From positions 15,365 to 79,364 of IMG/VR virus record IMGVR_UViG_3300010401_000002: 64,000 bases of DNA; one strand, given 5' to 3'. Below the pieces are notes generated by a model that was not told the origin of the DNA, made no database searches, and saw only the letters and a program-made list of their open reading frames with translations. This stretch comes from a virus. Both the position numbers and the translations under genes were made by a program. Each line of letters starts with the position of its first letter. Positions within the stretch are counted from its first letter, which is position 1. Positions 1 to 64,000 of the stretch are shown one piece after another.

Positions 1-1
1 A

Positions 2-3000
2 ACATCGGTATCAATACAGCATACAGGTAATGAGAACGACACTCAAGTTCAGGATATTGGAACATTACAATATGTGCCGCCTATATTTAAGACAGGCAGA
101 AATATAAACACTACGAGAAACCGTAATGTAATTACCAATCTTAAATTAAAAACTATTCCTGATTTATCTGCATGGGCACTAACCTTTAAGCATAACATAT
201 GCAAGCGCAGGATTGATGCAATACAGAACAACTTTGATGGCAATGGTGGCGTAACGGGTACAGCACAGGAATTTCAGAAGATACTCAACTACGATTTGGT
301 TGGGTATATGATTAACGAGGTGCAAAGATTCGGCCTCATTGCAAGAGATAAAAAAACAGGCGAATACTTCTTTGCAGGGTTTATAGTTGATGATATAAAG
401 ATTGATGCAGCATTAACTAACGCCGCTTCAATCAACGACCCTACACGCAGGAATAATCCAAACACTTGCCCCGTAACTGCTGACACTTCACCTTTCTTAG
501 ACAACAATCTTACAAGTAGCACATTTCCTATAACCGATGTATGTATACCTTATGTTCAGTTTACGGATATTGATTGGAACTTTCAGATTGGAAATACAAT
601 AGTTTCAGAACTGATTGACCAGATACAGATTGTAAGGGCTGAAACGATTGCGGAGGTTTTGGGTAGCGGATTGGGCATACCTGCCGATGTTGCAATAGCA
701 ACAGGCGTAGATAACCTTACAGGAGTTGAAGCACCTGACACAACAACATTCGCACCGTTCTTTGCGTTCCCATACATAAGCGCAGACCCTATAAATGGAG
801 TATCTGCACCCGCAGCAGCAGTAACTAATATCACTCCAAGCGTAAATAGGAAAACTATATCAATATACTGCTCCGATTTTTATGTAACAGGAAATTACCC
901 CGCAGTTGATACAGCAGCAGATAATATTTTAATCAACGGTAAGATTTTAGTTGATGATGGTCTATTTGCTATTAATGCACCTTCACCAGATGATTCAGCC
1001 GATGATAATTCATTAAATTATACTTCATTATTCGACCCCGATTTGGTTGCCAATGACATTGCCTTATCATTCGATATTGACGAACATGCACAAGTTGGAA
1101 CAGGTCAAAGCATTGAGGTTGCAGGTGGCGATGTTTTTACTAATGTAGTTATGAGAACCCCGACAAACGATAAATGGGGTTGGGTATTTGAATCTTTATT
1201 TATACGGACTACAGCAGGACTGCCCGAAATAGACCCCGGAGCGAACGCAAACCAAATTGCCTATGCAGTTCAATATTATCGCGCATTAACAAATAAGTAT
1301 GGTAACGCTGAAAACACAAACTATATTGATACACAGGCGTTTTGCAATAGCGGGGCATCTACAGTAGATGTATTTGGTGGCGATACATTCACAATAAGCC
1401 ATTACCTTAAATTCAGGGGAAATGATATGCTGCACACCTACGGACAGGAGCAGGGGTTTGCAGGTGGATTAAATATTTATACACAATCAAGGGTAAACGT
1501 TCAGTTAAGAGCAACGGAGTTGAATAGTGTAGGTGGAACACAGTATTACTATCCCTATAATGCAACTATCTTCCAATGGCTTACACAGCAGACTTTAGAA
1601 AATTTCTCATACAACAAAGGCTATTCTATATTCGGCCAAACACAATTTCAAACTTACAGAGGATTTGATGCAACACAAGAGCAGCAGCAAGATTTAATAA
1701 CAGGTGAGGTATGGTCGCTGCAAGAAGTTGTAAATTCACTATCGCGCAACTTGCGTGTATTCCCAGCGTTAAACATAAAGATTGAGGATTTGCAGTACGG
1801 TGGCATTACACATCATGCAACTATGAATGGGGAATTGGTATCATGGCAACCGCGAATGTTTAAGCGGCAATTCTTTGACACCAACAATATGCTGCAAGAT
1901 GTTGAAGGCAGCACATTGGTTGTAGGTGACGGAACGGTGTTAAAGCAAAGAAGTGTTGACATAACACAATTTGGATGCTGTAATAAATTTGCAATAGTAA
2001 GCGGGCAATCAGCAGGCGGTGACGACATAAAACTATGGCCAAGTGCGTATAGTAAAACTATGTGTCGGTTTGGGCGTGACGGATTGGTAGATATTTCTCA
2101 AAGAGCAAACTTTGATGGGTATATTAAAGAGATGGTAACGCCTTATAACATAGCCAATAATGGTATTTACTACAATGTTGATAACCACGTATATTTATCT
2201 GTGTTTAAAACAGGGGGATTATCAAGCCTTATTAACTATGACAACTCGCTCATAGGCAACGGCATAACAAGTACATGGGATGCAAGAAGAAAAGTGGCTA
2301 TTTGGAGCGCAAGGTTATTACAAGGCATAATTCCTTATGATGCAACGGTGCACTACAGAATGGGAACGTTTGTTTTATTCGAGGGTGTATTATACCTATC
2401 ACTTGTAGATAACATTATAAACATCATTCCTTACGATACCGATAATTGGATGAAGGTAACGACTCTTGACTTTAATTATCAGGGATTAGCAACATATTTT
2501 ACACCAGCAGGATGTACAGCAGGCAATTACTATTATTATAAAGACGTTATATACTTATGTGATAACAATTCGCCTGCTCAAACATTGCCAACAGATACCG
2601 CTTATTTTACGCCTGTGTCTAACTATATTACAGAACCGTTAGACATAATCAGCTTTGCATGGCATGAAAAGAGAAATGGTTTCAGCGCATTTATAACGCC
2701 AACACCAAAGTTGTATATACAAGGTTCATATTATTACTATTCATTCAGCCCAAGAATTAATGCGGATGGAACATTGCCAAAACCGTATATGTTTCAGGAG
2801 CAGGTATCATCAGCAGGATTACTCAATTGGTATAATAGAAATCAAAAGCCAAATGTGACTTTAGAAGATTATCCACTCACCGCCAAAGGGTATATTAAAA
2901 TAGTAAAAAACTCTTACAGACAGATTCTTAAAGAATTTACTAATATATTTGTGCAATACAGACAAATCGGAACTGTTCTATCAGATGAAAAAGAAGCGCC

Positions 3001-3319
3001 CTATAAAGTAATTGTTGAAACGAATTATGGAACAGGGCAGCGAACAACGGTGTCACGCGAAGATTGGGATTATGATACACTTGCAAGATTTATATTCAAG
3101 GCGTTTATAAAGAATGATGAACTAACATCCGATGGTGGCAACAATCCCGATAGTGATACTTCGCAAATGTATGGTACGTGGTGTAGTTTAACGATAATAT
3201 TTAATGATGACGATAATAGTTACCCTTACTTTGGAACGAGATTATTAGTTACAAGTTCAGGAGGCCAACTATCATCGGTTACAGCGAAAGCGGAATTAAT
3301 GGAAGTGATTACGGTATAA
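2..3319 (+). CDS. Tail stabilisation/nozzle protein (crAss-like/P22 gp10-like), 5'-truncated by window
   Basis: The frame is open from base 2, upstream of the GTG at 74. >1080-aa beta-rich protein with crAss-like tail segments (DVFGGDTF, YNKGYS, FGCCNKFAIV); lies directly before the ejection genes and terminase. Confidence 0.65.
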   Translation, partial: TSVSIQHTGNENDTQVQDIGTLQYVPPIFKTGRNINTTRNRNVITNLKLKTIPDLSAWALTFKHNICKRRIDAIQNNFDGNGGVTGTAQEFQKILNYDLVGYMINEVQRFGLIARDKKTGEYFFAGFIVDDIKIDAALTNAASINDPTRRNNPNTCPVTADTSPFLDNNLTSSTFPITDVCIPYVQFTDIDWNFQIGNTIVSELIDQIQIVRAETIAEVLGSGLGIPADVAIATGVDNLTGVEAPDTTTFAPFFAFPYISADPINGVSAPAAAVTNITPSVNRKTISIYCSDFYVTGNYPAVDTAADNILINGKILVDDGLFAINAPSPDDSADDNSLNYTSLFDPDLVANDIALSFDIDEHAQVGTGQSIEVAGGDVFTNVVMRTPTNDKWGWVFESLFIRTTAGLPEIDPGANANQIAYAVQYYRALTNKYGNAENTNYIDTQAFCNSGASTVDVFGGDTFTISHYLKFRGNDMLHTYGQEQGFAGGLNIYTQSRVNVQLRATELNSVGGTQYYYPYNATIFQWLTQQTLENFSYNKGYSIFGQTQFQTYRGFDATQEQQQDLITGEVWSLQEVVNSLSRNLRVFPALNIKIEDLQYGGITHHATMNGELVSWQPRMFKRQFFDTNNMLQDVEGSTLVVGDGTVLKQRSVDITQFGCCNKFAIVSGQSAGGDDIKLWPSAYSKTMCRFGRDGLVDISQRANFDGYIKEMVTPYNIANNGIYYNVDNHVYLSVFKTGGLSSLINYDNSLIGNGITSTWDARRKVAIWSARLLQGIIPYDATVHYRMGTFVLFEGVLYLSLVDNIINIIPYDTDNWMKVTTLDFNYQGLATYFTPAGCTAGNYYYYKDVIYLCDNNSPAQTLPTDTAYFTPVSNYITEPLDIISFAWHEKRNGFSAFITPTPKLYIQGSYYYYSFSPRINADGTLPKPYMFQEQVSSAGLLNWYNRNQKPNVTLEDYPLTAKGYIKIVKNSYRQILKEFTNIFVQYRQIGTVLSDEKEAPYKVIVETNYGTGQRTTVSREDWDYDTLARFIFKAFIKNDELTSDGGNNPDSDTSQMYGTWCSLTIIFNDDDNSYPYFGTRLLVTSSGGQLSSVTAKAELMEVITV

Positions 3320-3368
3320 AAGCTATATGCTAAAAATAAATTCTTCAACACTTTAATACAACAAATCA

Positions 3369-4046
3369 ATGCCGGGGGAGGTTTCATTAGCAATAGGAGC
3401 AATTCAGACAGGAGTTGCATTAGCGAATCTTTTAAAGAAGCGCAACAGGCCTGAGTATAATGCCGCGCCACAGTTAGAAGCGGCTTACAGTGATGCTTTG
3501 GGGCGTACTAAATATGGCTATACAGGCAATCAAGTCTTAGGATTTAAGCAAGACCTGCAAAGGAATAATAATCAGCAATTCAGCAAAGCGACAAGTCAGT
3601 TTGGAAATCAATTAGGAGGAGTTGCAACGGCGGGAATAAATTTTGGGAACATATCAGCATTAAATAACTTCTACAAGAATGATGCTACCCTGATGGGCGA
3701 ACACGTTAGAAATGCTTATGGCATAGCTGATAAATTCCAACGCATTGCAGACATGAACACTACGGCAGCAATTCAGAATTACAATCAGAATCAACAGGCA
3801 TGGGGACATGCACTGGAATCGGGAATTTACAACACGGCATACGGAGTTAATTCGCAGTTGATGAAAAACAATCCGGCAGACCCTAATGTGGTGGTTAATC
3901 CTGTAACGGGACAGCCAGCAGCAGTAACAACAGGTGCACCTTCAAACGTTCCGCAATATGACAACACTTTTGATAACACAGATACGACATTGTTCGACCC
4001 TACATTTGCGCCTTCAACCTCTCACTTTAAAAAAGGAGTAATGTAA
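3369..4046 (+). CDS. Probable internal virion/ejection protein
   Basis: Ala/Gly-rich hydrophobic N-terminus (SLAIGAIQTGVALANLL) followed by Gln/Asn-rich helices; position after the tail gene as in podoviruses. Confidence 0.5.
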   Translation: MPGEVSLAIGAIQTGVALANLLKKRNRPEYNAAPQLEAAYSDALGRTKYGYTGNQVLGFKQDLQRNNNQQFSKATSQFGNQLGGVATAGINFGNISALNNFYKNDATLMGEHVRNAYGIADKFQRIADMNTTAAIQNYNQNQQAWGHALESGIYNTAYGVNSQLMKNNPADPNVVVNPVTGQPAAVTTGAPSNVPQYDNTFDNTDTTLFDPTFAPSTSHFKKGVM

Positions 4047-5503
4047 TGGCCGATTATGGACTTGGGATTGGATTAAGTGGCAAACTCACCAACGTTGAGC
4101 GTCAAGATGAGGCGCAGCGCAACCGTGACTATAAGGCACTCGCAGCGCAGGGAGCAGCAGCAGCAAAGCAAAAAGAGGCCGCACAAAAAAATTATGACGA
4201 TTGGAGTAAGCTGATTGCCAATAACAATCCGAATATACTGCCTGTTTATACAAAGCCAACAAGCGATATTTCTATTAAGTTAATATCAGATATGACAAGT
4301 GGTGTGCAGAAAAATCCTATGTACACACAATCACCTGAATTTTTAGCGAAGATTGCAGATTGGAGGGCTAAGACGAATTTATATGAGCAGGTGTCGGAGG
4401 GAGCGAAGAAAGCAATAGATTACGCAAGTCAACATCCTGACGATGCTGAATTAGACCCAAAGATAGCAGCAGCAATAAATGATGTTAATTATGACGGGCT
4501 TGTTAGCGCAATAGGGGATAGGGTAAAACAACTTGACCCTAACGCGGTTGGGGTTAATACAGATATGCTAAGTCCCGATATACTGTTAGTTCACAAAGCT
4601 AATCCAATAAAACTAAAAGCTGCTATCGAAAATGCAGGCGACCCTACTGCGGTATATGCAGAGAAATCATTGGGTTCAGGTACAGATGCAACAGGGACGT
4701 TTCAACGCTATCAGCCTATATACCAAAGAGATGCGCGTAAGATGGCTGAAACAAGCGAGTACCTAAGAGAGTTGAATAACAGCGACAAGCGAAACAAACA
4801 ATATGACAAAGCAGGGTGGGAAGTATTGCACGGTGCTGAATCTGCTAAATTATTGACACCCACTACAAGGTATGCGCCACAGGGTAAAGGCGGGTTAAAT
4901 ATACGCAACGGTGTCGCCACGAACGACAAAGGTAATGTTATATTTACAGTAACCGACCCAAATGAAAGTGGCGAACGCAAGTTTATAGGAACATTTAAAA
5001 ATGTACCGTATGAGGATAATAAACTTAAATTCACGCAACAAGAGAAAGGTAGCGATGGTAAATACCATGATGCAACTTACTACGTGCATAAACCTGTTCC
5101 TATAACCGATGGGAAGGGGAATATAAGATTTGAAGGAGATTATTTTGACGATACCGATAAAGACCCTGTTGATTCAAAACAGCACTCGTTCGTGAATAAC
5201 GGTTGGGTAAAAGTGAATAGTGAAGCAGGAAAGAAGTTATTATCTCAATACGTTGCGCTGACAAACAACACAGTTGAAATAGACCCATCGGATAAGGCAA
5301 ATCCAATAAAGTTTGTTTCAGACCCCAACGGACAATTGAATAATGTTACAGGGAATTTAGAAGGGTTGGTAAAAGGCGTTAATAGCAGCATATCGCCTGC
5401 AAAGGGGACTTCGATTAATGCACCGAAGAAAGGTAAGACCACAGTACCAAAGGCAGATAAATCGAAATTAACGAATACTGTAAAAAGCATATTTGGAAAA
5501 TAA
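4046..5503 (+). CDS. Probable internal virion/ejection protein
   Basis: 485 aa, translationally coupled (TAATG) to the previous gene, helical N-half, precedes the giant protein. Confidence 0.45.
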   Translation: MADYGLGIGLSGKLTNVERQDEAQRNRDYKALAAQGAAAAKQKEAAQKNYDDWSKLIANNNPNILPVYTKPTSDISIKLISDMTSGVQKNPMYTQSPEFLAKIADWRAKTNLYEQVSEGAKKAIDYASQHPDDAELDPKIAAAINDVNYDGLVSAIGDRVKQLDPNAVGVNTDMLSPDILLVHKANPIKLKAAIENAGDPTAVYAEKSLGSGTDATGTFQRYQPIYQRDARKMAETSEYLRELNNSDKRNKQYDKAGWEVLHGAESAKLLTPTTRYAPQGKGGLNIRNGVATNDKGNVIFTVTDPNESGERKFIGTFKNVPYEDNKLKFTQQEKGSDGKYHDATYYVHKPVPITDGKGNIRFEGDYFDDTDKDPVDSKQHSFVNNGWVKVNSEAGKKLLSQYVALTNNTVEIDPSDKANPIKFVSDPNGQLNNVTGNLEGLVKGVNSSISPAKGTSINAPKKGKTTVPKADKSKLTNTVKSIFGK

Positions 5504-5506
5504 ATA

Positions 5507-8500
5507 ATGGCAGAAGTATTAGATGCACCTGTACAAGAAGCACCTCAAACCGATAAGTTGGGGCAACTATATTCTGCATTAAAATCAGACCCTACATATA
5601 CCAATGTTTTGCCGGACGAAAAAGCGTTTCGTGAAACAATGAACAATCCCGAAAAAGCATCTGCATTGCACGATGTTTTGTTGCAGGATGAGACTTATAA
5701 AAGCGTAGTGCCAAAAGATTTCGCTGATTTTGCAGGAACGTTGGAGTTGGGGAAGAAGGAGCAGCCCGCTACACCGCAAGAGCCGCAACAACAACCTCTA
5801 ATTCAAAAAATAAACTCCCCCAAAATAGGTGTAGAAAAAAATCCATTTCTAAAGCCGTCCGATAATAACGGTATGGCAGCAGACATGAAGCAAATGACGG
5901 CTACAGGAAATCCAATGCCTGAAATCAAAAATGCTTTACAAGGAGCAATTATAAATCATAGTGCAGCAGGATTAAAAGATTTGGGAGTGGAATTACCCGA
6001 CTTGAATCCGAAAGATATAAACCCCGAAAAGCAAGGATTTGAGAAATCATATTCAGACAAATTAGTAAAATCATTCACCGATTCGCAGCAGTTAAAAGAT
6101 GAAATATTAGACAGCCCGAATTATCAGCAAAAGATTGCTAATGAGGTGTCAAAGAAATATTCAGTACCGCAACAAGATGTACTGAATTATATTTCTAAAG
6201 TAAACGATACCAAAAAAGACATTCGCTCAAACTTAGCCGACATAGCACTTAATCCACAAAACGATAAGGCTTATGGTGAATTGGGGAATAACTATTACGG
6301 TATAGGTGAATATGACAACGCTGAAAAGGCTTACATGGCTGCATTGAGCGTTGACCCTAATAGCGAAGGTGCAAAAAATGGATTAGGCAGCGTTGCATTA
6401 CAGAAAAAAGATTATCCAACAGCTGTGCAAATGTTTAGAGAATTGGCATCGGTCAATCCAAATACAGATAACATTTCGAAACTTGCAACAGCCGTATATG
6501 GCACAGGGGACTTTGCTAAAGCGCATGAATTAGCCGATGCTGCGGTTAATGCAGGCGGTGATATGCCAGATGCTTATGCACTAAAGATAAGGGCTGTAAC
6601 AAATGCAGTATTAGGCGATAACAAGCAGTCAATAGCGGACACAAAAGCAAGTGCTGAAATTGAAGGAATGAATGAGCAGCAAGGCGGTGGATATAAAGAT
6701 GAAAATGGCGTTCCAATTAATGAACATCAATTTACTCCAGATGAAATAAAGCAAAACAACTACGCAAGAGCATTAGAACAATTTGTTGATGTAGCACACG
6801 CTGTAATTGAAGGCGGATTTAATTTAATTCCTGAAACTATTGCCGCTAAAGCAATCATTCAAATCGGAACTGAATTATCGCACTACAACGACATTAAGGG
6901 TGACATGGCCGCGAAAGGATTTAATGAACGGCTTTCCGAAGATGTTGCGCGTGATGTTCGCATTGGTTTTGCAGCAGCAACGGTATTTAGCCCCGGTATC
7001 TTAAAATTCGCCCAACAAATGCAGGTGGCGGATATGGTATTGCCAAGTCAAGTGTTAGCAGGAGTAATGCAGCCTATTTCATCTTTAACCAACGAAGGCG
7101 CAAGTAACGCTGCAAAGAATTGGGCACAGGTTGGAGATGTAATTGCATCGCTATTAATATTTCATGGTGCAAATGAATTAGGTAGTAAGGGTTATAATCG
7201 CGCTATTGAATTGGGTGAAAAGATTAAGGGCAACATCGCTTTGACTAAGCAAGATGTTGCTGATATTGCAGATGGATTTAACGGAATTACACCCGCTACG
7301 GTATTTGCTATTGACAAGAATATTGCGGAGAATGGGGGGATTAATATAGATAAGAAGGCGGTGGATAAGTCTTTGATAAGCAATGACCAATTAGAACCAG
7401 AAAGCAAACAGGCCACAATACCGCCTGCCGACCAAAAAGAGCTATCTGATTTTGCAAAAGAAAAAGCGAGAATTAATGCGGAATACGAAAAAGATTGGGA
7501 TGGCTTATCTGACGAAGAAGTTAAAAAGCATCAAGACGACAATGAGGCAGTAATTGAAAAACGAAATGAGATTTTCGACAAATATGCTACGGACGCTGAA
7601 AAAAAACAACTTGCCAAATTAGGCAAGCAAACTATAATTGAAAAATTAAAGAAACGAAAAGCAGATGCCTATTTCAGAAAAGATAACTATATAGAAGATG
7701 TTGTTGATAGAATCGTAAAAGAAAATGTTGGCGAAGATATTGGTGCAGAGGAATCAAAGCCAGAAAACACTATTGAAAATAAGGTTGATGATGCAGTTGA
7801 AGCACGCATAGAAAGAAGATTAAAAAATAGAAATCTTACCGAGGCTAAAGGAAGCACGTTTTATGAGGACACAAATCTTAAAAACGCAAAAGTTGGAGAT
7901 GAAATTCACTTTAGCCAACGCGAGAACGGGGAATGGAAAGATTATAAAACAAAGGTAAAGAGTATAGTTGATGGCAAGATTATATTTGAAAACGGCAAAA
8001 CAGAAGATGATGTTTCGTCTTACATGAATATAACAGCAGAGGACGCATGGTTTGCTAAAAATCATCCGGAATTAACGCTTGATAAATCCTCGCAGTCCGA
8101 AAGCAAAGTTGAACCCGCCACCCAAGAACCCATACCCGAAACAGCATCAGCCGAACCCGAAAAGAAAAGTCTTGCAGGGGTTAAGCAAGAGGGTGAGGGT
8201 AAGGCAATGAATAGTGATTTAGAGAACAGGGTTTTTGAACACGATGGGGATATTAAATCTGAAATAAAAGCCATTGATAAAGCGCAGCATGAAAGGGGAA
8301 ACGTATATTATTTAGATTCCACTACACTAAAAAATGCGCCTAAAGAAACACTTGATGAAATAAAGGCTGCTTATAAACCAGTAATTGATAAAATTAAATC
8401 AGAACACGGGTCAGATGAAATAAGTTTATATCGCTCACAAGAAACATTTCCATCTGGCCTAATTCATAATGGAGAGTTTTTATCATTTACAACAAGGCCA

Positions 8501-11500
8501 TCATTCGCTAAATATTGGAATAAAGAAAAAATGTATAGAGATTTTCCTCTATGGTCATTTATTGCGGAAGTTAAAGTTCCCTTTGATGATATTGTGCTTC
8601 CCAAAACAAATTTAGGGCAATACGAGTTTGTCGTTGAGAACAAAGGCAAGACGAAAGAATATTTTGAAAAGCAGATTGAAATAAAAAAACAAGAGTTAGC
8701 GGCTGTTGGGTTAAATCAGAAATCAGATTCAGGGCATTTAGAGTTAGCGATTAAAGAAGGGCGTTTTCAGAAGGCTATTTCAGAAGGTAAAATGAAACAA
8801 AGTGACGCTATCGAATTGATAGAAGGCGCAGGTTTAGAAGTTCCCGAAGATATTAAACCTGCCGCTAACAAAGAATCAGCGCAGGTGGCCGAAGAAACAC
8901 CGCTAAAGAGTGACGTTACTGAACCCGTAAGTTCAAGTAGCACTTCGGAGAAACCCACCCCAGATGAATCCCGCCAATTTGCAATAGACTTTGTAAATCA
9001 CGATTTGGTTGAAGTGCAAAAAGCACCAACTAAAACTAAAGGCGAAAATAACCGTCCAAGCGGCACAAATACAGCAGCGCGATTAGATTTAGGCATGAGT
9101 AACGAAGAAAAGATTAGTGCTATAAAACAAATCAAATCGGGTAAATACGATGGAGTTGCGGCAAAAAAGTTGCTGGATAAACTTATTGATATGCACCAGA
9201 GGGATGATTTTGCATTTATTCAGGGTACAGGTGGTAATACTGAAATGGTGCAGGACAGACCTACAAGACAGAATCTACATGAAGCAATTGAGATTGCGAA
9301 ACTTACGGATAGCGAATATGATAAGCAGGCAGAATTAGATAATAAAATTGCAGACCACATTGCCGAACATGGGATTACAACAGTTGAAGATGTTACGGCA
9401 TTAGAAGGTTTTCCATTAAGCCATGAAGATGCTGAATTAATTAAAGAATATTTAAAATCAAAAACAGATGGAACAGACAAAGAAAGCACCAACACAGAAT
9501 CAGTTGAAAGTAGCAGCAAAAGCAAAGATACTTCTGCAAAAAGCAAAGAAGTGGAAGATGACCCAAACAGGCGAAAAGCCGAAGCAGATTATGAATCAGA
9601 ATTAGCCGACAAGCAAAAAGCGGTTGATGATGCCAAATCGGATTACGATAAGGCACTAAAGAAAATAAATAAGAGTGGTAACGTGTTGTTTGAAAATGTT
9701 ATGGGGGTTGAGGCTGATGTACAGCACAATCCAGAAGCAGCAATAAAACCGTTTAAAGAAAAACTTGACAAAGCGAAAGGTCTATTATCTGAATTTGAAA
9801 ATAATAAAGATAAGTATATAGATGAACGTTATAAGAATCAACAGGATTTATTTAATCAAAAACAATTAAAAGAAACGGAGGCCACAAATGCCATTCAAGA
9901 GCAAAGCACAACAAAGGTATCTGGAAGCGAACCACCCAAAGGGAGTGAATCTAAAGGAGTGGGAGAAAGCAACAAACTTCAAGAAGTTGCCGGAGAAGGT
10001 GAAGCCGGGAAAGAAAAAGTAACCCCACCAAAGCCCAAACTCAAATTCAAGCGCAACACCGAAAAGATTAGCAACCTCGATGATGAAATAAAATCGCTTA
10101 TCACAAAGTCAAGAGGCGAAACTAACACCTTAGTAAACTTTGGTGATGCAGTAAAAGTGGTTGCAAAGCTAATTGAGCGCGGCATCTATAAGGCAGAAGA
10201 TATTGCAAAGTATCTAATTGAACGCGGTTACAATGACGTTGTGCCCCATATAAAAGATGCACTAAAGCACATTAAAGAAAACTTTGAGTTAGACCCCGAA
10301 GTTAAAACAGCATTGAATAATGATGCTTTACAACAAGGTCAGACAGGAGTACGTCACGCAGATGTTGATGTAGATGCTGAATTAATGGGAATGAACCCTG
10401 TTGAGAAAATGCAGGCTATACCACGTATTGAATCAGAACAGTCGGCAAGAAAGATTTATGAAAGTCAAAACATGGCCGCAAAGGTTATTGATTTGAACGA
10501 AAAGCCGCGACCAATTAATAATGACGAACAAGGCGCATTGCAATTATACATTGCAGAACTAAAGAGAAAATCTGCGGCAATATTTGACCAATGGCAGCAG
10601 GCAAAACTTGCGGATAATACCGAACTTGCAGATGAACTGAAAATACAGTTAGATGATATTCGTGACGGACAACTTACCCCTGCATGGCAGGCATTAAAAA
10701 ACACCCGTAGCCAAGCCGCAAGAACATTAGGTAATTGGGAACGTGCAGTAGGCGGTGAAATGCAGTTTGAAGATTTGCGCATGGATTATATGCGGGCTAA
10801 GAACGTTACAGAAGTGCCGCCAGAAATTGAGGCGCAACTCAAAAAGGCAGCAGATGAATATGCTGAACTTGAAAAGAAATATAATGATGCTTTAGCCGAA
10901 GACCAAGCAAAGGCAGCGAAGATTGCAGCACAGGAAAAGTTACTTGCCGAAAAGCGTGAACAGGAACGCGAATATGTAAAGCAAAAAATAAAGTCACGTC
11001 ACGTTGAGAAAGCGCAACAGGTAAAAGAAATTGACGAGCGCATTGATAAACTCAAAGAACGTGCAAGGGTTGTACTGAAAAAATCATTAGGCCAGATGCA
11101 CGATTTAGGCGGTGCATTAAAAACTTCATTGGAGTTTGCAGATGTTGTAAAAGATATTGTGAACGAGCATATCAAAAAAGGATTGATTGAGGGTAAGGTT
11201 AAGTTTGAAGATATAATTGACAAAGCGCACCAAGACCTGCATGAAATATTTGAGGATATAACCACCCGCGATATTCACGAAATTTATTCTGATTATGGTG
11301 TAGTAAAGAAACCGCGTGTAGATGATTTGGCAAAAGCAAAGCGTGAAATCAAGGCAGAGGCTTTTTACGCATCAGCAACAGCAGAAGCCAAAGAAGGAAC
11401 GCCACCATTTAAAAGAGTAAACCCCGGCAAAGAATCACCCAACGTTCGTGCGGCAAGGCAGGAAATGGAAGAAGCGATGAAGAATAGCGGCATCGAATGG

Positions 11501-13930
11501 GACAAACGACCACTTGCCGACAGGAGAAAATCTGCATTGGATAAGACTAAGCAAACGTTACAAAATCAGATTAACGATTTAACTAAGGCGGTTGAAGACG
11601 ATAAGATTATTCGCAGAGAAAGAAATAATGTTACGCTTGATGAAGCCGCAGACAATTTGGTTAAACTACGTGACGAAGCAAAAGAAATCTACAAGGAACA
11701 TTTTGGCGATGAACTGAAAGCGATTGATGATGCACGTAAAATTAAAACCGTACAGCAGGCATTAGATAAACTTAATAAGCGTATTGAGAAAGGTGACTTT
11801 ACAGATAAGGTTACAGAAAAGACAACCAACGCAGATTTGATTGCTATACGTGAACAGTTAAAAGATGCACATAAAAAGTTTGCTGAACTACGTGAGATTG
11901 CCGACCCCGAATACAACAATCGTAAATACAATGAACGATTAGAAAACGCCTATAACAAACTTGCAAAGAAATATGCAGAGCGTGACGAGAATCAGCAATA
12001 TGCCAATAAAGCAAAAACCACGCAGGTTATAAGCGATAAAACATTTGCAGCATGGAAAGCAAAAGAGGCGGCAAAACGAGCATTTGAGCGAAATAAATTA
12101 AGGTGGGAACGCGATAACCAAACGCGGCCAATGAAGATTGCTACAAGGGTATTGAGGTATATTCGGCAAGGCGCAATTTCCCGCCCAAGTGCAATATTAA
12201 AGTTAGGTGCATTTGCCTTACAAGAAGTTGCTTTTAAACCGTTAATTGACAGAGGTATTGCAAGAGGCATAACCAAAACAATATTTCCAAAATTAGCGAA
12301 ATCGGTTTGGGAAGGTCAGCATATACCTATTTCAGAAGAAGTAAAAACCATGAAAGCAACATGGGATAAATTTGGTGAAGAAGCAGTAAAGATTTGGAAA
12401 ACAGGTGAAGGCAGCATTGATGTTGCAGGCAAGAAAGTTCACTTAGAACCATCGCTTATTGAAACGTTTGGTATAATACACACGATAGAAAAGTCTTTGA
12501 TTAAAAATACCACATTTGGATTATCATTTCAAACAAGACTTGAAATGGCAAGACGCAATGGCGAACCTGTTGATAATGAAGCCTATCAGTTTGCTATATG
12601 GAAGGATGCCTTAAAAGATGCAAACCGTTCAATATTATTAGGTGATAATTATGCAATGAATATGTATAAGCGGGCTTTTCAGATTACAGGAAAAGAAAAC
12701 CCTACTGAATACGCTGCAAAATTCTTAGCCAATTTCTTAATGCCTGTTGTAAAGGTTGGAACTAATTTTACACTACAATCTTATGAAAGAAGTTTTGGAA
12801 CATATACAGGTACAGCGAAATACATTATTCATAAAGCCCTTGCAGAAACAGGACAAACGGCATTAGAGAAAATGACACCCGCACAGCGCGAAAGAACCTA
12901 TCGTATGATTAATAACGGTATGATGGGCACTGCATTGGGCTTAATCGGTTGGTACGGCTATAAAAACATTGGCGGTTATTATATACCTAACCAAAAGAAA
13001 AAGGATAGTGATGTAAAAGAAGGTGATATTAAATTAACCGATAGCATGACTATCCCACACCTGCTACTTCATAATCCACGTCTTGCACCTTTACTTATCG
13101 GGGCAACAGCGCATAAGATTTTGGATTATCAATTAAAGAAGGGTAAAATAAAAGATGCTGATTATAAAGATGTTCTTAGCGGTTTGTATGCTGCAAGTTT
13201 AGGTATATACGAAGAAAACCCTTTTGCGGTAAGCGGGGAACATCTATCAAAACTTACTGATATGAGCAATATCGGAACCAATGCCACTGATTTATTAGTT
13301 AAGCCTTTTATACCGGGAGTGATTCAGGAACTTGCCGTACAGCATGACAATTATATTAACGGCAAAGGTACATGGGCAAATCTGAAAACAGGTAATTTAA
13401 TGGAACGTAAAGCACATTCGCCTACAGAAGATTTAGAACTTGCAATACCTTATTTAAGAGAAAATGTAACGGCAGGGAGTTCTTATCCTATTAGTGATAC
13501 CGCAAAGAAAATGTTTGAAGATAATGATGTGCCATTACCTACCCGTTTCAAACCCACCAAAGACCCCGAAACAAACGAGCCGTCCGCAACAATTCAAGGT
13601 GTGCATATACCTATTAATGAGGAGCAGGCTAAAGCGGTGGATAAGGAGATGGAGCAGATTATAACGAAAGAGGTTGAGGCAAGGACGAAAGGCGCAGGTA
13701 AATTTCCCGAAATAAATTCATCACATAAAGAGCATGAAGTAAAGAAGGCTATGCTGAAAGGATTGTCTGCAAAAACTTTAAAAGATGAAATCGCTGACAT
13801 AAAGGAACGAGCGAAAGAAGTTGCGCTGGTAAGATTAGGTTATGCTACCAAAGAAGCAATCAAAGCTGGCATCAAAGAAAATAAGGCAGAAGCGAAAAAT
13901 AAAGCTGATGAATTAAAGCATAATAAATGA
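5507..13930 (+). CDS. Giant polyvalent virion/ejection protein with TPRs and ADP-ribosyltransferase-like domain
   Basis: 2807 aa. TPR consensus at nt ~6269-6640; ART-like LYR...SFTT...QYE at nt ~8426-8626; long coiled coils; helical C-terminal region. Confidence 0.7.
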   Translation: MAEVLDAPVQEAPQTDKLGQLYSALKSDPTYTNVLPDEKAFRETMNNPEKASALHDVLLQDETYKSVVPKDFADFAGTLELGKKEQPATPQEPQQQPLIQKINSPKIGVEKNPFLKPSDNNGMAADMKQMTATGNPMPEIKNALQGAIINHSAAGLKDLGVELPDLNPKDINPEKQGFEKSYSDKLVKSFTDSQQLKDEILDSPNYQQKIANEVSKKYSVPQQDVLNYISKVNDTKKDIRSNLADIALNPQNDKAYGELGNNYYGIGEYDNAEKAYMAALSVDPNSEGAKNGLGSVALQKKDYPTAVQMFRELASVNPNTDNISKLATAVYGTGDFAKAHELADAAVNAGGDMPDAYALKIRAVTNAVLGDNKQSIADTKASAEIEGMNEQQGGGYKDENGVPINEHQFTPDEIKQNNYARALEQFVDVAHAVIEGGFNLIPETIAAKAIIQIGTELSHYNDIKGDMAAKGFNERLSEDVARDVRIGFAAATVFSPGILKFAQQMQVADMVLPSQVLAGVMQPISSLTNEGASNAAKNWAQVGDVIASLLIFHGANELGSKGYNRAIELGEKIKGNIALTKQDVADIADGFNGITPATVFAIDKNIAENGGINIDKKAVDKSLISNDQLEPESKQATIPPADQKELSDFAKEKARINAEYEKDWDGLSDEEVKKHQDDNEAVIEKRNEIFDKYATDAEKKQLAKLGKQTIIEKLKKRKADAYFRKDNYIEDVVDRIVKENVGEDIGAEESKPENTIENKVDDAVEARIERRLKNRNLTEAKGSTFYEDTNLKNAKVGDEIHFSQRENGEWKDYKTKVKSIVDGKIIFENGKTEDDVSSYMNITAEDAWFAKNHPELTLDKSSQSESKVEPATQEPIPETASAEPEKKSLAGVKQEGEGKAMNSDLENRVFEHDGDIKSEIKAIDKAQHERGNVYYLDSTTLKNAPKETLDEIKAAYKPVIDKIKSEHGSDEISLYRSQETFPSGLIHNGEFLSFTTRPSFAKYWNKEKMYRDFPLWSFIAEVKVPFDDIVLPKTNLGQYEFVVENKGKTKEYFEKQIEIKKQELAAVGLNQKSDSGHLELAIKEGRFQKAISEGKMKQSDAIELIEGAGLEVPEDIKPAANKESAQVAEETPLKSDVTEPVSSSSTSEKPTPDESRQFAIDFVNHDLVEVQKAPTKTKGENNRPSGTNTAARLDLGMSNEEKISAIKQIKSGKYDGVAAKKLLDKLIDMHQRDDFAFIQGTGGNTEMVQDRPTRQNLHEAIEIAKLTDSEYDKQAELDNKIADHIAEHGITTVEDVTALEGFPLSHEDAELIKEYLKSKTDGTDKESTNTESVESSSKSKDTSAKSKEVEDDPNRRKAEADYESELADKQKAVDDAKSDYDKALKKINKSGNVLFENVMGVEADVQHNPEAAIKPFKEKLDKAKGLLSEFENNKDKYIDERYKNQQDLFNQKQLKETEATNAIQEQSTTKVSGSEPPKGSESKGVGESNKLQEVAGEGEAGKEKVTPPKPKLKFKRNTEKISNLDDEIKSLITKSRGETNTLVNFGDAVKVVAKLIERGIYKAEDIAKYLIERGYNDVVPHIKDALKHIKENFELDPEVKTALNNDALQQGQTGVRHADVDVDAELMGMNPVEKMQAIPRIESEQSARKIYESQNMAAKVIDLNEKPRPINNDEQGALQLYIAELKRKSAAIFDQWQQAKLADNTELADELKIQLDDIRDGQLTPAWQALKNTRSQAARTLGNWERAVGGEMQFEDLRMDYMRAKNVTEVPPEIEAQLKKAADEYAELEKKYNDALAEDQAKAAKIAAQEKLLAEKREQEREYVKQKIKSRHVEKAQQVKEIDERIDKLKERARVVLKKSLGQMHDLGGALKTSLEFADVVKDIVNEHIKKGLIEGKVKFEDIIDKAHQDLHEIFEDITTRDIHEIYSDYGVVKKPRVDDLAKAKREIKAEAFYASATAEAKEGTPPFKRVNPGKESPNVRAARQEMEEAMKNSGIEWDKRPLADRRKSALDKTKQTLQNQINDLTKAVEDDKIIRRERNNVTLDEAADNLVKLRDEAKEIYKEHFGDELKAIDDARKIKTVQQALDKLNKRIEKGDFTDKVTEKTTNADLIAIREQLKDAHKKFAELREIADPEYNNRKYNERLENAYNKLAKKYAERDENQQYANKAKTTQVISDKTFAAWKAKEAAKRAFERNKLRWERDNQTRPMKIATRVLRYIRQGAISRPSAILKLGAFALQEVAFKPLIDRGIARGITKTIFPKLAKSVWEGQHIPISEEVKTMKATWDKFGEEAVKIWKTGEGSIDVAGKKVHLEPSLIETFGIIHTIEKSLIKNTTFGLSFQTRLEMARRNGEPVDNEAYQFAIWKDALKDANRSILLGDNYAMNMYKRAFQITGKENPTEYAAKFLANFLMPVVKVGTNFTLQSYERSFGTYTGTAKYIIHKALAETGQTALEKMTPAQRERTYRMINNGMMGTALGLIGWYGYKNIGGYYIPNQKKKDSDVKEGDIKLTDSMTIPHLLLHNPRLAPLLIGATAHKILDYQLKKGKIKDADYKDVLSGLYAASLGIYEENPFAVSGEHLSKLTDMSNIGTNATDLLVKPFIPGVIQELAVQHDNYINGKGTWANLKTGNLMERKAHSPTEDLELAIPYLRENVTAGSSYPISDTAKKMFEDNDVPLPTRFKPTKDPETNEPSATIQGVHIPINEEQAKAVDKEMEQIITKEVEARTKGAGKFPEINSSHKEHEVKKAMLKGLSAKTLKDEIADIKERAKEVALVRLGYATKEAIKAGIKENKAEAKNKADELKHNK
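9468..9605 (+). CDS. Candidate nested 45-aa basic protein (+1 frame inside giant gene)
   Basis: ATG after an A/T-rich tract; MEQTKKAPTQNQLKVAAKAKILLQKAKKWKMTQTGEKPKQIMNQN*; the host frame here is a low-complexity S/T/E/K linker. Confidence 0.35.
   Translation: MEQTKKAPTQNQLKVAAKAKILLQKAKKWKMTQTGEKPKQIMNQN
9888..10022 (+). CDS. Nested 44-aa MPFKSKAQ-type small phage protein (+1 frame inside giant gene)
   Basis: GGAGG at 9877-9881; MPFKSKAQQRYLEANHPKGVNLKEWEKATNFKKLPEKVKPGKKK*, matching from recall a small phage protein pattern MPFKSxAQxR..W...KLP. Confidence 0.65.
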   Translation: MPFKSKAQQRYLEANHPKGVNLKEWEKATNFKKLPEKVKPGKKK

Positions 13931-14271
13931 TAACAAAATCAGAATTAAAAGAACTCAAAGCATTAGGCGAACAGCACGATGTTGTAAAGAAGTTGGTGGA
14001 TATGTTCGGTAGTCCAACAGTTGACGGATATTTAGCAGCGAGGGCTTTTTTTGATATGATGAATAAGCAGATTACCGAAAAGGCTGAAAACGGTGGGGAG
14101 TATTCAGCAAGCGATAAAGATAACAAGGAATACGAACGCCACTTAGCTTACATCAAACAGCGACCGCAACTTGCAAAAGATTTGGAGGCTGATTTAAGCA
14201 CGATTATAAAATCAGAAGATTTGAAGGCCGAAGCAAAATCGAAGTCAACAAGTAGTGCAGTGCATTTTTAA
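13927..14271 (+). CDS. Possible terminase small subunit
   Basis: 114-aa helical protein immediately upstream of TerL; ATGA overlap with the giant gene. Confidence 0.4.
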   Translation: MITKSELKELKALGEQHDVVKKLVDMFGSPTVDGYLAARAFFDMMNKQITEKAENGGEYSASDKDNKEYERHLAYIKQRPQLAKDLEADLSTIIKSEDLKAEAKSKSTSSAVHF

Positions 14272-14294
14272 CGGGCATCGTCCCAATATCCTAT

Positions 14295-16205
14295 ATGGAA
14301 CAAATTCAGAAAGAAGGCCATTTTAAAAACGGCAAAAAAGCACCTCCACGATTATTAGAGCGAACGGTTAAGCCCGACTTTTCAAAATCAAATCATCCAT
14401 TATTAGAGAAAGAAAAGTTCTGGACAAATCAAAAGCAACGTTGGATTGAAGGAACTTATGTAGAGAATGATTACGGTGCGTGGCGTGTGCCGGGGTTAAG
14501 TATCTTCAACTACGACCAAGTAATAATCAAGAACAGAAATTCAGGTAAGCGCGAACCGTATGATTTAAGGGATGGAAGTTTACTTTTACATCAAACAATA
14601 GAAAAAAACTTCCAAGACCATTTAGGGACGGCTGTACTTAAAGCACGTTTGGTAGGATTTAGCACAGACCTTTATGGTGGATTCCCGTTTTGGCTTTGGA
14701 AAACAAACCCCGGTGCGTCAATTTCGGCAACGGCAAAAAACAAGGAGCTACTTGCAGAACTTTTTAAGGACAAAACCATATTTGCAGGGGAGCGATTAGA
14801 TAAAGATATTATTGATTTCAGAAAAAGAAAGACGGGTAAAACTGCGGATGATAACTATGGCGATATACTTTTAAAAAATCAAACCAAAGACAGTGCTTAT
14901 GTGCAGGTTGAACTAAAGTACAAAAATGAATTAGGCGACCCCGAAGAAATTTCAAGCCAAATGAGTTTCGTAGACACCAACCAATCATTAGAAAAGGCAT
15001 CAGGGTTTTCAGGAACAGGGGCATTAGCTTTATTGTTTGATGAATTTTTCCTGCATAAATTTCCTGCGCAAACAATTCAGTCAGCAATCAACACACTATT
15101 AGACCCTAACAGCAAGAAACTTAATGCTTACATGGTATGTGGTGGAACCTGCGAAAATACGGTAAGCGCAGAAAACTTAGCAATACTTTATACCCTTTGG
15201 ACAAAATTAGAATCGCTATCATTAAGGCCGTTGTTTATTCCTGCCCATTACGGATACGAGTGCGTTAATGGATGGAGTGATGTTGAGGCTTATAAAGAGT
15301 TTGACGAACAGGAGCGAGAAAAGTTCACACGACTAAAAGACCAAGAGGGGTTAATAGCACATTGTAAGAATCATTGTCTTACCCAAGATGATGTTTGGCA
15401 ATTCGCAAAGTCAGCAGTGTTTGAAGAAGATGTTGCAAAACTTATTGAGAACCAAATAAAAGTAGCGCAACTATCAACTGAATATCAGGCAAGGAAAATA
15501 ACTCTTAATAATGTTGGCGGCAATATCGAATTAACCAACAGCAAAGAGTTTCTGGATATGTACGAAATGATTGAACCTGTACGCCCCGGTGCTTTATACT
15601 ACGCAACATTAGACGGAACAGCAACAGGCTTTAAGTCAGGCGCGCCCGAAGGCAGCAAGGCAGCAGCGATGATTATAAAGGGTAAAGACCAATCGAGCAA
15701 AATAGAATGTTGCCCTGTAATGTGGTGGATACACAGACCGCAAAGAGTGATGGATAGTTACAGGGCACTTGTCAACATGGTTCGTTACTATGATAAATTT
15801 GGCGGGTTCAGATTAATTTCAGCAGAAGCCAACGCAGCAACGGCAGAACACCTTACAGAGTTTCTCTTGAATGAAGCATTAGGGAAATTTATTTTATACA
15901 AGGCTAACGGAAAACCATTTTATAGCAGGCTTACGGAACTAAAAATATCACAGTTCCTTTGGGCTAATCCGTTTTTAAGAAAATATATTCAGCATTTTTT
16001 TTGTTTACCACTGCTACATGATTTAGCAAGTAAAGACGGCAAAGGCGATGCAATGGATAGCTTCTTAATGGGACAGCCGCTATTTCCAATAGGTTTTGAT
16101 GAAGTTGCGCCAAAGAAAGAAAAACGTGTTATAGAAAAATCGGTTCTTAAACGTGTTCGTGGTAGAATGATGTGGGTTATAGAAAGAAGGACGGTTAATG
16201 CGTGA
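14295..16205 (+). CDS. terL: Terminase large subunit (crAss-like)
   Basis: Walker A-like VLKARLVGFS, Walker B LLFDE, coupling motif GGT, RNase H-fold acidic residues (YATLDG, SAEAN, DAMD). Confidence 0.88.
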   Translation: MEQIQKEGHFKNGKKAPPRLLERTVKPDFSKSNHPLLEKEKFWTNQKQRWIEGTYVENDYGAWRVPGLSIFNYDQVIIKNRNSGKREPYDLRDGSLLLHQTIEKNFQDHLGTAVLKARLVGFSTDLYGGFPFWLWKTNPGASISATAKNKELLAELFKDKTIFAGERLDKDIIDFRKRKTGKTADDNYGDILLKNQTKDSAYVQVELKYKNELGDPEEISSQMSFVDTNQSLEKASGFSGTGALALLFDEFFLHKFPAQTIQSAINTLLDPNSKKLNAYMVCGGTCENTVSAENLAILYTLWTKLESLSLRPLFIPAHYGYECVNGWSDVEAYKEFDEQEREKFTRLKDQEGLIAHCKNHCLTQDDVWQFAKSAVFEEDVAKLIENQIKVAQLSTEYQARKITLNNVGGNIELTNSKEFLDMYEMIEPVRPGALYYATLDGTATGFKSGAPEGSKAAAMIIKGKDQSSKIECCPVMWWIHRPQRVMDSYRALVNMVRYYDKFGGFRLISAEANAATAEHLTEFLLNEALGKFILYKANGKPFYSRLTELKISQFLWANPFLRKYIQHFFCLPLLHDLASKDGKGDAMDSFLMGQPLFPIGFDEVAPKKEKRVIEKSVLKRVRGRMMWVIERRTVNA

Positions 16206-16251
16206 AAACTAAAAGGCTAAGCAGTACCGAACGTCAATACTGTTTAGCCTT
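16205..16251 (-). terminator. Intrinsic terminator hairpin (U-tract on minus strand; possibly bidirectional)
   Basis: 14-bp stem AAGGCTAAGCAGTA (16213-16226) / TACTGTTTAGCCTT (16238-16251); the minus strand continues TTTTAGTTTT. Confidence 0.65.
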
Positions 16252-16337
16252 ACGTTGAGAGGTAGTGTCTCTTCATCTCCCAAATTTGTTTGTACAAACT
16301 ATGCGCAAACATTCACCATGTTTACCATATAGCGGTG

Positions 16338-16365
16338 CAAAGGTAAGAACTTTTCAATACCTTTG
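16338..16365. promoter_or_regulatory. Back-to-back Bacteroidota -7 promoter elements
   Basis: TACCTTTG on + at 16358-16365 (towards portal) and on - at 16338-16345; both match TAnnTTTG. Confidence 0.6.
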
Positions 16366-16437
16366 TATCTAATTGCCAACGTGCAGGGCGGTCTGTCCCA
16401 AAGAAAAGAATCTTTTATTAAAACATTATTCTCTTAG

Positions 16438-18843
16438 ATGGACGCACAGAATTACGCCACCGCAACGGTACGCACAGCACTCCCATACGCCACAGACGTA
16501 AAAAATTTAGAATTTATCGAATGTAAGCGTCAACCGCTATACGTTACCGAAGCGTATAAGTTTGCTAAAAACTGTTACGGGCAAAGTCAATATTTTTTAA
16601 ACGTTGCCCGCAATCAGGTAAAAGACTGCTACAATATTCGCGTTGATGTAAATACTATTGAATCGTCTGTAACGGAAGGTATTAACAGGGGCATTGTCAG
16701 AACCCGCATACACGAAGAAGTAAAAGAGAACAGGGATTTTTATTATGGATTGCAGAATGACAACCTCATGGCGTGGAGTGCGAACAATCTTTCCATCAGC
16801 GTACCGGGTCAAGACTTAAAGAAGTACATTAATCACATGGACGGTGTTCAAACCGCAATGATTAAGCCTATTAAAAAAGGAATAAACACCACCATACTTG
16901 ACAGTAGTTCCATTGAAAAAAAGAAAGGATTCTTAACCCTATGCCACTTGATTATTGACAACAGGGATTTGTTTAAAGAAATGGAGGCAAAAGGTGTTGT
17001 TATACGAAACCCGTTTGCTGAAATAATTCCCAATATAACCGATATTGAAATTGAAGATATAAAAGATATTGAGGATGCTTGGCGTGATGAATACGAAATT
17101 GAATCTGAAATATTCCTTAACAACCTGTATCAGTTTTATGATATGGAGGAATGTTTTTTAAGGCAGTCAAAAACAAATCTAATTGAGGGTGTTTCAACAA
17201 TCATTTTGGAAGATGATGGATTGTATTACAAGCCTGTACAGGTAAATGCTATACAGGCAATGATTGATATTGATTGCAACGACCAATATGGCCGCGACAT
17301 GATGCGGTGGGGATATGTTGACTATTTGACTTACGAAGATGTGTGTGCCTTAGTTCCTGATATGGACAAGGATATGAAAGCCGATATTTATAACCTATGT
17401 TATACCAACGACCAGCAAACAACAGATTGCTTAAACTATCTTCAAGCAGGCTTTGACAATATAAAATGGATAAACCCTGATAATAAACGAATAGCTGTTG
17501 TGAAAGGATGGTTTATTGCGCCACGTAATAAGCGTTATAAGGAGCGTGAAACAAAATTTGGTGATAGTTACATTGATATAATTGAAAACGAAAGAAAATA
17601 CACCAACAGGTTTTTAGATGTTCCGCAACCCGATGGTGTATTAGGCGCTGATATACGCGGTGATTTTGACGAGTGGGATATTCATAAGTATATGATGATA
17701 CTTAATAAGTATGTGTTTAATTATGGTTATGAAAGAATTGTTTATCGCACTACACAGGAAAAATGGAAGCCACAGCCTAATGCAATTCAATTTATACACG
17801 ACCGTTCACAGGCAATGTTTCGTTCACCTGCTGGACGTTTAAAATGGAATCAATTAGAAAAAGACAGGCTAAAGAAAAAGATTGTTCAACTTACTGCAAA
17901 AGATAAGGGTCGCAATCTTATGGTTTATGCTGATGAACTCACAGATGGATTAAAAGGTCTGATTGAAGATTTTGATGCACAAGGTATATCATTGAAGTTA
18001 TCACCCAAAGTTGACCATAATCCGCAGGGGAATAACAATCAGATTAATACTGTTTCGGAGGTGGTGGATTTATCGCTCTCAAACACTGTGTTGTCTTACT
18101 TAGAGCTTATCCGTTCGGAGAAACAGGAGATGAATGAAATTGCAGGGATTTCAGAGATTCAGCTTGGTCAGGATTCACAGACTATGGGCAAAGGCGTGAG
18201 GGAGGCAAGAGTAGCGGCAAGTCAGCAAGGATTAGTGTCGCAGTATGAATCGTTTGGGAAGTTCTGTACTATTACATTGCAGAGGTTTTTTGATTATAAT
18301 AAGTTATGCCTTCCTCAAATCAAAAATGAGGAGAATCTTTTCATAAGCAAAAGAGGAGAGAATTTATTTGAGTTTACGAAGGAGTTAAGTACGGCACAAA
18401 TCACCTTGCATATTGATAGTGTGACTGAAATTGACCCCAAAGAAAAGGATGGTATAATCATGGCTGCGGGCGCAATGGCGCAGCAATCACAGTACTTACA
18501 GGACGTAGGTGTATCTCCTATGTTACCATTTCGGCTAATGCGGGCAACTAACACCGACATTGCGCTTGCGGAAGCAGAACGTTCCATTAGAAAATCACAA
18601 AAGAAATTTGCTGCAACACAAGCTGCTAAATTTAAGTCTGAACAAGATAATGCTGCACAAGCTAATCAAGTGCCTATACTTTTAGAAAAAATGAAACAGG
18701 ACAATGAAAATTGGCGCACCACCCAAACGAACGAGGTCAAAGCGATGACAGCGAAAATGGATAAGACTATGGAGTTTTTACAATTGCTTATGCAGCAACC
18801 GGAACCGGGGGATGGACAGCCTACGCAATCTCAACCCGCGTAG
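16438..18843 (+). CDS. Portal protein (crAss-like)
   Basis: 801 aa directly after TerL; helical, with EIAGISEIQLGQ crown-type segment and Gln-rich coiled C-terminus. Confidence 0.8.
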   Translation: MDAQNYATATVRTALPYATDVKNLEFIECKRQPLYVTEAYKFAKNCYGQSQYFLNVARNQVKDCYNIRVDVNTIESSVTEGINRGIVRTRIHEEVKENRDFYYGLQNDNLMAWSANNLSISVPGQDLKKYINHMDGVQTAMIKPIKKGINTTILDSSSIEKKKGFLTLCHLIIDNRDLFKEMEAKGVVIRNPFAEIIPNITDIEIEDIKDIEDAWRDEYEIESEIFLNNLYQFYDMEECFLRQSKTNLIEGVSTIILEDDGLYYKPVQVNAIQAMIDIDCNDQYGRDMMRWGYVDYLTYEDVCALVPDMDKDMKADIYNLCYTNDQQTTDCLNYLQAGFDNIKWINPDNKRIAVVKGWFIAPRNKRYKERETKFGDSYIDIIENERKYTNRFLDVPQPDGVLGADIRGDFDEWDIHKYMMILNKYVFNYGYERIVYRTTQEKWKPQPNAIQFIHDRSQAMFRSPAGRLKWNQLEKDRLKKKIVQLTAKDKGRNLMVYADELTDGLKGLIEDFDAQGISLKLSPKVDHNPQGNNNQINTVSEVVDLSLSNTVLSYLELIRSEKQEMNEIAGISEIQLGQDSQTMGKGVREARVAASQQGLVSQYESFGKFCTITLQRFFDYNKLCLPQIKNEENLFISKRGENLFEFTKELSTAQITLHIDSVTEIDPKEKDGIIMAAGAMAQQSQYLQDVGVSPMLPFRLMRATNTDIALAEAERSIRKSQKKFAATQAAKFKSEQDNAAQANQVPILLEKMKQDNENWRTTQTNEVKAMTAKMDKTMEFLQLLMQQPEPGDGQPTQSQPA

Positions 18844-19064
18844 TAAACTCCTTCAAATTTAGTCTTACTCCATTTATACAAAATGAAATTGCGTTCACTG
18901 TATTTCATGTAGCGAAAAAATTCGTGGTCTTGTTGCGCGGATTCAAGCTCCATATCCTTTGTGAATTGTTCTTTAACAGCCCAATTCTTACCATCAAAGA
19001 AAAGAACACCGCAATCGGGTGGAAGTAGTTCGGCTAATGTCGCTATGTAATATTTGGATTTCAT
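18831..19064 (-). CDS. Hypothetical protein
   Basis: Last gene of the coupled minus-strand operon. Confidence 0.5.
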   Translation of the reverse strand: MKSKYYIATLAELLPPDCGVLFFDGKNWAVKEQFTKDMELESAQQDHEFFRYMKYSERNFILYKWSKTKFEGVYYAG

Positions 19065-19537
19065 GCAGCAGAATCAGGCGGTGTAATCTCAATATTCCCC
19101 ATTAAAATTTTCAAAGCATTATTAGCCTTACGGTACTGTTCCAAATAATCAATCAATGTGTCATAGTTGATTTCTAATTCAGATGATGTTTCTTTAAGTA
19201 TTATAACTGATTTAGACTTGCAAACAAGTTGCGTTATTTTGTGGCGAATTTTATCACATTCGTGGTGCGCCATTCGTATATCATCAATATTAGTCAATGG
19301 AATTGTCTTATCTTCTGCATCATCTAATTCAATGAATTTATCCGAACCAGCAACTCCCATTCGGGTATTGCCTTTCTTGTAACCGCAATAAGGCTGTTCA
19401 GTATTGAACAATGGATAAATTTCATCTGTAATAACCCTCGCTAAGTGTGCAATTCCACCCGTAACGTTGAATCCAATAATGTTAGTCAATTTAGTTTCTA
19501 ATTCAATCTTTGTTAATGGTATCATATTATTTTTCAA
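19061..19537 (-). CDS. Hypothetical protein
   Basis: 158-aa ORF with overlapping stop/start junctions. Confidence 0.55.
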   Translation of the reverse strand: MKNNMIPLTKIELETKLTNIIGFNVTGGIAHLARVITDEIYPLFNTEQPYCGYKKGNTRMGVAGSDKFIELDDAEDKTIPLTNIDDIRMAHHECDKIRHKITQLVCKSKSVIILKETSSELEINYDTLIDYLEQYRKANNALKILMGNIEITPPDSAA

Positions 19538-19811
19538 TTATTGGGACTACTCCAAAGAAGTCGGTTAGTGATTGTATTTTATTTGCAAAATCTTTCTCTA
19601 AAACTATCTCACAGGATTGAACGCCAACTATGCCGTCCTTCTTATACATGACGCACACTCCATATTTACCTTTATCGTAAGCGCAGGAAATTAAATAATA
19701 TCTGTCGCTATGTTTAATAAGCGTTTTGTCAGGCAACGGGTTTACAATATTAGATTGCGCCTCTAATCTTTCTCTTACGGTTTCGCTAAAATATAATTCG
19801 TTATTTTTCAT
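19527..19811 (-). CDS. Hypothetical protein
   Basis: 94 aa, ATGA-coupled to the integrase. Confidence 0.55.
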   Translation of the reverse strand: MKNNELYFSETVRERLEAQSNIVNPLPDKTLIKHSDRYYLISCAYDKGKYGVCVMYKKDGIVGVQSCEIVLEKDFANKIQSLTDFFGVVPIIEK

Positions 19812-20644
19812 TTCTTATTCCTCCAAACATCATTAATCATAGTTGCGTGTTTAACCTGCGATGACCTAACATAGCGTAAAAAACTACTAACGTCCTTATG
19901 TCCCGTAACTGCCATTATTGTAACAGGGTCAACTTTTCTTTCGTATAGGTTCGTGCTAAATGACCTTCGACCTCCATGACTGCTAACCTTCATCGCCTTA
20001 TCTCCAATGCCAGCAGCGACACAACTCATTTTAATCCACTTGTCGAAAAAACTAATGCTTACTACGGGCATTTCACCGTTATATTTCTTTAATATCTTCT
20101 TAGCATAATCATGGATTGGCAGATACACGGATGTTTTCGTCTTAGTCTGTGTAACGCTGCAAACATTCTCACCATCCTTATACTTAATTTTAGTATAGTC
20201 GCTGAAACGACATCCGGTATAACTTAGCAGTATAAATATATCAGCACATTTCTGCTGACGTTCATCAAAGTATTTATGCTTGCGAAGCATATCAAGTTCT
20301 TTTTCGTTGAGGTGAAATGCTTGAGTTATGATAGATTTAACTCTCACCCCGGCAGTGTTGAGTTCTATCTTAGCCAACTTACATAATTGTTTAAGCGATA
20401 TTGATAACTGCACTATCGTATTCGGTGCATACTTCAATTTAGCAGCCCTTACAAACGCAGGATAACCAAACTCCCCTTCAAGCGAATAAAGAAATTTAAG
20501 CATACTCCTGTGGGCGTTGTAGTTCGACTTTGTAAACTCATTAGATGCAAAGACTTTCGCTAAAGTTGTTGCAATATCTTTGAATGAAGCAGTTGACTGT
20601 TCTACGGCTTCGGGGAGGGAGTATGTGGAGGTGGTGGTGAACAT
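19808..20644 (-). CDS. Tyrosine recombinase/integrase (no arm-binding domain)
   Basis: Complete R-K-HxxR-H-Y set: YTGCRFSD, QTKTK, SHGGRRSF, TGHK, FLRY. Confidence 0.92.
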   Translation of the reverse strand: MFTTTSTYSLPEAVEQSTASFKDIATTLAKVFASNEFTKSNYNAHRSMLKFLYSLEGEFGYPAFVRAAKLKYAPNTIVQLSISLKQLCKLAKIELNTAGVRVKSIITQAFHLNEKELDMLRKHKYFDERQQKCADIFILLSYTGCRFSDYTKIKYKDGENVCSVTQTKTKTSVYLPIHDYAKKILKKYNGEMPVVSISFFDKWIKMSCVAAGIGDKAMKVSSHGGRRSFSTNLYERKVDPVTIMAVTGHKDVSSFLRYVRSSQVKHATMINDVWRNKK

Positions 20645-20645
20645 A

Positions 20646-21011
20646 TTAGAATCTAAAATATTTTTTCCAAAACCAATCTTCTTTTTCCGTGTGCTTTACG
20701 CCCTGCTGCTTTTCTTTAACAAACCTTTTATAATCCTCTAATACATTTTCAACCCTTCCAGAAATAGCGTCAATATCTCTTTTTAATCCCTCGTTTATAA
20801 GTTCCAACCCTTTTTTAAAGTGCGGAATTGATAGATACAATTCTCTAATATATGGCATACGAGAACTGTATCGCATAGATTCGCCTCTCCAATCAATCAT
20901 CACAACGTTTGACGAATCTTTTAGCGTGTCAATTAACTCCTGCTGTTTTTTTGCAAAGTCAAGCATATTTATATATTCATCATAATCAATTGTTACTTTC
21001 TTTTCGTTCAT
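20646..21011 (-). CDS. Hypothetical protein
   Basis: 121-aa ORF in the operon. Confidence 0.55.
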   Translation of the reverse strand: MNEKKVTIDYDEYINMLDFAKKQQELIDTLKDSSNVVMIDWRGESMRYSSRMPYIRELYLSIPHFKKGLELINEGLKRDIDAISGRVENVLEDYKRFVKEKQQGVKHTEKEDWFWKKYFRF

Positions 21012-21017
21012 ATTATT

Positions 21018-21245
21018 TTATTTTAAATCAAACCATGTAGGATTTTGTTCTATAAACTTGCGCATATCTTTTTTCGCAACAAAGTAACCTTTACCAACGT
21101 AAATCAGTTCGTTGTTTAATTCATCATGCGTAAGAGGCGTGAAACGGTCTTCCCACAAAGCAATATTAGCAGCACGATTTTCTTCGGGCGTTGGCGGTAT
21201 TATAAAGCCATCCTTTATTTTGTATCTTAGCGATTTGTTGTTCAT
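21018..21245 (-). CDS. Hypothetical protein
   Basis: 75-aa ORF in the operon. Confidence 0.5.
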   Translation of the reverse strand: MNNKSLRYKIKDGFIIPPTPEENRAANIALWEDRFTPLTHDELNNELIYVGKGYFVAKKDMRKFIEQNPTWFDLK

Positions 21246-21251
21246 TTGTTA

Positions 21252-21425
21252 TTAAACCTTATCAATCCCTTTTTCAATTGCCAATGCACAAACTTCTGCA
21301 ATGGTTTTTTGTTTATCGAACTTTTGTATTTGTTTTAGCAGCACTTTTGTATGAACCGCCTTTTCTACAAACACGGTCACACCTACCGCATCTGTTCCGC
21401 ATTTTGTGTTGTCTGATTTTTTCAT
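21252..21425 (-). CDS. Ribbon-helix-helix-like regulator (57 aa, not in ORF track)
   Basis: MKKSDNTKCGTDAVGVTVFVEKAVHTKVLLKQIQKFDKQKTIAEVCALAIEKGIDKV*; beta-helix-helix pattern; ATG 5 nt after the promoter element. Confidence 0.55.
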   Translation of the reverse strand: MKKSDNTKCGTDAVGVTVFVEKAVHTKVLLKQIQKFDKQKTIAEVCALAIEKGIDKV

Positions 21426-21430
21426 GGGGA

Positions 21431-21524
21431 CAAATATAAATAGTAATTACTATACGAAACAACAATATTTTAAACTTTAACATTTACCCCGCCCTTGCAA
21501 CTTAAACAATATTCATTACTTTTG
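21431..21524. promoter_or_regulatory. Divergent Bacteroidota promoters
   Basis: TATATTTG on - (21431-21438); TACTTTTG on + (21517-21524) with TTG ~20 nt upstream. Confidence 0.65.
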
Positions 21525-21595
21525 CTGAACATACTATATGTATTGCCTACGTGCATCCGAATTATTCTTAGTTATCCCAATTTAACTTTAATTCA

Positions 21596-22678
21596 ATGAG
21601 CAACATAAAAGGCAAATTAGAACAATCATTACGAGCAATCCCACCAAACCTATCAGACGAACAAACCGTAGCGTGGTTTAGAAGTATGCTTGCTACTATA
21701 GCGCAGGAGGTTGATGCGGTGTTATCATCAGCAGGTGTATCGTCTTTCAATACACGAACAGGGGCTGTAACACTTACAAGTGGCGATGTATCAGGAGCAA
21801 GCGGACTGCTTACTACGGGGGCAAACGCGGGTTCAACAGCAGCACCAACCGATTTTGGGGGAACTTTCGGAATAAAAGTTGACGCAATTGATTCTTCAGG
21901 AACAAGCATGATTTCGTTCGCTAAGATGATTGGCGTCAAGGAATACACATCAGCACAAGAGGCGTTGCTTGTACCCGGTTCAGGTGCGGTTATTATAAAC
22001 ACTGATATTGTTACGGGTGGTGCGGTAAGACGCTATACGGGGTCGGCTTGGGTAACGGTTGGTGGCGGCGGCCTCTCCCCCACAGGCAGCGATGTAGGGG
22101 CGACAAGTCAGGCGCAGGTGTTTACGAATGGATTAATCTCTAATGTGTTACAGGCTAATACAGGAGGACGAACTTTATTAAAAAATAATGCTGGTGATGC
22201 TTTTTTGAAAACGAGCGTTGGCGGTTTTGACGTTGAAGTGGGTGATTCTAATGCGGCAGCTAATGGCACATTATTAACTGTTTCGGATTCCGCTGAAACC
22301 ATTTCATTAAAAGCTGATAATGGTGTTCTTTTGCCTGACGACCAAATAATTGGTGCAGGTGCAAATGCTAAAATGGCTTTCAACCAATCAGCCCAAACAG
22401 CCACGATAACGGCTGCTAATGGGGTGAGTACGAGTGCGGGGTTTACGGTTGGAACAGACCTACTAACCAATTCCATTAAAAATAACGGAGGCAACGCAAT
22501 TGTTATTACACAGACTACAACAAACCCTATCACGATAAATTCTGGGACAGGGATATTAGAACTTAATCTGCCTGTAGATGGATTGTCTATGAACGGCGGC
22601 ACAGGGTACACAGGCACATTAGCCCAAGCTATAAGTGACGGTGCAACTATTGAAAACGGAATAATTAAAAACCCTTAA
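21596..22678 (+). CDS. Fibre-like structural protein
   Basis: VSSFNTRTGAVTL fibre motif, YTGSAWVTVGGGG; Gly/Thr/Ala-rich beta structure. Confidence 0.65.
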   Translation: MSNIKGKLEQSLRAIPPNLSDEQTVAWFRSMLATIAQEVDAVLSSAGVSSFNTRTGAVTLTSGDVSGASGLLTTGANAGSTAAPTDFGGTFGIKVDAIDSSGTSMISFAKMIGVKEYTSAQEALLVPGSGAVIINTDIVTGGAVRRYTGSAWVTVGGGGLSPTGSDVGATSQAQVFTNGLISNVLQANTGGRTLLKNNAGDAFLKTSVGGFDVEVGDSNAAANGTLLTVSDSAETISLKADNGVLLPDDQIIGAGANAKMAFNQSAQTATITAANGVSTSAGFTVGTDLLTNSIKNNGGNAIVITQTTTNPITINSGTGILELNLPVDGLSMNGGTGYTGTLAQAISDGATIENGIIKNP

Positions 22679-22691
22679 ACAATAATAGATT

Positions 22692-22901
22692 ATGAAAACA
22701 GAACAACAATTAAACGAACAGATTGAAATTATCAATGAACAAATCGCTAAATGTGAAACAGAGTTAGCATCAATACTTCCAGAAGGAACTGAACCAGAAC
22801 AGTACGATGAAATAATTAAATCAGAATCATACAATACTGTTATGAGAAATAAATCTAATTGGGAGGGACAGAAAACAGGTATCGAATTTACTTTAAATTA
22901 A
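22692..22901 (+). CDS. Small acidic coiled-coil protein (possible fibre chaperone)
   Basis: 69 aa directly after the fibre gene. Confidence 0.45.
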   Translation: MKTEQQLNEQIEIINEQIAKCETELASILPEGTEPEQYDEIIKSESYNTVMRNKSNWEGQKTGIEFTLN

Positions 22902-22916
22902 AAAAAAAATAAAGAA

Positions 22917-24467
22917 ATGAAAAAACTTACAACCATCCTATTAATTCTGACTGCTGTTTTAAGCGGCAAATTCGGGAAAGTAGCGTTCGCTACAGCAACA
23001 TTTGTTTCACTAAAATATGAAGCAGGGCACTCACAAAACAAGCGATTAACATTTCAAAGTCCCGCGTGTTCAATATCTGCCATTGGTGATACAGGATTTT
23101 ACTTTGCTGCTTATACATCAACACTGCCAACAACCTGCAATCCTGCAAATATTGCTATGTGGGGAGTGGGCAAAAGAACTATGTACAACAGCTTCGACAC
23201 TACCACGTTTATGAAGGGTGTGTGGCTAAAAGAATCCGACAGCACAAACCACAACAGCATGGCAAGTGTAACAGGCATTACCATGAGTAACAATGCAGGG
23301 CGGATATTGCGTATTCCTATGGATAGCGTACTAACGGTATTCCCCAACAAAACATTTGTTGCGGCAAATTACTATCCGTTAAGCAGCAATCCAAGTGGCT
23401 ATATTACAGCAAGCGCATTAAGCCCATACTATTTAGCATCAAATCCATCGGGCTATATTACCTCATCTGCATTATCACCATATCTTACAGCAAGCACAGC
23501 CGCTTCGACCTATTATCTACAAACTAATCCTGCAAATTACATTGCTTCGATTAACAGTAGCATGGTTACAACAGCATTAGGATTTACACCTTACAACAAT
23601 ACCAATCCGAATAATTATATATCATCTGTTTCGAGTAGCGATATAACTACTGCATTGGGTTATACCCCTTATAATAGCTCTAATCCATCAGGTTATATTA
23701 GTAGTATAAGTAGCGGGAATATTACAACAGCATTAGGTTACACGCCCTACAATGCTGCAAATCCATCTAACTATATCAGCAGCATAACAAGCGGCAATGT
23801 AACTACGGCTTTAGGATATACTCCCGTTACCAATGCAAGAACAGTTACAATCAACGGCACAGCACAGGATTTAAGCAGCAACAGAACGTGGAGTGTAGGC
23901 ACATTGGTTGCGGCAGATACAAATTCGTTAAGTAGCCGTATAAACTTAAAATTAAACAGTACCGATACAGCCACTTTCAGAACTGCATCGAATAATGCCT
24001 ATGCGTCATTAACCGGAAGTTATTCAAATCCTTCATGGATAACATCGTTAGCACAGTCAAAAGTAACATACACAGGAACCACAGCGCAGTATATCAGGGG
24101 TGACGGCACATTAGCAACATTGCCAACCGTAAGCGGGGCTACAGGAACATTCGGGGTAGTTACTACGGCAAATGGCGTTGTATCGGCAGGTAAAAGAATT
24201 GAAGTTTATTCAGGCACAACAAATGCAAGTGGTGTATATACCGTAACGTTCGGGACGGCTTATTCAGTTGCTCCAAATATTCAGGCAAGCATTACCAATC
24301 AGTCCAGCACTAATCAATATGTTAGAATAGCATCTGTTAGCACAACAGGTTTTACAATTAACGCCTATTCGTTCAGCACAAACACCCTGCTTGGAATAGT
24401 CAACTTAATAGCAACAACAGTAAATGTAACAGGTGCAACTGTTGACGTTCTTTGCACAGAGAAATAA
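22917..24467 (+). CDS. Tail-fibre-like repeat protein with signal-peptide-like N-terminus
   Basis: MKKLTTILLILTAVLSG leader; ITTALGYTPY repeats; QYIRGDGTLA motif; C-terminal TVTFGTAYSVAP...STTGFTI gp53/H-lectin-like domain. Confidence 0.65.
   Translation: MKKLTTILLILTAVLSGKFGKVAFATATFVSLKYEAGHSQNKRLTFQSPACSISAIGDTGFYFAAYTSTLPTTCNPANIAMWGVGKRTMYNSFDTTTFMKGVWLKESDSTNHNSMASVTGITMSNNAGRILRIPMDSVLTVFPNKTFVAANYYPLSSNPSGYITASALSPYYLASNPSGYITSSALSPYLTASTAASTYYLQTNPANYIASINSSMVTTALGFTPYNNTNPNNYISSVSSSDITTALGYTPYNSSNPSGYISSISSGNITTALGYTPYNAANPSNYISSITSGNVTTALGYTPVTNARTVTINGTAQDLSSNRTWSVGTLVAADTNSLSSRINLKLNSTDTATFRTASNNAYASLTGSYSNPSWITSLAQSKVTYTGTTAQYIRGDGTLATLPTVSGATGTFGVVTTANGVVSAGKRIEVYSGTTNASGVYTVTFGTAYSVAPNIQASITNQSSTNQYVRIASVSTTGFTINAYSFSTNTLLGIVNLIATTVNVTGATVDVLCTEK
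23380..23830 (+). repeat. Intragenic ~26-aa (78-bp) degenerate tandem repeats
   Basis: Four copies of (I/V)TTALG(F/Y)TP with intervening NPxxYI, plus shorter upstream NPSGYI units. Confidence 0.85.
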
Positions 24468-24489
24468 ACTTTAAAACCCATATAACAAC

Positions 24490-24741
24490 ATGAACTACTA
24501 CAAATTAATTGACGGTGACATAGAAAATTACTATGCAGAAGGTGAATCTAATGTTACTTCAATTACACTAACCTACAAGGATTCTGTATTAGACAGCGCG
24601 GATTACGACCCAACGATAGAGGACGTTCCTATGGAAGCCATTTCATCCGACTTCGATGAATTTGTACAGGCAAGGTCTGTTGCAGAGGGGTTACACGATG
24701 ATGGTTTTGCGTTTGTTGGCACAAGTCCAATCCACCACTAA
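24490..24741 (+). CDS. Hypothetical acidic protein
   Basis: 83-aa ORF in the operon. Confidence 0.55.
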   Translation: MNYYKLIDGDIENYYAEGESNVTSITLTYKDSVLDSADYDPTIEDVPMEAISSDFDEFVQARSVAEGLHDDGFAFVGTSPIHH

Positions 24742-24744
24742 TAC

Positions 24745-25140
24745 ATGTTTAAAAACCTTACTACCATTGAGGTTGCAAACGTGCTTAAATATGGCATATT
24801 AATCGTACTTATACTTAATTTAGTTGGGTATGATTGCTTTGGCATAATTCATTCACTAAATGACACCTCCGACCCCACTAAAAGGTATTTAAGCGATACG
24901 GTATTCTTTTGCTGTACTTCGCTTAGTTGGGTTGTTATGGCACACACATTAGGAATAGTTAGAAGCAATTTATTTCAACCATTCAAGTGGCTTGCTGTGC
25001 TTACAACTATCCTGATAGCATATACTTGGAACGCCTTCTTAGACGAAGCATTTTTTGACCCTCAAAAATTAGGATGGAACGAGTTGGTTTTCGGCATTTT
25101 AACACCTATATTTGCAGTAAGAAAATATATTAAGAAATGA
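24745..25140 (+). CDS. Multi-pass membrane protein (holin-like cluster)
   Basis: 3-4 hydrophobic segments, basic C-terminus. Confidence 0.55.
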   Translation: MFKNLTTIEVANVLKYGILIVLILNLVGYDCFGIIHSLNDTSDPTKRYLSDTVFFCCTSLSWVVMAHTLGIVRSNLFQPFKWLAVLTTILIAYTWNAFLDEAFFDPQKLGWNELVFGILTPIFAVRKYIKK

Positions 25141-25514
25141 TGCTATTGCAGGCGGACAAAATAATAGACAGCATGAGTGACGGCCTGAAAGAGGCTGTTC
25201 TTAAATCAGATGCAAATGATACATCGGTAATAGTATTTTTCTTAGGATTACTCTTTCTTGTAGGAGCTGTTATAATCGTAGCGGTTATGTACCGACAAAT
25301 GCGGGCTGACAGGAAAGAAATTATACAAATTCAGAAAGACCATGCTGAAAAAATGGAAGATATTATTACCGTCCGAAATGAAACGATGGAGCGTGTAAAT
25401 GAATCTTTAAGAAGTGTAGCAGCAGCATCGGCAGGGATAATAGCAACAGTAGAAGGACATTCACAATTATTAAAATCAGTACAGGACTTAATTATAACCA
25501 AACTCTTGAAATAA
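25137..25514 (+). CDS. Holin-like protein (1 TM plus coiled coil)
   Basis: VIVFFLGLLFLVGAVIIVAVMY followed by a coiled coil; MM dual start. Confidence 0.5.
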   Translation: MMLLQADKIIDSMSDGLKEAVLKSDANDTSVIVFFLGLLFLVGAVIIVAVMYRQMRADRKEIIQIQKDHAEKMEDIITVRNETMERVNESLRSVAAASAGIIATVEGHSQLLKSVQDLIITKLLK

Positions 25515-25521
25515 ACCCAAA

Positions 25522-25845
25522 GTGATAAAACTACTCCCTATAGCGTTTTTAGACCTGATGATGTTAGGGGTAACTTTTAGCGGGGCTGTATTCACTTTGA
25601 TTAAGTTTGTGAAAAACAAATTACAACTTACAAGACGCGATTGGGTTCTACTTGGTATGTATTGGAGTTACACGCTTTTTATAATGTTGACGTTTTTATT
25701 GGAATACATCGTTTACATTCAATGCGATATTGAATTTAATCAATCAATTTATAGTTGGATATTGATTACTCGCGGGGTTGGGTGCATCTTTACTTGGCTT
25801 GCAATAACGTGGTCAAGTGGATATAAGTTTGGGGGTGAAAATTGA
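25522..25845 (+). CDS. Membrane protein (3 TM)
   Basis: Three hydrophobic segments. Confidence 0.55.
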   Translation: MIKLLPIAFLDLMMLGVTFSGAVFTLIKFVKNKLQLTRRDWVLLGMYWSYTLFIMLTFLLEYIVYIQCDIEFNQSIYSWILITRGVGCIFTWLAITWSSGYKFGGEN

Positions 25846-26168
25846 GTGCATCCTCCGAAAATGGCAATGGTATAACGTGGTCGCGTTACATAGTAGCATT
25901 TGCCTTTTTCTTAACGGTACAAGCTGCGGTTTTGGGGCCTGTTTTGTCAAGGCTTGGTGATATTCAAACACAGATTGATAAGCACGAAGCGTTGCCCCAT
26001 CACTACGGGACTGCGGAGAAGTTGTCTGCTACGGAAGTTAAGTTTACTGAGGTGGAAACCCAGCTACGTTCGCAAAAAGAAGTTTCGGAAATAAGAATTG
26101 CGGCACTTCAAAAACAGATTGATGAACTGAAATTTGAAATACAGAAAATTAAAGATGGAAGAAAGTAA
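25842..26168 (+). CDS. Membrane-anchored coiled-coil protein
   Basis: One TM segment followed by a heptad-rich region. Confidence 0.5.
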   Translation: MSASSENGNGITWSRYIVAFAFFLTVQAAVLGPVLSRLGDIQTQIDKHEALPHHYGTAEKLSATEVKFTEVETQLRSQKEVSEIRIAALQKQIDELKFEIQKIKDGRK

Positions 26169-26443
26169 GTCTAACATCAACACCACCATTCTATCAATAG
26201 CACTCGCTTTATTCTGTGCGGGCTGCATCTACCTCTACTACTGCTATACACACTAAGACTATGCGCATTTCCCGTTTCACCCGCGACTTGATTATTATTG
26301 GAGTGATGATTGGCGCTGCGATGGTGAGCGTGGTGTGGAGGGCGAAGTTTTCAGGGTGATAATCAATGCTTTAATTATACTGCATTAAAAAATAATTAAA
26401 AACGCTTGACAATTGATTTTTCGTTATTATCTTTACGCCCGAA

Positions 26444-26602
26444 ATGAAACAGAAATCTACAAAGGGTCGAAAAAAGCTATCTCCATTAGAGAAGAAAATT
26501 GAAGTTAGATTTTTTCTTGAAAATAAAATAATATTGGCTAATGGCGGTAAAGAAAAATACATTGAGAAATGTAAATCATTAGCGGCAAAGGTTAAGAACT
26601 AA
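26444..26602 (+). CDS. Small basic putative DNA-binding protein (52 aa, not in ORF track)
   Basis: MKQKSTKGRKKLSPLEKKIEVRFFLENKIILANGGKEKYIEKCKSLAAKVKN*; follows TTGAC...TATCTTTA promoter-like element. Confidence 0.5.
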   Translation: MKQKSTKGRKKLSPLEKKIEVRFFLENKIILANGGKEKYIEKCKSLAAKVKN

Positions 26603-26716
26603 TCGGGTTTCGGAGTGTTTCTCGATAAATCCCCTGTATATCGCAGGGGTGGCTAATAGGAACAGACTATTCCCCGATGGGGGTAACTAAGCAGTAAACT
26701 ATAAACAAATAAAACT

Positions 26717-27565
26717 ATGCTAAACATTTTCAAAAGGTCTATCAAAGGCGAAAACGTAACTGCCGATATAAAGGTTGCGGAGAAAAAATATCCAAAAGAA
26801 GTTATTGAAATACACAATCATTTTAATGGTGCTGGTGAAGCACTTTTAGCGGAAGCACAGCGAACTTTGTCTTTTTGTAGGGAGCGTGATAAAGAAAAAG
26901 GTAAGCTACTTAATAGTATTGGGTTCGTAAACACACCACAGGCTAAAGAGGTAAAGGAGCTTGAAGTAAGGGAATATGATGCAGAGAAAACCGCTAACTT
27001 GGTTGAGTATTACAGAATAAATTATCCCAACAATAAATTCATTACAGAAAGAATCGTAAAATGGATTTGCGAAAAATACAACCTTGTGTGTGGTGACGTG
27101 TCTTTGTACAAAGGGTTTGTGCCAACGGAAAAACTTAAACAAATACAATCGTTTAAAGTTAATAAAAATGACAGAGGTTACGCAGAAATAAGAAACCGAG
27201 AAACAAAAGAATTGATAGCATGCTTATCTAAATCAGACCTTGCAGATAAAAACCTTGATTGGTGCAGGGAATGTATTGACGACAACAAAGAGTTTTACAC
27301 CACAAGTTGTTCATCGTTCAGAACTAAATTTGCATCTTACAATTTAAATGACCACTTAAAAGTTTACCCTGTTGGACAAACATTAAAGATTTGCGCCCCA
27401 ATAAAAGACATGGATACCACAGGGATGAAACTAAGCGGCTACAAATTAGAAAAGCACATTCCCGACCCTGTTGTATTGCAACCTGTAAATGGCGGCTACC
27501 TTATCGTAACCGCGTGGGGTGACGAGGCATCGGATGAATTAGTTGTAAATCAGAAAATGAATTAA
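26717..27565 (+). CDS. Conserved Bacteroidota-phage hypothetical protein
   Basis: C-terminal DPVVLQPVNGGYLIVTAWGDEA motif, recalled from Bacteroidota phages. Confidence 0.6.
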   Translation: MLNIFKRSIKGENVTADIKVAEKKYPKEVIEIHNHFNGAGEALLAEAQRTLSFCRERDKEKGKLLNSIGFVNTPQAKEVKELEVREYDAEKTANLVEYYRINYPNNKFITERIVKWICEKYNLVCGDVSLYKGFVPTEKLKQIQSFKVNKNDRGYAEIRNRETKELIACLSKSDLADKNLDWCRECIDDNKEFYTTSCSSFRTKFASYNLNDHLKVYPVGQTLKICAPIKDMDTTGMKLSGYKLEKHIPDPVVLQPVNGGYLIVTAWGDEASDELVVNQKMN

Positions 27566-27576
27566 TAAATAAAATA

Positions 27577-28128
27577 ATGGCAAAACAGAAACTTTTAAAA
27601 CCGATTCATTTGGCTTGCAGCGATGATGATATGCGACCAATATTACAGCACATTTATATTGATAAGGGATGTGCAATTGCGACCAATGGAAATATAATGG
27701 TTAAGTCTGACCTTATGGAAAACTCTTTGATTAATGACCAACAGATTGTTGATAGCCTTGAAGGGAAACTGATTCACAAAGATGTTTGGAAAGACTTAAT
27801 AAAAGCTGCGCGAATTACGGTTTCGGAAGATAAGATTAATGCTTATACAAGCGGAGGAGTGATTGAGTATCCGTTTGCGGAACCTATGGGTGAAGATGGT
27901 AAGCCATTGCGTTACCCTAATTACAATACAATTATCCCTCCTGATTCTGCTAAACAGGAAGTGGCTGAATTTGGATTGAGCAGCGAACTTTTTGCTATTA
28001 TAGGAAAGGCATTAAAAACAGACAGGCTTAAATGTGTTCTGAATGGTCGTAATAAAGCGATTTGTGTTACACCTATTGATACTTATGAGGAGTTTGCTAT
28101 CATTATGCCTATTGATGTTAGTTTGTAA
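27577..28128 (+). CDS. DNA polymerase III beta-clamp-like protein (shortened)
   Basis: SDDDMRPILQHIYI, IATNG, YPNYNTIIP and terminal IIMPI match DnaN central and C-terminal motifs. Confidence 0.7.
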   Translation: MAKQKLLKPIHLACSDDDMRPILQHIYIDKGCAIATNGNIMVKSDLMENSLINDQQIVDSLEGKLIHKDVWKDLIKAARITVSEDKINAYTSGGVIEYPFAEPMGEDGKPLRYPNYNTIIPPDSAKQEVAEFGLSSELFAIIGKALKTDRLKCVLNGRNKAICVTPIDTYEEFAIIMPIDVSL

Positions 28129-28149
28129 AAACTTGGTTGGTTTAGGTTA

Positions 28150-28190
28150 AGGGCAAGCGGTCTGGTTAACGTAAGACTTGCCCTATTTTT
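28150..28190 (+). terminator. Intrinsic terminator
   Basis: AGGGCAAG...CTTGCCCT stem followed by ATTTTT. Confidence 0.55.
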
Positions 28191-28214
28191 AAAGAGTAAT
28201 TAAACAAAAGCAAA

Positions 28215-28556
28215 ATGAACGATAACACAACAAAACTTTTAGAACAGTTAGCAAATAAGTTAGGCACAACAAGCGGATACCTATGGGGTGTGTTAGTAAA
28301 ACAAGCACCCGTAAGCGCGACTATAACATTAATGTATCTGCTGCTAACAATTGCTTACGGCTTTGTCTTATATAAGACATATAAGAAAGCGTTTTCAGTA
28401 TATGCAATGCCGAGGTTCTTTTGGATTGGTGCTGCTGTGTTATTTGGAATTATATTTATAATATTATTCTTTTCCTTAGATAATATTATCAACGGTTATT
28501 TTAATCCTGAATATTGGGCTTTAAATAAAATTCTTGAATCTATAAAATCATATTAA
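28215..28556 (+). CDS. Phage membrane protein
   Basis: Two TM segments; LANKLGTT..LW.VLVKQA and FNPEYWA motifs. Confidence 0.6.
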   Translation: MNDNTTKLLEQLANKLGTTSGYLWGVLVKQAPVSATITLMYLLLTIAYGFVLYKTYKKAFSVYAMPRFFWIGAAVLFGIIFIILFFSLDNIINGYFNPEYWALNKILESIKSY

Positions 28557-28861
28557 CATGGTAATCTACATCGCATACTTATTAATAGCAGCAGCATTTA
28601 TCTACGGTGGTAGGTTGATATACATTGGAATTAAGAATGGGGAACATAATGAGTTATTCAAATGGGTATAGAAAGCACAAAGACAGTAAGGAGAAGTAGC
28701 GCAACGTATATGCTTGGATTAAAGGGCGTTGTTTTATACGGGCACGAAAGCAATGAAAAACTTGCTGAATTATTGTACCGCGAAAGGGAGAGTATCTTTG
28801 AGAATTACGATGTGGTGGATGACGCTTACGAAGGTGACGAATCAGATAACTTTAAAGCGGG

Positions 28862-29113
28862 ATGGTGATGGAAAACGATTGGGTAGATATAAAAGATAGA
28901 TTGCCAGAAACAAAAAAAGCTGCGGGAAAAACTCTTTGTACGCACAGGTCAGATGTTGTGGAAACGTATTCTCCTAAAAGCGACGAGACAATCGAATTTG
29001 TTGAGTTAAATTATTTTGCAAGATATACCTACAACACAAAGGGCAGTTGGTTTCGTGACGACAGTTTAATTACCCATTGGAGGCCGTTCACCCCACCTAC
29101 TACCACCCCATAA
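28862..29113 (+). CDS. DUF551-like protein
   Basis: WVDIKDRLPE ... ITHWRP. Confidence 0.6.
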   Translation: MVMENDWVDIKDRLPETKKAAGKTLCTHRSDVVETYSPKSDETIEFVELNYFARYTYNTKGSWFRDDSLITHWRPFTPPTTTP

Positions 29114-29622
29114 GGAAAAATAATTTAAAAAATAATGCACTACAAAATAGTAAAATACATATTTAAAAGCGGTCGTGTTGAGTATAGCCCGTTTGTTAAG
29201 AAGTGGTTTGGGTGGGTTGCTATAACACGCAACGGTGGGACATTTATAGAAAGGGTGGTGTGTGATGAACTTGAAAGGGCTGAACGGCTGATTGAGTTGC
29301 ATAAATCGGGGAATACTAAGTTGGTTAAAAGGGAGGTGGTATAATGGAAGAAGAAAAAATATTCACATTCACAGAGTACAGTGCTGACAGGCCACCAAAA
29401 GCAATCAGGAAAAAAGAATCTGAATTGAGTGCTGCTGATAAGGCTTATCTGTTAGGAGAGTTGATACATAGGTTTAATCACAATACTCGCGAAAATCAAG
29501 ATAAGTTTTTAAGAATGATTGTTGAGGATTATGAGGAAAAGCATTATAACAAAGAGGCGTTGCATGATTTTGAAACGTTTGGGGATAGGAATAAATTGAA
29601 AAAACTATAAATAAAAAACAAT

Positions 29623-30129
29623 ATGCCAAATTACAGAGCAGTTTACAAGTCAGACCACTTAGGCGTTATAGACTTGGAGGAATGGGTTGAACAGAGCAAA
29701 TCGTTAGTGTTCACGATTAAAGAAGTTAAACAGGAAATAGGTGTAACTGTTGCAGGTAACAAAGGCAACTATAACATAGCTTATTTTGTTGAACCTATAA
29801 AGCCATTAGTTCTCAACGCAACTAACGCCAACACTGTACGCAAGTTGGGTCGTTTCGGAACAGACGTTGATACATGGAAAAATATTCCTGTTGAGTTATA
29901 CATTGATAACACCGTAAAAATGAAAGGTCAGGTTGTTGGTGGGGTAAGGATAAAGACGGTTAGCCCTACTCCGCGACCTGTAATTAATCCTGATAATGCT
30001 ATTAAGATATTATCTGCATCAACTACACTTGCTGAATTGCAAACAAATTGGGGTAAGTTAAGCAAGGATGAACAGGCGTTACCGATAGTAATAAATAAGA
30101 AAGATTCACTTAAAGCAACCCTGAAATGA
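29623..30129 (+). CDS. Putative ssDNA-binding/annealing protein
   Basis: KPLVLNATN...W....VELY...GGVRI; coupled to the YqaJ exonuclease like a recombination gene pair. Confidence 0.5.
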   Translation: MPNYRAVYKSDHLGVIDLEEWVEQSKSLVFTIKEVKQEIGVTVAGNKGNYNIAYFVEPIKPLVLNATNANTVRKLGRFGTDVDTWKNIPVELYIDNTVKMKGQVVGGVRIKTVSPTPRPVINPDNAIKILSASTTLAELQTNWGKLSKDEQALPIVINKKDSLKATLK

Positions 30130-30776
30130 TAGCAATGTTTGATGTGGTTCAGGGAGAACAGCAATGGTTTGAGATTCGATGGGGTAAAGTAGGTGGCACA
30201 CTTGCAAAAGGTTTGTTTGTTGATAGCGATACCCTTATGATAAAAATGCTTGCAGATAAATTAGAGGAATTTGAATTGAGTGAAGATGATTTTCAAAGTG
30301 CCGCAATGGAAAATGGGACTATGCTTGAACCCGAAGCAAGGGCGCAACTGTCAGACTATACAAATCTTAAATTTTTACCCTGCGGTTGGCTGCAATCTGA
30401 ATCAATCCCAATATTGGGTATAAGCCCAGATGGTATAACAGAGGACTTAAAAACAACTTGTGAATTAAAGTGTCCTGAAAGAGCAAAGCACACAAGCACA
30501 GTTTACAATAAAGAAATACCATTAGATAATATTCATCAATGCGTACACTACTTTACGGTAAACTCAAAACTCGAAAAACATTATTTTGTTTCATTCAGGC
30601 CGCAAAGTAAAGTGCCATTGTTTGTAAAAGAGTTGACAAGGGATAGTTTGGTGAACTTAGGAACAGCAAGTAAACCACAAATAAAAACAGTTGGCGAATG
30701 GTCACAACTTGCAAGGGCAAATGCAATTGTTTTACAAGCAAAAATAAACGAAGGGGAAATCAAGGTAACATTTTAA
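30126..30776 (+). CDS. YqaJ/lambda-exonuclease family protein
   Basis: QGEQQWFEIRWGK, AMENGTMLEPEAR, SPDG, ELKCP, Q motifs. Confidence 0.88.
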   Translation: MIAMFDVVQGEQQWFEIRWGKVGGTLAKGLFVDSDTLMIKMLADKLEEFELSEDDFQSAAMENGTMLEPEARAQLSDYTNLKFLPCGWLQSESIPILGISPDGITEDLKTTCELKCPERAKHTSTVYNKEIPLDNIHQCVHYFTVNSKLEKHYFVSFRPQSKVPLFVKELTRDSLVNLGTASKPQIKTVGEWSQLARANAIVLQAKINEGEIKVTF

Positions 30777-30791
30777 ATATAATCAATCATT

Positions 30792-31955
30792 ATGGAAGTA
30801 ACACAAATCGAAACAGTAAGCGAACAGGCATTAGAAAAAGTAATCACAGACAGTGGGTTACAATTAAGTGACGCGGAGGCAATTAAGCAATCCTATCTGC
30901 CATTCTTTAATCAGTTAGCCGGAATCAAAGCGGAAGCTGAAAAAATAAACTTTGATAACCCTACTACAACGGATGAAATGATTGCGCGGGAATTAAGATT
31001 GCGCACAGTAAAAATTCGCACAGGGTCGGAATTGGTTAAAGATGAAAGAAAGAAGATTCATTCGCTTAAAGCCAACTTGGAGCAATCTGCATGGAACTTA
31101 ATCAAATCAACTTGTCAATTAGACGAAGAACGATTTAATCAAGTTGAAAAGCGTAGAGAGATTTTGGAGAAACAGCGTAAGGCAGACCTCAAAAAAGAGC
31201 GCACCGAAAAGCTGTTACTGTATTGTGAAATCGCTGAACAATTGCCTTTGGGTGAAATGAGTGAAGTTGATTTTGAGAATATGTTTAACGGATATAAGGC
31301 TACCTATGACGCTAAGGTCGAAGCAGAACGTAAGGCAGAAGAAGAAAGGTTGCTTAAAGCGGAACAGGAACGTTTAGAAAATGAGCGCATCAGGGTTGAG
31401 AATGAAAGGTTGCGTGTTGAGGCGGAACAAAAAGAAAAGGCGTTGGCTGCTGAACGTGCTGAACAGGAACGTATATTGGCAGAGCAACAAGCAAAACTTG
31501 AAGAAGAACGTAAAATGGCTGCTGCTAAATTGGAGCAGGAAAGAAAGGAAGCAGAAGAAAAGTTAAGAATTGAGCGTGAATCACAGGCAAAACAATTGGC
31601 AGAAGCAGAGAAAAAAGCGCAAGAAGTTGCCGCCAAATTAAAGGCTGAACAGGATGCTATATTAGAGCAAGAGCGTGCCGCCAAAGCAAAACTTGAAGCC
31701 GAATTAAAAGCAAAGGCTGATGCTGAATTGAAATTAAAACAGGAGGCTGAACAGAATGAAAAAGACCGTATCGCTGCTGAAAAGGCTGCGGCAAAAGCAC
31801 CGGATAAGGTTAAATTAAAGGCGTGGATTGAATCAATTAAAATGAATGATATTCCAACGGGATTAAGCAACGAATCGGGAACGGTTGGCATGTTGATTTC
31901 AAACAAGTTTGATGGCTTTAAAACATGGGCTTTACAACAAATTGAATTACTTTAA
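30792..31955 (+). CDS. Long coiled-coil protein
   Basis: E/K/A/R-rich heptads; typical neighbour of phage recombination genes. Confidence 0.7.
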   Translation: MEVTQIETVSEQALEKVITDSGLQLSDAEAIKQSYLPFFNQLAGIKAEAEKINFDNPTTTDEMIARELRLRTVKIRTGSELVKDERKKIHSLKANLEQSAWNLIKSTCQLDEERFNQVEKRREILEKQRKADLKKERTEKLLLYCEIAEQLPLGEMSEVDFENMFNGYKATYDAKVEAERKAEEERLLKAEQERLENERIRVENERLRVEAEQKEKALAAERAEQERILAEQQAKLEEERKMAAAKLEQERKEAEEKLRIERESQAKQLAEAEKKAQEVAAKLKAEQDAILEQERAAKAKLEAELKAKADAELKLKQEAEQNEKDRIAAEKAAAKAPDKVKLKAWIESIKMNDIPTGLSNESGTVGMLISNKFDGFKTWALQQIELL

Positions 31956-31960
31956 TCAAA

Positions 31961-32326
31961 ATGACAAAATATTACAAGGTGGTTGAGGTTGAGAAGGAGT
32001 TGCCGGAATGTGGAATTGACTTTATAACAATACACAGGGATGGACACGTACATATATGGCACAGAGGTTATAACGGCAAAAACGAGAATGACCAACAGTA
32101 CAGAAATTTGTTAGTACATTCTGGTATAACCCATTGGCTCAAAGAAATTACCCCGTCCGACCTACCCCCTGCCTCGGATGATAAAGAGATTGAAAGGTTA
32201 GGGGCTATTGCATTAGAAGAAACGAACAACATTTCAGTTCTGACAATTAACGATGACGAAGAAAATATCTTTAGAGTTGGCTTTGTCTTAGGCTATAAAA
32301 ATGCGCTCAATACACTATTCAAATGA
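31961..32326 (+). CDS. DUF551-like protein
   Basis: VEKELPE ... ITHWL. Confidence 0.45.
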   Translation: MTKYYKVVEVEKELPECGIDFITIHRDGHVHIWHRGYNGKNENDQQYRNLLVHSGITHWLKEITPSDLPPASDDKEIERLGAIALEETNNISVLTINDDEENIFRVGFVLGYKNALNTLFK

Positions 32327-32487
32327 TTCCAAACCTCCTCTTCATCCTTTACATCGAAACCCGCGAACGCTTCCTGTCTGCGCTTCATTGGGCTAAACAT
32401 AATTATTACGAAATAATCGTGATGGTGGGGCTGATTGCTATAGGAATAGTGTTTGTGTGGATAGGGATAAAGTTTGGAGGGAGGTAA
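32323..32487 (+). CDS. Small membrane peptide (54 aa, not in ORF track)
   Basis: MIPNLLFILYIETRERF...IIVMVGLIAIGIVFVWIGIKFGGR*; ATGA-coupled; exactly fills the gap. Confidence 0.6.
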   Translation: MIPNLLFILYIETRERFLSALHWAKHNYYEIIVMVGLIAIGIVFVWIGIKFGGR

Positions 32488-32488
32488 G

Positions 32489-32833
32489 ATGAAACAGAAC
32501 GAAATAATAGAGGGCAACAAAGTTATCGCTGATTTTGCTGCATTAAAAAGCGAATCTGGTTATTGGCTATTGATTGTCAAATCGGATAGCGGGTGGTTCA
32601 ATTTCCTCGAATTGAAATATAATGAATCATGGGACTGGCTAATGCCCGTTGTCGAAAAGATTGAATCATTAGGCTATTACTTTATGATTAACAAATGGAC
32701 GAGTGCATATACAAACGGAGCTGATGGAGATAGAATATCTATAACAACGGTAGAGGGCAAAACAAAGATTCTTAACACATGGAAAGCCGTAGTTGAGTTC
32801 ATAAAATGGCACAATCAAAACAATTCAAAATGA
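32489..32833 (+). CDS. Conserved Bacteroidota-phage hypothetical protein
   Basis: GNKVIADF ... LKYNESWDWLMPVVEKIE motif. Confidence 0.65.
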   Translation: MKQNEIIEGNKVIADFAALKSESGYWLLIVKSDSGWFNFLELKYNESWDWLMPVVEKIESLGYYFMINKWTSAYTNGADGDRISITTVEGKTKILNTWKAVVEFIKWHNQNNSK

Positions 32834-32943
32834 TACCCCGCATCCTCGCCTTCATCGAAACATCTCGTTGGACACCGCGAATACTTATTATCGTTGTGTT
32901 GGGGCTGATTTGGTTGATGGCGAGGGTGGAGAATATAATATGA
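32830..32943 (+). CDS. Small membrane peptide (37 aa, not in ORF track)
   Basis: MIPRILAFIETSRWTPRILIIVVLGLIWLMARVENII*; ATGA-coupled on both sides. Confidence 0.6.
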   Translation: MIPRILAFIETSRWTPRILIIVVLGLIWLMARVENII

Positions 32944-33296
32944 TGGAAAGAAAAATAAACGAAAACGATTTGGTTGATTCTGAAATGCTAAAAACATACG
33001 GAGAAATTGATGGACTGAAAGTCATTGAGGAATTATTGTTGTTCAAAGGCGTACAGGTTGCGGGGGCAACAAAGATTGTTCACAAAAAACACTTAGACGA
33101 TATTGCATTGGTGGTTTATGGACTAAAGGCAAACGCAACCAATAGACTATACGTAGGGATGCAATTGGATAAGTTTTATAACCGTGCAGGGCTGGTGTGC
33201 GATAGTGGGAGAGTAAAAGTTCCTGTTAGTATTTATAACAGAGTTAAAGAATTAAACGATAGTTACAAAACTAAAGATAATCAAACATATGAATAA
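32940..33296 (+). CDS. Hypothetical protein
   Basis: Likely true start at MMERK (32940) within ORF 32868-33296. Confidence 0.5.
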   Translation: MMERKINENDLVDSEMLKTYGEIDGLKVIEELLLFKGVQVAGATKIVHKKHLDDIALVVYGLKANATNRLYVGMQLDKFYNRAGLVCDSGRVKVPVSIYNRVKELNDSYKTKDNQTYE

Positions 33297-34395
33297 ACAC
33301 CTACTCTTATTTTTATTGTTGTGCAGCGTTTCGGCAGGGGCGCAAATGAAACAACCTCCACCTTGCAAAGTCCTGTACCCGCCACCAACAGCAAGATTCG
33401 CGCTAATGAACCTCCCGTTCGTTGCAGGTCAAATGTCAGCGCACGTTTCAATAGACTTTGATTGTGACAGCATCCTTACCCATGACAAAGGTGCAAACTT
33501 AGAAAAGTATGTGCGCGATACTTTATTTAAGCAGGTAAAGAAATGGTTTGGTATAGACAGCATAAACGTAGATTATCATTCAACACATGGTTGGCTAACT
33601 ACCGACCCTGAAACAGCAGCAGGAATAACTTCATCTGCTATGTGGCTATCATCGTTCAGAGATAGAATGATTGTAAGCCACCCTGCAAGTGATTATCATG
33701 TATATCTATCAGGTAGCGGGGTGAACATGGGTGGGTCGGCATATCTCGGAACATTAGGAACTAATTATAATGTAGCGTTCTGCAACCTGCATACTTATGA
33801 CCATGACGAATTAGATTCGGTATATGATTGGAACGTTGAGTGTGTGGCGCACGAAATAGCACATGGGTTTTTTGCCTCGCACACACATGGATGCTGCTGG
33901 AACGGCAATAATACCGCGATAGATTCATTGCCTGGATATACGGAAGGTGGCTGTATAGTTGGTGGCGGCAACATCGCAATACCTACTATTGGCGGTACAA
34001 TCGAAAGCTATGGACACATAACTCAATACGGTATTAAGTTTTACTTGGGTTGGGGAGAGCAGCCACGCGATACTATGAGGGGCTTTATTCAGACTGCTAA
34101 TATAGCGGGCAAACTACTCTACCCCAACGGCTACAATCCCTGCTCCCCACCATCAGTAACATCAATCTCTCCCGATACGTTATCGTGCTATGTAAGTTGG
34201 ACGGCAAATTCATTTAAGTATCGTTACAGATACCGTAAGATTGGGCAGATATGGAACGCTGCTATACCGAGAACTACGAACAGCGCAACCATAACAGGAT
34301 TGAGCAGCAAGACTTCGTATAGCGTACAAGTGCGAGCGTATTGTAATGGAGCGTTTGGTAATTGGGGTGTATTGAAAACTTTTAAGACGAAATAG
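33289..34395 (+). CDS. Secreted M12/reprolysin-like zinc metalloprotease with C-terminal fibronectin type III domain
   Basis: Signal peptide (..SAGA/Q), GGSAYLG, HEIAHGFFASHTH, GGTIESYGH; FN3 pattern VSW...YRYRYR...ITGLSSKTSYSVQVRAYC. Confidence 0.8.
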   Translation: MNKHLLLFLLLCSVSAGAQMKQPPPCKVLYPPPTARFALMNLPFVAGQMSAHVSIDFDCDSILTHDKGANLEKYVRDTLFKQVKKWFGIDSINVDYHSTHGWLTTDPETAAGITSSAMWLSSFRDRMIVSHPASDYHVYLSGSGVNMGGSAYLGTLGTNYNVAFCNLHTYDHDELDSVYDWNVECVAHEIAHGFFASHTHGCCWNGNNTAIDSLPGYTEGGCIVGGGNIAIPTIGGTIESYGHITQYGIKFYLGWGEQPRDTMRGFIQTANIAGKLLYPNGYNPCSPPSVTSISPDTLSCYVSWTANSFKYRYRYRKIGQIWNAAIPRTTNSATITGLSSKTSYSVQVRAYCNGAFGNWGVLKTFKTK

Positions 34396-34397
34396 AT

Positions 34398-34823
34398 ATG
34401 GTAGCATCAGAATTAAGAATAGGTAATTTGGTAAACAGGAAGTATTTAAACCCCAACCCGCGTAATACAGGATATGAATATGAACCTGCTGAAATTACAC
34501 TGATAAGAGAAAACTCCTGTAATATAAAGTTAAAGGATGGAAATAAGTTAGACATTGCATTTAAGCATGGTTCTATAAGCCCTATTGCGATTACAGAAAG
34601 ATGGTTGTTAGATTTTGATTTTGAGAAGGAGTTTAATAATACAAATTCGAGGTGGGAATATTTTATATCGCGTCATGGCAGCAATGTAATTATTGAGCCG
34701 TTTAACAGTCAATGGATATTTATTTGGGAATTAAATTTTGTTGGCAGACCAATTGATTCTGTTCACCAACTCCAAAACTTATATTTCGCGCTCACAGGTC
34801 AGGAATTAACAATAAAAGATTAA
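34398..34823 (+). CDS. Conserved Bacteroidota-phage hypothetical protein
   Basis: SELRIGN ... VHQLQNLYFALTGQEL motif. Confidence 0.65.
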   Translation: MVASELRIGNLVNRKYLNPNPRNTGYEYEPAEITLIRENSCNIKLKDGNKLDIAFKHGSISPIAITERWLLDFDFEKEFNNTNSRWEYFISRHGSNVIIEPFNSQWIFIWELNFVGRPIDSVHQLQNLYFALTGQELTIKD

Positions 34824-34828
34824 GGACA

Positions 34829-37800
34829 ATGATAGCCGCAAAAGAATTAGCCCAATACGGCAAAGTTGAACAATGTGAAGATTCTGGAGAAATGTTCCAT
34901 GTAAAAATCACAAAAGGTTTTAGCATGAATATGCGAAACACATTTGAGTTATTGGATAAAATAAGAAAATCAGTTAGTGGCAAGTACAATACAATTCACG
35001 AACTTAAAACAGATAAAGATATATTTCACTTAATTTTAAAACGATAACATCATGACAAAATTTGACGAATACTCCGAAATCCAAAAACATAAAGTCCAGT
35101 TAATGTCACTTTGGTTTAATCAGGGAGAGCGCCACAACGCGCCCTGTACCTTCATTAACGGGGTAACAAATACAGAAGGAACTAAAACATCTACGGAACT
35201 GCGGATGCTTTTATTCAACGGCTTAGATTATCCTGTTAAGTTCTTCTTAGAAGATGTGTACACCGAAAAGATGGCACTATACTTTTATAACACCTTTGAG
35301 CGATTGGATGGCGCACCTGTACCGCGACCGGAACCAATTGAGGCAACTAATGGCCAGCGTGAATCAGAACTACTTCGCGTAAACACCCGCTTCAATCATG
35401 GGGATATGGTGGAGGCTGCTTACGTGAGGTTGGAGTTTATGTTTGGGGTGGATTTGGAGAGTTGGGGTGCGTCTTACTATAATGGAGGGGTGTGAGATGG
35501 ATGACAAACAAATTATAATATCGGGATGCTGCTTTATAATAGGGTATTTAATGGGAAGGTTAAAACAATGGCTAAAAAAGAATTAGAAAAAGTAAGGTGT
35601 AGTGTATGCGGTAGAATATATACTGCAAGAATACCTAAAGGCGGGGATGGTACATTTTTATATCCACGAAGGCATCAGAGTTTAATAGGCAATCCATGCA
35701 AAGGTAATCTTCAAGAGGCGGAATATCTTAACCCCTACCCCACGCGGGAACAATAATATTAAGAAAAATAAAAACAATAAATTATGGAAAACGAACAAAC
35801 AAAAAATGGAGTTAAATCAGACTGCGGAATGTATTCTGATAAGCAGGGTTTTCAAATAGGTAAGTTTGAAATTTCAATTATGGATGAAGGCGAAAGGCAA
35901 ACCGTGTGGATAACTGACACTTCAATTGGCGATGGTGGTGAATTTCCGCTAAAGGATATTGAGGGGATTATCGAAGAATATTATAATAAAAACGTTTAAC
36001 CCCAACGCGGCACTAACAAGAAAAATAAAAGGAGGAAATAAAAGATGGAAAATTATGAACAAGAGGGTTCAACAATATGGTGGCGAAGTATTTCGTGGGA
36101 TGAGCAAAATAGGCTATCAAAGAAATACCCTGATTTTAACGGAGTATATGCTATACATAACATTTGGGTTTACGAAAAAAAACCAAGTCCAATTAATCTT
36201 AACCCCATGCACACAAAAAACGATAACAAAGAGCCGCATGAGTTCTGGAATGAATTGCAGCAACTTCTTAATAAGCACTCAAAAGAAAACGGCAGCAATA
36301 CGCCTGACTTTATTTTGGCTGATTATTTAAAAGAGTCGCTGCATCTGTTTAATCAGAGTGTTAATCGCAGGGAGGAGTGGCATGGGAAGAATAAGGTGAT
36401 ACAGAATGATGCTATTGAATTTGCAGAATGGTTAGACTTATACGGATGGAAAAGAGTCCCTGTAACTAACAGGCAATGGAAAGACGGACCGCATACAAAG
36501 ACTATTGATGAACTTTATAAATCATTTAAATCAAAATAATTTGAACCTGTTCGAGCATCCTGATTTGATAAAATAATATTAAAGAAAAATGAAACTCACA
36601 AAGAAAGCACTCAACGAATTTATTGGATGGACAACAAGCCGTTACAATAATTATTTGGGATATGGCACTAAAAAAGAAGCGGTTGATTTAGCATTTAATT
36701 CTATAAAGAACGGTTACTATACTTTGATTTGGCTTAAAAGAGATAAGACACAGGTTGTTAAAGAAGATAAAGAAAAAACAGTTTTTGAAATTCGCTGTGC
36801 AAGCTCTGTTGGAGAATCGGGAACAGGCAAATATTGGAAAGTAAAACAGTCGGGCGATGATTATATTGTTGACTGCATTAATAAAACTATCACAGCAATA
36901 CGTTCAAATCGGTTAATTAGATTTGATTGATTACCTTGCACATTCACTTTAATACTTGTACTATGAATAACTACACTATAGGCGCTGACGGACTACACGA
37001 TAGTAAGCCAATTGTATTTAAAGATAACGCGGTTGTCAGCCCTGTCCGCAACGAAGAAGATTTTATGGAACAGGTTTTGAAAATTAAATCTTACTATGAT
37101 AATCCACGTCCAAAACTTCGCTATAAATCTGACCTATATTGCTCTTTTATGATGATTCTTAATTCACTTTAATACCTCTAATATGGACAATAAGCAAAAA
37201 CTCGAACAATCATTAATCGCACTGCTAACAGAAGTTGATGTTTCAATAGTAGCCGACATAAGAAATAAAGTTGCAGCAGCAATACACGAAAGCATTGTTG
37301 ATGTGTGCCACAGAATGCTTAAACTTTCAGAACAATGCGAAGAGTTTGGAGAAGAAAAAGTAAAGGCTATACGGAAAATATTGTTGGATAATTTAATTGA
37401 GGAATTAAAACCGGAGTAATGAGAAAATATTGCTACTACATATTTTTTGAACTTGCACATAAGGACGGAAAGACCTATGTAAATTCAAGGACGTGGGTTT
37501 GGTTAATTTTTTTTCCTTTGCTTCTGTGTGGTGTTTTTCTTGTAAAAATAGTAAGTGGGGTTATAACAGGTTTAATAGAGTTTATTTTTGAGGCGTTTAA
37601 TATGGGTGAGCCAACCAAGTATAGAAAAGAGGATATTGATTCATATAAATCACGGTCTTTAAAAAGCAAATTAAACATGATAAAAAATCTAATAGAATTA
37701 TAAATAAATAAAAACATGGAAAGTTTAATAGGCAAAAAAATAAAAGTAAAGTACGATTTTCCTCTCGATAATGAGGTGTTTGAAATTATAGGAGAGCGCA

Positions 37801-38581
37801 AAAATCAGATAGAAATTCAGGGCGATTTTTCGGCAGGAACTCACAATGTTCTTCAATCGTCATGGATTGATAAGAATAGTATTAAGGAAATTTTACAAAC
37901 AAATTAAATAACAACATGGAATTAGCATTAGTAAAATCCACATTAAAAGGAATGAAGCCCAACACACCGTTAAAAATTAACGGATGGGACTTTCAGTTTT
38001 TAAAACTTTCCCCTAACGGAAAATATGTAATGAGTGTTGACGGCAAATCGCTGTATTACTCAAAAATACATGCAATAGAAATTTTACAAACAAATTAAAC
38101 AACATGAAAATAAAAACATTCAAAAACGGCTATAAACACGGATGGGAAATTAATTTCATCATCAGCGTTTTCAATTTAAGAATTGCAAGGTATCAATTGG
38201 CTTTGTGGTGTAATTATAATGCTATATTTAACTTTGCACTATGATTAAAGCGGTTTTAATATACCTTGCACTATTACCAATAGACTACCTGATAAGTATA
38301 TTTACAAATAAGACTTTTAATGATGCTCATAAGGAAACAATGAACGCTATAAAAAACTCTTTGAAATGAAAGAATTGAAAGACGGCACAAAAGTGTCATC
38401 GCGAAGCTATTACTTTCTATTAGACTGGAATGAGCAAGATGAACACAAAACTATTTATAATTCATGCGGCAAAATGAGCTTGTCGGAATTAAACGCTTTG
38501 GAATATTCGTTGTTGTTTCAATATGCAACAGCGAAGGAGATTGAATCGTTGAGGGTTAAAACAAACGAAATGGCTAATTAA
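34829..38581 (+). other. Array of ~14 small hypothetical genes
   Basis: Tightly packed co-oriented ORFs (e.g. 35052-35495, 35784-35999, 36045-36539, 36589-36930, 37183-37419, 37716-37907, 37916-38098, 38366-38581). Confidence 0.6.
37887..38099 (+). repeat. 22-bp direct repeat flanking a 60-aa gene
   Basis: GAAATTTTACAAACAAATTAAA at 37887-37908 and 38078-38099. Confidence 0.85.
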
Positions 38582-38605
38582 TATTTTAATAATAATCTCT
38601 AACAA

Positions 38606-40711
38606 ATGAAACTAACAAACTTATCCCCAATTCAAACTTGGGTAATCGGGCTAATCATCGCATCAATAATGCGGCTTTGCGCTATCGGGGTGGCTGGGGC
38701 GCAGACGTTTACCCTAACGAACGCATCAAAGCCTGTAATATGGAACACTGTATCAACCTCAAAGGAATACACGTTCTCATTCTATTTTAAATCAGATACA
38801 GGAACCCATGAATTAAGAAGTGTGCCGCTATGGAGTTGTGCTAATCAGGGTGGCAGCTTATCATGGCAGTATCTTAACTACAATTCGTTTGAGATTCAGC
38901 TAAATCAAAAGATAGGCTACCAAACTATTTGTGATGGCAACTTCCATAAATTAACTTTCAGGATAGGCAAAGGAGTACAGGAGGTTCTTATAGATTCAAT
39001 TCTGTTAGCAAGTCAGCCGTATGGTGAAGTTTCGTTTAGCGGACAGGCTATGTTTAGCAGTACAAGCGATTATGATAGGGTGAGCGGTACAATAAAAGAC
39101 CCGATGTTTGTTGACAGGTATGTATCTTCAAGCAATGAACGACCGATGCCAAAGGGCACGTTATTTAAACGGAATCTACCAGTTGGCTTAGTGTGGAACG
39201 ATGAAATAGGGCAATGGGATTGGAGTAATGTAAAGCCTCTTTATATTCAACTTTCAGAATGTCAGCGATTAGCATTCCCTACAGGCGCCCCCAAGATTCA
39301 CCTATACTTCGATTTCTTTCAATTGGGCGGTCAGTTAGATTCTACGGTATCAAAAGATTCAGCGATAAAAGCGGGTGTGATGATTGCTAAGTACATGGCT
39401 GATTATAATAATTGTGATGTTCGGGCTATTTCTAATTCACAAAACTATTGGGACTATAAAGACCAAGCAACTTCTGAATATGGAAAGTTTAATGCGGCAA
39501 TGCTTACGCTTGCAAACAGTAATGCAGCATATCAGGTAAGGGTTGATTGTTCCTTGTCGCAACTAGATGATTTGCCGCCATTCAAAACAATTACTACAGA
39601 ACAGTTCGCGGCCATGTATCCAAATGAACCATTATCAACCTTTGATGGTATGGCTGGAATACTTGAAACACAGTACAGGGATATACAGGGAAAATTAAAT
39701 AAACCTATTTTATTTGTAGTTGCCGACAATGAATATGCAAACAAATGGCTTGACACCGCTAAGTATGAATTGAATCCCGCTTGTAAGGCCGATAAAGAAG
39801 CATCACATTTAAGTTGGTGGGGTTACTGTTCACAGCAATACACTAATGCAATGAACAGGATTTATGCAGGTATTAAACGTGCTTGTCCTTCTGCTGAAAT
39901 CGTTGAATATGATGTAAACTGTCTTAATGAGTGTAACTATTACTACGACCCTAAGTTTCAATATAGGATTGCATTAAACACAAACAGACAGGGCACAGAC
40001 CAATTATATCCACGCAACATTAATGCAATGCTAATGGGGTACGGGGACTATAGAGGATTGTTGAATTACGAGCAGGTGTCTAAACGCGGTCAAACTAAAT
40101 CGGGCTACAACTTAAATACTCCGTTCGTTGGTGTCGGTTATTTAGGCGACCCTAATTTTGATATTGATGCAACACATATAATCGGATTGGAAACATTTTT
40201 AGTTGCAACAGGGTCAGCATCTTTATATCCTGCATTATTCATTCAGGGTGGAAACAATCCTAATCCTAAATCATTGGCGACACAGTTAATGGCGGCATCA
40301 ATAGCACAGGCGGCTTGCAAAAATATATGGGACGTTGTTTTAGCAGGAAGCACATTACCCGGTGATAGGAGCAACGCATGGAGTTGTTACAACGGGACTA
40401 ATTATACATTTTGGTTTGGCGACTTTGAGTGCATTGCAGGTGTTAGGCAAATACCGAATACAACAAAATATGCTATATCAACCTTTCATGGTGCTGCTAC
40501 ACTGCTTAAAACCGATTATCCTTATAAAAAAGCAGGTGGTATCTGGTTGAACGGGAAATACATTCCATTAGAAGCAGGGGCGCAAACTTTTGTATATACC
40601 TATGATAGTTCAAAGCCTTATGAGAAAGGTAAAAATCCGAAAAGGGTTAATAGTTGGGTGAAGTTAGGAAGTATGGATAATTGGCCTAAAGCGGTTGCGA
40701 CGGAAGAATAA
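38606..40711 (+). CDS. Secreted protein: LamG/ConA-like domain plus putative glycoside-hydrolase-like domain
   Basis: Hydrophobic leader ending AGA/Q; FSFYFK...DGNFHKLTF...VLID LamG-like pattern; VVADNEY resembles a clan GH-A acid/base motif. Confidence 0.5.
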   Translation: MKLTNLSPIQTWVIGLIIASIMRLCAIGVAGAQTFTLTNASKPVIWNTVSTSKEYTFSFYFKSDTGTHELRSVPLWSCANQGGSLSWQYLNYNSFEIQLNQKIGYQTICDGNFHKLTFRIGKGVQEVLIDSILLASQPYGEVSFSGQAMFSSTSDYDRVSGTIKDPMFVDRYVSSSNERPMPKGTLFKRNLPVGLVWNDEIGQWDWSNVKPLYIQLSECQRLAFPTGAPKIHLYFDFFQLGGQLDSTVSKDSAIKAGVMIAKYMADYNNCDVRAISNSQNYWDYKDQATSEYGKFNAAMLTLANSNAAYQVRVDCSLSQLDDLPPFKTITTEQFAAMYPNEPLSTFDGMAGILETQYRDIQGKLNKPILFVVADNEYANKWLDTAKYELNPACKADKEASHLSWWGYCSQQYTNAMNRIYAGIKRACPSAEIVEYDVNCLNECNYYYDPKFQYRIALNTNRQGTDQLYPRNINAMLMGYGDYRGLLNYEQVSKRGQTKSGYNLNTPFVGVGYLGDPNFDIDATHIIGLETFLVATGSASLYPALFIQGGNNPNPKSLATQLMAASIAQAACKNIWDVVLAGSTLPGDRSNAWSCYNGTNYTFWFGDFECIAGVRQIPNTTKYAISTFHGAATLLKTDYPYKKAGGIWLNGKYIPLEAGAQTFVYTYDSSKPYEKGKNPKRVNSWVKLGSMDNWPKAVATEE

Positions 40712-40712
40712 C

Positions 40713-41692
40713 ATGGGAGTACACTTAATAATATATAAAATAAAAGGCAAGTCTATGGAAGAAACATGGGGCGGTAAAACTGTTCCATATTATGAAGCAG
40801 AAAATGTAGATTGGTGGGACACATTGCGACATAGCGGTGATAGAGATTTTATTTTGAGCACAGAATTTAACTGTGTTGATAATGATAACGAAGTTGAGGA
40901 ACAAGAATATTTCAGACCAAAGGATTTTGCAAAAACAAGGCAGTGGGTAAGGGATAATGTTGTTGGAATGAATCAGCCGCGTTTATTGGAGGCTTTAGTT
41001 AAAATGGAATTAGATGAATCGTTGGCCTTTCATTGGTCGTGGTAAGAGCATGAAAATACTTATAGCAGAAGAAGACAATGTTATACGCGAAGTGATAGAA
41101 AATAAATCACATTCGCCCCATCTGATTATAACTCCATCGGGGCAAGATGGTATTGATGTTTTTAACGGAACATTTTCTGATATAGTTTTTGTTCCGGGCT
41201 ATATACCCGCCAAACCCAAACCACGCGGCACTAATATGATTCCAAAAAAGAAGAAAAGAAAATGACAACACAAGACGAACACGAATTAGCTTATTTCAAA
41301 ATGCAGATGCTACAAGCTGAAATAGAAATGAACGCAATGATAGCGGAAAATAAAAACTGTGAATTAAAGGGGCAGCCTATGAAATTTGCCGAAAACCATT
41401 TTATGAATTTGATTGATAGACACAGGATTCATCATAATGCGTTTCCGTCTTATACAGGCAGATAAAACAATAACAGGCTTGGTCGCCTTCATAAAAACCG
41501 TATAGAAAAATGGAAGATAAAATTAACTACGGGACATTGGTTGACCCCGAAAAAGAATATCCTGTAACATACACAATTGCACAGGATGGAACAAAAACAA
41601 TTCAGAACACCTTTTTAAAAGGAAAAGATTTAACCGAAAATCAGATTAAGGAGCTGGTTGAATCGAGGGGTGTTGTTATGCAGGTGGTATAA
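40713..41692 (+). other. Four small hypothetical genes ending the + operon
   Basis: ORFs ending at 41045, 41265, 41465 and 41692. Confidence 0.55.
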
Positions 41693-41720
41693 GTTTTTAA
41701 GTTTTTTCATAATGGTTGTT

Positions 41721-41760
41721 CAATCCGTGTAGCGTGGTAACTATGCGGATTGCTTTTTTT
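41721..41760 (+). terminator. Intrinsic terminator at convergence of operons
   Basis: CAATCCGTGTAG / CTATGCGGATTG stem followed by C and T7. Confidence 0.8.
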
Positions 41761-41870
41761 AATTAAGCCCCAACCAACACACCCGCCCCCAACCAACAAC
41801 ATAAATCTTATTGCAGTGAAAGTTGCCGCATTGCTGGGGTGTGAGGGAGAGTTTATAGTGCAAAGTATAT

Positions 41871-42377
41871 TTAATGTGGGTTCGTTGCATGGGAAAGGGT
41901 GTTAATGTCAATAGCAAGACCTTGTTCGATAAGATTGAATACATCAAAATGCCATTCATAAAGTTTTTGAAACAATTCAAGTTGATTATCAACGTGGCGG
42001 TCGTCCTTAGTTGCATAATCATGCGCAAGTCCGCTGTCATAAAATGTGGTTTTGAACGACTTGTTTTCATCATCATATTCAAAACACCTTGACTCCCATT
42101 TACTCAAATCTCTGTTTGCTCCACCCTGCAATCCGCTTATTTCTGATAACACATCAATCGGTACAAGTTGTTCGCCATTAATCTCAATCGTTTTTGTTAA
42201 ATCCGATAATGGCCGTAGAATTGGCTTAAAATAGCCTTTGTGAGTTAGCCAATTATAATCAGAAGGCGTTAATATCGTTTCTTTTTTAATATTCCCCGGC
42301 CTTTCAGCCCAACGCACTTTCAACCCATACGGCAAGTAAGCCGATAAATGTTTTAGTTCTAATTTTTTCTTTTCCAT
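41871..42377 (-). CDS. Conserved Bacteroidota-phage hypothetical protein
   Basis: LELKHLSAYLPYGLK, KPILRPLSDLTK, WHFDVFNLIEQGLAIDIN motifs. Confidence 0.65.
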   Translation of the reverse strand: MEKKKLELKHLSAYLPYGLKVRWAERPGNIKKETILTPSDYNWLTHKGYFKPILRPLSDLTKTIEINGEQLVPIDVLSEISGLQGGANRDLSKWESRCFEYDDENKSFKTTFYDSGLAHDYATKDDRHVDNQLELFQKLYEWHFDVFNLIEQGLAIDINTLSHATNPH

Positions 42378-42488
42378 TTTATTTATTTTATCCTCAACTC
42401 CAAAACACCACCCACCGACCCAATATCGTCACTGCCGTCTGCCTAATATAACAGACGCGATTCTGTTGGAAGTGGAAAGTAAGGGTTG

Positions 42489-45400
42489 TCATTTGATGTT
42501 TGATAAGGGGTAGGAATTAATAATAATGCCACATTCAATCTCTACCTTGTTGTCTAATGTATCATAGCCGTGTAACTCTTTAAAGTGGTTCGCGTTCTTT
42601 CTTATCTGGCTATGCTTATATGACGCTTCTTTCAATGCCGAACCAACTTCATCAACACACTTAGCCCTTATATTAATTATCAATTGATTTCTAACCCTAT
42701 CGGTTAATTTAAAATCAATAACGCTTTCTAACCACCTTACTATTCCTTCGCTTGTCTGTATCATTTCAAATTATATTTCTTTTTAATTATATCCATCGGT
42801 ATTCTGTCCAACTCTTCTTTAAATTTAATCTGCCCATTCAAGGCCTCCTGCATTTGTTCAGCCAATTCATCGCCAAACTCTTGCCGTATTTCTTCAATGG
42901 TCATTTCTTTGACAACGGGGTTGTTTCCACCAAAATAATCATAATCTTGGTTTAAGCAGATGCAGTCTAAGAAATAGAATCCGCATTTATCGCAACGTAG
43001 TTCTTCTGCTGTGTCCATTACTTTTCCTCCAATAGTTTAATAAGTTTTAATACCCAATCTAAAGTTACGTTTTCTCTGACTTGTACTTGTTCCAAACTGT
43101 AATCAGAAATAGTTATTACCCACATATCTGATTCCTTATATGCTGTCACAACCGTGTCCGGGGCAATGTGTTTATAATAATCTATGCCATCTGGCGTAAA
43201 TCCGTGTTGTAGTAGTTCGTTCACTTATTCAACTCCTTTACATATTCAATTATATCCTTAGTAGAACTTAGTTTTGATGGATGATTGCCTAACAATCTTT
43301 TTGCTATCACCTTTATTTCATTAAGTATGGCTACTTCTTCATCCTCTGTAATACCACAATCTTCATCGAACATAAAGAAGTCTGCTTCCGCTAAATGTAT
43401 TGCCGAATGTATTGTGGCTATTTGTTTTATTTCTAAAGTTTTCATTTCTCTAAATGCCTATAATTTATCCTGTTATTCTCCGCCAACATTTCATACAGCC
43501 TTTCTAACAATCGGTTAGACTGTAGTGCCTTGAAGTATATCCGTTCGTTTCGGGCCTGCTGGCCGAGGCGTTTGACGCGAAGGATTCTGTTGTTTATGTT
43601 GTTGTTCATTGGGTATTACAAATTAATCTTTTCCTTTAAAATAAAATCTCTAACCATAATATACCGCTCTTTAAAATCTGCATTTTTAATAGTTAGCTTT
43701 TCAGCCTTTCTTGTTGCTACTGATACTGCGCTATGAGAAATGTCGCTGTACTTTGCTAAATTCATGCAGCCCCTTTGATAGTTGCTTTCCTTTGCTTTTG
43801 GATAAACAAATTCAGATACCAAAAGAAAAATTAAATAACGAACGTGGAGGTGTTCGTAGCACCTGCTTTTAGAAAATACAGATTCTTTTTTTACTTTCAG
43901 ATACTCATAAACAGCATCTGCAATTTTCTCAATTGTTAATCCCTGTAAATCTTCGGGTTCTGTGTCCATTATTATTTTTTGCCTGAAAACAAGATAATCT
44001 TCAACCGAAAATCCGTTTACATGAAACTGAAACCATCCGTAACTATCAGTGTATAGGCGACCTTCTTTACCATCCCAATAATAATCTTTTTGCGATACTT
44101 TTATTCGCTTTAGTTGTGGCATCTTTTCATCGTGCCCGTTTGTTGGGGATAGGTTCATAGCGTTGTTATTTCCCTCTGAACATACAAAACAACAACCTCA
44201 CAAGCGGCCAATACAGATGCGCTTGCCAATGCTTTTAGTATCGCTTCGGGGTTGTCAAAGTATAGGATTTCCTTTTCCATGCCATCATCTATACGTACTT
44301 GGCTAAATCCTTTGCCGTTCCAATAATCACCGTATATGTTGCGGATTGCGCTGCGTTGGGTCATTATAACAGTTTTTACTGTTTTTGTTGAACATAATTT
44401 ACAAACGAATCTATGCTTATTGCCTAAGAAATGATTTCCACAACGGCTACATATGTTTTCATAGTTGCCGTTTTCTTTCTCGTAATCCTCTGGCCAATTG
44501 CCTTTGTATTGGAATAGGTCAGCAACCGATTGGTGAGGCGCAAGTGCGTAATCTGGGTGTGAACGTTGCCTTTCTTCTTTGTCCATACCTAACTCATTCG
44601 GATTGAACATTGCTTTGTGTATAGTTTCAAATACGCCTTTAATATACTCATTGTGAGCTTTGGCCTGTTCTTTATTTTCCATTGTTATTTATTTAACGTT
44701 TTTATCATTTCCTTAATTTCATCATCAACCGCGTCTGAATCAACCAATGCCCCAATACTTTCAGTGGCGCAATGGAAGCAAAATTCAATACTTACATAGT
44801 AGCTTTTTGCTATATTAGTTCCATCGTGCGTATCTGCCGAAGTGTAGTTTTTTAATTCAACTTTCTTTCCCTCCTTCAACCCTATTTCAAGTAGTTGCAG
44901 GAATCGTTTAATGTCAGCTTTTGTTACTAAATTCATTTTGTTTCTGTTTATAAATTTCAATTATTTCCTTAAAACTCTCTTTAGAAATTCGTTTAATGTC
45001 ATAGATTTTACACCACCTCATACAATCATCATAGTAGAAAGTTCCCCTATTCCCCTCCACCCTAACCTGTACCGTCTTTTGGGTGTAGCGGTTGTCGAGG
45101 CGGATTCGGGCGGAAACCACAAAGGAGAAATTCATTTTACTATCTTTAAATAATCCGTTTTATCCTTTGGATTGAAGTTGCCGTTTACTAATATGTTGCA
45201 GCAGATGTTGGCTAACATTGCGTTGGTTGAATGTTGGTGTGGCATACCTGCATTTTCCCACCCCATGTAAATATCTTCCATTATCTTAAAGTCATCGGTA
45301 TTAAAGCCCTTTATGTTTTTATAATTACCGTCACAGTAATCACCATCTTTTCTTGGGTCAATACTATTACCTAATCTTATTTGAGATAACATTAACCCGC

Positions 45401-47583
45401 CACGCTGACAAACCTCGCAACCTTTAGGGAGGTTGTTTAGCCTTTGCTGAAAGATTTTCGCGTTTTTTGCATTGTCTGCAAATACCTCTATTGCGCCATC
45501 CCAATAGTTACGGCCTGCGCTAATCATTCCCCTTACCACCAACTGCAAACAATCCCATGCAATCTCTAACCGCTTTCCTTCATCGGTTAATTCGTGAAAT
45601 GCTTTGTTTCTTTTTTCTAAATTGCGTATCTTTTGAAGTACGCTTGTAAATTTGATTTGTGGAATGATTTTCATTTTGTGATGTTTTTATTTGTTATCTA
45701 ATATTGCTTTAATTGCTCTTGCTTGTTGTAATGTAATACCTAATGAACCGTAAGATGTTAAAACGTCTTTTATTTCTTTTTCGAGTGTGCGCTTTTCCTG
45801 CATATCCAATATGTGCTGCTTAGTTAAATATAATTGATAGTTCCATTGGCTGTACTCTTTGTTTTCATACCTTAGATTTTCAAGAGTTATTTTATTTTGC
45901 CGCCAACTCACACTTTCTCCCTCAACCTCAAAATACTTTCTCCCTACTTTAATAACCGTTACCTCTTTAATTTGCGGGGGTTCGTTTCTGCTGAACACTT
46001 CTCGGTATAATTTCTGCCCTACTTCTATTTTCATCTCAATGCCCTCACAATTAAATTCTTTCCCCCTACGTGCGTGTTAAGGTGTTCTTTCATTTCAACC
46101 GCTTTACTATAACTCCTTAGCGGGTTGCCGTTTAAATCGCGTGATTTATATAATTCATCCGCGCCTGTTTCTGTTATCTGGAAGATAGCGAATAGGGCTT
46201 TCGTTTGGGTGTGGTGGCGTTTCATGCTGATTCCTCGCTTTCTTCTTCTTCTTCTTCATCGCCAAAGTCCCCTATAATATCCTTGCACAGTTTAAGGAGC
46301 TTTACTTTATACTTCTCTTCCGTTTCAGAAAGTTTATTGTTATCTGCCATTGCGGTATAGTAATCTTGTAAATCGCGGTAGGTGTTTTCAAACCTACAAT
46401 AACCCATGTTTGCCATTTTGTTTCTGATTTAATTGTTACCTGTTTATTTTTCTTGCTTTTCTCCCCGCCTTACTCTTTGCCCGATTCTTTCTTTGCTTCG
46501 GGGTTAATGGTGTCTTTGGGCGTTCCTGTTTGAAACGGGGTGCAGGTGCGTTCATCATCGCTTCACCCAATGCTGCGAAGGCTGATAATTCTAAAAGTTT
46601 TGATTTGATGCTCATGCTGTTTTTGAATTTTGTTTATTAATTATTTTAATCACATTGTTTACTTCTTTTTGGGACACCTTCATTATCCCGCTTCTCCTTA
46701 CAGATGTTGGTACAAAATAGTAGTATCCTCTATCATCCTTTTTAAAGGAGTTGCTTTTTATTAAATCAATTATATCTTTTTGTTTGCTGCTTAGTTTCAT
46801 AGCGACCTGTCCCCTTCCCCTTTTTTGTCGGAATCTGATTTAACGTTGTCAAGATACGCAACCGTATTGGCATAGCTGAATCTTTCTATTTCTAAATCCA
46901 TTACAGGCGCATCCATTTCTTCTGCCTCGTCAATATTATTCCTGCGGCAATATGCTGCCGCTTCTTTTTGTGCTGTTTCCCGATTGTCGCACATTAGGTT
47001 TAATGTTCCTGCGCCTGTTGTTCCTTTCCATAATTGAAAGATGTAGTTATTCATGGTCGCCTCCTTCTGTTATATCGAGTTCCATATCGGGGAGTTCATT
47101 CTGCCTGTCAAGAAGTGCCAACTCTAACATTTCATAAAGCATTGGCGTTGCTCCGTATTTGTTGTAATGTTTTTCGAGCTGCCCATAGGGCATATCGTAA
47201 TCCTTTGCGGTTTGGCTGATGAAAGGGCTTTTGTGTTCCATAATGTTTGAGCATTAAAGTGTTTGAGTTAAATTTTCCTTTGTCTTATTAATCAGTTTGC
47301 CACATTCTCTAAGTAACTCTGGCGTTAGTTCTACGGATGAATCAATGGCGTTGTATAGCTTTTTGAGGGCGGTTAACAGTTCCCTATTCTGCTCCATCAA
47401 CTCCACCGGGCTTAGACCTGTTTCATTAGCTACGTTGAAGGCTTCCGCGATTAGGGTGGCGTTGGCTATATCTTCCTGCTGTGAAAGTTCTTTTTCTTCA
47501 TAGCCTGTATCATTGGTGTAGATAGAATATTGACCATCTCCGTAGCTTCTTACTTTTACCGCTCCTTTTGTGTGATGCTTCAT
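42489..47583 (-). other. Array of small early/host-takeover-type hypothetical genes
   Basis: More than 15 coupled minus-strand ORFs of 60-180 aa. Confidence 0.6.
43616..44158 (-). CDS. Protein with DnaA C-terminal (domain IV)-like HTH
   Basis: TIEKIADAVYEYLKVKKESVFSKSR....VRYLIFLL ... SHSAVSVATRKAEKL follows the DnaA domain IV pattern. Confidence 0.6.
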   Translation of the reverse strand: MNLSPTNGHDEKMPQLKRIKVSQKDYYWDGKEGRLYTDSYGWFQFHVNGFSVEDYLVFRQKIIMDTEPEDLQGLTIEKIADAVYEYLKVKKESVFSKSRCYEHLHVRYLIFLLVSEFVYPKAKESNYQRGCMNLAKYSDISHSAVSVATRKAEKLTIKNADFKERYIMVRDFILKEKINL

Positions 47584-47587
47584 GTCG

Positions 47588-48361
47588 TTATTTAGTTTTT
47601 AAATTTCTTTGATATTCCATAAGCCCCATAAATTCTTCCACCCATTCAACCGTTAATTTTACAACTCCGCTATTCTCTGGGGTCTTACCTTTTGATATTT
47701 GCATAAACCATCTTTCGGCAGGGCGTGAACCATCGGGAATTAATCCATTTAGTTTTTCTGATTCTTTGTAATAACAACCTTTACTTTTTGCAATTGTCCC
47801 GACTAAACAGCAACATTCACCTTCATAAACAGAACCATCTACGCGGCCTTCTTTTAGTGCTTTTAATAAAAATGCGGTTTCGTTTGAGCGTAAAAGTATA
47901 GCCCAAATATCGTTTTTAAATGCAGTTAAATCCGCATCAGTTAAATTCGCACGAGTTAAATTCGCACGAGTTAAATCCGCACGAGTTAAATTCGCATCAG
48001 TTAAATCCGCATCAGTTAAATCCGCACGAGTTAAATCCGCACGAGTTAAATTCGCACGAGTTAAATTCGCATCAGTTAAATTCGCACGAGTTAAATCCGC
48101 ATCAGTTAAATCCGCATCAGTTAAATTCGCATCAGTTAAATTCGCATCAGTTAAATTCGCATCAGTTAAATTCGCACGAGTTAAATTCGCACGAGTTAAA
48201 TCCGCACGAGTTAAATTCGCCCTCCATTTTTCTTTTACTTCAATCTCTTGTCTGATATACTCTTTTACGGTTTCGGCAATTGTGTTATTTTCTTTTTCGT
48301 ATTCAAAGATTATACTGCCCGTCCAACGGTTTTTAATACTAAGTTTAATTTTCTTTTCCAT
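47588..48361 (-). CDS. Pentapeptide repeat protein
   Basis: 20 A(N/D)LT(R/D) units (last is ADLTA) between an IKNRWTG N-domain and a Cys-containing C-domain. Confidence 0.92.
   Translation of the reverse strand: MEKKIKLSIKNRWTGSIIFEYEKENNTIAETVKEYIRQEIEVKEKWRANLTRADLTRANLTRANLTDANLTDANLTDANLTDADLTDADLTRANLTDANLTRANLTRADLTRADLTDADLTDANLTRADLTRANLTRANLTDADLTAFKNDIWAILLRSNETAFLLKALKEGRVDGSVYEGECCCLVGTIAKSKGCYYKESEKLNGLIPDGSRPAERWFMQISKGKTPENSGVVKLTVEWVEEFMGLMEYQRNLKTK
47924..48220 (-). repeat. 15-bp tandem repeat x20
   Basis: GCG(A/G)ATTTAACT(CGT/GAT) units. Confidence 0.95.
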
Positions 48362-49050
48362 TTTATTTATTTTGTTTTTGAGTGTGAAATTTTACAATTC
48401 AATATTATATTCTTTTGCAATCTCCGTTGCCTGTTTCCATAACTTTCTTTTCTTTTTAAGCTGATACCATTTGCAGTTAATGTACTGACGGCAAATGATG
48501 GCTATTTTTATTGTTGCTGTGTTACGTGTCATGTGTGAACCTTAAACCCTAATTTTGTTAGTGTTTCTATTGCTGTATTGTAATCCTCCAATGTATCGTA
48601 TTCGATTACATTATTGCTGCCATACGCGGCTTTTTCATGCCTTAATGCTGCTGCCTTACTGATTTTGCCAAGTGGCACATAATACGGTTTTCCAAACTGT
48701 GGGTTGTGCCTTTCTTTTATGTAGTATTTCATAATTTTTTCTTTTTTCGTCCGCCACCGTTAAAGGGGGCTAAAGGTTATATTGCATTAAAGTTTTTAAA
48801 TATTTCTTTGTGCAATGCTTCATTTGTCTGAACATTTTCATTTCCTATTTTGTCCAAAACATCCCTTAAATAATCGTCATGGTAATGGTATCCGGTGCGA
48901 ACGTTTAAACCGTAAACATATAAGGCATTTGCAGCGCGCGTTCTCTCTGTTGCATTGTACCATGTTGAAGATTTTAGTAATTGAGAAGATATATTAAACC
49001 GTGTTTCCTTTTCAATCTCGTTTGTCACGCCTGACACATCAGCTATCCAC

Positions 49051-49488
49051 CTAATTAGTTTTTCCATTTTTATTACCCCATCTTTTTAAATTTCCTAAAC
49101 CTGATTTACCAACCTTTTGCCCTGATAACTTCATAGCCTCAACCATATACCCTTCTTTTAATCTTTCCTTTAATCGTTTCTTTGTCTGCGGTGAAACCAT
49201 TTCTTTTGTCCTTCCTTTTTCACCTTGTTTAAACCTGCTTTTTGCACCTTTTAAAGTTAAGTTTTTAGTGATGCACTTATGATAGTTGCCTAAAGTTTTC
49301 AACCTCGTTTTTTCGCTGCTTTCCTTGCTGCAAATACCCTTTATTAAATCAAATCCAAATTGAATTTTATATTCCCTTTCCGTTAAATCGTGCCTTTGCC
49401 GTACATGGGTTAAAACTCTTTTAAAGCACTGCCCGCAAACCTCGCATTTTGGATTTCCTTCGCTGTCGTATTCTATTGTGCCGTACAT
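49051..49488 (-). CDS. MucR/Ros-like zinc-finger protein with basic tail
   Basis: CEVCGQCFKRVLTHVRQRHDLTEREYKIQFG; likely start at MYGTIEY. Confidence 0.65.
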   Translation of the reverse strand: MYGTIEYDSEGNPKCEVCGQCFKRVLTHVRQRHDLTEREYKIQFGFDLIKGICSKESSEKTRLKTLGNYHKCITKNLTLKGAKSRFKQGEKGRTKEMVSPQTKKRLKERLKEGYMVEAMKLSGQKVGKSGLGNLKRWGNKNGKTN

Positions 49489-49584
49489 TTTAAAGTTCCT
49501 GTTTAATTTTACTGATGATGCGAGGGGGTGAAGTAGTCCCCCTACTTGCTTTAATGCTTTCAGGGGCAACTACACTACACTTTT

Positions 49585-50505
49585 TTACTTACCTTTTGCA
49601 TTTTTAACCGTTACGCCTTCGGGCAAATTTAATTTTTCAATTATTGCGCTTACTTCTGATTCGCTCATCATATCGTAACCCCTCCAATTAAACGCTAATT
49701 GCTTTGTATGGTCGTAAAAAATGCAATTCTTTAACGCCTTCGACCCTCCTACATTTAGCACTTGCAATTTAACCGCAAATTCTAAATTCGCCTTATCAAT
49801 TTCTTTGTCGCGCTCTGCTTCCAACTTTTTTACTTCATCATTCTTTTTCAATTCTTCGCGTGCCTGTTTTGCTGCTGGTGTGTAATAACCCTCGTTAATC
49901 CTTTTGTTTTCTTCTTCGCGCTGCTCCTGTGTGAGTGCATCAAAATTGCTTTTTGTGCTGTCTGCTAAAAACTTTTTACCTGTTAGTTGCTCCAAATAAA
50001 AACGGGCTGCGCTTGCTTCTTCTTTCCACTGTGTCAATACGTCTAACTTTTCAAGAGTTATTGCGTGCTGCACCTTGTTTTCTGCCTTATTCAGTTCATT
50101 AAATTGTTTAGGTGTAAGCCTGTAATAATCGCAAAACTGCTTTTTAAATCCTGCGTCATTCGGTTTAGTATTATTAAAACCATTGCGCAAATGGTAAAAT
50201 CCGTTTGCTACTGCGTACATAGGCACTCCATTATAATCACATAAATGCAATTTTACAAACGTTTCAAACTCCGGGAAGTGCTTTATAATATCCTCATGGA
50301 TGCAGCCGCCTGAAATAAAGTACCGGTCTGTTTTTGGCTTACCTGCTTCGTATATATCGCCAGTGATTGAAAAATCCTGATGCCCGTTTTTACATTCGTC
50401 ATCCAAGCGAATTTTAACGGTTATTGATTCATTGCCTATTATCTTTGTAGTAGAATAACGTAGGCTGTTAGTTGCTTCTTGCTGTACTTCTTGTGTAGTT
50501 GTCAT
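49585..50505 (-). CDS. Hypothetical phage protein
   Basis: 306 aa; DECKNGH.DFSITG...GGCIHE...LHLCD potential metal-binding residues. Confidence 0.65.
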   Translation of the reverse strand: MTTTQEVQQEATNSLRYSTTKIIGNESITVKIRLDDECKNGHQDFSITGDIYEAGKPKTDRYFISGGCIHEDIIKHFPEFETFVKLHLCDYNGVPMYAVANGFYHLRNGFNNTKPNDAGFKKQFCDYYRLTPKQFNELNKAENKVQHAITLEKLDVLTQWKEEASAARFYLEQLTGKKFLADSTKSNFDALTQEQREEENKRINEGYYTPAAKQAREELKKNDEVKKLEAERDKEIDKANLEFAVKLQVLNVGGSKALKNCIFYDHTKQLAFNWRGYDMMSESEVSAIIEKLNLPEGVTVKNAKGK

Positions 50506-50560
50506 AATTTGGAGTATTTAAAATGTTAGTGTTTGAATATTTGAATAGGGGATTGAAAGA

Positions 50561-50839
50561 TTAATTATTTTTGTTTAGGTCTGCCAACACATAAACGCCT
50601 TCTTTTATTTTTCGCTCGGTTGCTTTCTTGTTTTCGCCTAAAAATAGATTCCTGTATTTGCTTGTTGTGACTGAATAATCCCAGTATTGCCTATCCAATT
50701 TTATTTTTCCTTTTACGGGCTTAAATACTATCAGACTATTATAAGACTGAAAATAAATGCCGTCTTTGGTTTGGATTTCAAATTGATTTTTTACCGCTCC
50801 GTTGTTGCCTTGTAATTGTGTTACTTTTAAATTTTTCAT
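50561..50839 (-). CDS. Conserved phage hypothetical protein
   Basis: FQSYNS ... WDYSVTTSKYRNLFLGE motif. Confidence 0.65.
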   Translation of the reverse strand: MKNLKVTQLQGNNGAVKNQFEIQTKDGIYFQSYNSLIVFKPVKGKIKLDRQYWDYSVTTSKYRNLFLGENKKATERKIKEGVYVLADLNKNN

Positions 50840-51578
50840 TTGTGTAGTGTATTTAATTATTTTATTATAAGTGTGTGACTGTTTAAAAAATTTCTTTTTT
50901 CGGCTGGGGGGTTAATTATATCATTATAGGCGCGACCGACCCATTTACAGTGATACTAAATTCATTTGCATCCTGTTCTGTGTCGAAAATACATTCTCTC
51001 ATTTTTCCATTTTTGGTATAAAAAACTATATATGCTTGTTGCGTTCCAATTTCTGTTTTGCCGCATATCGCTGAACTACTTTTTTCGCTTCTCATTTTAG
51101 TGTTATTTATTAAGTGTTTTTAAAAATTCCTGTGCATCTTTTTTCTTCCAAAAATATTTACTTGTTATTGGAGTTAAATAAATTACCCAATTGCCGTAGC
51201 TGCTATTTGATTTTATGATGGTGTTATACATTTTCTTTTCTGTTTATACTGGTTCCTGTTCCTGTTATTCCATTATTTCGCCCAATGGTTGAGGGGTTAA
51301 TCAATAAGCATAATCATTGCTTGCAATTTGAATCACATCATATAACAATGCTTTTTTATCTACATTCTTTTCTTTGTTATACTTAGATTCTAAGAATGTT
51401 TGAAGCGAACATATACGCTCGTATCCTTTGTCGTTGTACTCTGTGCATAGCTTTGAGTATAGTTGCTGGGCTTGTTTCATCTTCGCTTGAATTATTAAGG
51501 GGTGAGTGATTAATTATAATATATTTGCACTGCATTTATCAAAGATAGTTTGCACTGTCCCGGCAAAGACTATTTGCC

Positions 51579-51944
51579 CTATGCGCTTACGGGGTGCGTT
51601 ATTCTTTTAACAGGATAAAACCAATAAGAGTTATACCCATTGTTTGATTCATCCGCTAAACCGGCTTTTCTTAACTCCTGATATGCTTCGCTTAATTGGC
51701 TTGCATAACATTTTTCAATATTCGGCTTAAACGTGTCCCATGTTGCACTATTATTATTTCTTACTACATTTCTTGGATGCCCGTAAATATTTACGTCCCA
51801 TTGCCAATATTCGTTATTTAACTCACCTGATACATACTTGGGTGGTGGAAATAATATATCACGTAGGTTTGATTCATGCGCTCCATTAGTTTTTAATAAT
51901 GCTGCATATAGTTTTTGCGCGTTCTCTGATAGTTCAGTTTTCAT
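51579..51944 (-). CDS. Hypothetical protein (possible wHTH)
   Basis: 121-aa ORF in the early operon. Confidence 0.5.
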   Translation of the reverse strand: MKTELSENAQKLYAALLKTNGAHESNLRDILFPPPKYVSGELNNEYWQWDVNIYGHPRNVVRNNNSATWDTFKPNIEKCYASQLSEAYQELRKAGLADESNNGYNSYWFYPVKRITHPVSA

Positions 51945-52219
51945 CTTTCTGATTTTTTAATTGTTATTGTTGATGGGTGAAATATACTGCCATATACTAA
52001 AGTCTTTAAGGTTGAACTTATTTCGCCAACTATCGCCCCGCCTACCTGCTTCTGGTTATAATCATAGATGTAATAATGCGGTAACTCTGAATTAACTACC
52101 TTAATGTAGTAAATCATTTCTGATTTTATTTCAATGGGTCTTGATAACTGTTTCATCTTTTAACATGTTTTGCGGGTGAATGTGTTTCTATACTTTGTAT
52201 GTGATAAGATTAAAATTTT

Positions 52220-52393
52220 TTAACTCATTAGTTTTGCAGCGCGAAGTAGTTTAACATCTCTTTCAGTTATATTCCTTACTCCGTTCTCTTTGCTTTCAAT
52301 TGTAACGGCTGCGGTAAAACCTAACAGTTTAGCAAGTTCATATCTTGTTAATCCCTTGCGCTCCCTTATTGCTTTTAATTCTTTACCTGTCAT
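52220..52393 (-). CDS. XRE/Cro-type HTH regulator
   Basis: MTGKELKAIRERKGLTRYELAKLLGF...IESKENGVRNI. Confidence 0.85.
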   Translation of the reverse strand: MTGKELKAIRERKGLTRYELAKLLGFTAAVTIESKENGVRNITERDVKLLRAAKLMS

Positions 52394-52593
52394 TTTTATA
52401 GTGGGTATATATCTAAAATAAAACAATTTGGGTATAGGTTGTTAAACAGTTTTTCGGCATCCTCAATGCTCCCCGCTTTAATCACCTTAAACCCATCATT
52501 ATTAGAATCATTATCCATAAACCGAATTTGAAATGATGTGTGCTTTGGTTTCATCTTGTAATTATTTAAAGTGTTATATTTAATTTGACGGGA

Positions 52594-53517
52594 CAAACAT
52601 ACTACATTGTATGTTATCCTCCAAATTTATTTTGCCGTTTACAATCGCTTATGTTGTAAAGGGTTGATTATGAGATGCAAAAGTTTTATAATTGCCCCGC
52701 GTTGGGCAATGGTATAGGGTGGAGGTTACCTTTACTTATGCCGCTTTTTTGGTTTGCTTATTTACTATCTTATATTCAGGATGCTTTAAAAAGAAATAAC
52801 CTTCTAACTCTTTTACGTCCGCATATACATTAAAATCTTCTGCAAATAACCTATGATATTTTACTCCTAAACATTCACAAGCTAAATGTATAATACATTC
52901 GCCAGTTATCTTTGCAAACATCATTAAATTAGTTGTTTTATGGCTAACCGATATATAACAATAAACTGTTTTACGTCCGCTCCCTATCAATCCTATATGG
53001 TTGCAAATATCATCAGTTAATATCCCCGGCTTAATTCCATAATGTGACTTAATAACTGAAAAGTTTCTCAACATAACAGAAAAGGTTTGATTTATCAAAG
53101 GTTCTGAGGCTTTCAAAATTTTATCAATGGTCTGTTTGTCTGTCTTGTACTTCATGCCGCAAAGTTATATTAAATTATTTTAACGTGTTATAACAGCGAA
53201 TAAATTATTTGTTTATGCAATTAATGTCGCAACATATATTGTTTAAACAATCAATGCAATTGTATTTAATCCTTTTGGCCAACGCCATTAAAACATACGT
53301 AAATAATCGCACCAACATATTATACACTATACTATAGTTTATAACGCATTGATAATTAACGGATTGAGCTTTAAAACATTAATTTGTTTGAGCGGGTGAC
53401 GAGTTGGCAGACGTTGAAATGTTTTTGGAGTGAGCAAAAAACAGGTACCGGGGCGGGTTTTAAACGTGATTTGTGTCGGCATGAGAGGTAGCGTGCCTTG
53501 CCTATGTTACAAAAATA
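52594..53517 (-). promoter_or_regulatory. Three tandem leftward Bacteroidota -7 promoter elements
   Basis: TAnnTTTG on - at 52594-52601, 53160-53167 and 53510-53517. Confidence 0.55.
52736..53155 (-). CDS. Hypothetical protein, first gene of leftward operon
   Basis: 139 aa; ATG 4 nt after a TAACTTTG element. Confidence 0.55.
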   Translation of the reverse strand: MKYKTDKQTIDKILKASEPLINQTFSVMLRNFSVIKSHYGIKPGILTDDICNHIGLIGSGRKTVYCYISVSHKTTNLMMFAKITGECIIHLACECLGVKYHRLFAEDFNVYADVKELEGYFFLKHPEYKIVNKQTKKAA

Positions 53518-54046
53518 AAAAATATAAAAAATTTGTAGAACCCAATACCATCAACGATTTACAGTTCAGTATATGTTAAAATACCACGCGTTAGGGTGTT
53601 ATTACGACAATTCCGTGAACGTGCTTTAAACGGAGGTGAAAAACATAGCCGGTTACAAACGTGTAGGTAGTTAGTTAGTTTCGGAGGCAACGATAAAATA
53701 AGTTAATGTAGAAAATTCAGTTGGTTAAATTTAATTTCAAGTAATCGGCAATCCCCTACAAGTTGGAAATGTGGTTAATCGGAAATGCCGACAGACCATC
53801 TAACCTGAACCACCACATCGAAAAGTCGTGTCGGTTAAATCGGGGAGGGGGATAGCTAACAAACCAAAAATGCAAACAGGGGGTTACATAACCCGTTTAA
53901 AATGCGCGACAATGTCGTTTTTAACCAAATCTACGCACTATCTTAGGTGGTGTGGCGTTACCCACTTCCGCGTGCGAGGCGGAGGAGGGGTAAAAGGCCG
54001 AATAGTGGCATAAAAAAACAGGCTCATTTCATCAAAAAATAAATCC

Positions 54047-54383
54047 GACACGATGTGAAGGTCAAAAAACGCATCGTGTACGCATCGTGTACATCATCAT
54101 GTACGCCTAAAACCATTGATATTACTATATGTTTTTAATTTATGTACACGATGACATGATATATAGAAGAATTGTATATACGCGCGAGAAGAAAGAAAAT
54201 AGAATACATCATGTGTGTGTTTCTACCAGTAAATATAAACCTTCAAAAAATCGTGTCATCGTGTACATTTTCTGTAATTAATTGATTTTGAATATTTATG
54301 AATGTACAGGGTTTGTACACGATAACTAAACCTTAACATTCTATCGTGTACATTTCCTGCCTATCGTGTACAACATCGTGTAC
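54047..54383. repeat. Iteron cluster, probable replication origin
   Basis: Exact ATCGTGTAC at 54073, 54084, 54258, 54343, 54363, 54375 (+) and 54144, 54315 (-), plus variants; AT-rich tract follows; lies upstream of the primase-helicase. Confidence 0.8.
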
Positions 54384-54527
54384 ATAATGGGCAAAATCAG
54401 CCACAAAAATAAAAATGTAAATAAAAATAAATATTGAACAATGGCATGTTGATAAGTATTTTTTATTTATTTTGCTATTGTTATTTTTTTGATTTTAATT
54501 TGTACCGTTTTAAAAGATAAAGTAATA

Positions 54528-54740
54528 ATGTCAGAGGTAAAGGTTTTGGAAACAAGAGGTTCAAAAAGGAAGTATGATTTCTCTGCTCTTTCACAAGTTG
54601 GTAGTATTATGGAGTTTGAGAATACGACCACAAATACCATAAGGGGGAGTGCAATGTATTATATTGAGTCCAATGGGCTGGATTGGAATATAAGGTGTTA
54701 CACACAGGGCGAAACGGTTTGTATTGTTAGAACCAAGTAA
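54528..54740 (+). CDS. Small putative DNA-binding protein
   Basis: RKYDFSALSQVGS...IVRTK phage motif; ATG at 54528. Confidence 0.55.
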   Translation: MSEVKVLETRGSKRKYDFSALSQVGSIMEFENTTTNTIRGSAMYYIESNGLDWNIRCYTQGETVCIVRTK

Positions 54741-54764
54741 ATAAGGTGCAATAAATTATGAAAT

Positions 54765-57440
54765 TTGACAACCTTTAACAATCAAATCGCACCAATGATG
54801 GCTACTGAAAATAAGGCAGCAATAGACTACTACGAATATATAGAAGCTGGCATACAGGTTATTCCTGTACAGTACGATATTGAAACAAAGCAGGTTGAGT
54901 ACTACCCTAATTGGAAACAGGACACAGCCAATGGTACAAAGCCGGTCACGAAGGAATTAATGCAAAAGTGGCTTGCGAAAGAAGGAAAGCCCGCACCAAA
55001 AACGAATAAAGTAGTAGTATTTAATGGGATGGCGGTTTTACTTACAGGAAACCTTTATGCCTTTGACTTTGATGCTAAGAACTCGCCCAATAAAATTTCA
55101 AAGTATGGGGAGTGGGTGGATGGGGTAAGCAGCATTGATTCTGATATGGTGCAGAATTGCCCGTCAGAAATGACGCGGACGGACGGACACCACCTGTATT
55201 TCAGGCATAACGGGGATTTGCCGTGTGGCAAACTGGCAATGAGTGATGATGGTGAAATGATTTCGTTGCGTGGAGGTGGTTTATTGTCATTCTGCTATCC
55301 GACACCTGATTACAGGGAAATTAATTCAGGGTTGTTGGAGGGGATACCACTACTAACAAGAGAGCAGGCAGATGCGATGATGCAGGTAGCGGCAATGCTT
55401 AACCTTAAAAAGTTAAAGATTGAAGATAAAGATGCCCCGCATGAGCCGACTGAATACCCAAAGCGAATAAGTGCCATGTGCAGAAAGTTTGATTATTGCT
55501 CAAATGACAGCACAATACCCGATTTGGTTATTTCGGTTGGAGGCAAGCAGGTCAGCACAGGCAAAATGAATCATCAATATAAAGGAGAGATAGTTAAGTC
55601 TGAATATGTTACCTATTTAAGACCGGGGAAAGATGGTGTAAGAGATAACGATAAGCAGTACAGCGCGAAGTATTTTGTATCATCTAAGCGGTTGGTTAAT
55701 TTTAGTGGTTCATGGGATATATTTCCTTCTCCCGAAGATGAAGCGGTGGATTTTAGCGGCAGCGCAAAGAAAGAGGTTAAGCAGAAACTGTATGTAATGA
55801 CACCTGTTATGGTGGTTTATCACACAAGTGGTAAGAGTTGGGATTCAGCCGTTGAATCCATGAGAAGAATAGCGCAGCAACAGGGATTTGAACTGGACGA
55901 AGATGACGAACAGTACCCCTTGGGAAAGTGGTGGAGTTACATTAAAAAGGATTCAAGGGGAAAAATCATTGAAATTCCAGTTTATAATGTAGTTGATTTT
56001 GAAAAATGGCTTGTTGAATATGGTTTTGCATGGTATGGAAAGCAGTTGGTCTTAGCCACGAACGGAATAATAAAGGAAGTGGATTTGGTGTTTGTGAGAA
56101 AGGCAGCAAAGGATTACATCAAGCCGCTTGAAGAAGCGGAAGGGGAAATGATGAATTTTCTTACAAAAGAGATAAACAAAGACATTACTCCATCGTTCAG
56201 CGCGCTAAGAAAAATACAGGATGAAAATATACTAAGAGATACCTACGATTACTGCTACATTGCCTTTACGAATGGGGTAGTTGTAATAGACAAGGCCGGA
56301 AACATGAGATTGGTGTATGCAAGTGAGCTTAAAAGATATATTTGGGAAGAAACGATACTACAACATGAAATTACCATACAAACAACGCTTCCGAAATTAG
56401 AGAGTATTCCATTTGCAGATTTTTGTAATAAAATAAGCTGCGGCATTGCAGATAATTTCAAAACAATCACGACAACCATTGGATATTTGATACATGAATA
56501 CAAAAAGCAGGAAGAACCCGTTGCGATAATATTTGCAGAAGATACTAAAGAGGTAAAAGATGGTGGCGGTCGCGGAAAAGGAGTTACGGTAAAGGCGGTT
56601 GGTTGCATCAGGAAAACCATAACGATAAACGGAAAAACATTTGACCCGTCTGCGTCATTTGCGTTTCAAAGGGTGACAGGAGATGTGAGGGTGGTGTGTA
56701 TAGATGACATTCAAAAAAAGTCACAGTTTGAAATGTATAATTCGACTATATCGGAAGGGTTGACGGTAAACAGGAAGGGTAAAGAAGAAAGATGGATACC
56801 GTATCAGTATTCGCCAAAGATTGTGTTCACGACAAATTATACGATTGATAATGAGGCGGTATTTGAAAAGAGAAGACAGCGAATATTTTTATATGGCGAT
56901 TATTTCAGCGCAACAAGAACACCTGCAATAGAATACGGACACGTTTTTTTTGTAGATTGGAATAAATCTCAATGGAATGATTTTTACAACTTCATGTTTT
57001 ACTGCGTTAAAATGTACATGCAGCATGGAATTTTGGAAATGGACGTTACAGAAAACTATAAGGAAAAGGCGATAACTAATAAATACAGTGAGGAATTTTT
57101 GGATTGGATTAAAGACAACCATGATTTTTTTATGGCGGGATACAGGCCGTTTAATGAGCAGTACAAGGGATTTTTAGAGTTTTCGAGCTTTGATAAAAAT
57201 AAATATTCGTCAAAGCAATTAAGTAACGCAATAAAATCTTATGCAGAGTTTCACGGATTGGTGGTCGAAAAAGACAGGTCATCGCAAGTTGGACGGGAAT
57301 TAATGTTCCGATTGGTTGATAAAAAAGCCCCTGTTGATTTAAATGCGGATTTGAAGGACGAAGCAAATAACAATAGCGAAGGGGTGGACAATGGAATAGG
57401 GACAGGTAAAGATGAAAACGAAGGCGAATTACCCTTTTAA
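54765..57440 (+). CDS. Bifunctional primase-polymerase (Prim-Pol) plus D5/SF3-like helicase
   Basis: FDFDAKN and TRTDGHHLYF (AEP motifs); Walker A GGRGKG, Walker B VCIDD, motif C FTTN. Probable true start is the ATG near 54795. Confidence 0.85.
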   Translation: MTTFNNQIAPMMATENKAAIDYYEYIEAGIQVIPVQYDIETKQVEYYPNWKQDTANGTKPVTKELMQKWLAKEGKPAPKTNKVVVFNGMAVLLTGNLYAFDFDAKNSPNKISKYGEWVDGVSSIDSDMVQNCPSEMTRTDGHHLYFRHNGDLPCGKLAMSDDGEMISLRGGGLLSFCYPTPDYREINSGLLEGIPLLTREQADAMMQVAAMLNLKKLKIEDKDAPHEPTEYPKRISAMCRKFDYCSNDSTIPDLVISVGGKQVSTGKMNHQYKGEIVKSEYVTYLRPGKDGVRDNDKQYSAKYFVSSKRLVNFSGSWDIFPSPEDEAVDFSGSAKKEVKQKLYVMTPVMVVYHTSGKSWDSAVESMRRIAQQQGFELDEDDEQYPLGKWWSYIKKDSRGKIIEIPVYNVVDFEKWLVEYGFAWYGKQLVLATNGIIKEVDLVFVRKAAKDYIKPLEEAEGEMMNFLTKEINKDITPSFSALRKIQDENILRDTYDYCYIAFTNGVVVIDKAGNMRLVYASELKRYIWEETILQHEITIQTTLPKLESIPFADFCNKISCGIADNFKTITTTIGYLIHEYKKQEEPVAIIFAEDTKEVKDGGGRGKGVTVKAVGCIRKTITINGKTFDPSASFAFQRVTGDVRVVCIDDIQKKSQFEMYNSTISEGLTVNRKGKEERWIPYQYSPKIVFTTNYTIDNEAVFEKRRQRIFLYGDYFSATRTPAIEYGHVFFVDWNKSQWNDFYNFMFYCVKMYMQHGILEMDVTENYKEKAITNKYSEEFLDWIKDNHDFFMAGYRPFNEQYKGFLEFSSFDKNKYSSKQLSNAIKSYAEFHGLVVEKDRSSQVGRELMFRLVDKKAPVDLNADLKDEANNNSEGVDNGIGTGKDENEGELPF

Positions 57441-57450
57441 ATAACACAAA

Positions 57451-57783
57451 ATGAATCGTTTAGTCCCATTAAAATGCAAAAGTTGTGGAATTGAGGCCGA
57501 AAGTGGATTTTCGGTATCAGGGCAGCACGTAAAACAGGAGTGTAGAAACTGCTTAACTTACATTAAGTTTTACAAGCAGGAAGAACTACCGACAATTGCA
57601 GATATAAAAGCACGAATATTTGATTTGAACGATAAGGATTTGAAAAAAGTGAATGATTTGAAAAATAAAGTTGAGTTTGAAGAAACCGCAGTTCCAAACA
57701 AAAGATTTTGTGAATACTGGAAATTATATTTAGCGTCACGGGATGGGAGTAGTGTATCAAAACAAGGTGAGTTAGGATTATAA
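57451..57783 (+). CDS. Zinc-ribbon protein
   Basis: CKSC ... CRNC. Confidence 0.55.
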   Translation: MNRLVPLKCKSCGIEAESGFSVSGQHVKQECRNCLTYIKFYKQEELPTIADIKARIFDLNDKDLKKVNDLKNKVEFEETAVPNKRFCEYWKLYLASRDGSSVSKQGELGL

Positions 57784-58061
57784 AATAAAAAAGGCATGGT
57801 AAAACTATTAAGAACAGACGGAGGTGGCAGCAGCACTACAGATGAAAGACTTGAACTTTTGTACAGAATGATAAAACATTGGCTGTATATGGTTGATGTA
57901 GATAAATGGATTGCAGAGTTACACGACCATGAAGGCGACTTAACGGTTACTTGGTTTTATGAACCAAACAAAGACATGAAAAAGGTGGTTAAGGAAGCAT
58001 GGGAGTATCTTTCAGAATACAATATAGAACACGTTGTTGACCCGCATTACTGGATAAGATT

Positions 58062-58343
58062 ATGACGCGCTCGCAATACCGTTCACAATTAAAAACAAAA
58101 AAATGGTTTGAGTTTAGGGCGTGGATATTAGAATATTACGGAGAAAAGTGTTTTAGTTGCGGAAAGTCAGAAAGGTTGCAAGTACATCACAGGTGGTATA
58201 TAGATAAAAGGAAAGCGTGGGAATATAACACAAAGGATATGGAAATTTACTGTTACAAGTGCCATAAGTTATTTCACAAAGAACACGCAATAAAATTTTA
58301 TACAGCAGATTTAAAATTGAAATATAAAAAGTTTACAAAATGA
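58062..58343 (+). CDS. HNH endonuclease
   Basis: CFSCG, LQVHH, CYKCHKLFH. Confidence 0.8.
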   Translation: MTRSQYRSQLKTKKWFEFRAWILEYYGEKCFSCGKSERLQVHHRWYIDKRKAWEYNTKDMEIYCYKCHKLFHKEHAIKFYTADLKLKYKKFTK

Positions 58344-58854
58344 ACCGCCCGAAAAATTGATAGTTACCAAACAGAAATGTGGCGGCAGAGGGAGTGGGGG
58401 AGGGATAGGGAATAAAGTTGAATTATAAAAATAAATAAAATGAAACTTACAGTACAAATAGGTAAGGACGAAGTAACAGGCCAAATCATAGCGTACAACC
58501 CACAACTTGAAGTGAGTGGATACGGGGAAACAAAAGATAAAGCGGTTGAAATGATGAAGTTTAATATGATTGAAGAATTAAAACATTCGGAAATAGACGA
58601 TTGGGATTTATTGTATATACAGTCAGTGGGTGGTAACATTTTAACCCCCACCCAACCAAAGTAAAAATTGAAATGAGCGATAGGGATGAATTACTAAAGG
58701 AAGCATTGGAAATAATATGGTATGCAAATCAAGGATATTTTATTCAAGATAGAGCAACCGAATTTATGAAGAAATTAAAATACGATTATTACAACAGGGA
58801 AAAGTGGGCACTCAATGCCCATGTCGAAACAACGAGGTCAAAAGAATCATTGAA

Positions 58855-59724
58855 ATGACAACATCGAAACCGAAGTTATTGATTAGTTTTAGCGGAGGCC
58901 GCACATCAGGGTATATGCTAAAGTGGTGTTGGGATAATCTGCAAGACAAATATGAAATGATTGTGGTATTTGCCAATACGGGCAAAGAAGTTGAGGGCAC
59001 GTTAAAGTTTGTTTTTGATTGCGAATATTATTGGAAGATACCGATAGTATGGGTTGAATCAAGATGCAAGGACGATGAAGGTGTTCCATATTCTGAAAAA
59101 GGGTGGCAAGTGAAACACAAGGTTGTTGATTTTTTAACTGCATCGAGAAATGGAGAACCGTTTGAAGAAATGATTTCAATGTTGGGAATACCTTCAACTA
59201 ACACTCCGTTCTGCTCCTATCAATTAAAAAAATATGCAATAGAATCTTATTTAGAAGATATTGGTTGGAAGAATTATAGTATAGCGATAGGGATAAGAGT
59301 GGATGAGATTGACCGAATGAGCGAACATTGGAAGCGGGACAAAATTATATATCCGTTGATTTCTATGGTTCCAACAAGAAAAGTTGATATTTTATATTGG
59401 TGGAATCAGCAGGATTTTAATTTAGAGATTCACCCATACGAAGGCAATTGCGATAACTGCTGGAAAAAAGACATGAAAAAATTGTGTCACAATTCAAGGA
59501 GAAACCCAAGCAGCTTCGATTGGTGGAAAGAAATGCAGGTTAAATATGGTTACTTAATTCCAAGAGAATCTAAAATTAAATTACGCCCACCGTTTAATTT
59601 TTATCGCGGAAATAAAAGCGTTGAGGATATATTTGAGTTAGCACAATTAGAGGATACGCAATTGGAATTATTTGCAGAAGATAATAGTTTAAACGGATGT
59701 AATGAAAGTTGTGAGGCGTTTTAA
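58855..59724 (+). CDS. PAPS-reductase/DndC-like PP-loop Fe-S protein
   Basis: [11 protein letters not shown]-loop, FANTGKE, CSYQLK, GIRVDE, GNCDNC, CNESCE. Confidence 0.85.
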
Positions 59725-60286
59725 CCCCCTCGCGCATGGGTTTAATTTGAAAAATGGAACGTGATTCAATAGACAACTATATCTGCAAGTTGGAGTGGGA
59801 AAATGAAAAGTTAAAGGCGCAGATAAAGAAATTAAAAGAACGAATTAAGAAGTTAATCAAATGACATTCACATTGAAACTAACGTTATCTGCACTTATAA
59901 CATACTGCAAGAATTGTAAACTTGCGGAGGTAAAACATGAGTATGCTATTTATGATGCCGCAAGGTGTGTAAGGCGCGGAATACGTTACTTAAAAGATAA
60001 GCATAAATTGCTACTCAATCAGGATAAAGAAAGTTCTATTGGCTATCTTTTAGAAGATTCGGACAGAAAAATGCTAACCACATTGGCTGAATTAGAGTTA
60101 AGCGAAATGAAAGAAGGTGACGATAGAAATATTGATGAATTGATTGACGAGCCGTATCTGTTAAAGATAATTAAGGAAATAAAATCAGAAAGAGTTGAAC
60201 TGCAAAAGAAGTTTGATTCACTTACGGATAAGATAATGGAGATTGAAAAACACATTAATAAAAATAAATAAAACAAAAACAAAACT

Positions 60287-60655
60287 ATGCAAGCATCAGG
60301 AAAGTTAAAAAAGATTTTAGGAATCAAGGAATATTCAAAACGTGACGGCACTAAGGGTCGCAAGCAATTATTCGTAATCGAAGTTCAAAACGGACAGTAC
60401 AGCGATGATATTGCCTTTGAAATAATGCAGGACACCGTAATGAAGTGGATTGAAAAGTATAAGGTCGGTGATTCGGTTACGGTTGATTTTAATCTAAAGT
60501 CACGGGCTTGGAACGATACCTATATAACATCGGCTACGGCATGGAAGATTGCAGGTGAAGCAGGTGCTGTTAATGCTTCGACACCCGCAACCTCGCAACC
60601 CGCAGGAGAAACGCAACAGATACCGGATAGTACAGAGCAACAGTTACCGTTTTAA
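60287..60655 (+). CDS. DUF3127 family single-stranded DNA-binding protein
   Basis: RKQLFVIE, VTVDFNLKSRAWN, AWKI and tail QQLPF. Confidence 0.85.
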   Translation: MQASGKLKKILGIKEYSKRDGTKGRKQLFVIEVQNGQYSDDIAFEIMQDTVMKWIEKYKVGDSVTVDFNLKSRAWNDTYITSATAWKIAGEAGAVNASTPATSQPAGETQQIPDSTEQQLPF

Positions 60656-60666
60656 ATATACGCAAC

Positions 60667-63538
60667 ATGGGAGAACTAAAATCAAAGTATAGCAATGAAG
60701 ATATAAGTCAGTATATCTTAAACCATGAAATAGAGATAAAGCCAAAAACATGGATTTATTGGAAGTGGCGTGATGACAGCCATAAAACATATTCTAAGTC
60801 TTGGGTTCAGGATATAATAGAAACGCAATGCGGTGACTTGTTAGAAATAACCGATACTGAATCGTGGAGTAAATATCCAACACGAATATTGAAGGTTGAT
60901 ATTAATATTATTCTGTCTAACAATGCTTCTTAAACAATTGGATGACGGAGGGGAAAATGTATGATTGAGATGAATAAAAATAAAACATTATGAGCGAAAC
61001 AATAAAGCAACACGATTGCACAGAATACGCGAAGATAAATTGCAATTGCCCACAAGGGTTCTGCAAGTATAAGGGAATTGAAATTAGCAGAGCAGTACAA
61101 ACATTAGTGGCACACCTAAAGTCAGACCCAGAATTTCATAATGGTTGGAAAGATAACATCGCAGTTGCAATACAAAACTCGTATAAGGATTTATATCCGA
61201 TAACAAGCAGGAGTGGCGTTGTTGACATTAAGGTGCTTTCAAATAATGCAGCAGAAAGATTTTTGTTTAATTTAATCAATGCAGAATGATGGAATCAGAA
61301 AAGAAAAAAACGAAGGAAAATTGTTTAAGAAATTTAGCACAGGATATGCTTATGCACTTTGTGAAACATGGAAACGAAAAAAACGAGGATGGAATGCCCG
61401 AATCAAAAAGAATTGAAACGAAAATCGGTGGCGACACTTTGTATTTAAGGTATGATGCAGTAGTTAGGTATATTAATACGAAAGTGAGGCAGATGGTATG
61501 AAAAACACAATCCCATTAATAGACGAAATATTTTCATCGCCAAAAGCTTCTTACAAAAGATTTAGTAATGTATATCGTCCAGATAGCGTTCCATTTTGCG
61601 AAATTGGAATGATAGCAAAGTCAGAGAATATGAAAGTGCCGTTGCCAAAAAGGATAATAAACGCAATTAAATACATTTTTGGCTGTGGCACAATCGTAAG
61701 GTTTTTTGAAGATTATACTTTAGAAGAACAAAAAGAATATTTCAGAGCAAATGTTTATCAAAAAGAAATAAAGAAATGACACAAGAAACAAACAGGTTTA
61801 GGAATTTTTTCTTTAAAAAATTTACCGCAACTCATGGCGACTTTTATGGTGGCGACAATGAAGAACTAAAGAAGCACTTTATGTCAGGCGAAGTTAAAGT
61901 TCCTGTTCCAGATATATTTAGGCTCGTTGATGAATATGAAAACTATTTCAAAATTGCTGACATTCAGTGGCCAGATAGTTTCGTTGCTTCGCAGGAGTGG
62001 AATGAAGTGAAAGGAGAATGGATAGGCGACGGCTGGTGGTATATGGGTTGTCCAGTTGATGAAACTGAATATAAAATACTTGAAGTTTTTGATAGAGATA
62101 AGCACTACCATCCAATATTAGCTGATTTTGTAAAGATAAAATAACATGAGAGGACAGAGAAGCAATTTTGATAGATTATTGTCAGGAGAAAGCCCAAACA
62201 GTGAGGTATGTTCAAGGCATTGGCACAATCAACCTGACGAGCCATGCACTTGCCCAAAGAATAAACCCAAATATCACGTAGTTGAATATGCGGGGTTCTT
62301 TAAAATACAAGAAGGCGATAAATATGGCGATGTAGATATTTTAAATGCCGAAGATGTTGGATATGAACAGGCAAAGGCTAATGCGGAAAGAATAGTTAAA
62401 CTTTTAAATTTATAAATTATGAACAAAAAAATAAGCATTGACGGGCTAACTATCGGAAGCAAAGCCCTTAGAAAAAAAGACAGTCACGGCACAATAGAAT
62501 GGATTGAGTTTACGATTAACGAAACGTATCTTCCGCTAATGGCCGAATTTCCAAAAGATTACAGGCATATTAATGGAGGAGAAATAAACCCGCACGGATG
62601 GGCGGTAGGTAAAGTAAAATGTGATATATGTTCGCACGAATGGATTGGTGTCCGTCCTTCAAACCAAACTAAATTGGAGTGCCCCAATTGTAAACAGGTT
62701 GCACATTTTGAGGAGATTGGTGTATGATAACCCTGCATTGGGCTTACTTAGCCCTATTCCCGGCACTGTTTTTAATGGCGTTTTGGCTATACAAGATTAA
62801 TAAAAATGCAGGTGGTGCTTATGATTTTGCAACTCCGTTTTTATTGCTGTTGTGGTTGGCGGTGCTGGCTATACTCTCACTTATATTTACATTCTTAATA
62901 ATATATACTTAACCCCCGCACCCCAAAACACAAAAATTATGAAACGATATAAACTTTTAAACCCACTTCCCGATGCCAAAGCAGGTGACATCTACGCATG
63001 GAACGGACAGGGGTACAGAAACGAAACAAGAACTTCAACTGTAATAAGTAAGATTTGGGTCGAGAATACGGTTGATTGGTTTCAAGAGATAAAAGAGGTT
63101 GAGTATCCGGTGGGGATACTGGAATGGACTACGGGTTACGGAGAGAAAACAGAACTATCAAAGTGGTTCGGAACATACCAGTCGTGGTGTAAAGACAATG
63201 AGGGTGGTAAAATCACCAAAGTTCAGAACAACAAAGGTGAAGTGTTTCAGATTGGGGACACTGTAACGGGTGGAGAAAGAAAACCGTTTATAATAAAAGA
63301 ATTTAATATAGGAGTAAGTGGAAAATTATGCGCCTATAGTAAAGGTGATGAAATACTGCGAATAGAACCTATTGATGATGCTACAAAGGTGGATAAGACT
63401 TTCACACCCCAGCAAATCAACACCGCCCTCGACAAAGCATACAACAACCTCGGACAAACAGTATGCGAAGGTTTAATCAGAAACAATGCAGACCCTATAA
63501 TTGCAAGGTTCAAACAAATACTATTTAATAATTTATGA
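60667..63538 (+). other. Array of small hypothetical genes
   Basis: About 9 coupled ORFs, including a CxxC..CxxC protein (62419-62727) and a membrane peptide (62724-62912). Confidence 0.6.
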
Positions 63539-63990
63539 ACAACAACCCCACCCCACTATCACAAAGCAGATTCGCTACGGATGAAGAAAGGCGCGCAGCT
63601 TATTTTGGAGCAAACCTAAGAATAGGCAAGAAGAAATCGCCAAGCAACTCGCTGACACAAGCGGTTATTGATTACGTGAAACTTAATGGTGGTATAGCTC
63701 GAAGGGTTAATACCCAAGGCACTTACGTTGAAGCCCAATACAACGAACGTGGTGTACAAGTAAAAGGCACAGGTGCTTACAGAAAAAGCGGAATGAAGCG
63801 GGGTTTTGAAGACGTTAGTTGCATAATTCCTCCGCATGGAAAATATCTTGCAGTAGAAATAAAAATTGAGCGCGACAAACTTTCACCAGAGCAAATTGAA
63901 CGTAAGGCAGAGGTTGAGCGTGTCGGTGGCATATACTACGAAGCAAAAGATATAAATAGTTTTATAACATTTTACGATGGCATCAAATAA
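63535..63990 (+). CDS. VRR-NUC family nuclease (possible Holliday junction resolvase)
   Basis: GFEDV, AVEIK, LSPEQ, GGIYY PD-(D/E)xK motifs. Confidence 0.8.
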   Translation: MNNNPTPLSQSRFATDEERRAAYFGANLRIGKKKSPSNSLTQAVIDYVKLNGGIARRVNTQGTYVEAQYNERGVQVKGTGAYRKSGMKRGFEDVSCIIPPHGKYLAVEIKIERDKLSPEQIERKAEVERVGGIYYEAKDINSFITFYDGIK

Positions 63991-64000
63991 ACCACAATTC

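Follow-up and report, generated by a model that had tools for sequence, protein, structure and literature searches.

A 44-codon gene nested in the +1 frame of a giant phage virion-protein gene, and the case for a dual-coding locus

The window analysed here is a stretch of phage DNA of 64,000 nucleotides, corresponding to bases 15365-79364 of its source virus record, which is complete (79,364 bp) and has direct terminal repeats. It contains a giant open reading frame (ORF) of 2,807 codons, and within this, on the same strand and in another reading frame, lies a small gene of 44 codons. In window coordinates, the features of the locus are as follows:

5507..13930, + strand: giant ORF (P0002), a probable virion protein; 2,807 codons, 8,424 nt
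5507..9886, + strand: N-terminal module(s) of the giant protein, mosaic, with no more than short domain islands common to other giant proteins
9877..9881, + strand: GGAGG, a possible ribosome-binding site, resting on sequence and weak as evidence
9887..10024, + strand: linker of the giant protein, giant codons 1461-1506, rich in Gly, Ser, Glu and Lys, which shares bases with the nested gene
9888..10022, + strand: nested 44-codon gene (P0001), identified from sequence, family homologues, profile score and an AF2 model
10007..10013, + strand: G GGA AAG heptamer, whose register would permit a -1 shift out of the small frame and into the giant one
10023..13930, + strand: C-terminal module of the giant protein, amino acids (aa) about 1505-2807, a stand-alone protein in other phages
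16438..18843: portal gene, 2.5 kb downstream of the giant ORF

The nested ORF opens at an ATG (9888-9890) that follows the GGAGG after a spacer of 6 nt (CCACAA) and it ends with a TAA at 10020-10022, giving a product of 44 aa; with (9888-5507) mod 3 = 1, it occupies the +1 frame relative to the giant ORF. An earlier, sequence-only reading of the DNA had described the GGAGG, the 6 nt and the ATG opening a 44-aa ORF, and all of these positions are exact in the sequence. The same reading had called the giant frame over these bases a low-complexity linker and, matching its quotation, that frame reads NAIQEQSTTKVSGSEPPKGSESKG... The nested product itself starts with MPFKSKAQQR, continues through a central Trp-containing helix to an FKKLPEKVK motif and a Lys tail, and is strongly basic in composition (13 Lys and Arg residues, 4 Asp and Glu). 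Its fold as predicted by AF2 has helices at residues 6-14 and 22-28, at moderate confidence (pLDDT 72.6).

As a start signal the GGAGG is present and placed as had been described; however, its evidential value is weak, because this phage rarely uses a Shine-Dalgarno motif (56 of the 75 predicted genes in the window are without anything like one). The sequence upstream of the nested ATGs in other phages is mostly A-rich instead, and the A-rich upstream regions of the window's genes resemble those of Bacteroidota phages, no host having been identified. At the nested start no RNA structure was found beyond shuffled controls (fold z-score -0.11), and a search for an internal promoter or terminator at the nested locus likewise gave nothing exceeding such controls. 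Five ATG-initiated ORFs of at least 44 aa, the nested ORF among them, occur in the giant gene's +1 frame, and the other four (starts 9150, 8469, 13524 and 9468) are without credible homologues. The length of the nested ORF is no argument above chance, and homology is the evidence.

That homology is extensive. A protein search with P0001 against 5.8 billion sequences returned 30 small proteins of 41-77 aa (E 2e-10 to 0.9), 17 of them at E <= 1e-3 and the best at E 2e-10 with 81% identity. The family has a common layout, consisting of MPFKSKAQQR, a central helix often with a Trp, T..FKKLPEKVK and a Lys/Arg tail, and its invariant residues are M1-R10, K32, L34 and P35, every one of which P0001 keeps. 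Membership of this MPFKSKAQ family is met both at the start, where the ten N-terminal residues of P0001 match invariant columns, and in the body, for which the expected length is about 41-60 aa and where P0001 has W25, T29, F31, K32, K33, L34, P35 and the tail KVKPGKKK. A profile search of 1.84 billion cluster representatives gave 3,101 matches at E <= 1e-3 and 400 at E <= 1e-10; the matches begin at residue 1 almost always and lie in proteins of 45 to 617 aa, and the family therefore exists both as a micro-protein and as an N-terminal module. Against the family profile, of which it is itself a row, P0001 scores 77.7 bits and is the sole copy in the genome. The statement, in the sequence-only reading, that related proteins occur as small phage genes in their own right is amply supported by the 30 small proteins, the profile representatives and the 89 free loci described below.

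The family is poorly represented in domain collections. The family alignment (A1) overlaps phrog_1375, yet by hmmscan P0001 has no match in Pfam or PHROGs. In a six-frame search of the genome with the phrog_1375 model the nested ORF was the sole candidate and a weak one (E 0.065, 10.3 bits), whereas longer relatives do match phrog_1375, and that model only, the match covering about the first 45 residues (E 5e-8 to 1.5e-3). In these longer, fused relatives no Pfam domain was found and their partner parts are without recognisable domains. Among named ESM Atlas clusters, the closest is DUF3008-like, with a score of 0.87; membership of DUF3008 (PF11450) was nevertheless rejected, as P0001 has no match to it (gathering threshold 24 bits), and among the relatives 1/31 matches, at E 0.016. 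A profile search of the PDB found no solved homologue (best E 2).

The giant protein has a TPR region at aa 254-360 as its sole recognisable domain. Elsewhere in its N-terminal part, aa 753-874 show 60-72% identity to other proteins and aa 1115-1308 resemble the giant protein of L093, one of the metagenomic loci introduced below. The C-terminal module occurs as a protein of its own: P0033 (1,198 aa) is 41% identical to it, and the first Met of P0033 aligns immediately past the stop of the nested ORF; P0034 (1,434 aa) is a further stand-alone version; and in L163 an ORF at 8543..13099 encodes a stand-alone C-module of 1,518 aa at a locus without a member of the small family. The C-terminal half of the giant gene is thus a separate gene elsewhere, and the small gene therefore sits at a module junction. 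No close relative of the window's giant gene was found in IMG/VR, which makes a window-specific dN/dS analysis impossible, and the frame-specific substitution tests given below concern other nested members rather than the window's own giant gene.

To place the nested arrangement among its relatives, we drew on 160 loci taken from IMG/VR and JGI metagenomes via the peptide, from which 134 non-redundant copies were classified. Free-standing copies make up 89/134 and N-terminal in-frame fusions 16/134, while 29/134 are nested on the same strand at offset +1 and 0/134 are nested at offset +2. As the loci were gathered through an intact peptide, decayed nested copies would be missed, and only L163 was found independently. 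Four GC-rich nested cases (L026, L036, L061 and L125) are probably chance-open frames; they were left out of the tree and of the codon-composition test and remain counted within the 29. The giant host genes are that of the window (about 2,807 codons) and those of L017 (3,203), L018 (2,427), L025 (1,191), L054 (over 2,014), L079 (4,381), L093 (1,664) and L151 (over 1,957). A further 17 host sequences are genes of about 390-440 codons that occupy the scaffold position, flanked by a portal gene (phrog_6547, which is the window's portal family too) and by a capsid-like structural protein; the usual place of a scaffolding gene is between those of the portal and the capsid protein. The nested hosts span genomes of 31-66% GC and their proteins share little or no BLAST-detectable similarity. 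No second copies or relics of the small gene were found in the phages examined.

Nesting extends to cultured phages. In the Flavobacterium phage vB_FspP_elemoC_14-1A (Elemovirus), a CDS of 3,694 aa annotated as 'structural protein' hosts at codon 1220, in the +1 frame, an intact and unannotated family member of 42 aa. This genome was reached with other family members as queries and not via P0001, for which tblastn against GenBank phages gave chance matches only (E about 6), and nothing relevant was found in the literature on the motif, DUF3008 or Elemovirus. The nested region is at least 99.8% identical in 68/68 Elemovirus records, and because of this identity these genomes are uninformative for substitution analysis. 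In the uncultured virus MW202828.1, nucleotide likeness to the Elemovirus giant gene is confined to the nested island. The sequence-only reading had held that it would be refuted if the +1-frame start and stop were not kept in related giant genes, and had predicted that standard annotation would miss the gene. Start and stop are in fact kept in 8 further metagenomic giants, in the Elemovirus giant and in about 17 scaffold-position genes, and the Elemovirus copy was missed just as predicted. Standard gene callers exclude same-strand nested genes, and for this reason a conserved micro-protein has gone unannotated in giant structural genes, the 68 Elemovirus records included.

Substitutions in the overlap bear the mark of the small frame. 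In the scaffold-position test, 14 genes were aligned on the host protein and pairwise differences were counted per host codon position. Outside the overlap, the bulk of these genes differs at host positions 1/2/3 by 0.33/0.22/0.49, and the 60 codons past the overlap by 0.37/0.22/0.46; inside the overlap the values are 0.30/0.16/0.21. The most variable site of the overlap is thus host position 1, which is the third position of the small frame, and the overall rate is lower too. The 11 giant-nested copies compared differ by 0.39/0.35/0.54 at positions 1/2/3 of the small frame, in which their amino-acid identity reaches 51%, versus 29% in the host frame. Codon-position entropy in nested copies is still highest at small position 3. 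Purifying selection in the giant frame only, which the sequence-only reading had named as a further means of its refutation, is accordingly not what we observe, as substitutions in both scaffold-position and giant-nested copies follow the small-frame pattern.

The host frame has left its own mark on codon choice. Among free copies in genomes of <50% GC the host-equivalent frame is open in 0/43, compared with 6 for the remaining alternative frame. Within AT-rich genomes, third-position T accounts for 3% in nested and 23% in free copies and third-position G for 53% and 29%, respectively, and the Phe codon is always TTC in nested copies, with both TTT and TTC used in free ones. Translated in the host frame, the nested copies of these genomes have a net charge of -12.0 and the free copies of +3.5, whereas the net charge of the small protein itself is +13.4 when nested and +13.2 when free. 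For the window, we kept P0001 fixed and drew random synonymous codons from the phage's own usage; just 0.4% of the draws left the giant frame open, and 98.7% of these gave a linker more basic than the real one. The wobble positions are thus tuned for the host frame, and the linker is therefore not the passive by-product of an embedded gene that it had been supposed to be. Together with the small-frame substitutions, this indicates that both frames are under selection where the gene is nested.

The other half of that supposition, in which the embedded gene is the older, ancestral partner, is backed by the free-standing relatives and by the separate C-terminal module. In four related giant genes (L003, L060, L137 and L127) the small gene lies a few bases past the giant's stop, as the last gene in the operon. 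The Elemovirus giant is collinear with that of L060, the small gene being nested at codon 1220 in the former and free at the end of the latter. The L093 giant gene has after its nested ORF the same domain that the window has before its own. In a 46-column tree, which is weakly resolved, giant-nested copies are interspersed with free ones, and the well-supported branches force at least 3 changes of state. Our reading is that the small gene would be old and persistent and the giant genes mosaics, and that several separate origins or transfers lie behind the nesting, all in one register only, namely that in which Lys codons are read as Glu, Gln or Gly and not as Arg or Cys.

We consider it likely, and hold this with some confidence, that the nested locus is a true dual-coding locus, although independent translation is inferred only and there is no direct evidence for it. 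We take this position because of the homology of the small protein, the recurrence of the arrangement, the substitutions of the small frame and the codon tuning of the host frame. On the mRNA of the giant gene, a basic two-helix protein of 44 aa would be translated from an ATG of its own, by an internal initiation that is itself inferred, and the same bases one register off would supply a flexible linker between two modules of the virion protein of 2,807 aa. The reading frame of the flanking large genes would run through the older small gene, the wobble positions of which would have been adjusted such that the host frame is open and non-basic. A point against dual coding is that internal initiation would be disturbed by ribosomes passing through in the giant frame.

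The absence of expression data also leaves room for a small gene that is an untranslated passenger, swallowed when the flanking genes fused, serving as linker only and intact since the fusion is recent. A fusion did occur, given that the C-terminal module is separate in relatives, and ORFs as long as this one are not unusual in the giant's +1 frame. However, the intact arrangement is found in 9 giant and 17 scaffold-position genes, in genomes of 31-66% GC and with hosts that have diverged past BLAST recognition; the substitutions in the overlap have the pattern of the small frame and not that of the host frame; and the family-invariant residues are all retained, with 0 decayed copies in 16 loci. 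We regard such a passenger as improbable. To the possibility that conservation is owed to the giant frame (motif [DN]A[IV]Q.Q[SG]T) or else to some element of the RNA or DNA, the +1 ORF being incidental, we give next to no credence. In its favour, the Pro codon of nested copies is only ever CCA or CCG, which gives Ile or Val in the host frame, and the base preceding the nested ATG is mostly G or A, giving host-frame Asp or Asn. Against it, the 89 free copies keep the peptide with fully degenerate third positions (codon-position entropy 0.97/0.96/1.64) and no enclosing ORF, Ser5 codons alternate between AGY and TCN, identity in the host frame is below that in the small frame, and the fold z-score at the nested start, which bears on an RNA element, is ordinary.

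A ribosomal frameshift would connect the two frames differently: ribosomes starting at the nested ATG would slip -1 at G GGA AAG and so fuse the small domain to the 1,300-aa C-module, or ribosomes in the giant frame would slip +1 and terminate early. The heptamer at 10007-10013, close to where the small ORF ends, has the register that a slip requires, and its sequence (GGGAAAG) is identical to the slip site of the -1 frameshift in lambda G/GT. The domain is often the N-terminus of proteins of 100-617 aa, which are natural in-frame fusions of the kind that a slip would produce, and the alignment of the P0033 start just past the small ORF's stop would fit as well. Unlike the lambda G/GT site, the heptamer is not conserved in nested relatives and is without a known stimulator. 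The start region has no structure beyond shuffled controls. Canonical slippery heptamers occur in 5/29 nested versus 28/89 free copies and are neither enriched nor conserved, and most nested ATGs have a stop 1-9 codons ahead of them, which limits entry by a +1 slip. A programmed -1 frameshift is therefore not supported as a general mechanism, and we think a frameshift very improbable at this locus too, where the heptamer, three codons before the small ORF's stop, is probably a coincidence.

For a dual-coding locus there remains the question of what the small protein does. Free copies belong to head and packaging modules, with the orders TerL-small-portal, small-TerS-TerL and TerL-small, and one further order of TerL, an unidentified gene of 679 aa (portal-sized) and the small gene. 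The in-frame module often heads long proteins of low complexity or with coiled coils, and by inference it would suit docking or targeting, or a peptide that binds DNA or the capsid interior. A role of the product in assembling the head or packaging DNA, for example as a basic protein inside the capsid, close to the portal or associated with DNA, is a guess that we offer tentatively, as possible rather than probable. Predicting a complex of P0001 and the window's portal lent no support, an outcome that counts neither for nor against such a role. It is also conceivable, though we think it rather unlikely, that the fixed +1 register is itself functional, the Lys-rich peptide (about +13) pairing with the acidic host segment (about -12), which would dock it or mimic DNA and so hold the peptide until DNA is packaged. 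If this charge-paired reading were true, the repeated capture in structural genes would have been selected for co-expression and pairing and not for genome economy.

Dual coding at this locus would matter in several respects. The usual direction of overprinting would be reversed, an old small gene having been engulfed by larger frames at least 3 times (on a weakly resolved tree), and the result would be a natural, replicated system for two proteins that share codons. In aquatic phages, whose giant virion proteins are mosaics, the small gene would show where modules meet, and it would represent a very common head-module protein that is testable in a culturable phage-host pair.

A close known parallel is with the Rz/Rz1 spanin gene pairs, reportedly described by Summer and co-workers in 2007 in phages of Gram-negative hosts. 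In both systems a larger gene fully encloses a small one that runs on the same strand in the +1 frame, the two partners are embedded in some phages and separate neighbours in others, and gene callers miss the embedded one; as an embedded gene-in-gene of the Rz1-in-Rz type, our locus meets the test of geometry and that of selection on both frames. However, the sequences are unrelated, Rz1 has a signal sequence and is a lipoprotein whereas the nested protein is a soluble-looking basic peptide, and Rz is a lysis gene whereas the host here is a giant structural or scaffold-position gene. Overprinting of the phiX174 type (E within D, B within A), and of viruses in general, is similar in that there are two frames and both mark codon choice. 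In classical overprinting, by contrast, the internal ORF is young and lineage-restricted, while here it is old and widespread and the host frame is the derived reading; the classical criterion of a lineage-restricted internal ORF is not fulfilled, since most family members are free-standing or N-terminal domains. The architecture of an embedded gene is thus already known, from Rz1 in Rz and from phiX174 E in D. What is new is the family, the presence of an old gene inside a derived frame, a register that is fixed, a tuning that mirrors charge, and a breadth that takes in cultured phages in which the gene was unannotated.

Modules have been shuffled around the small gene, the 44-aa ORF that the giant gene carries in its +1 frame, since a domain shared by two giant proteins lies after the nested ORF in L093, a metagenomic locus of the same nested arrangement, and before it in the window. 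This domain (L093 giant aa 617-782, window giant aa 1115-1308) is homologous between the two at 30% identity (E 7e-12). A short, highly conserved island elsewhere in the window giant protein is common to long proteins of other contigs that are unrelated outside it; one of these contigs is labelled Candidatus Woesearchaeota archaeon, and is probably a phage contig mis-sorted into a MAG by binning.

Window 7763-8128: conserved island, giant aa 753-874, 60-72% identity to long proteins elsewhere
L093 about 10170-10670 and window about 8850-9430: shuffled domain
L162 (Elemovirus locus) 9001-9129, equal to MT497067.1 about 53581-53709: nested family member within CDS QMP84890.1
MW202828.1 9608-9738 (-): nested-ORF island, nucleotide similarity to the Elemovirus giant gene

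The cultured Flavobacterium phage vB_FspP_elemoC_14-1A carries a 42-aa family member in the +1 frame at codon 1220 of its 3,694-aa 'structural protein' gene, and the same ORF stands at this codon in 67 sister records, annotated in none of these genomes; a test system in culture is thus available. Between the Elemovirus giant gene and that of MW202828.1 (uncultured Caudoviricetes), evidently mis-annotated as 'reticulocyte binding/rhoptry protein', nucleotide-level similarity is confined to the nested-ORF island.

Besides the small gene, the window giant gene holds four more ATG-initiated ORFs in its +1 frame, 45-62 aa long:

Window 9150-9335
Window 8469-8612
Window 13524-13661
Window 9468-9602

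None of the four had a credible match in PHROGs, and they are therefore probably chance products of Glu/Lys-rich coding sequence. Elsewhere, ORF prediction alone gives a pair overlapping almost completely on opposite strands, of which the real one is undetermined:

Window 21568-22002 (-): 144 aa
Window 21596-22678 (+): 360 aa

The window contains 50 copies of GGAGG on its + strand and 20 on its - strand. Strong sites of the GGAGG type precede a handful of small genes, and most genes of the phage have none, which suggests that this one phage uses two kinds of signal to start translation. Examples of such small genes are:

Window 29344 (start)
Window 36045 (start)
Window 42761-43018 (-)
Window 46797-47054 (-)

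One further element lies near the end of the small ORF:

Window 10007-10013: heptamer G GGA AAG, three codons 5' of the small stop

This heptamer is not kept among relatives. Its register is right for ribosomes in the small frame to slip by -1 into the giant frame, and it is identical to the slip site of lambda G/GT.
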